A DNA stretch of 63,275 nt, filler included, from Octopus bimaculoides (GCF_001194135.2; 5 parts of 5 records of this genome joined end to end with filler, not necessarily neighbours in it); one strand, 5' to 3'. Shown: positions 1-63,275, counted from the first letter of the whole stretch. Made by a program: numbers and translations. The notes: generated by a model not told the origin, from the letters alone.

Positions 1-529
1 AACAAGATACATAAATTTTCAACTCAATATAAATCAATAAAAATTAATGTACCAGTCTAAAATTAGGTTGTCTGATCGGCAACTTAGAGAATAGCTACCC
101 TTAAGGTTTTTCATTAAACCAGTTGTCAAATACAGTTTTTGAAATGTGTAAGTGAAGGCTGCAAAACTGTTATTAGGACAAGGTCTAAAAGATACAAAGT
201 ATCAAATACCACTGTTCATTAAAGGCTATCTTTATACTGATTTTCAATTGTCTCCCGGCTGCAAAATTATCACAAAGAAGACGATCTGTTTCTTTCCTAT
301 TTTTTTAAAATCTTTTTTATCACATCTATTTCAAAAGCAAATTATTTTGCATTCTACTGAAAAAGGAGCTGCCGCAATCGTTACGTACTAACGTAAATGG
401 TTGATACTAACTTGTACAAATATAGAAGACTATCATTTGGCCTTAGGAACACTGGGATGATTTCAACGAATTGTGAAACAAATTATCTTGCGGAATCACC
501 TTGATTCTGCTTACTCATATTTAGATGAT

Positions 530-727
530 AATAATATTCGTTTCAAATTTTGGCACAAGGCACGCAAATTCGGGGGAGAGGACAAGTTGATTTCATCGAC
601 CCTAGTGCTCCCAGATGAAAGGCGAAGTCGACGTCGGTGGAATTTGAGCTCAGAACACAAAGACTGACGAAAAGCCGCTAAGCATTTTTGTCCGATGTGC
701 TAACCATTGTGCTAGCTCGCTGCCTTT
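530..727 (-). mobile_element. SINE-C copy (tRNA-like head)
   Basis: Reverse complement matches the recurring unit GGCGAGCTGGCAGAA...GAGTTCAAATTCCGCCGAGGTCGAC...GGGGTCGAT seen about 10 times in the window. Confidence 0.8.
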
Positions 728-1922
728 ATTTAGGATAATATTGGATCTGATAGTCTACTAAAGATCATCTCAGGACTTTAGAGATATTTCTGTTTGTCTC
801 TAATGTGATGTTCTGTTAAACCAGATTACAAATTTCTTCGATTAATTATGTAACCCAGATATGAAAAGATTGTTAATATTTAAGGGCAAAAAACTCTTTC
901 GTCTCGTTTTTTACGGAGGGCGTTCGTAAAATATGTTATAACAACCGAATATGCTCTGAACCAAAAACTAGTTTACAGATCAACGTCTTGCGAAGACTAT
1001 TGAGACTATAGATCTCATATCATTATAGTTTGTGGGATCAAAATAGTTGGACCTCGAAACACACTTCCTCATATTGTGATTTATCGCGGTTCCCGATAAA
1101 TCTAAGGGGGAATAGTCCAGCTTATGGAATCAGCCAGACCAAATACTGATTCAGTTCTAGATCTCAATAACACTTCCAACTGATCTCATTCTTCATTCAA
1201 GCGTAACAGTGATTGTAGGGTTGCTTTCACAGAGCCTTGTCATGCTTATCATTCCTATTGAAGAATTTCGTCGTTCAATGAAAACAATACAAACACATGA
1301 AAGACCTAAATTTGTGACTTTATTATTACGTTAATTGATATAAACATAAAATCTAATTTCAAATCAGTGGGGTGTTTTGTTCATCCTTGCTAATTTTTTA
1401 GTCTTACAATTCATGTTCTTTTTAAATGGAAGAGAATACTGGAATTCTGTTTTCTTTACATAATGTGTCTTGTGGTGGACAAGTTCCCTCTCTCATACTT
1501 AAACTAGATATTGATCAATACCCTTATTCCATGAAATAAAATTTTGGTATAGAGATCGCTTATTCTTACTTATGACACGTACTGAATATTTCTGCTACGC
1601 TATGCATATGGGTAGTAAACTAAATCTTGTTATAGTTCCGTGCCATATGGAGAGTCGAGAAGATTTAGCTGAGATGTTGATTTTAAGCCTATCACAGCGT
1701 ATTAATTCTCGTTTGAGAACGTATATGTATCGACGTGGGCTAGACATATGTCTTTTACTCACTGAAACAAAATTGATAATTAGTTTCAAATAAAGCTTAA
1801 GTATTCAAGTTTAAAGTAACAACTCATGTTTATATTAGTGTATATCCCACTTATATTTCGAATGCATTCTCTTTTCCATGTATCATGGAATATACTACAC
1901 AGGCAAATACGTGTACTGACGC

Positions 1923-1959
<37 letters not shown>

Positions 1960-2058
1960 NNNNNNNNNNNNNNNNNNNNNNNNNNNNNNNNNNNNNNNNN
2001 NNNNNNNNNNNNNNNNNNNNNNNNNNNNNNNNNNNNNNNNNNNNNNNNNNNNNNNNNN

Positions 2059-2356
2059 NGAATGGATTTGGTAGATGGAAACTGAAAGAAGTCCGTCGTA
2101 TAGATGTGTATGTCTGTGCGTGTATGCATATATTTATGTGCGTGTCTTTGTGTCTGTATTTATCCCCTCCCATCACTGCTTGACAACCGGTGTTGGTGTT
2201 TACGTCACCGTGACCTAACGGTTCGGCAAAAGAGACTCATAGAGTAAGTACTTAGCTTAAAAAATAAGTCATGGGGTCGAGTTATTCGACAAAAACGCTT
2301 CAAGTTGGTGCTTCAGCATGGCCGCAGTTAAATGTCTGAAACAAGTAAAAGAATAA
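2059..2356 (+). mobile_element. SINE-A body and tail (head lost in gap)
   Basis: Matches full copy 17666-18075: GGATTTGGTAGA.GGAAACTGAAAGAAG...CAGCATGGCCGCAG...GAAACAAGTAAAAGA. Confidence 0.85.
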
Positions 2357-2382
2357 AAACATACATACTTATATATATATAT

Positions 2383-2453
<71 letters not shown>

Positions 2454-2855
2454 ATTGTATAGGGTATAATTATACTTAAGGGCACAAAAGTTACCGTGCC
2501 TATATGCTGAAAGAAGACGCCAAATACGTCCTACCACCTCAAATATTCTCTCCACATATATTACACAAGCTGAAAGCGAGAAAGCAGACTCACTAAAAAT
2601 TCACAAAATATTTCAGATAGTTTTATCTTGATCAATTTCTAGATTAGTTTGGTAACTCTTCCTTCGTCAGCAAAACATACTGAACGAAATAAATGAAAAT
2701 ATCNNNNNNNNNNNNNNNNNNNNNNNNNNNNNNNNNNNNNNNNNNNNNNNNNNNNNNNNNNNNNNNNNNNNNNNNNNNNNNNNNNNNNNNNNNNNNNNNN
2801 NNNNNNNNNNNNNNNNNNNNNNNNNNNNNTATATATATATATATATATATATATA

Positions 2856-2931
2856 TACTCTCTTTTACTTGTTTCAGTCATTTGACTGTGGCCATGCTGG
2901 AGCACCGCCTTTAGTCGAGCAAATCGACTCC
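2856..2931 (-). mobile_element. SINE-A 3' tail fragment
   Basis: Reverse complement of the SINE-A tail (CTCTTTTACTTGTTTCAGTCATTTGACTG.GGCCATGCTGGAGCACCGCC). Confidence 0.85.
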
Positions 2932-3790
2932 ATCACCAACCCAGGGAATTTATGGTCTCTTTAGTCCTAGAAATCATAGGGTGGTTATCAGGTTTTTTTG
3001 ACTTATGAGTAACCGAGATCACAACATTTCACAACATTCCACCTGTACGAGATACCATCTTGTTTTTGTACTCGAACATTTCAAAGAACAAAAGAAAAAA
3101 AGAAACATTAAGAACTTATTGAGTACGGCATTCATTATAACACCCTGACTTTATACCTATACATATATTATTGACCAAACATACTCAATGTATGTGTTTT
3201 GCTTATTCACCGGTATGCTTCGCTTTAGCGCGGTAGAAATTACTCCCGCAAAGCACTAAGCGACGAAAATGGCAAAATATCGATATCCATCACTCCTGAA
3301 TGAGATTAAGGACGAGTTGTCTCGCTAGTCTATGATTTTCAGGTGTTTTAACACCCAGTGCTTTGAGAAAGTCATCCCCACCACACGAACCTGAAGCGAA
3401 CCGGCGAACAAACAAACAAAAAAACGCATAAAATCTTTTTAGCTTACGTCACCCCAGTCATTATCATTGTCGGGCGGGACGAATGGTTCTGGCAAAATTT
3501 AGGTCACTGAAAAGTAGTACCAAAGGAATTGAAAAGCCTTATTGGCGATAAGTCAAAAGTTAGACAGATGTGTTGTATCTAAAACTAGTAATCAATATGG
3601 CCTTCACTCTTCACAACAGCAGGGTGTGTAGTTTCATGAAGTCCTTGATGTCATCTCTAATACTTCAAGCAACCGTATAGAGCAGTGTTTCTCAACCATT
3701 TTTTCTTTACTGTTTTATTTATGGACCCCTTTGATTTCTGTTTTATTCGGATGGACCCTCGAAGCCATTTGATTAAAAAAATTATATATT

Positions 3791-5671
3791 TTATGATCCT
3801 TCCATTAAGACTTCAGGAAGAACAATTTCTGGCGTTTTCTCACTCACTTTCCTAAATTTAGGCTTTTTGGACACACTTTCTTCACTTTCTACACTTGCAG
3901 GTCGTTTCATAAGAAACATATCAAGAAAAATGTGTTTTTTCTTGCCTTTCAAAATGTTATGAAAATGCGTTAGAGCAGAGTCATTAAATAAAGCAGCTGC
4001 ATGGCCTATAGCTACTTTTTCAGGATAATATTTTTCTAAAAATTCAGAAACATGCAGCCACTTCACCAACACTGCCTTTATGTCACTCGTAGAGATAGCA
4101 TTCTCCGCTACACTTCTCCTCCGGGGAACCAATCTCTTCCACCGCATCCAAATGCTGCTGCTCCTGAAGCTGCAGGAGTTCATCTGTCGTCAGCTCCTCT
4201 AAGTATTCCTCGACGAGATCGTTAATGTCCCCATCATTAACCTCGAGGCCCATGGACTTGCTAAGAGACACTATCTCCTCGACTACAGGTGTCTCAGACT
4301 CAAACCCCTCGAAGACTCTTTCGGATACGCAGTCAGACCACAGTTTCCTCCATGCAGAATTCAGCGTTCTCCTCGTTACACCCTGCCAGGCTATTTCGAT
4401 GATTTTTAGGTAGTTTACTATGTTCTAGTGCTCCTTCCAAAATTCACGAAANNNNNNNNNNNNNNNNNNNNNNNNNNNNNNNNNNNNNNNNNNNNNNNNN
4501 NNNNNNNNNNNNNNNNNNNNNNNNNNNNNNNNNNNNNNNNNNNNNNNNNNNNNNNNNNNNNNNNNNNNNNNNNNNNNNNNNNNNNNNNNNNNNNNNNNNN
4601 NNNNNNNNNNNNNNNNNNNNNNNNNNNNNNNNNNNNNNNNNNNNNNNNNNNNNNNNNNNNNNNNNNNNNNNNNNNNNNNNNNNNNNNNNNNNNNNNNNNN
4701 NNNNNNNNNNNNNNNNNNNNNNNNNNNNNNNNNNNNNNNNNNNNNNNNNNNNNNNNNNNNNNNNNNNNNNNNNNNNNNNNNNNNNNNNNNNNNNNNNNNN
4801 NNNNNNNAAGACAAGGTTGAGCCACTCGGAGAAGAACTGCCTGATGACCCAGGCTTTAACGTTTTCCCTCCACATGATCTGCAGCTTCTCCTTCACGATT
4901 TTCTGGGAATTGAACACTCGTGGGTTTTCAGAATGGTAGACAAGAAGCGGCTTAATCTTCAAATCTCCACTTGCATTGGCACAAAAGGCGAGAGTTAGCC
5001 TATCTTTCATAGGTTTGTGGCCTGGCATTTTCTTCTCTGCAACTATGTAGGTTCTTCTGAGTATTTTTTTTTTTTTCCAAAACTGGCCAGTTTTATCACA
5101 GATGACTGCCTGTTGTGCGATGTACTCTTCGGCTGCGACGAGCTGACGGAATTCAAGCACGAAATCTTCAGTTACCTTAGTGTCAGAACTCGTCACCTCT
5201 CCATACCTGACGACGCTATGAACACCAGTCCTCTTCTTAGAAATTATCAAACCAGCCACAACTGGCCTTAAATGTGTCTGCTGATGTCTCCTCCGTCGAT
5301 GTTCTAGGGTTCTGCTTCAGGAGATCCCATATAGCGCTCGTGCTTTCTCGCAGATGATGGTCTCCGTAATCATATCCCCTGCGAGTTGCTTCTCGTTGAT
5401 CCACAGGAGAAGCAATTTTTCTATTCTTTCGTGGACAGATGTGCGTTGCTTAGAGAGCCTGGAGACACCCTTTGCTGTTGTAACGGCCTTGATATCGTCC
5501 TTTTTCTTCAGGATGGTGCAGATCGTCGACGTGCTTCGGTTGTATTGACGTGCTACGCCCATTACACGCACTCCTCTCATTTTTATCAATGATTTCTTTT
5601 TTCAATTCTATTGTAATCACCTTTTCCTTCTTATCAACACTGTCGTTTGCACTAACCTTCTTAGGATCCAT
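3791..5671 (-). pseudogene. Tigger/pogo-family transposase, frameshifted and gapped
   Basis: MDPKK..ITIELKKEII (CENP-B/psq-type HTH), LLLWINEKQLAGD.ITETIICEKAR (HTH-Tnp), KDRLTL.FCANASGDLKIKPLLVYHSENPR (DDE_1), C-terminal DINDLVEEY.EELTTDEL. Confidence 0.9.
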
Positions 5672-6449
5672 GGCAAACACAACTAATTATTATAAAATAA
5701 TAACGAAAAAAATGCACAAAACTAAACAAAAACACTGGGGTAAACACAACAGGGACGCTGCCACAGCGAGATCAACACGTGAACTGAGCGAGCAGAAACT
5801 GCGCTTGTTGGGAGAACGTGTGCGAGCTCAGCGCCGACTAGCGGTCGCTTGTATGAANNNNNNNNNNNNNNNNNNNNNNNNNNNNNNNNNNNNNNNNNNN
5901 NNNNNNNNNNNNNNNNNNNNNNNNNNNNNNNNNNNNNNNNNNNNNNNNNNNNNNNNNNNNNNNNNNNNNNNNNNNNNNNNNNNNNNNNNNNNNNNNNNNN
6001 NNNNNNNNNNNNNNNNNNNNNNNNNNNNNNNNNNNNNNNNNNNNNNNNNNNNNNNNNNNNNNNNNNNNNNNNNNNNNNNNNNNNNNNNNNNNNNNNNNNN
6101 NNNNNNNNNNNNNNNNNNNNNNNNNNNNNNNNNNNNNNNNNNNNNNNNNNNNNNNNNNNNNNNNNNNNNNNNNNNNNNNNNNNNNNNNNNNNNNNNNNNN
6201 NNNNNNNNNNNNNNNNNNNNNNNNNNNNNNNNNNNNNNNNNNNNNNNNNNNNNNNNNNNNNNNNNNNNNNNNNNNNNNNNNNNNNNNNNNNNNNNNNNNN
6301 NNNNNNNNNNNNNNNNNNNNNNNNNNNNNNNNNNNNNNNNNNNNNNNNNNNNNNNNNNNNNNNNNNNNNNNNNNNNNNNNNNNNNNNNNNNNNNNNNNNN
6401 NNNNNNNNNNNNNNNNNNNNNATATATATATATATATATATATATATAC

Positions 6450-6603
6450 AGCGGGATTCTTTCAGTTTCCGTCTAACAAATCCACTCACAAGGCTTTGGT
6501 CAGACCGAGGTTATAGTAGACGACACTTTGCCAAGGTGCCACGCGGTGGGACTGAAGCTGAAACCATGTAGTTGGGAAGCAAGTTTCTTACAACACAGCC
6601 ATG
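6450..6603 (-). mobile_element. SINE-A 5' part
   Basis: Reverse complement of the SINE-A head and CORE-like segment (GCCAAGGTGCCACGC.GTGGGACTGAA). Confidence 0.8.
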
Positions 6604-6785
6604 TTGACAACTTCTCAGAGAGCACACGTTGCTGAAGTATAACCAATTTATTGCAGATAAATTTTAAAGACAGCATAAATTTTAAAAACCTGGGTCCATA
6701 CGGCCCCAGGGGCCATATGGACCCCCCGTTGAGGACCACTGGTATACAGGTTCCCTCATTCATATCAATGAGAAAGTAACATTAA

Positions 6786-7007
6786 ATGGGACATAAGTTT
6801 GAAGAACATGTGGCATATGATGTAGATCTAGAGTGTTACAACATGAATGAAGAACAAGTTACTTCGTTCATAAGTTATGATACAAAATTAACAAAGAATA
6901 ATAATATCAATGACGATGACGATGGTCATATTGTGTTAGGCGTCTCTTCTACAAACGTTAGACATGTTCTGTCAATTGTTAGAAAATTCACAGAAAGAGA
7001 ACTGTGA
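6786..7007 (+). pseudogene. possible decayed pogo/TIGD-type transposase C-terminus
   Basis: FEEHVAYDVDLEC..M.EE...DDDDD...VRHVLSIVRKF resembles the acidic C-terminal region of pogo/Tigger proteins; motif-level only. Confidence 0.35.
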
Positions 7008-7455
7008 AAGTTTTAGCAGTTTTTATGCCGTTAAAGAAGACTTGTATGAATCGACATCAGCTGGAAATCGTAGATAGTCAAAGTTTGCAGATTTTATCAA
7101 TTGGATAGCATAATGACATTTAAAATGTGCAAACTACTAATGTCTCACATGTTGAGTCTTGTACAGGAAATGGATTAAAACATGGTAACTTGAATAAACA
7201 AAAGCAGCATTCAACCACTGAAAAACGTAAGAAATAATTAATATATTAGATCGATAAAATATGTCGTTTGGATGTTAACAAGTCGATCCGTGATAATTTT
7301 CTAATACATGAAACAAAAAAATATTATTTCCTGCGGTTTCAAACCAACATTTCTTTGTTTAAAACAAAATGCGTACAAAACAGCGTAATTTTAAAAAAAA
7401 AAGATTTTTGTTCTCATTTCATTCTGTAATCCATACATGTGTAATATAACCACAG

Positions 7456-7555
7456 TGGAGGCGCAATGGCCCAGTGGTTAGGGCAGCGGACTAGCGGTCA
7501 TAGGATCGCGGTTTCGATTCCCAGACCGGGCGTTGTGAGTGTTTATTGAGCGAAA
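7456..7555 (+). mobile_element. SINE-B head (rest in gap)
   Basis: A box TGGCCCAGTGG, B box GTTTCGATTCC; matches copies at 18875-19256 and 50812-51187. Confidence 0.85.
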
Positions 7556-8125
7556 NNNNNNNNNNNNNNNNNNNNNNNNNNNNNNNNNNNNNNNNNNNNN
7601 NNNNNNNNNNNNNNNNNNNNNNNNNNNNNNNNNNNNNNNNNNNNNNNNNNNNNNNNNNNNNNNNNNNNNNNNNNNNNNNNNNNNNNNNNNNNNNNNNNNN
7701 NNNNNNNNNNNNNNNNNNNNNNNNNNNNNNNNNNNNNNNNNNNNNNNNNNNNNNNNNNNNNNNNNNNNNNNNNNNNNNNNNNNNNNNNNNNNNNNNNNNN
7801 NNNNNNNNNNNNNNNNNNNNNNNNNNNNNNNNNNNNNNNNNNNNNNNNNNNNNNNNNNNNNNNNNNNNNNNNNNNNNNNNNNNNNNNNNNNNNNNNNNNN
7901 NNNNNNNNNNNNNNNNNNNNNNNNNNNNNNNNNNNNNNNNNNNNNNNNNNNNNNNNNNNNNNNNNNNNNNNNNNNNNNNNNNNNNNNNNNNNNNNNNNNN
8001 NNNNNNNNNNNNNNNNNNNNNNNNNNNNNNNNNNNNNNNNNNNNNNNNNNNNNNNNNNNNNNNNNNNNNNNNNNNNNNNNNNNNNNNNNNNNNNNNNNNN
8101 NNNNNNNNNNNNNNNNNNNNNNNNN

Positions 8126-8300
8126 TACCTGTAATTATTGGGGTCCTGGGATATGTAACACACTGCCTAAATACCAATATTGAGAATTTAGGCTTCTCAA
8201 AACCAGAAAGGAGAAAGCTAATTCGAAGACTATAGATCCAACCCATCACTGGAACTGTAAAAATCTATAAAACTTTCTAGAAGTTTATCATTTAAATATA
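8126..8300 (+). mobile_element. 3' end of an RLE-type (R4/Dong/HERO-like) non-LTR retrotransposon ORF
   Basis: PVIIGVLGYVTHCLNTNIENLGFSKPERRKLIRRL*IQPITGTVKIYKTF resembles the P.IIGALG...LQ....GT.KI end of restriction-like-endonuclease LINEs. Confidence 0.6.
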
Positions 8301-8499
8301 TATGAGCATGTCTAGATATGTAACTCTATACATGAGAATACATACATAAAACATACAAATCTGCACATACATACATACATACAAAAATACTCTGTTGTTG
8401 ATGTTGAAATTCCAATAAAGGAACCTTGGATCTAGGTTAGAAACCGGTTCTTTATTGGCAAGAATTCTTGAAATAAACTGAATAATGACATACATGCAT

Positions 8500-8575
8500 A
8501 CTTGATAAGGAGTTTGCAAATCCAGCACCCAAAATACACTTTCAGATCCATACCTATTATTATTGGAGCAAACAG
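8500..8575 (+). mobile_element. second RLE-LINE fragment
   Basis: LIRSLQIQHPKYTFRSIPIIIGA ends in the PIIIG motif where the 8126 fragment begins. Confidence 0.5.
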
Positions 8576-8796
8576 GACACATACCAACCCGTCTGGAACA
8601 AAGTATGGCAAATCCTTAACAACGCAAATCCTTAATTCATACGCTACAAATGATCATGATATCAGGGATCCTAAATGTCTACAAGATTTAAAGGATGATG
8701 GTTAAAACAAGATACTTTCCTTCATTACCTTGCTTCTAAGTAGGTGGCTGGTCAAAATTTATTCTAAATTAAAAAGAGAACGAGTTCATACGGCAT

Positions 8797-9114
8797 AGAC
8801 GTAGGAGTGGCTGTGTGGTAAGTAGCTTGCTTACGAACCACATGGTTCCGGGTTCAGTCCCACTGCGTGGCACGTTGGGCAAGTGTCTTCTACTATAGCC
8901 TCGGGCCGACCAAAGCCTTGTGAGTGGATTTGGTAGACGGAAACTAAAAGAAGCCCGTCGTATATATGTGTATATATATATATGTATGTGTGTATATGTT
9001 GTGTATCTGTGTTTGTCCCCCCAACATCGCTTGACAACCGATGCTGGTGTGCTTAGGTCCCCGTAACTTAGCGGTTCGGCAAAAAGAGACCGATAGAATA
9101 AGTACTAGGCTTAC
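8797..9114 (+). mobile_element. SINE-A (tail in gap)
   Basis: GTAGGAGTGGCTGTGTGGTAAG...GGTTCAGTCCC head, internal AT/GT microsatellite; near-identical to 17666. Confidence 0.9.
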
Positions 9115-9648
9115 NNNNNNNNNNNNNNNNNNNNNNNNNNNNNNNNNNNNNNNNNNNNNNNNNNNNNNNNNNNNNNNNNNNNNNNNNNNNNNNNNNNNNN
9201 NNNNNNNNNNNNNNNNNNNNNNNNNNNNNNNNNNNNNNNNNNNNNNNNNNNNNNNNNNNNNNNNNNNNNNNNNNNNNNNNNNNNNNNNNNNNNNNNNNNN
9301 NNNNNNNNNNNNNNNNNNNNNNNNNNNNNNNNNNNNNNNNNNNNNNNNNNNNNNNNNNNNNNNNNNNNNNNNNNNNNNNNNNNNNNNNNNNNNNNNNNNN
9401 NNNNNNNNNNNNNNNNNNNNNNNNNNNNNNNNNNNNNNNNNNNNNNNNNNNNNNNNNNNNNNNNNNNNNNNNNNNNNNNNNNNNNNNNNNNNNNNNNNNN
9501 NNNNNNNNNNNNNNNNNNNNNNNNNNNNNNNNNNNNNNNNNNNNNNNNNNNNNNNNNNNNNNNNNNNNNNNNNNNNNNNNNNNNNNNNNNNNNNNNNNNN
9601 NNNNNNNNNNNNNNNNNNNNNNNNNNNNNNNNNNNNNNNNNNNNNNNN

Positions 9649-9748
9649 AGAAGAAGAAGAAGAAGAAGAAGAAGAAGAAGAAGAAGAAGAAGAAGAAGAA
9701 GAAGAAGAAGAAGAAGAAGAAGAAGAAGAAGAAGAAGAAGAAGAAGAA
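9649..9748. repeat. (GAA)n microsatellite
   Basis: About 33 uninterrupted GAA units abutting a gap. Confidence 0.98.
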
Positions 9749-10264
9749 CCAAATAGTACGTTAATTATCCAATGTGTCCTTCCTTCTTTAATATAATTAC
9801 ATGCAATTCGAGGGAGATTTTAATGCTATTTCTAGCAAGACTAGCGACTATGCGCAGCTTCCCTTCGTTGACAAGATCTATGATTGCAAGGATCGTTCAT
9901 ACCATTTCATGTCCTTTTATAATTTATTCTTATCAGATACTTTTCAGTGAACAGTCTCTCTGAGATAGTATCATGGCGCCACTATAATCGCGCCTAAAGT
10001 CGTCGGAATCCTTAGAGATTTCATCCAATGCATAGGATATTTGGTATTTCAGTATAAATACATCCTCCCAACTCGTCTAGATAAATGGCTAACTAAACTG
10101 TGAGTCAACATTAGAAAATAATTTTTCCAAAATCGCACGGCTTCGAAACCTGTTGTGCATAGCTCCTTTCACAGCAACAAGTGGTATATATATATATATA
10201 TAATATAGTACAACTTATAAGAATAACGTTAACAATAGTACAACTTATAAGAAAGATCTTAACA

Positions 10265-10430
10265 AGGCGTAGGAGTGGCTGTGTGGTAAGTAGCTTGCTT
10301 ACCAACCACATGGTTCCGGGTTCAGTCCCACTGCGTGGCACCTTGGGCGAGTGTCTTCTACTATAGCCTCGGGCCGACCAAAGCCCTGTGAGTGGATTTG
10401 GTAGACGGAAACTGAAAGAAGCCCGTCGTA
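10265..10430 (+). mobile_element. SINE-A, 3'-truncated
   Basis: Near-identical to the first ~165 nt of 17666-18075. Confidence 0.9.
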
Positions 10431-10574
10431 TTCTGTTTTAATTTTACGTTTTTAATTTATTCTTTCACCTCGGCTACTATCTGGCATATACAGGTGCTTA
10501 CAATTATCAAGTATTACCTCTAAAATTTGCTTATATATATATGTGTGTGTGTGTGTGTTTGTATGTCTGTTTTT

Positions 10575-10674
10575 NNNNNNNNNNNNNNNNNNNNNNNNNN
10601 NNNNNNNNNNNNNNNNNNTTAATTAATTAANNNNNNNNNNNNNNNNNNNNNNNNNNNNNNNNNNNNNNNNNNNN
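10575..10674. other. artificial scaffold-join spacer
   Basis: Exactly N44 + TTAATTAATTAA + N44 = 100 nt. Confidence 0.9.
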
Positions 10675-10679
10675 AACAC

Positions 10680-10938
10680 CTTCCAGTTATAGAAAAGATA
10701 GCATTTGAACCAACTCTAAATGACATTTATTTAGCTGTGAATAAGCTGAATAACAATAAGTGTCCAGGGTCTGATGGAATCTGTGCAGAAGCCTTGAAAT
10801 ATGGGGGTGACAAAATGTTTGAACTCTTTAGATATATTAATTTGTCACTGTTAGAGAACTGAGAAAGTGCCTCAAGACTGGATTGATGCCATTTTGGTCT
10901 CCTTGTATAAATCGGGACCAAAGGATCTGTGTGATAAT
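10680..10938 (+). mobile_element. RTE-type LINE reverse transcriptase N-terminal fragment
   Basis: EPTLNDIYLAVNKLNNNKCPGSDGICAEALKYGG then, in a shifted frame, VPQDWIDAILVSLYKSGPKDLCDN. Confidence 0.8.
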
Positions 10939-10939
10939 T

Positions 10940-11512
10940 TGATCCAACCAAGCTCTCAATTCTGCATCAGTATTGAACGAAACTCCGCGCATAGCATTTG
11001 AAAGAGATCAAAGGAGATGGAAATCCGTTGGTGCCAAATCAGGAGAGTACGACAGGTGTGGCACTACTTCTCAGCCATGCGTTTGAATGGCTTCCTTGGT
11101 CATATTGGCGATATGAGGGCAGGCGTTGTCGTGCAGTAGAAGAACGCCATGCTGCCGATAAGGTCTTTTCTCTTGAATAACCGTGTTGAGTCGTTCCATC
11201 TGTTGAATGTAGAGTTCCGCATTGACTGTTTGGTTCCGTTCAAGTAATTCGTAATGGATAATCCCTTCCCAGTCCCACCGTACGCACAACATCGTTTTAC
11301 GCGGATGAAGATCTTGTTTCACGCGCGGTGTCGCTTGTTTACCGGGGCTAAGTCATTCCTTACGCTGCTTCATATTGATGTACAGGCACCGTTTTTCGTC
11401 GCCAGTAACGATTCGGTAAAGAAATCGTTGCTTGTGTCCATGAGTTGAGCGGTGACGAGCAAGCAAACCAGCGCAGATTGTGGCTCGTTGATTTTTGTTG
11501 TTGTCACTTAAA
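10940..11512 (-). pseudogene. mariner (DD34D) transposase, 3' half, with stops
   Basis: WVPHAL, IVTGDEK, LLHDNACPH, YSPDLAPTDFHL motifs; several in-frame TGA. Confidence 0.92.
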
Positions 11513-14459
11513 GCATGCGGAACCCATGCTCCNNNNNNNNNNNNNNNNNNNNNNNNNNNNNNNNNNNNNNNNNNNNNNNNNNNNNNNNNNNNNNNNNNNN
11601 NNNNNNNNNNNNNNNNNNNNNNNNNNNNNNNNNNNNNNNNNNNNNNNNNNNNNNNNNNNNNNNNNNNNNNNNNNNNNNNNNNNNNNNNNNNNNNNNNNNN
11701 NNNNNNNNNNNNNNNNNNNNNNNNNNNNNNNNNNNNNNNNNNNNNNNNNNNNNNNNNNNNNNNNNNNNNNNNNNNNNNNNNNNNNNNNNNNNNNNNNNNN
11801 NNNNNNNNNNNNNNNNNNNNNNNNNNNNNNNNNNNNNNNNNNNNNNNNNNNNNNNNNNNNNNNNNNNNNNNNNNNNNNNNNNNNNNNNNNNNNNNNNNNN
11901 NNNNNNNNNNNNNNNNNNNNNNNNNNNNNNNNNNNNNNNNNNNNNNNNNNNNNNNNNNNNNNNNNNNNNNNNNNNNNNNNNNNNNNNNNNNNNNNNNNNN
12001 NNNNNNNNNNNNNNNNNNNNNNNNNNNNNNNNNNNNNNNNNNNNNNNNNNNNNNNNNNNNNNNNNNNNNNNNNNNNNNNNNNNNNNNNNNNNNNNNNNNN
12101 NNNNNNNNNNNNNNNNNNNNNNNNNNNNNNNNNNNNNNNNNNNNNNNNNNNNNNNNNNNNNNNNNNNNNNNNNNNNNNNNNNNNNNNNNNNNNNNNNNNN
12201 NNNNNNNNNNNNNNNNNNNNNNNNNNNNNNNNNNNNNNNNNNNNNNNNNNNNNNNNNNNNNNNNNNNNNNNNNNNNNNNNNNNNNNNNNNNNNNNNNNNN
12301 NNNNNNNNNNNNNNNNNNNNNNNNNNNNNNNNATATATATATATATATATATACATATATGCACACACACATATTCATATACATATATGCTCTCATTTAC
12401 ATTTACACATACACGCATACATATATATGCACACATGTATATATCTATATATGTATATTTATGTATGAACGTGTATCATATATTTGTGCGCATGCGAGGA
12501 GCTTAACGTGAACGACGCGTGTGTAAAATGTGTAGAGTCACGAATGAGTATAAATACACAAATCTACCCACCCCCATCTCTCTCTTTCTGTGTCAGAAGA
12601 GATAAAAGAGAGATGACGGGGGAAGAGTTAAAAACCTGTAGAGAATAATACATAAGTTGATCACATGCACACAGCAGCACACATTAACGCAGAAGGTCAC
12701 CATCGTTAACTGAAACGCATCTAACTGCAAACGTATCAGTTGCAGTATTGCGTACACTAAAATATGTCGTCTTTGATTCTGACAGGAGGGAGTCGCTCAT
12801 AATCAAGTTACTATAGTGAAATTGCTGAGTACTTTCAGTTAGAACGGTTGTTACCCTCATACTGTATTTGTAGCACACCATTAATAGGTGTATAGTATTT
12901 CAATGTTAGTCTATGTACGACACTTTATCTACTAGATGCTTGAGATAATAACAGAAAATTCGAAGAAAATCTCAGAAAGATAGAGAGTTATTCACCAAAT
13001 TTGAATAACATATCAATGTACCTCAATTGAGTAACTTCGATCTTTACACACACACCGATGGTATAAAAGGATAAATGGTTTCATAGATATTACAGCATAA
13101 TCTCAAGATTCTTTGATGGTGTGGGTCTGGGATTTGGACTGATGTCCTCGTTCGGGTACGTGGTTTGGACAACTCGTAGTTTTCTCCTTTCCCAGCTGCA
13201 GTGGACATTTTGCAATTATACTGCGATACAGCAACGGCTGAACGCCTGCTAACTTGCATTGATTGGGATCACATGAATCCTCTATGTACCCAAGTATATC
13301 GGGTAGTTTCATTAGATACAATTTTCTTCATGTTGCACCGTCTGGTCACTTCATTACCGTAGGATATGGCTCAATCAATGAAACACGCATCACTTGGATT
13401 TTGAATGTAAATTTGGAGGTATGAAAGATACAATACGAAGAAACAAATCACTGCTTGACCTATCCAACATGCTACTCATAGTATAAAATCGTCTGTTACT
13501 CAACAAAAGATAACCGCTTCACAAATAATACGGAGTTCGACCACAATGTGAAGATGAAGAGGTTGGCCCCAAATCTAGAAACAACCATCCTCTCCCAAGA
13601 GAAAAACCTCTGTACACTCACTCGATTTTCTAGAGATAGCCCAATCTTCTTCCTACGTTGGATAATGGAGTCCAAAATATAGCAACATTACCACTTTGGA
13701 AACTACGAAATCAATTCCAATTGTTTCAGTCTTTGCATTACTTTCAGTGCAATCCCCTCGACTTGAAGTTAAAAATTAAACACTTAAATCTGGTGATAAT
13801 TATTTTAGATCAGTTACAACATCATTCGTATGATCCATTGGTCTTTACAAAAACTCGAAAATAAGAATCTACTTCATTCAGAAAATGAACTTAGGAACAT
13901 TATTGTTCCAAACTAAACATAAAAGATTACTGAGGAACAAATATCAATTTAAAATTTTTAACATGAACACGCGCTGTGCGTGGTGTCCCTGTGCGAAGCA
14001 CTTTATTCCATGATATTTCATTCTATGCAGATATTATGAGTAACAACGGAGTGCTGGTTTAGCTCCCTTCCCCTTCTAGCGGTTACATGCTAAATGTACC
14101 GCCAAGTCAACAACGAGATGTTACATAGGAACCTAAAACAATTAGTCAAAGTGTGGTATATACTACCGAAGCATATCACTCGAAAGTGACGGCTGTACTG
14201 TACTTTATTGAGTTCCCATGGTCCAGCTATACCCGTGATTCTTCTTAGTGAGGCCAAGTGTTATCTATATATCTCGGCCACATGGGTGGCATATGTGTAT
14301 GTACATCTATGTAAGGTCTCCGTCGGTCCATGTTAACCATGTATCTTTAGACTTGGGTAAAACGTACATACATGTATAGACTTGGGGAAAACGTTTTGGG
14401 AAAAACTAGCAATCGTCCGTGCTGTCAGAAAGCAAACAACCTGACTCTAAAACAGTTTT

Positions 14460-14615
14460 GCCAGTCCACTATCTAGGCTGGTTCTTTTTTATCGACCCCA
14501 AAAGGATAAAAGGCAAAGTTGCCCTCGATAGAATTTGTACTTAGTGTGAAGCGAATCCGAATTAATATCGCAAGGCATTCTATCTTGTATTCTAATAACT
14601 CAACCAATTCGCCTC
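14460..14615 (-). mobile_element. degenerate SINE-C
   Basis: TTTATCGACCCC.AAAGGAT.AAAGGCAAAGT block of SINE-C. Confidence 0.6.
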
Positions 14616-14942
14616 TTATGTGTGTATAGACGTATAAAATAATTACTCCGCAGTAATTTCTTTTTGCGTAATTGTGGCAGATAGCATAATCACCATTTTT
14701 TTTTTCTAAGTGAGCTTATCTTTGCTATGTATTATTGTTTTATGCTCTCCTTCTGCTCGAAATGCGTTATACTTCTTTCTGCTATTATTTCTTATTTTAT
14801 TTTACCTTCTTTTTCTTTTCTTATTTCTTTTTACTTCCTACTTTCTCACCCCATACTAATTTTTCTCTTTCTTTTACTTGCTTTCGTCATATGAGCTCTT
14901 AACTACTGAATGTCTTTTATGCATACATACATATATACATAT

Positions 14943-14991
<49 letters not shown>

Positions 14992-15632
14992 NNNNNNNNN
15001 NNNNNNNNNNNNNNNNNNNNNNNNNNNNNNNNNNNNNNNNNNNNNNNNNNNNNNNNNNNNNNNNNNNNNNNNNNNNNNNNNNNNNNNNNNNNNNNNNNNN
15101 NNNNNNNNNNNNNNNNNNNNNNNNNNNNNNNNNNNNNNNNNNNNNNNNNNNNNNNNNNNNNNNNNNNNNNNNNNNNNNNNNNNNNNNNNNNNNNNNNNNN
15201 NNNNNNNNNNNNNNNNNNNNNNNNNNNNNNNNNNNNNNNNNNNNNNNNNNNNNNNNNNNNNNNNNNNNNNNNNNNNNNNNNNNNNNNNNNNNNNNNNNNN
15301 NNNNNNNNNNNNNNNNNNNNNNNNNNNNNNNNNNNNNNNNNNNNNNNNNNNNNNNNNNNNNNNNNNNNNNNNNNNNNNNNNNNNNNNNNNNNNNNNNNNN
15401 NNNNNNNNNNNNNNNNNNNNNNNNNNNNNNNNNNNNNNNNNNNNNNNNNNNNNNNNNNNNNNNNNNNNNNNNNNNNNNNNNNNNNNNNNNNNNNNNNNNN
15501 NNNNNNNNNNNNNNNNNNNNNNNNNNNNNNNNNNNNNNNNNNNNNNNNNNNNNNNNNNNNNNNNNNNNNNNNNNNNNNNNNNNNNNNNNNNNNNNNNNNN
15601 NNNNNNNNNNNNNNNNNNNNNNNNNNNNNNNN

Positions 15633-16393
15633 ATGTATACCCACATATATGTACATACTTACATCTACATGTGTATATAGATGCATATCAGGGTACAGGA
15701 CGTTGGAAAAATGAACTACAGTGAAAACAACATTAAAAATCCGTACGGCCAAACGCGAATCTGGTATTGAACGCTAGTGATAGGACGAAGCTGGACAGAG
15801 AAAAGACAGTTCGTCTCGCCTATCTACCTATCTATCTTTCTTCTTACCCATCTCCCCCTCTCGCTCTGCTTCCTCCTGTTGTCCTGGCTTCTACTTTACT
15901 GCTATACACGTCTCTCTCTTCCTCCTTGTTTCACTTCCTCCCTCTACCATCTTCTCTGCTCACGTGTGAGCTGTGGTCAACTCTCTCTTATCACTCCTGC
16001 CACTATGAAGGCGAAACGAACTGTCTTTTCTCTGTCCAGCTTCGTCCTATCACTAGCGTTCAATACCAGATTCGCGTTTGGCCGTACGGCTTTTTAATGT
16101 TGTTTTCACTGTACATTTTTTCCTGCCTTGGTTTGTGTTTGCCACCTTGGAATCCTCTGTTTAGTGGGTCGATCCACTACTCAGGAAGAGACTATTCTAG
16201 AGTACGTTCTGCCTTATCTTCGAAACGTCCAGTTAGAATAGAGACAGCTGACGAAGGATTAATTCCAAGTGGCTATCTGTTTTCCTATGTGCTCGTTCCG
16301 TTGTCTGTAGTTCATTTTCCCAACGTCCTGTACCCTGATATGCATCTATATACACATGTAGATATAAGTATGTACATATATGTAGGTATACAT
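15633..16393. repeat. long inverted repeat, probable PLE pseudo-LTR pair
   Basis: 15633-15820 is the reverse complement of 16010-16113 joined to 16310-16393. Confidence 0.8.
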
Positions 16394-16456
16394 GCATACA
16401 TATTCTTTGTATTATTATATCACCGAACGCTACGCGTCTATTTGCAAGTAAGTTTT

Positions 16457-16496
<40 letters not shown>

Positions 16497-17665
16497 TTAT
16501 TTAAAAGAGTTCCAGCTCTGTCTGTTTTTTATGTTTTTTATTTATATTCTTGTAAAATTTATGTNNNNNNNNNNNNNNNNNNNNNNNNNNNNNNNNNNNN
16601 NNNNNNNNNNNNNNNNNNNNNNNNNNNNNNNNNNNNNNNNNNNNNNNNNNNNNNNNNNNNNNNNNNNNNNNNNNNNNNNNNNNNNNNNNNNNNNNNNNNN
16701 NNNNNNNNNNNNNNNNNNNNNNNNNNNNNNNNNNNNNNNNNNNNNNNNNNNNNNNNNNNNNNNNNNNNNNNNNNNNNNNNNNNNNNNNNNNNNNNNNNNN
16801 NNNNNNNNNNNNNNNNNNNNNNNNNNNNNNNNNNNNNNNNNNNNNNNNNNNNNNNNNNNNNNNNNNNNNNNNNNNNNNNNNNNNNNNNNNNNNNNNNNNN
16901 NNNNNNNNNNNNNNNNNNNNNNNNNNNNNNNNNNNNNNNNNNNNNNNNNNNNNNNNNNNNNNNNNNNNNNNNNNNNNNNNNNNNNNNNNNNNNNNNNNNN
17001 NNNNNNNNNNNNNNNNNNNNNNNNNNNNNNNNNNNNNNNNNNNNNNNNNNNNNNNNNNNNNNNNNNNNNNNNNNNNNNNNNNNNNNNNNNNNNNNNNNNN
17101 NNNNNNNNNNNNNNNNNNNNNNNNNNNNNNNNNNNNNNNNNNNNNNNNNNNNNNNNNNNNNNNNNNNNNNNNNNNNNNNNNNNNNNNNNNNNNNNNNNNN
17201 NNNNNNNNNNNNNNNNNNNNNNNNNNNNNNNNNNNNNNNNNNNNNNNNNNNNNNNNNNNNNNNNNNNNNNNNNNNNNNNNNNNNNNNNNNNNNNNNNNNN
17301 NNNNNNNNNNNNNNNNNNNNNNNNNNNNNNNNNNNNNNNNNNNNNNNNNNNNNNNNNNNNNNNNNNNNNNNNTCTTCCGCTAGCGGTGTAACAAGAGTGC
17401 AGCAGAAAACCACATGAATGATTCTCTCATGATAGATACTATAGTAATATGTGTTGTAACACATCCACTTTTAAATGGTGAGAAATGTTACCTTTTCTAT
17501 GTATGTATGTATGTATGTATGTATGTATGTATGTATGTATGTATGTGCGCTTTTCAAACTGGCGGTGAAACAATAGATAGTTGTCATTCATAAACATATT
17601 AGCACTATTGAAGTTGGAAAAGTAGTTCGATGTGTGAAGTGAAACCATCGATAAAAATATAAAAT

Positions 17666-18075
17666 AGGCGCAGGAGTGGCTGTGTGGTAAGTAGTTTGTT
17701 TACCAACCACATGGTTCCGGGTTCAGTTCCACTGCGTGGCACCTTGGGCAAGTGTCTTCTACTATAGCCTCGGGCCGACCAAAGCCTTGTGAGTAGATTT
17801 GGTAGACGGAAACTGAAAGAAGCCCGTCGTATATATGTATATATATATGTATGTGTGTTTGTGTGTCTGTATCTGTCACCCCACCATCGCTTGATAACCG
17901 ATGCTGGTGTGTTTACGTCCCCGTAACTTAGCAGTTAGGCAAAAGAGACCGATAGAATAAGTACTTGGCTTCCAAAGAATAAGTCCTGGGGTCGATTTGC
18001 TCGACTAAAGGCGGTGCTCCAGCATGGCCGCAGTCAAATGACTGAAACAAGTAAAAGAGTAAAAGAGTAAAAGAG
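17666..18075 (+). mobile_element. SINE-A, full length
   Basis: tRNA-like A/B boxes, CACCTTGGGCAAGT CORE-like segment, internal microsatellite, (GTAAAAGA)n tail; about 20 related pieces in the window. Confidence 0.92.
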
Positions 18076-18325
18076 ATCAACCGATGGAAAGGAACAAAAA
18101 TGATTATGTTCAATATAAAGTTAATAGGAACAGAATTTATGTGATATAATCAAATATGGAATGACAGTTGGGTGAAAACTGTGTGTGTCTATGGAGTAAG
18201 TTTAATATACAAATGATTTTAGGAATTATTCCAGCGGTTTCTTTCAACGATTTATGAAATAAACCCTTAAATATAAAAATTAAGGTGTTTCGTTGATAAC
18301 GGTTATCGTTAATGAAAACTTTATT

Positions 18326-18700
18326 TTTACTTTTACTTGTCTCAGTCATTGAATTGCGACCACGCCGGGACATAGTCTTAAAAGGTTTTACTCATACGGA
18401 TCGATCCCAGTACTTTTTAAAACCTGGTACTTATTCTATCGTTCGGTTTTGCCTAACCGTTAAGTTATGGGGACATAAAGAAACTAACACCGATTGTCAT
18501 GCGGTGTGTGTGTGTGTGTGGGGGGGGGAACAAACATAAACACACACAACTGGCTTCGTTTCAGTTTCCGTTACGAAATCCACCCACAAAATTTTGGTTG
18601 GCCTGGGGCTACAATAGAAGATATTTGCCCAAGATGCCACGCAGTATGACTGATCCCGAAACCATGTTGTAAGAAAAGCAAACTTCTCACCACACTACCA
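18326..18700 (-). mobile_element. SINE-A, diverged
   Basis: Colinear reverse-complement match to SINE-A from tail to head. Confidence 0.75.
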
Positions 18701-18874
18701 GGGGAAGATTGAGCTGTTTTACTCTTAAACGATTTAAATTTTAGTCATAAAGCCATAAACATTCAAAGTATTATTAAAATAAAAAAAAGAACCAAATATT
18801 TTTTGAAGTATATCTGTAAGATTTGTATTTTAATTAATATTTCCGTTTAAATTTACTGTATGACTTAACTTTTT

Positions 18875-19256
18875 GCCACTCCGTCGCTTACGACGACGAG
18901 GGTTCCAGTTGATCCGATCAGCGGAACAGCCTGCTCGTGAAATTAACGTGCAAGTGACTGAGCACTCCACAGACACGTGTACCCTTAACGTAGTTCTCGG
19001 GGATATTGATATTCAGCGTGACAAAGTGTGACAAGGCTGACCCTTTGAATTACAGGCACAACAGAAACAGGAAGTAAGAGTGAGAGAAAGTTGTGGTGAA
19101 AAAGTACAGCAGGGTTCTCCACCATCCCCTGCCGGAGCCTTGTGGAGCTTTAGATGTTTTCGCTCAATAAACACTCACAACACCCTGTCTGGAAATCGAA
19201 ACCGCGATCCTATGACCGCGAGTCCGCTGCCCTAACCACTGGACCATTGCGCCTTC
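18875..19256 (-). mobile_element. SINE-B, full length with TSD
   Basis: tRNA-like head at 19256; ends CGTCGTCGTAAGCGACGGAGTGGC; 13-bp TSD ACTGTATGACTTA (18855) / ACTGTATGGCTTA (19257). Confidence 0.92.
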
Positions 19257-19654
19257 ACTGTATGGCTTATATATGTAATATAAATTTATTATTGAGTATA
19301 AGTAACCTATTATTAATGGAATAAAAAATCAAATGTATATGTTGAAAAAAATCTATTTTTGAACAAAGTAACGTTCGAGTTAGTACTGACCGCGGCACAG
19401 TAAACTAAATTTATTGGCCTTACAATTTCCTTCAAGTAGACTATTGTCGGTGCTGATATAATTAAATGCATTTTCATAAGGAGGCTGAGTTTTTAATTTC
19501 AGTAGATTAAAGTTGGCCAATATCTGCGCAAAACTATAGCTGGCTGAATTGACATTTTAATAATTGTATCCATTGAGGAAATTCTGGCAATTGTAATTGA
19601 GAGGGAAACATTAGTAGGGAGGATTGAAAAAAATTACTATTGTAAATGCATTTC

Positions 19655-19934
19655 AGTTCTGTATTTAAGAGATGAGGAATTATGTACATTATTTACATTA
19701 TTTCCATTTGACGGATATTTGTCCTCATCTTGTTTGTTCTTAACACAAGTTTTGGCTGATATACCCTCCAGCTTTCATTAGGTGTCTTGGAGGAAATTTC
19801 GAACCTGGGTTCTCAATCCTAAGGTACTTTTTGATGTTATTATTATTATTATTATTATTATTTAGGTCACTGCCTGGAATCGAACTCGGAATCTTGGGGT
19901 TAGTAGCCTACGCTCTTAACCATTACGCCATATG
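19655..19934 (-). mobile_element. SINE-D: tRNA-like head + (AAT)n + hammerhead-bearing tail
   Basis: Head TGGCGTAATGG...GAGTTCGATTCC; colinear with 39030-39312; hammerhead core degenerate in this copy (CTAATGA, CAAAAC). Confidence 0.85.
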
Positions 19935-20022
19935 AAGGCTGGAGGGTATATCAGCCGAAACGTTGTGTTAACAACAAGCAAGATGAGGACAAATATCCGT
20001 CAAATGTAAATAATGTAAATAA
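19932..20022 (+). repeat. inverted partial copy of the SINE-D tail
   Basis: ATGAAGGCTGGAGGGTATATCAGCCGAAACGTTGTGTT...CAAATGTAAATAATGTAA is the reverse complement of about 19685-19780. Confidence 0.9.
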
Positions 20023-20510
20023 AGCAAATACATTTGTTTAACATGCTGAATAACTAATAAGAGAAAGAATATATCTTCAGCTTTGTTTATTAATAACACT
20101 AAACGTTTCTGATATACACAACGTACGATTTGTTGTATGCATGTTATGCCTGTGAATTAAGAAATAATGAAGTTATCAAAAGATGAGAGCTGAAATATTT
20201 CAAATAAATTCGGACATAGTTACAAGCTACAACAGATATAATTTCTGAGAAAACGAAAATTGAGGGATGAAAAAGGCTTCCCGCCGCAATAAGAAAAGTT
20301 CCTATTGAAAGCTGAATTCCAAGGTTTTTATATATCCATCAAAATGTTCTTAGAATCTACCATGAATTCTTAAGGTGCAACAATTAAACTTTTCTTTTTG
20401 TTTGTCACCGTCCACCACAAATTGACGTCAAAGATTGGTGGCTGGAAAAATTTCAGTAAGCGTGATAATAGAGCTGAAAGATATAGCCAAAATATAATCT
20501 GGTCAATATT

Positions 20511-20730
20511 CTTTTCTACTCTAGGCACAAGGCCTAGAAATTTGGAGGGATGGGGCCAGTCGATTAGATCGATCCCAGTACGCAACTGATACTTAATTTA
20601 TCGATCACGAAAGGATGAAAGGCAAAGTCGACCTCGGCAGAATTTGAACTCAGAATGTAACGGTAGACGAAATACCACTAAGCATTTAGCCTGGCGTGCT
20701 AACGATTCTGCCAGCTCGCCGCCCTATAAA
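20511..20730 (-). mobile_element. SINE-C with TSD
   Basis: 12-bp TSD CTGGTCAATATT at 20499-20510 and 20731-20742. Confidence 0.92.
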
Positions 20731-20807
20731 CTGGTCAATATTACTAAATATTGTGTTATCATTCGCCAGTGGAAATTACCTTTAGTCATTATTATCAAGT
20801 ATAGTAA

Positions 20808-21021
20808 AGCGGCGAGCTAGTAGAATTGTTAGCACATCGGACAAAAAAACTTAGCTCCATTTCGCCTGTCTTTAACGTTCTGAGTTCGAATTCCGCCGAG
20901 GTCAACTTTGTCTTTTATTCTTTCGGGGTCGATAAAATAAGTACCAGTTGAGAACTGGGTTCGACGTAATTGACTATCCCACCCTTAAAATTTCAGACCT
21001 TGTGCCTATAGTAGAAAGGAC
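20808..21021 (+). mobile_element. SINE-C with TSD
   Basis: 18-bp TSD TATTATCAAGTATAGTAA at 20790-20807 and 21022-21039. Confidence 0.92.
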
Positions 21022-21212
21022 TATTATCAAGTATAGTAATACTATTTGCCTGCGATTTTGACTTCCGAATCTAAATATCCTGGGTCACAAAATCGAGGAA
21101 GGCTAAATGTTAAATTATGGATTTTAAAACTGGTAATGATGCGTACCCACACACATTCACAGGTACACATATGTGCATGAGAAAGAATAAAGAGATAGAG
21201 AAAACACAAACT

Positions 21213-21343
21213 AACTAGAAAAGCACTCGGAGAGCGCAGACTTCCGACAAGCAACTCATTTCTGCCCATATACACGTATGCTGACAATCGTCCAATTTTC
21301 CAAACCAACGCCAGTAAAAACATAACTTCCTTGGCGGGGGTAA
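21213..21343 (-). mobile_element. short HINE/DINE-1-like non-autonomous Helentron
   Basis: Minus strand starts TTACCCCCGCCAAGGAAGTTATGTTTT and ends CTTGTCGGAAGT (imperfect subTIR) + GCGCTC-TCC-GAGTGC hairpin + TTTTCTAGTT. Confidence 0.6.
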
Positions 21344-21583
21344 AAACAAATAATACGGCCATATGATTAAAAGAAAAATCCTTCTAAAAACAGGAATCAT
21401 CTGAAGTAGTTATAATACATCAATGACAACAGCAAGCTAGTTTCACCATACAACTAAAAAGAAACAGCAATTACCTAAAACTTGAGTGATACACACACAA
21501 CATCATGGTCGGAAAAGTAACAGCCGGTTACGGTGACTTGTGAACGCCGATCCTGGTTCACGTAGACATGATCTAGCTGGCTT

Positions 21584-22130
21584 TCATAGTCGGTGGTGGG
21601 TTTTTAGACTAATTGGTCGAACCCAAACTAGTTCATAGTTTGTCAAGATCTCATGGTTTGGGGAATCAAGGAGATCCACGTTGAAATCACCAAGGACGAT
21701 GGTCAGATGATTCCTTGGCAAAGATCTTATAAGATGATGCAGGCTGGTGAGGAAAGGATCAACTGGTACGGAAGGAGATCTGTAAATGGTGATGATATTG
21801 ATTTTTGTTGATGAGATGGTTACCCCGACAGCGGTGTGACATTCAAATGTATATCCGTGACATTCAAATGTATATCCACTGACATTCAAATGTATATCCG
21901 TGGGGGCGATCTCCTGCTTGGCAACAGTCATCACCCCACCTCCACGCCCAAGTGCAGCAGGCCTGTCTGCTCTAGGGATCTTCGACTGCGGTAGGATGGA
22001 TGCTACTTGTTGATTCTGCTTCAAGANNNNNNNNNNNGCTTCAAGAACGTTTCCACGAAACAAAACACATCAACATTTTGAAGAGTGTTGTGCGCTTTCA
22101 AGTCTTGTTCATGTTCAAAGTAGGACCTGA
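21584..22130 (-). pseudogene. apurinic (AP) endonuclease domain of a Helentron
   Basis: NVDVFCFVETFLK, GRGGGVM, IITIYRSP, IVLGDFNVDLL motifs directly downstream of the PIF1 domain. Confidence 0.85.
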
Positions 22131-22203
22131 TACTGAACAGCCTGATCTGCAGTCCTCCATGAGTAACTGTGGGAGCAGCAGAAGGCAAAGTTTCAGACGA
22201 CGC

Positions 22204-23225
22204 TTACTGTCGAAGCCTGTCCATTTCACGAACAACTGATGGACTAGTGCGGATTGCACTTGCATCAAATCCAAGCAAGAAGAGGCCACTCAAGTGTCGG
22301 ACACGACTCAAGGCAACATACGCCTGACCAGGCATGAAGGAACCTTTTCCTTGCATGGCAACAACAATCTTATCCATGGTCTTGCCCTGGACTTTATGTA
22401 TGGTGCAACCCCAGGTCAGTGAGAAAGGAAATTGCGAACGCTTTGCCTCCACAAATCGTCTACCCCTCCCGATATAGAACTGAACATCCAGTCGTTTGAT
22501 GGGAACTACTCCCGGGAATGACCTCTTGTACTGGCTGTCAGCGATGACCTGCTCACCCACCCGTTCACTGTCAAATTTGACGAGGATTGTATGGACGGCA
22601 CTACCAGTGTTGTCGATCCCAACAACTGTGCCACAGACGCCATTTGCCAGACCGTCAGAGACGTCTATGTTGACAGTTATCATCACTCTAGCGCTAACTG
22701 CTATAGACACTACTTCCCTGAGGCCGCCAGTGTCTGACGCCTTAGTGGAAATGGCAACATCAATAAGGCCAGTCTAGACGTCTTTCTTTTTGTCGATAGT
22801 TTTGATGTCATAAATCGGGTCAAGCAGCTTGTGGTGTTCTGTGTTGTGTTCATCAACCTCTTTGTTCGTCTTAAACACGTGACAGGCGTTCGCTGGGTAG
22901 TCAGTGTCTTCTTTGGTGATGACTCTGGTCTGAAGCAAGGTTATATTATCTTCTGTGCAGGTAGCTGTCCTGACCCTCATCAACAATTGCCAAAATGTTG
23001 ATCGTCCTTTTGTCGCATGCCCTCTGTGAGTTCCATCAATTTGAAGTTTTCCTCTCACAGAGATCCATGCAAGCGGGCGTAGTTGTCTCCCGGGAGGCCA
23101 AAGACGTGATTCTGGCCTACAGGTTGCAGTTGGTAGAGATCCCCAACGGCCATCACACTGACTCCTCCAAATCGGGAATCTGGGTCAGAGTTCTCACAGA
23201 TGTTTTGAAGCCGGCGACTACTAAG
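22204..23225 (-). pseudogene. PIF1-family SF1 helicase domain of a Helitron/Helentron RepHel
   Basis: FGGVSVMAVGDLYQLQPV, NIDVSDGLANG, RSQFPFSLTWGCTIHKVQGKT, GQAYVALSRV; frameshifted. Confidence 0.92.
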
Positions 23226-23379
23226 ATAGAGACATGAGTAAAATTAATAATAGAGAAACGAAAATAAAACTTTGGAAACAGCAACACCACCATAGCTTAC
23301 GTGGAAACCACGAGCGCACTTTCACGGGAGATAATTAGAGAAAGACTTGAAAGTCGGTATGATCGTAATACTTCATGTA

Positions 23380-23614
23380 AAAAAAGGTAAATATAACAAA
23401 TAATCCAGAATCCTTGTCCGGTACTGGATCGATCTGAAAATCGAATCTGTTCGTGCCAGTCACGAGGTCAAACATCCATAAAAGTTTCATCTGAATCCAT
23501 CCAGCGGTTCTTGAGATATCTTGTCCACGGACAAACTAACAAACAAACAAACAAACAAACAAACAAGCACGACTGAAAACAATGATTCCGCCTTAGCGAA
23601 GGTGGATGTAATAA
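23380..23614 (-). mobile_element. 5' part of a HINE/DINE-1-like element
   Basis: Terminal TCCGCCTT-AGCG-AAGGTGGA stem, (ACAA)n microsatellite, and AAAGTTTCAT...CCAGCGGTTCTTGAGATATC block typical of DINE-1-like repeats. Confidence 0.55.
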
Positions 23615-23676
23615 AGATGTCCTAAGTCATATGTTTTCATAAATGTGTACAGCTTTGGCAAACAGAATTTCAATAT

Positions 23677-23870
23677 ATTGGTTTCAGGGAAGAGGGTAAG
23701 GGGAGGAGGGCAAATCGATTACATCAACCCCAGTACTTATTTTTATCGATCCCGAAAGGATGAAAGGCGAAGTCAGTCTCGGCGGAATTTAAACTCAGAA
23801 CATGAAGACGGACGAAATATCGCTAGGTGTTTCGCCCAACGTGCTAACGATTTCGCCAGCTCGATGCCTT
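23677..23870 (-). mobile_element. SINE-C with TSD
   Basis: 13-bp TSD AGAATTTCAATAT (23664) / AGAATTTCGATAT (23871). Confidence 0.85.
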
Positions 23871-24689
23871 AGAATTTCGATATTTTAAAACGCTGCTTAC
23901 ATCATATTCTACATTTCACGGAGTTATGAAAATAGTACAGCGAAATCAAGCTCCCGACTTCTTATCTTGTCAAAAATAGGTCAGTCATGCACATATTAGC
24001 ATTCCCTTTAGAATCAAACAGCCCCTGTTGGTTGTAATAAAATAACGGTTGTTCATAGGTGCTAACATTCGCCAACAAAGGACTTCGAGATATTATGCAT
24101 ATAAATAAGGCTTATAATGTTTGTTCTAAGTATAATATTTACACGGGGCTAGCTTACTGTCCATTGTATCCTACCTATTGTTTATATTTGTATTTTAAAA
24201 AGTCACGATTTTATATATGGTTTGTTTTTCAAGTATCTGCTACAGACAAAAAATAAATAAATAAATAAAAGGGGACAGCCTGGGATTTAGTGGAAAAGAT
24301 AGAGTATTTCAATATTTATATTCAACCTTTAATTTCCTGTTATGACTTCAACATCCATTGTTCGCTATTTGAGAAAATAAGTGTTTAAATCCAACGATAC
24401 CCTAAACTTCAACTTCAAAATACCAAACATTCTATTATATCATTATACAATATATATAATATTTTCTTTTAAATTTATTTAAATCTAAAAGAGGTGCAAC
24501 AAGGCTGCGCCGGTAGGATATCGGAATTGAGGCCACGTTTGCTATGATATAATGTTCTTTGTTAAAATTCCACAATAGTCGATAAAATGGTACAAGCCAT
24601 ATACTAGATTGAATCAATTGATTATAGCCTTCCATTACAAAGACAAGCCTTGTACCTTCCCAAGAGAAACTAATATCTGAAAAGAAATG

Positions 24690-24840
24690 GGCGAATAGCT
24701 GGAAGAAATCGTTAAAACGTCAGGAAAATGCTTAGCAGCATTTCTTTCAGTTTCTCACGTTCTGTGTTCAAATCACACTGATTTTAGCTTTACTTTTAAC
24801 TCCCCGGGTCGATAGAATAAAGTAGTAGCCAAGTATTGGC
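24690..24840 (+). mobile_element. degenerate SINE-C
   Basis: GGCGAATAGCTGGAAGAAATCGTTA...GTTCAAATC...GGGTCGATAGAATAAAGTA. Confidence 0.6.
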
Positions 24841-24914
24841 TAAAAAAAAAAATACTAGTAAAGTATGCTTTCTCTCCTCTCTCCTCACAGTCTCTCTCTC
24901 AGAAATAGGCTGAG

Positions 24915-25270
24915 GTACCACCTTAAAACTTTGAAAGGTTTTAGTCGAACGAATCGACACCAGTGCTTATTTTTCTAAAGTATGATACTTATTCCATCGG
25001 TCTCTTTTGCCGAACTGCTAAGTTACAGGAATGTAAACAAACGTTGATTGTCAAGCGATGGCGGGGAATAGACACAAGCACAACGACAAAGATACATATA
25101 TATATATATACGGGTTTCTTTCAGTTTCCGTCAACCAAGTCCATGCACAAGGCTTTAATCAGCTCGGGGCTATAGTAGAAGACAGTTACCCAAGGTGCCA
25201 TGCAGTGGGATTGAAGCCGAAACCATGTGGTTGGGAAGCAAACTTTTTACCAGACAGCCATACCTGCGTC
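24915..25270 (-). mobile_element. SINE-A, diverged
   Basis: Colinear reverse-complement match to SINE-A. Confidence 0.8.
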
Positions 25271-25502
25271 TTATATATATATATATATATACACAAGCAG
25301 AAGGGTTATAAATTCATAGCATTAACACAATACTCTTTGCTTGTAGCGTAAGATTAGTGTATTTCTCAAAAAATTATATTTACTTTTAACACCCAATGGT
25401 TTTACACTTCTGTACATTACATGCACATATTATTCATGTAAGTGCTTCTTCATATAGCGCAGCCGTTTTCGCGTGAAAAGCGAATACACACACACAAAGG
25501 TC

Positions 25503-25534
<32 letters not shown>

Positions 25535-25538
<4 letters not shown>

Positions 25539-25886
25539 GAACGAGAATGGACCCCAACTATGCGAACCTGTTCGTTGGCTACGTTGAGGCCCAAATATTC
25601 TCACGATCCACTGGTCTCACTCCCGAATTATACGGTCGTTATATTGATGACTGTATCGGTGCGACCTCACTCTCCCTCGAACAACTTGACTCCTTCCTCT
25701 CCTTTGTCCAATCCTTCCATCTTGCCCTCGAATTCTCCTGCACTATTTCCAACACTTCCGTCGCATTTCTTGACATTTCAGTCAACACACACAACCCCGC
25801 TCTCACTACCTCCATCCACTACAAACACACCAACTCACACTCTTACCTTAACTTCTCCTTTCCACCATACCCACACTAAGCTCTCC
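25535..25886 (+). pseudogene. Penelope-like element (Penelope/Poseidon-type) RT fragment
   Basis: MGTRMDPNYANLFVG, YGRYIDDC, VAFLDI, TSIHYKHTNSHSYL are characteristic PLE RT motifs. Confidence 0.9.
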
Positions 25887-25998
25887 AACGCTATTGGATG
25901 AACAATACTCGAGTTATAAGCGCACAAAAAACAGAAAGACAGAACGGGATTTATATATGTATATACTTTATTTAAAAGCAGCAGAAATATAACAAAAG

Positions 25999-26038
25999 AC
26001 TGTTACTCTGAGTTTCACGTTCCGGTTCATCGGACAGT
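25999..26038 (-). ncRNA. type I hammerhead-ribozyme-like motif (PLE type, U4C variant)
   Basis: ACTGT-CCGATGA-AC[CGGAAC]GT-GAA-ACTC[A]GAGT-A-ACAGT; helix I extends further (ATAAC/GTTAT); AATAAA about 25 nt downstream. Confidence 0.65.
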
Positions 26039-27465
26039 TTTGTTATAAATGGGGAAGGAATAACAATGCAATCGAAAGTAATATAAAATTTAAAATTTAG
26101 AACACATGGATTCGTTTGATTGGTCGTTTCAAATAACGATGCGTAATGCCCAAACCAAATAAATTTAATATAGATTCATCCTATTTAAAAAAATATCGAA
26201 GAAAACCTTAAATAGAAAAATGGGCCCAAAATACATATTGTAAATAATTAATATATTCGAATTAACACATTAAAATCAAATCAAATCAAATAAAGTATAC
26301 GCTGCATTCAAAATAAAATAAAATAAAATTACAATAGCATATACGTATACTAGGCTATCCACAACATATATATATCTATATATATACATATACATCGAAA
26401 TACACAGATGCATACGTACAGACAATCTACGTATATAGGTATATATTTACAAGGCACAGATATATACATGAATACAAATTTACACACATATACACACACA
26501 CGCATTTAAGTTTGCGCGTGAAAAAACCTATGCGCTGGTAATAAAAATTGTATCTTAAGCTATGGAGTGGAGGGGTAAAGAGTAACGTATCTATAATAAC
26601 GTTAATAATATAGAAAAGGGGTGGGGTGGGGGAATATGGTTGTCATGAGGAAGGAAAGGAAGAAAGAAAGAGAAAAAAGAAAGAAAGATAGCAAAGGAAG
26701 AAAAGAGAGAAAGATTGGGAATGGGAAGAAAGAAGTAGAGAAAGAAAATGAGCAAGAACGTATGTATATAGTAGACCTGCATAAAATTTAGATTGCGTAT
26801 ATATGTGTATACAAAAATGTATATAGCATCACGTATATAGATACATATGTTGATATGTGCGCAAATACTTACGATAATAACCGTGTACATGCGTGTGTAC
26901 ACATTCAAGTATGTGTGAGTGTGAACCAAAGCGCACATTCGCATATATAATATAGATGCATGTATGTATAAATAAATATAAGCATATACTCTTACCCGTG
27001 TATACACAAAAACGTACACGCACGAAATCATAACTGCATATGCACAAGTGCAAACCCAGGTCCTATATGTAAGCGCAGACACACGCATATGAATACGTAA
27101 GTGTTGTTACTATACAGACATCTACATAAAAAACCTATTAGATCTCAGTGTATATATGCAGACAACTTCTTAAGAAACTGCTGGGTGTATAAAAGTTAAA
27201 ACCAGGCGAAAATACATGCATAATAGAATTCTGCATGCCGAGTCGTCCATAAAAATGGTAAAATTTGCATACAAAGTGTTTTAAAACAAATAGAATAGAA
27301 TGAAGTAACAAGTAAAAACAAGGGAGAAGAAAAAACTATGTATATAACAGTCGAAGGTTTTCTTAAAATGACGTAGGGGTCTATACAAAATTCTTACAAC
27401 GTTAAATAAATCATTTATAATTCGGTACCAATCCAATAGTAAGATTGCATAATTATTACAAGGAG

Positions 27466-29575
27466 TCAAAGATTATCAAAGATTATCAAAAAAATACATA
27501 TACTATCCATACGAATATTAGCTGCTGACATTTTAAATTTGGACGCGTGTCTACATGTATTTAAAAGTTCGCGTCTTTGGTTTAGCGCCTTCTTATCCTG
27601 GAATAAGATATTCATTTTTTCCAATAAACAAAGATCACATTTCAATGGTCTTTTATGGGCACCGTGTCTGTAAGGCGATGCTTTGCCTAAAATCCTCCAT
27701 GTCACGTTGAAAGGCTGGGCTTCATTTTCCTTTAAATGCCAGACGTATTTTGCCAGGCTCGTCTTTGTCCTATTTTCAGGGTACCTAAAAAAATTTTTAT
27801 GCGAATACAGTCTGGTTTTGAAAGAATTTTCTGTAGCCCCTGTATAAGTTCTATAATCATGCGAGCCTTCTATCTGGACTTTGGCCCNNNNNNNNNNNNN
27901 NNNNNNNNNNNNNNNNNNNNNNNNNNNNNNNNNNNNNNNNNNNNNNNNNNNNNNNNNNNNNNNNNNNNNNNNNNNNNNNNNNNNNNNNNNNNNNNNNNNN
28001 NNNNNNNNNNNNNNNNNNNNNNNNNNNNNNNNNNNNNNNNNNNNNNNNNNNNNNNNNNNNNNNNNNNNNNNNNNNNNNNNNNNNNNNNNNNNNNNNNNNN
28101 NNNNNNNNNNNNNNNNNNNNNNNNNNNNNNNNNNNNNNNNNNNNNNNNNNNNNNNNNNNNNNNNNNNNNNNNNNNNNNNNNNNNNNNNNNNNNNNNNNNN
28201 NNNNNNNNNNNNNNNNNNNNNNNNNNNNNNNNNNNNNNNNNNNNNNNNNNNNNNNNNNNNNNNNNNNNNNNNNNNNNNNNNNNNNNNNNNNNNNNNNNNN
28301 NNNNNNNNNNNNNNNNNNNNNNNNNNNNNNNNNNNNNNNNNNNNNNNNNNNNNNNNNNNNNNNNNNNNNNNNNNNNNNNNNNNNNNNNNNNNNNNNNNNN
28401 NNNNNNNNNNNNNNNNNNNNNNNNNNNNNNNNNNNNNNNNNNNNNNNNNNNNNNNNNNNNNNNNNNNNNNNNNNNNNNNNNNNNNNNNNNNNNNNNNNNN
28501 NNNNNNNNNNNNNNNNNNNNNNNNNNNNNNNNNNNNNNNNNNNNNNNNNNNNNNNNNNNNNNNNNNNNNNNNNNNNNNNNNNNNNNNNNNNNNNNNNNNN
28601 NNNNNNNNNNNNNNNNNNNNNNNNNNNNNNNNNNNNNNNNNNNNNNNNNNNNNNNNNNNNNNNNNNNNNNNNNNNNNNNNNNNNNNNNNNNNNNNNNNNN
28701 NNNNNNNNNNNNNNNNNNNNNNNNNNNNNNNNNNNNNNNNNNNNNNNNNNNNNNNNNNNNNNNNNNNNNNNNNNNNNNNNNNNNNNNNNNNNNNNNNNNN
28801 NNNNNNNNNNNNNNNNNNNNNNNNNNNNNNNNNNNNNNNNNNNNNNNNNNNNNNNNNNNNNNNNNNCCTTTAAACCAATCTATAACTGACTTATTATTCT
28901 TCCAAATCCGTAAATTTAAATCACTATCTAACTTAGTTAAAATTCGGTCTAAAATGTATTTGCTAATAGTCCCAATTTCAGTCTTTGCAGGATTAATTAA
29001 TCTACATTTGGGGTTTCTATTAAAATTATCTTTATGGTCTTTTAGGGTAACAAAAGCAGGTCGGGGAGATAGGTATTCTATTCTATCGCTAATCTTAAGA
29101 TTGTTAGCTATTCTTCTTGCTTCTAAATTCACCTCTTTATATAAATTTGTGTTGTCTTTTTTGTATGTGTCAGTGATGCAATTCGAAATTAGGCGCTTGT
29201 AAACATCCTTGTCAACCGCATATAAGTTTTTAGTCTTGTCGGAATTAACGAAGATCTTGTTCGAGTTATTGATTTCTGTAATTTTTTCCTTCATATTTCT
29301 CTGTAGATGGTTCGTGTGTCTACAGAATTTAATTTTTCTAATGAGATCAAAAAGGTCTTTCTCGAAGGGTTCTAATTCCGGAATAGCTGGTGGGTTCCTG
29401 GAAGATTTGATTCCGTACTTGTTCCCGTTTGGTTTTTGTTTACTCTCAAAGAAGAAGGCTTTCCATCTTAATCTTCGAACAAACTCTTCCATTTTTCTAT
29501 AAGACTTTTGAGATATTGCTTCTGTGCAGGGATGAGTATATTTTTTTGCGAAAACTCCAATGGGTAAAGTTCCAT
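27466..29575 (-). pseudogene. Penelope-like element ORF (RT + C-terminal GIY-YIG), centre in gap
   Basis: RLRWKAFFF, DKTKNLY, TLKDHK.NF...PKCRLINPAK; after the gap YRTYTGATENSFKTRLYSH, KYVWHLK, WRILGKASPY, CDLCLLEK, LNQRRELLNTCRH. Confidence 0.9.
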
Positions 29576-30721
29576 CTTTTCAGCTGTATCTTCCTACTTG
29601 TGTAGAGTCGCTCAAACTTTGCAAAAAAAGGAGCAGGTTACACCGGAGTAAGCACATGAAATGTGCAACAAGGTGGAGAAAAGAGTACTCAAATACCAGA
29701 GGTAGAGTAATATGTATANNNNNNNNNNNNNNNNNNNNNNNNNNNNNNNNNNNNNNNNNNNNNNNNNNNNNNNNNNNNNNNNNNNNNNNNNNNNNNNNNN
29801 NNNNNNNNNNNNNNNNNNNNNNNNNNNNNNNNNNNNNNNNNNNNNNNNNNNNNNNNNNNNNNNNNNNNNNNNNNNNNNNNNNNNNNNNNNNNNNNNNNNN
29901 NNNNNNNNNNNNNNNNNNNNNNNNNNNNNNNNNNNNNNNNNNNNNNNNNNNNNNNNNNNNNNNNNNNNNNNNNNNNNNNNNNNNNNNNNNNNNNNNNNNN
30001 NNNNNNNNNNNNNNNNNNNNNNNNNNNNNNNNNNNNNNNNNNNNNNNNNNNNNNNNNNNNNNNNNNNNNNNNNNNNNNNNNNNNNNNNNNNNNNNNNNNN
30101 NNNNNNNNNNNNNNNNNNNNNNNNNNNNNNNNNNNNNNNNNNNNNNNNNNNNNNNNNNNNNNNNNNNNNNNNNNNNNNNNNNNNNNNNNNNNNNNNNNNN
30201 NNNNNNNNNNNNNNNNNNNNNNNNNNNNNNNNNNNNNNNNNNNNNNNNNNNNNNNNNNNNNNNNNNNNNNNNNNNNNNNNNNNNNNNNNNNNNNNNNNNN
30301 NNNNNNNNNNNNNNNNNNNNNNNNNNNNNNNNNNNNNNNNNNNNNNNNNNNNNNNNNNNNNNNNNNNNNNNNNNNNNNNNNNNNNNNNNNNNNNNNNNNN
30401 NNNNNNNNNNNNNNNNNGTACACACGCACGCACGCACGCACACACACACACGCACGCAACCAGGCACGCACACACACACGCATGAATATTGCTAAAACAT
30501 ATGCAAGATCTATATGAAGTAGGGGTGGATGTTTTCAAGAGACAACATGACCTCCTGCTGGCTAAAGTCCCAAATGAACCTGTATCACGGCAAGTAACTC
30601 AGAACAGTACAGCAATATCGAATTCTCTCCTTCACTAAAAAACAATCACAGATGACCATTGAAAAGGACATGATACTAGCTCCAGTTTGGCCACAGTTTT
30701 TGGAATGAAGCACATAAAATA

Positions 30722-30761
<40 letters not shown>

Positions 30762-30801
30762 ACACGCACGCACATTTGTATGTGTGAGTGTATGTGTGTG
30801 T

Positions 30802-30949
30802 GTGGCTGTGTGGTAAGAAGCTTGCTTCCCAACAACATGGTTCAGTGTTCCGTTCCACTGCGTGACAAGTTGGGAAGGTGTCTTCTACTATAGCCTCGGG
30901 CCGACCAAAGCCTTGCAAGTGGATTTGGCGGACGGAAACTGAAAGAAGC
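30802..30949 (+). mobile_element. SINE-A 5' part
   Basis: GTGGCTGTGTGGTAAGAAGCTTGCTT...GGAAACTGAAAGAAG. Confidence 0.85.
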
Positions 30950-30954
30950 TGCTT

Positions 30955-31054
30955 GTTTTAGTCATTTGACCACGGCCATGCTGGAGCACCGCCTTTAGTC
31001 GAAGAAATCGACTCCGGGCCTTATTCTTTGTAAGCCTAGTACTTATTCTATTGG
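30955..31054 (-). mobile_element. SINE-A tail
   Basis: Reverse complement of the SINE-A 3' region. Confidence 0.85.
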
Positions 31055-31154
31055 NNNNNNNNNNNNNNNNNNNNNNNNNNNNNNNNNNNNNNNNNNNNTT
31101 AATTAATTAANNNNNNNNNNNNNNNNNNNNNNNNNNNNNNNNNNNNNNNNNNNN
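31055..31154. other. artificial scaffold-join spacer
   Basis: N44 + TTAATTAATTAA + N44. Confidence 0.9.
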
Positions 31155-31436
31155 CACACACACACACACACACACACCACCACACACACACACACACACC
31201 GGATATAACATCTATCCATATGTCTATTAGTATGATATCCACATACATATCGTTTATACCACTAACTGTATACAACATGATATTCAATCAATATCGAATA
31301 TCATACTAATTCGCTGTGAGATATCCTCGACGTCTAACCACATGTTTTCATCTTCAATATAGACGCGGCCATATCCAAGACATGTTGCTACTGCCCGCCA
31401 TCGATCCATTCACATACTAATATACACACGTATAAA

Positions 31437-31650
31437 TACGAGTTCTGATCAATAAATATCCGGACTGTTGCCATAGTAACGAAGCTAAAACACGCAGAGT
31501 AAAGCTGCTTTGCACAGATTGACCTTGGACTCTGCTCTGCATGTGCACCTAGTTTTAACATTCTAGCTCACTTCCGCTGTTTATAGCAGTGCTTGGAAGG
31601 AATGTGTGTAGCGTGTGATGGTTGCATTGACCATGACAGAAAGTTGTCAT
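31437..31650 (+). mobile_element. mariner-like 5' end
   Basis: TA-CGAGTTCTGATCAATAAATATCC.GGAC resembles the TACGAG-type TIRs at 56896/58996; ends near ATGACAGAAAG (MTE.., like the MTER start at 57103). Confidence 0.5.
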
Positions 31651-32181
31651 GGTAGGCAGACAGATAACGATGGACAGAAAGAGACAAAGAAATAGATTGA
31701 GATAGATAAGTGGACAGTCAGTTAGACAGACAGACAGGTAGACAAACAGAAAAAGACAGATAGATAACTGTGCACATACATCTCTCCTTGTAGGCATTGT
31801 GTCCGCCACGACTCGACTCACTGAGAAAGTGCATATGGGAAAGAAAATAATGCCCAGATAAACGAGGTACCTACCAGTCAGTTGGTTAAGCCCCCAACAT
31901 GCTGCTGGTACTCGTTTTCATCTGAATAGACTAACGAAGCTTATACTGAAGTTTTTTGTGTCAAAGAAAAAAAAAAATATATATATATAAAAACCCCCCA
32001 AAAGCTCGACGTCAGTTCTGGGAATCGAAACTGCGCCATTATGATAGTGACTAATTCTCTAACCACTCGGTCATCGGTGTTGGTTTGTTTACGTCCCGTA
32101 AGTTAATGGATCTATAAACGCAGTCAGCAGAAGTGCTTGATTTCAAGAAAATGAATTGTGTTTATAGCTGTTGACATCTTT

Positions 32182-32235
<54 letters not shown>

Positions 32236-32391
32236 CTCTGTGTGCACACATATATATGTATGCATGCACACACATGCATTAACACATACATGCATGCACA
32301 TGCATTCATATATATACATACATACAAAAACACACATATATATACACACAAACATGTACACATTCATAGACGCATTTTTGTGTCGGTATAT

Positions 32392-32672
32392 GTATGTGGT
32401 TAGAGCGTCGGGCTCGCAATCATGAGGTAGTGAGTTCGATTCTCCAGACCGGGCTGCGTGTTGTGTTCTTGAGCAAGACACTTTTCACGTTGCTCCAGTT
32501 CACTCAGCTGTCGAAATGGGTTGTGACGTCACTGATGCCAAACTGTGTCAGCCTTTCCCTTTCTCTTGGACAACATCGGTGGCATGGAGAGGAGAGGCTG
32601 GTATGCAGGGGAGACTTGTGCCTGGGAGGGGAACTTTCTAGGCGCAATCCCATGGTCAGTTATGACCGACGG
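32392..32672 (+). mobile_element. SINE-E (tRNA head + CORE-like segment)
   Basis: GTGGTTAGAGCG...GAGTTCGATTC, then TGTGTTCTTGAGCAAGACACTT and GCTCCAGTTCACTCAGCTG. Confidence 0.75.
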
Positions 32673-33269
32673 GTGTCTTTAGACTTCTATGTATACGTGT
32701 ATGCATGTATGCATAATTGCATCAGTAACTGCAGATTGTGCACCGATGTGAAGATGTATTATTATGCTAGTTATATCACAAAATACTTAAAAATATAGTT
32801 GTGTGTGTGTGTCTATTCGTGTATACATAGCATGTGTGTTTGTATGTGCATAAATTCATATACATACACATTTATATATATATATATGTATGTATGTACA
32901 ATTTCATGTGTATGCATCTCCACCAACGTGCACTTATAAATTGGGCTTCTCTCGTTAGGGTACAAAGGGTTGTTAGCAGTTCTCTTTTCCATCCTCATCT
33001 CTTTTTTGAGTAAATCAAGACGTTTATTAGGGTCTCCTTTGGGTGGCTCCAACACAGCAATACCCGAGGAGTTTGTGGTATGAATATAAGGAATATAAGG
33101 CCAAAACGTCCTCTGACCCCCATAGCACAAGGGCAGTGCTGACTTTGACCGGATTTCATATAGGTTACAGATGCAATAACTCAAACACGCGACCGTTTAG
33201 TCTGGAGATGAATGTAAATGTGGCTCGATTTGATCTCGAGAGACTCATTACATGTTAGGAGTTAGGTCG

Positions 33270-33600
33270 GCTTTAATAAGGGTGAGGGAGAGAGAGAGAC
33301 CGAGAGTGAGAGGGCGTGGGGTGGAGATAGATAAATAGGGAGAGAGAGAGAGAGACTGAGGGAAAGAGATAGAAAGAAATAGAGGTAGATAGATAAATAG
33401 GTTGATAGAGAGGAGGAAAATGATAGACAGAGAGGGATAGAGAAATAGTGAGAGAGAAGATTGAGAGAGAAGAATGGTTGACAGATAGAGAGTGAGAGAG
33501 AGAAAGAAGGAGATAAATAGAGCAAGAGAGAGGTAAATAGAGAAATAGATAGATACAAAGATAGACAAATAGAGAGAGAAAGAGAAAGAGGGAGAAACAT
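33270..33600. repeat. degenerate (GA)/(GATA) purine tract
   Basis: Direct inspection. Confidence 0.9.
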
Positions 33601-33664
33601 GGCGCTTACGTAATAATCGTCACAAACCATGTGGGACTGAATGTTGGGTAATTGTAAATATCAT

Positions 33665-33885
33665 CCTCGTCATCACCACGACGACACCCACCACCACCAC
33701 CACCACCACCATAACTACCACCACCACCATAACTACCACCACCAGCATGACTACCACCACCACCACACCACCACCACTACCACCACCATCATCAACCAGC
33801 AAAATACCACAACCACCACTTCCACCCCACCAGCATTATCATCACCACCATTATCACCCCCCATCATCATCATCATCATCATCAT
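33665..33885. repeat. (CAC)/(CAT) trinucleotide low-complexity tract
   Basis: Direct inspection. Confidence 0.9.
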
Positions 33886-34189
33886 ACCATTTAGTCGTCC
33901 CTCAACTGCCTTGAGACACTCATACTCTTAGCTCATATGAACGAACGTCGTTGGTAAACATTACGAGATCAAATCCCAGCAAAGCATCATGAATATGAAA
34001 ATAAAATTTTAAAACATTTAAAAAAAAACTAACGCCCCAAAAGGAGTATTCTACCCAGACGGAACATAGAACTTAGAGATAACGAAACACTCGTCAGTGT
34101 TTATAGTGGTGCTACTAGCGACGAGAAGTTTTGTGTCTGTTCGTGACCAGGTCTACAAGATTGCTGTAAAGCCAAGATAATGGGGAGCA

Positions 34190-34772
34190 CGTCTCATGGA
34201 GTGGGTGAAGAAGTATCTCGTGGAGATAGACTGATTGAGACACTGGTCAGAGGGTTGCCGGAGACGACAAGAGCAAATGTCGACCAATGCGCCCATAATC
34301 CTGACCTCAACTGTAGATTCAAATGTGTGAGATCAGTGTAAAAACCAGGGCGCATAATCCAGCACTGATCAAACTCTGACCTAACATTAACCCAACACGG
34401 ACTTGAACCTAGAGTTCAGATCAGTATTATGGGTTACCAGTGATCGGATTTCGTATCCAACCAACGACTATATTCAGGGACTGAGATGCATCCTGTCACT
34501 TGTCTGATTCGGGGTTGTATCAGCCCAGCCTTGTATGGTCATGCTGCACGATATTCTAAAATAGATCCTGCGTACCGTGTCCTCTGCGACGAGGAACCGG
34601 TTGCGGTGACGCGACTCACGTTGGTCGGCTGCATGTCTCATGGGGCGGATGAGAAAGTGTCTCGTAGAGATAGGGACTGACTGGGACACTGCTTGGAGGA
34701 TTGCCTGGGATGACACGAGCAAATATCGACAAGTGCACCTGAACTCTAGGTTCAAATATGTGAGATCAGTGC
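34190..34772 (+). mobile_element. two diverged tandem copies of a probable RTE-type LINE ORF end
   Basis: 34190-34340 aligns with 34635-34772; translations MEWVKKYLVEID / MRKCLVEIGTDWDTAWRIAWDD resemble the W.D.V..DL...G..W...A.DR end of RTE ORFs. Confidence 0.5.
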
Positions 34773-34799
34773 AAATATCAGTGTTGGGTTATTATTATT

Positions 34800-35005
34800 A
34801 AGGTAGCAAACTCATTTGCAATTGGGATTAACTGTCAAGTGGTATTTTAGGCTTTTTAGGTTCTGAATTCAAATCTAGCAAAGGTTACTTTGTCGTTCAT
34901 CCGCCAGGGGTCAAACAGAAAATCGAGTACCACTCATGCTGCGGCCGATATAACCCCTCCCGTAAAATTACTGGCATTGGGTCAAAATTTGAAACCATTA
35001 TTAGC
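34800..35005 (+). mobile_element. degenerate SINE-C
   Basis: GGTTCTGAATTCAAATC...TTCATCCG..AGGGGTC...GAGTACCA. Confidence 0.55.
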
Positions 35006-35029
35006 ATTACATCTTCCGCCTTTTTCTTT

Positions 35030-35300
35030 GATTGAACTGCAGCTATGTTGGGGCACCGCATTGAAGGGTTTTAGTCGAATGAACGGCACTCACTACTCAT
35101 TTTATCGGTATTATTTGTCGATCCACTATGTTTCAAGAGTTAAACAACCCAACGCCGGTTGCTAAGAGGTTGTAGGGGATGAACACAGATACACACAAGT
35201 ATATATATATATGTGTGTTTGTGTATTTATGTATATTATATACATAAAACATACACGACGGTCTTCCAGTTTCCGACTACCGAATCCACTCATGAGTATC
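35030..35300 (-). mobile_element. degenerate SINE-A
   Basis: GCACCGC...TTTAGTCGA tail and CAGTTTCCG.CTACC.AATCCACTCA blocks. Confidence 0.6.
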
Positions 35301-35634
35301 ACGTTTAAATAGATATTTGGCTCGATATGGTCCAGTGAATTCTTGAAGTCAATGCTCCAGTATGACCGTAATCCAAATGGATGAAACTAGTTGATGCGAT
35401 TAAAAGAATGAACAGAGAACAGACAGACACCCGACCAGGCAAACGTGTTATTCAGTGCCACATGAGACGTCCAAAGTTAAAAGTAAGTGGTGAGGGAGGG
35501 AGAGGGGGAGAGAGAGAGAGTCAATGTGTGTGTGTGTGAGAGTAAGAGAGAGAAACAGACATGGTCAAAGAGTGTGTGAGAGAGAGAGAAGAGAAAGAGA
35601 AACAGGACAGACGGACGAAGATTAGGTGCACGCG

Positions 35635-35666
<32 letters not shown>

Positions 35667-35795
35667 NNNNNNNNNNNNNNNNNNNNNNNNNNNNNNNNNN
35701 NNNNNNNNNNNNNNNNNNNNNNNNNNNNNNNNNNNNNNNNNNNNNNNNNNNNNNNNNNNNNNNNNNNNNNNNNNNNNNNNNNNNNNNNNNNNNNN

Positions 35796-35837
<42 letters not shown>

Positions 35838-63260: not shown

Positions 63261-63275
63261 TATACATACATATAT

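What the first reader, a model, noticed from the sequence alone, without database searches (positions are those of the whole stretch)
19655..20022. Candidate new system: tRNA-headed SINE carrying a hammerhead ribozyme, with Penelope-type inverted pseudo-LTR
Seen: on the minus strand a Pol III-type head (A box TGGCGTAATGG, anticodon-like GG-CTACTAA-CC resembling tRNA-Ser(GCU), B box GAGTTCGATTCC) is followed by (AAT)n and a tail. The four tail copies in the window give the consensus GACAC-CTGATGA-A-GGCTG[10 nt]CAGCC-GAAAC-GTT-GTGTT. This is a type I hammerhead: helix I GACAC/GTGTT, core CUGAUGA...GAAA, 5-bp stem II, palindromic ACGU stem III. An inverted partial tail (19932-20022) is fused to the head through an ATG microhomology and stops 30 nt before the element's 3' end. 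Established: minimal type I hammerheads with a palindromic stem III are typical of PLE pseudo-LTRs, and PLE insertions often carry inverted truncated pLTRs that lack a short 3' tail extension. Inference: a non-autonomous Pol III element mobilised by PLE RT/GIY-YIG rather than by a LINE, i.e. a SINE/retrozyme hybrid. No single copy here has a fully intact ribozyme. I cannot confirm it is undescribed.
Basis: partly seen in the sequence, partly recalled or inferred. Interest (0 to 1): 0.9.

Follow-up and report, generated by a model that had tools for sequence, protein, structure and literature searches.

The report
Octopus tRNA-SINE with Penelope-type hammerhead tail
This is a dead copy of an octopus short interspersed repeat that has a tRNA-like promoter head and a tail carrying a minimal hammerhead-ribozyme motif, and it sits in the genome as a head-to-head inverted pair, which suggests it was copied by a Penelope-like retrotransposon rather than by a LINE.

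Summary
On the minus strand, 20035-19642 is one composite insertion: a 12-bp target duplication (10/12), a 93-nt inverted partial copy of the tail, a tRNA-like head, (TAA)n, a body, a mutated hammerhead-like motif, a shared tail, and a 35-nt 3' extension that the inverted arm lacks.

I found the same element in Octopus bimaculoides (locus L009). There it forms a full head-to-head inverted pair with an 11-bp perfect target duplication, and again only one copy has the 35-nt extension.

The majority consensus of the four copies is a perfect minimal type I hammerhead: GACAC CUGAUGA A GGCUGG[8]UCAGCC GAAAC GUU GUGUU. It shows the features published for Penelope-like-element (PLE) ribozymes. Every individual copy is mutated.

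So there is a head-plus-tail SINE family, and it has a PLE-style insertion signature. Not shown: the PLE partner, Pol III transcription, self-cleavage, or stem covariation.

The "new system" label is too strong. Schistosoma SMalpha is already a SINE-like element described as apparently Pol III-transcribed that carries a hammerhead, and non-autonomous PLE derivatives are known. I rate it a new variant of a known kind, of moderate interest.

The parts
20024..20035 (-). Left copy of the target-site duplication, AAATGTATTTGC
   Evidence: It lies directly outside the end of the arm homology. It matches 19653-19642 at 10 of 12 positions. A match this good within the 129 nt downstream has P of about 0.013 by shuffles and 0.016 by genomic control.
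19931..20023 (+). Inverted, 5'-truncated partial copy of the element's tail. Its sense strand is the plus strand. It holds the 3' part of the hammerhead motif at 19931-19969 (uAUGA A GGCUGG agggtata UCAGCC GAAAC GUU GUGUU) and lacks the 35-nt 3' extension.
   Evidence: 93.4% identity over 91 nt to 19778-19689.
19865..19932 (-). tRNA-like head with Pol III type-2 promoter boxes: A box 19930-19920 and B box 19886-19876. Compared with the L009 copies it lacks the first few nucleotides (GGGMAT...).
   Evidence: The only A+B-box hit in the piece, against 0.013 expected. The consensus A box TGGCGTAGTGG is a perfect match to TRGCNNAGTGG. Neither ARAGORN nor Rfam recognises it as a tRNA.
19837..19864 (-). 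Internal (TAA)n microsatellite between head and body
   Evidence: The L009 copies have (TAA/CAA)n at the same place.
19787..19836 (-). Body, conserved in the L009 copies; origin unknown
19742..19786 (-). Mutated minimal type I hammerhead motif: GACAC CUAAUGA A AGCUGG agggtata UCAGCC AAAAC -UU GUGUU. Relative to the consensus it carries G5A, G10.1A, G12A and loss of G16.2.
19689..19741 (-). Tail shared by the direct and inverted copies. It ends in two AAATAATGT units.
19654..19688 (-). 35-nt 3' extension present only on the direct copy: TGTACATAATTCCTCATCTCTTAAATACAGAACTG
   Evidence: The same extension is found on L009 copy A and is absent from copy B.
19642..19653 (-). Right copy of the target-site duplication, AAATGCATTTAC
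19627..19633 (-). T7 run in the flank, the first possible Pol III terminator downstream. There is no run of four or more T inside the unit.
   Evidence: The absence of TTTT inside the unit is not significant (P=0.47).

Best explanation
The locus is an old, inactive insertion of an octopus SINE family about 300 nt long.

The element has these parts, in order:
- a tRNA-derived head with A and B boxes;
- an internal (TAA)n;
- a short body;
- a 3' module, about 130 nt long, made of a minimal type I hammerhead motif, a tail and a 35-nt terminal extension.

Inferred origin: the 3' module comes from the 3' end (pseudo-LTR region) of a Penelope-like element, and that element's RT/GIY-YIG enzyme recognises it.

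Inferred integration mechanism:
1. The endonuclease nicks both target strands 11-12 bp apart.
2. Each 3'-OH primes reverse transcription of a SINE RNA. One priming starts at the true 3' end. The other starts about 35 nt in, just after the AAATAATGT repeats.
3. The two cDNAs meet head to head and are joined through a few bases of microhomology.
4. If the second cDNA is complete, a full inverted pair results, as at L009. If it aborts early, a short inverted arm results, as in this window.

The hammerhead has no helix III loop, only a palindromic ACGU, so it could cut only as a dimer. In the SINE it is most likely an inherited recognition or passenger module of the PLE 3' end, not something needed to process a Pol III transcript.

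Shown here: the family, the anatomy, the consensus motif, the inverted architecture at two loci, and the target duplications. Inferred: Pol III transcription, PLE dependence, two-sided priming, and any ribozyme activity.
For: 1.
2. The A+B boxes are significantly non-random: 1 hit against 0.013 expected, with canonical 44-nt spacing.
3. A second, independent locus in O. bimaculoides (CM046603.1; L009 7580-8099) holds two copies, both with head, microsatellite, body, hammerhead motif and tail, at 86-90% identity to the window copy.
4. The four-copy majority consensus is GACAC CTGATGA A GGCTGG AGGGTATA TCAGCC GAAAC GTT GTGTT. It has the full CUGANGA and GAAA cores, a G10.1-C11.1 pair, an unpaired nucleotide between A9 and G10.1, a palindromic 15.2-16.2 with no loop 3, a GUU cleavage triplet and a 5-bp helix I. 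These are the traits listed for metazoan PLE minimal hammerheads in PMC4209133.
5. 93% of stem cells pair in register, against 19-51% when the partners are slid. The hammerhead-competent fold is within 1.4 kcal/mol of the minimum free energy.
6. Both loci have the same layout: target duplication, inverted copy without the extension, direct copy with the 35-nt extension, target duplication. The window duplication is 10/12 (P about 0.013). The L009 duplication is 11 perfect and 12/14 overall (control frequency 0.008).
7. This layout matches Craig et al. 2021 (PMC8557442): an inverted 5'-truncated copy adjacent to the 5' end, and a 30-40-bp tail at one end only. PMC4209133 also reports pairs of minimal hammerheads 100-700 bp apart on opposite strands.
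8. The truncated arm keeps the tail-proximal part. That fits two primings from 3' ends and does not fit snap-back synthesis.
9. PLEs are present and recently active in octopus (PMC13282606). PLE remnants lie in this window and in L004.
Against: - No PLE, or any other autonomous element, with a matching 3' end was found. The PLE remnant in the window (27466-29492) and the one in L004 do not share the tail (the L004 alignment is marginal at P about 0.03 and is not collinear with the ribozyme).
- There are only two loci and four copies. 80 kb of other octopus DNA held none.
- There are no compensatory changes in the stems. Every copy has disabling core mutations.
- Rfam and ARAGORN recognise neither the ribozyme nor a tRNA.
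- Self-cleavage at GUU would detach the head from the 3' tail, so an active ribozyme would work against propagation as a unit.
- Neither locus has a direct pseudo-LTR.
Confidence: 0.65

Rival explanations
1. It is an ordinary LINE-mobilised tRNA-SINE. The hammerhead-like consensus is a coincidence or an irrelevant relic, and the inverted pairs arose by some process other than PLE integration.
For: The tail holds two AAATAATGT units, which resemble the short 3' repeats of CR1/L2-type partners. The 11-12-bp target duplications also fit LINE-type integration. No PLE partner was found. There is no stem covariation.
Against: Both loci found carry an inverted duplicate of the 3' end, whereas LINE twin priming (from my own knowledge) inverts part of one copy instead of duplicating the tail. 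The 35-nt extension is one-sided at both loci. The consensus meets every listed trait of PLE minimal hammerheads (PMC4209133). The repeat units are internal, not terminal, in the extension-bearing copies.
Confidence: 0.15
2. It is a non-autonomous PLE derivative whose tRNA-like segment is a captured passenger. It would be transcribed by Pol II or by read-through, so it is not a true Pol III SINE.
For: The head is not recognised as a tRNA by any tool. Its acceptor stem is not complementary in the L009 copies. Copy B of L009 lacks the B box. Non-autonomous PLEs without Pol III heads are known (PMC8557442; bioRxiv 10.64898/2026.07.22.740005).
Against: The element starts at the tRNA-like 5' end in both full L009 copies, where the junction is ...CCCATGGG.... 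The consensus A box is perfect and the box spacing is canonical. There is no run of four or more T on the sense strand in any copy, but this is not significant.
Confidence: 0.12
3. It is a nested chimera: a short tRNA-SINE ending in (TAA)n, into whose microsatellite a 5'-truncated PLE 3' fragment later inserted. Head and tail would then not form a family.
For: PLEs favour microsatellite targets (PMC8557442), and the (TAA)n sits exactly at the head/body border.
Against: The same head-microsatellite-body-tail order occurs at an unrelated locus in two more copies. The inverted arm abuts the head, not the (TAA)n. The target duplications flank the whole composite. This may describe how the family was born, but it does not describe this insertion.
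Confidence: 0.04

Closest known systems
SMalpha / Sjalpha SINE-like retroposons of Schistosoma (Ferbeyre et al. 1998; Laha et al. 2000; summarised in PMC6765202 and PMC8490949)
   Same: Both are short non-coding dispersed retroposons with Pol III promoter boxes and a type I hammerhead in one unit. In both, the link to PLE-type ribozymes has been discussed.
   Different: SMalpha carries a canonical hammerhead, and PMC6765202 reports cleavage in cis or trans from multimeric transcripts. It is often tandemly repeated, and in cleaved multimeric transcripts its promoter lies at the 3' end. The octopus element has a loop-less minimal hammerhead (ACGU helix III). It has a classical layout of 5' tRNA-like head, microsatellite, body and tail. 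It is dispersed as head-to-head inverted pairs with a one-sided 35-nt extension.
Minimal type I hammerheads of Penelope-like-element pseudo-LTRs (Cervera & de la Pena 2014, PMC4209133; Lunse et al. 2017, not readable here)
   Same: Shared traits are the core, the unpaired base after A9, the G10.1-C11.1 pair, a palindromic 15.2-16.2 with no loop 3, a short helix I, occurrence mostly as dispersed single motifs, and sometimes pairs on opposite strands 100-700 bp apart.
   Different: Here the motif is not next to a PLE ORF. It lies 3' of a tRNA-like head within a roughly 300-nt unit.
PLE insertion architecture (Craig et al. 2021, PMC8557442, Fig. 2) and non-autonomous PLEs (e.g. MRC1/Chlamys; vertebrate non-LTR retrozymes, bioRxiv 10.64898/2026.07.22.740005)
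   Same: Shared features are an inverted 5'-truncated copy at the 5' side, a 30-40-bp tail at only one end, and a target duplication of variable length.
   Different: There is no direct pseudo-LTR or tandem at either locus. The unit is SINE-sized and carries a Pol III-type head. The described non-autonomous PLEs and retrozymes are internally deleted or tandem elements, and no tRNA head is mentioned for them in the passages I read.
Classical tRNA-derived SINEs of octopus (Ohshima & Okada 1994, OK/OR1/OR2; the abundant SINE at window 17668-18078)
   Same: Both have a tRNA-like head, an internal microsatellite and a body, and both are dispersed with target duplications.
   Different: The abundant octopus SINE in this window ends in (GTAAAAGA)n, a LINE-like 3' repeat. 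It shows no hammerhead, and its two neighbouring copies lie tail to tail and 250 nt apart. I could not read the 1994 paper, so identity with OK, OR1 or OR2 is untested.

Membership tests
PLE-type minimal type I hammerhead | Conserved cores CUGANGA and GAAA | tested here: met
   Met by the four-copy majority consensus (CTGATGA ... GAAAC). L009 copy A has CTGAAGA and GAAAC. No single copy is fully intact: the window direct copy has CUAAUGA and AAAAC, and the window arm is cut inside the first box.
PLE-type minimal type I hammerhead | Helix II closed by G10.1-C11.1, with an unpaired nucleotide between A9 and G10.1 | tested here: met
   An unpaired A followed by GGCUGG/UCAGCC (6 bp) in three of four copies. 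91.7% of helix II cells are paired.
PLE-type minimal type I hammerhead | No loop 3, palindromic 15.2-16.2, NUH cleavage triplet, short open helix I | tested here: met
   GAA-ACGU-U followed by GUGUU, which pairs with GACAC (5 bp). This is present in the window arm and in L009 copy B, and it is mutated in the other two copies.
PLE-type minimal type I hammerhead | Compensatory variation in the stems within a genome's family | tested here: inconclusive
   0 of 11 pairs show a change on both sides, but there are only four copies.
PLE-type minimal type I hammerhead | Location in a PLE pseudo-LTR, or sequence match to one | tested here: inconclusive
   There is no match to the two octopus PLE 3' regions available. 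No library of octopus PLE consensus sequences was available.
PLE-type minimal type I hammerhead | Self-cleavage as a dimer | not testable with these tools
   Only folding could be done. The hammerhead-compatible fold is -11.2 kcal/mol against a minimum free energy of -12.6.
tRNA-derived SINE (SINE2) | Internal Pol III promoter: A and B boxes at tRNA spacing at the 5' end | tested here: met
   Both full L009 copies start at the tRNA-like 5' end.
tRNA-derived SINE (SINE2) | Head recognisably derived from a particular tRNA | tested here: not met
   ARAGORN and Rfam give no tRNA. A cloverleaf appears only at relaxed thresholds after I added an artificial acceptor strand. The Ser(GCU) assignment is not supported.
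tRNA-derived SINE (SINE2) | Many dispersed copies flanked by target-site duplications | tested here: inconclusive
   Two loci have target duplications. The copy number is unknown, and there were no copies in 80 kb of other octopus DNA.
tRNA-derived SINE (SINE2) | 3' tail shared with an autonomous partner | tested here: inconclusive
   No partner was found in the sequence available.
PLE-dependent (PLE-style) insertion | Inverted 5'-truncated copy adjoining the 5' end | tested here: met
   Seen at both loci: a 93-nt arm in the window and a near-full inverted copy at L009.
PLE-dependent (PLE-style) insertion | 30-40-bp extension present at one end only | tested here: met
   The same 35-nt extension is on one copy and absent from its partner at both loci. 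The partners end within 3 nt of each other.
PLE-dependent (PLE-style) insertion | Direct pseudo-LTR / partial tandem | tested here: not met
   There is no direct repeat of the element at either locus.
Non-LTR retrozyme | Tandem head-to-tail units, each with a hammerhead, giving circular RNA | tested here: not met
   There is no tandem arrangement. Circular RNA cannot be tested here.

The most novel reading that the evidence does not exclude
Octopus genomes hold a true Pol III tRNA-SINE family that is mobilised by a Penelope-like element and not by a LINE. It would integrate by reverse transcription primed from both target strands, and it would carry a dimer-dependent hammerhead inherited from the PLE 3' end. 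If so, it would be the first SINE-PLE partnership with a classical SINE layout. It could also mean that part of the many 'unclassified SINE' families of octopus depend on PLEs.
Probability: 0.3. Interest if true: 0.65.

Novelty: new variant of a known kind. Interest (0 to 1): 0.55.

Why it matters
SINEs are defined as partners of LINEs. A classical tRNA-headed SINE that uses a Penelope-like element would widen that definition.

It would also give a small, abundant natural reporter for the poorly understood PLE integration steps: the inverted copies and the one-sided 'tail'. And it would offer a testable explanation for some of the thousands of dispersed minimal hammerheads in animal genomes that are not next to any PLE ORF (PMC4209133).

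SINEs make up about 12% of the Octopus vulgaris genome, and 893 recently active families are unclassified there (PMC13282606). The partner question therefore has practical weight for cephalopod genome annotation.

The idea is not unprecedented. SMalpha in Schistosoma and the non-autonomous PLE derivatives already point the same way.

Tried and rejected
**Searches for more copies**
- Exact-pattern scans for the tail or helix II gave nothing in viral contigs. They gave one chance hit in a bacterial gene in metagenomes and one chance hit in Yersinia.
- Ten window ORFs are not in the protein collection by exact sequence.
- Sequence strings of the element occur in no held paper.
- The loci of several mariner homologues (L005, L007, L008) are not octopus.
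- Two octopus proteins were not on record. I reached their genes through longer isoforms.

**Tests on the element**
- Rfam at E up to 10 found no hammerhead or tRNA in the 20-kb piece, in the 461-nt locus, or at the L009 locus. The microRNA hits are microsatellites or the palindromic junction.
- A descriptor scan found no intact minimal hammerhead in the piece.
- The absence of TTTT in the unit as evidence for Pol III: not significant (P=0.47).
- A 9-bp stem pairing the tail with the extension: present in the consensus fold, but z=-1.6.

**Tests for a PLE partner**
- The PLE nearest to the window's PLE (L003) has only a poor hammerhead-like string.
- SINE tail against the window PLE 3' region: no similarity. 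Against the L004 PLE 3' region: marginal (P about 0.03) and not collinear.

**Mechanism rejected**
- Snap-back synthesis as the origin of the inverted arm. The arm keeps the tail end, not the head end.

Full report
**What is at the site**

Read on the minus strand, window 20035-19642 is one composite unit. Its parts, in order, are:

| Coordinates | Part |
|---|---|
| 20035-20024 | AAATGTATTTGC, left target duplication |
| 20023-19931 | 93-nt stretch that is the reverse complement of the element's own tail |
| 19932-19865 | tRNA-like head (A box TGGCGTAATGG 19930-19920; loop GG-CTACTAA-CC; B box AGTTCGATTCC 19886-19876; then CAGTGACC) |
| 19864-19837 | (TAA)n |
| 19836-19787 | 50-nt body |
| 19786-19742 | Hammerhead-like motif GACAC CTAATGA A AGCTGG AGGGTATA TCAGCC AAAAC TT GTGTT |
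| 19741-19689 | Tail ending in two AAATAATGT units |
| 19688-19654 | 35 further bases |
| 19653-19642 | AAATGCATTTAC, right target duplication |

A T7 run follows at 19633-19627.

The inverted arm is 93.4% identical to the direct tail over 91 nt. It carries the better-preserved 3' half of the motif (…ATGA A GGCTGG AGGGTATA TCAGCC GAAAC GTT GTGTT). It is cut inside the CUGAUGA box, where it meets the head with a 2-3-base overlap.

**Is it more than chance?**

- An A box plus a B box, each with at most one mismatch and 30-60 nt apart, occurs once in the 20-kb piece against 0.013 expected. The spacing is the canonical 44 nt.
- The two 12-mers that flank the composite match at 10 of 12 positions. 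With the left boundary fixed by the end of the arm homology, a match that good within the next 129 nt has a probability of about 0.013-0.016.
- Each hammerhead-like copy is weak by core sequence alone: two mismatches, and 1.67 such matches expected per window. Rfam reports no hammerhead and no tRNA even in a 461-nt search, and ARAGORN finds no tRNA.
From the window alone, the ribozyme reading could not be confirmed.

**Finding the family elsewhere**

- Pattern scans of the viral, metagenome and prokaryote collections gave only chance hits.
- A mariner remnant in the window (11353-11500) is 90% identical in protein to an Octopus bimaculoides 'SETMAR-like' protein.
- The loci fetched for octopus mariner-derived genes contain the window's other SINE families at 85-93% identity. 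The window is therefore from an Octopus genome.
- One of those loci, L009 (O. bimaculoides CM046603.1, 16.74 Mb), holds the element at 7580-8099.

**The L009 locus**

Two copies lie head to head at L009.

- Copy A, on the minus strand, has head, (TAA/CAA)n, body, CTGAAGA A GGCTGG … TTAGCC GAAAC, tail, and the same 35-nt extension (TGTACATAATTCCTCATCTCTTAAATATAGAAT).
- Copy B, on the plus strand, has a head with a B-box deletion, body, TTGAAGA A GGCTGG … TCAACC GAAAC GTT GCGTT, and tail. It stops at …GTAAATAATGT without the extension. That is within 3 nt of where the window's inverted arm stops.
- The pair is flanked by GTGTGTATGTT on both sides: 11 perfect, 12 of 14 overall, with a control frequency of 0.008.
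- The junction …CGCCATATTCCCATGGGCATATGGTG… is a near-palindrome. It places the element's 5' end at about GGGMATATGGYGTAGTGG, so the window copy lacks only a few 5' bases.

**The consensus**

Aligning the four copies gives the majority sequence GACAC CTGATGA A GGCTGG AGGGTATA TCAGCC GAAAC GTT GTGTT. The consensus A box, TGGCGTAGTGG, is a perfect match to the Pol III A-box consensus.

The motif has every trait that Cervera & de la Pena list for metazoan PLE minimal hammerheads (PMC4209133):
- the CUGANGA and GAAA cores;
- an unpaired base between A9 and G10.1;
- a G10.1-C11.1 closing pair;
- a palindromic 15.2-16.2 with no loop 3 (ACGU);
- a 4-5-bp helix I.

In register, 93% of stem cells pair, against 19-51% when the partners are slid. 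There is not one compensatory change, so four copies say nothing about selection on structure. The hammerhead-compatible fold lies 1.4 kcal/mol above the minimum free energy.

Each copy carries its own disabling changes. The window direct copy has G5A, G10.1A, G12A and loss of G16.2. L009-A has a 3-nt deletion at helix III. L009-B has C3U and two stem mismatches. This is neutral decay of dead copies that differ by 8-13%.

**How it most likely works**

Head and tail travel together. Three head-bearing copies at two loci share the same order of parts, and in each case a target duplication flanks the whole composite. The element therefore behaves as a SINE: a tRNA-like Pol III-type head, a microsatellite, a body and a 3' module.

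The integration signature is not the usual LINE one. At both loci an inverted copy of the 3' end sits at the 5' side of the main copy, and only the main copy has the terminal 35 nt. Craig et al. [quoted passage not shown] PLE target duplications vary in length.

The truncated arm keeps the tail end, so it was made by priming at a 3' end and not by snap-back. I infer reverse transcription primed from both nicked target strands, with one priming about 35 nt inside the RNA.

The ribozyme lacks a helix III loop, so it could act only as a dimer. Cutting at GUU would separate the head from the tail. In the SINE it is therefore more likely an inherited recognition or passenger part of a PLE 3' end than a processing device.

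PLEs are present in octopus and were recently active there (PMC13282606). Remnants lie in the window (29492-27466) and in L004, where two N-terminal fragments also lie head to head.

**What is not shown**

- No autonomous element shares the tail. The two octopus PLE 3' regions I could read do not match it; one alignment is marginal and not collinear.
- Pol III transcription, cleavage and copy number are untested. 80 kb of other octopus DNA held no copy.
- The parent tRNA cannot be named. A cloverleaf appears only at relaxed settings after I added an artificial acceptor strand, and the real 5' end seen in L009 does not pair with the 3' acceptor-like bases.

**Comparison with what is known**

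- The closest precedent is SMalpha/Sjalpha of Schistosoma. It is a SINE-like element that appears to be transcribed by Pol III and carries a type I hammerhead (PMC6765202, PMC8490949).
- Non-autonomous PLE relatives are also described: MRC1/Chlamys in PMC8557442, and vertebrate non-LTR retrozymes in bioRxiv 10.64898/2026.07.22.740005.
- The octopus element differs in three ways. It has a classical SINE layout. Its ribozyme is the loop-less PLE type. It occurs as dispersed inverted pairs and not as tandems.
- It is not a retrozyme by definition, because there are no tandem units.
- In the held literature I found no paper that links a tRNA-derived SINE to a PLE partner or to a hammerhead, apart from SMalpha. 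Recent octopus repeat surveys do not mention it.
- I could not check Dfam, Repbase, Ohshima & Okada 1994 or Lunse et al. 2017.

**Verdict**

A tRNA-headed SINE with a PLE-type hammerhead and a PLE-style insertion signature is well supported. PLE dependence and catalysis are inferred. 'New system' should read 'new variant of a known kind'.

Noticed in passing
window 27466-29492 (minus strand): A Penelope-like-element ORF split by an N gap. The N-terminal 210 aa is 58% identical to P0001, and there is a C-terminal GIY-YIG-like part at 27885-27526. Its 3' flank shows no hammerhead and no similarity to the SINE tail.
   Followed up: partly
window 25507-25879 (plus strand): A 5'-truncated reverse-transcriptase fragment (YIDD motif) begins directly at a (TA)n microsatellite. 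This fits the microsatellite insertion bias reported for PLEs.
   Followed up: partly
window 17668-18078 (+) and 18690-18328 (-); also 24940-25286 and 30800-31054: The abundant octopus SINE, with a tRNA-like head, internal (TA/TG)n, a body and a 3' (GTAAAAGA)n. Two copies lie tail to tail 250 nt apart. Its 3' end is LINE-like and it has no hammerhead, so it contrasts with the element under study.
   Followed up: partly
window 15633-16393: A near-perfect palindrome (arms 97-98% complementary, with a 190-nt insert in one arm) lies next to an assembly gap. It could be a foldback element or an assembly artefact.
   Followed up: no
window 11071-11500, 21584-22063, 22204-23058 (all minus strand): Remnants of a mariner transposase (90% aa identity to O. 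bimaculoides 'SETMAR-like'), a LINE AP-endonuclease, and a Helitron/Pif1-type helicase.
   Followed up: partly
L004 4909-5698 and 12545-13444 (O. bimaculoides CM046611.1): Two PLE N-terminal fragments lie head to head (5373->4909 and 5498->5698). Separately, a PLE C-terminal fragment is followed about 290 nt downstream by CTGATGAG…(52 nt)…CGAAAC ATT, and that element seems to end at a (TA)n. This may be a decayed PLE hammerhead in octopus.
   Followed up: partly
SINE consensus 3' module (window 19741-19654 and L009 copy A): AGAUGAGGA in the shared tail is complementary to UCCUCAUCU in the 35-nt extension, giving a 9-bp stem that only extension-bearing copies can form. It is in the predicted fold, but the fold is not significantly stable (z=-1.6).
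   Followed up: partly
L003 (ENA contig, 3282 bp): The closest full-length relative of the window's PLE ORF sits on a contig whose two ends repeat each other (a tandem or pseudo-LTR arrangement). It has only a poor hammerhead-like string, CTGATGATCGATGACGTGAAAC, about 110 nt before the ORF.
   Followed up: partly
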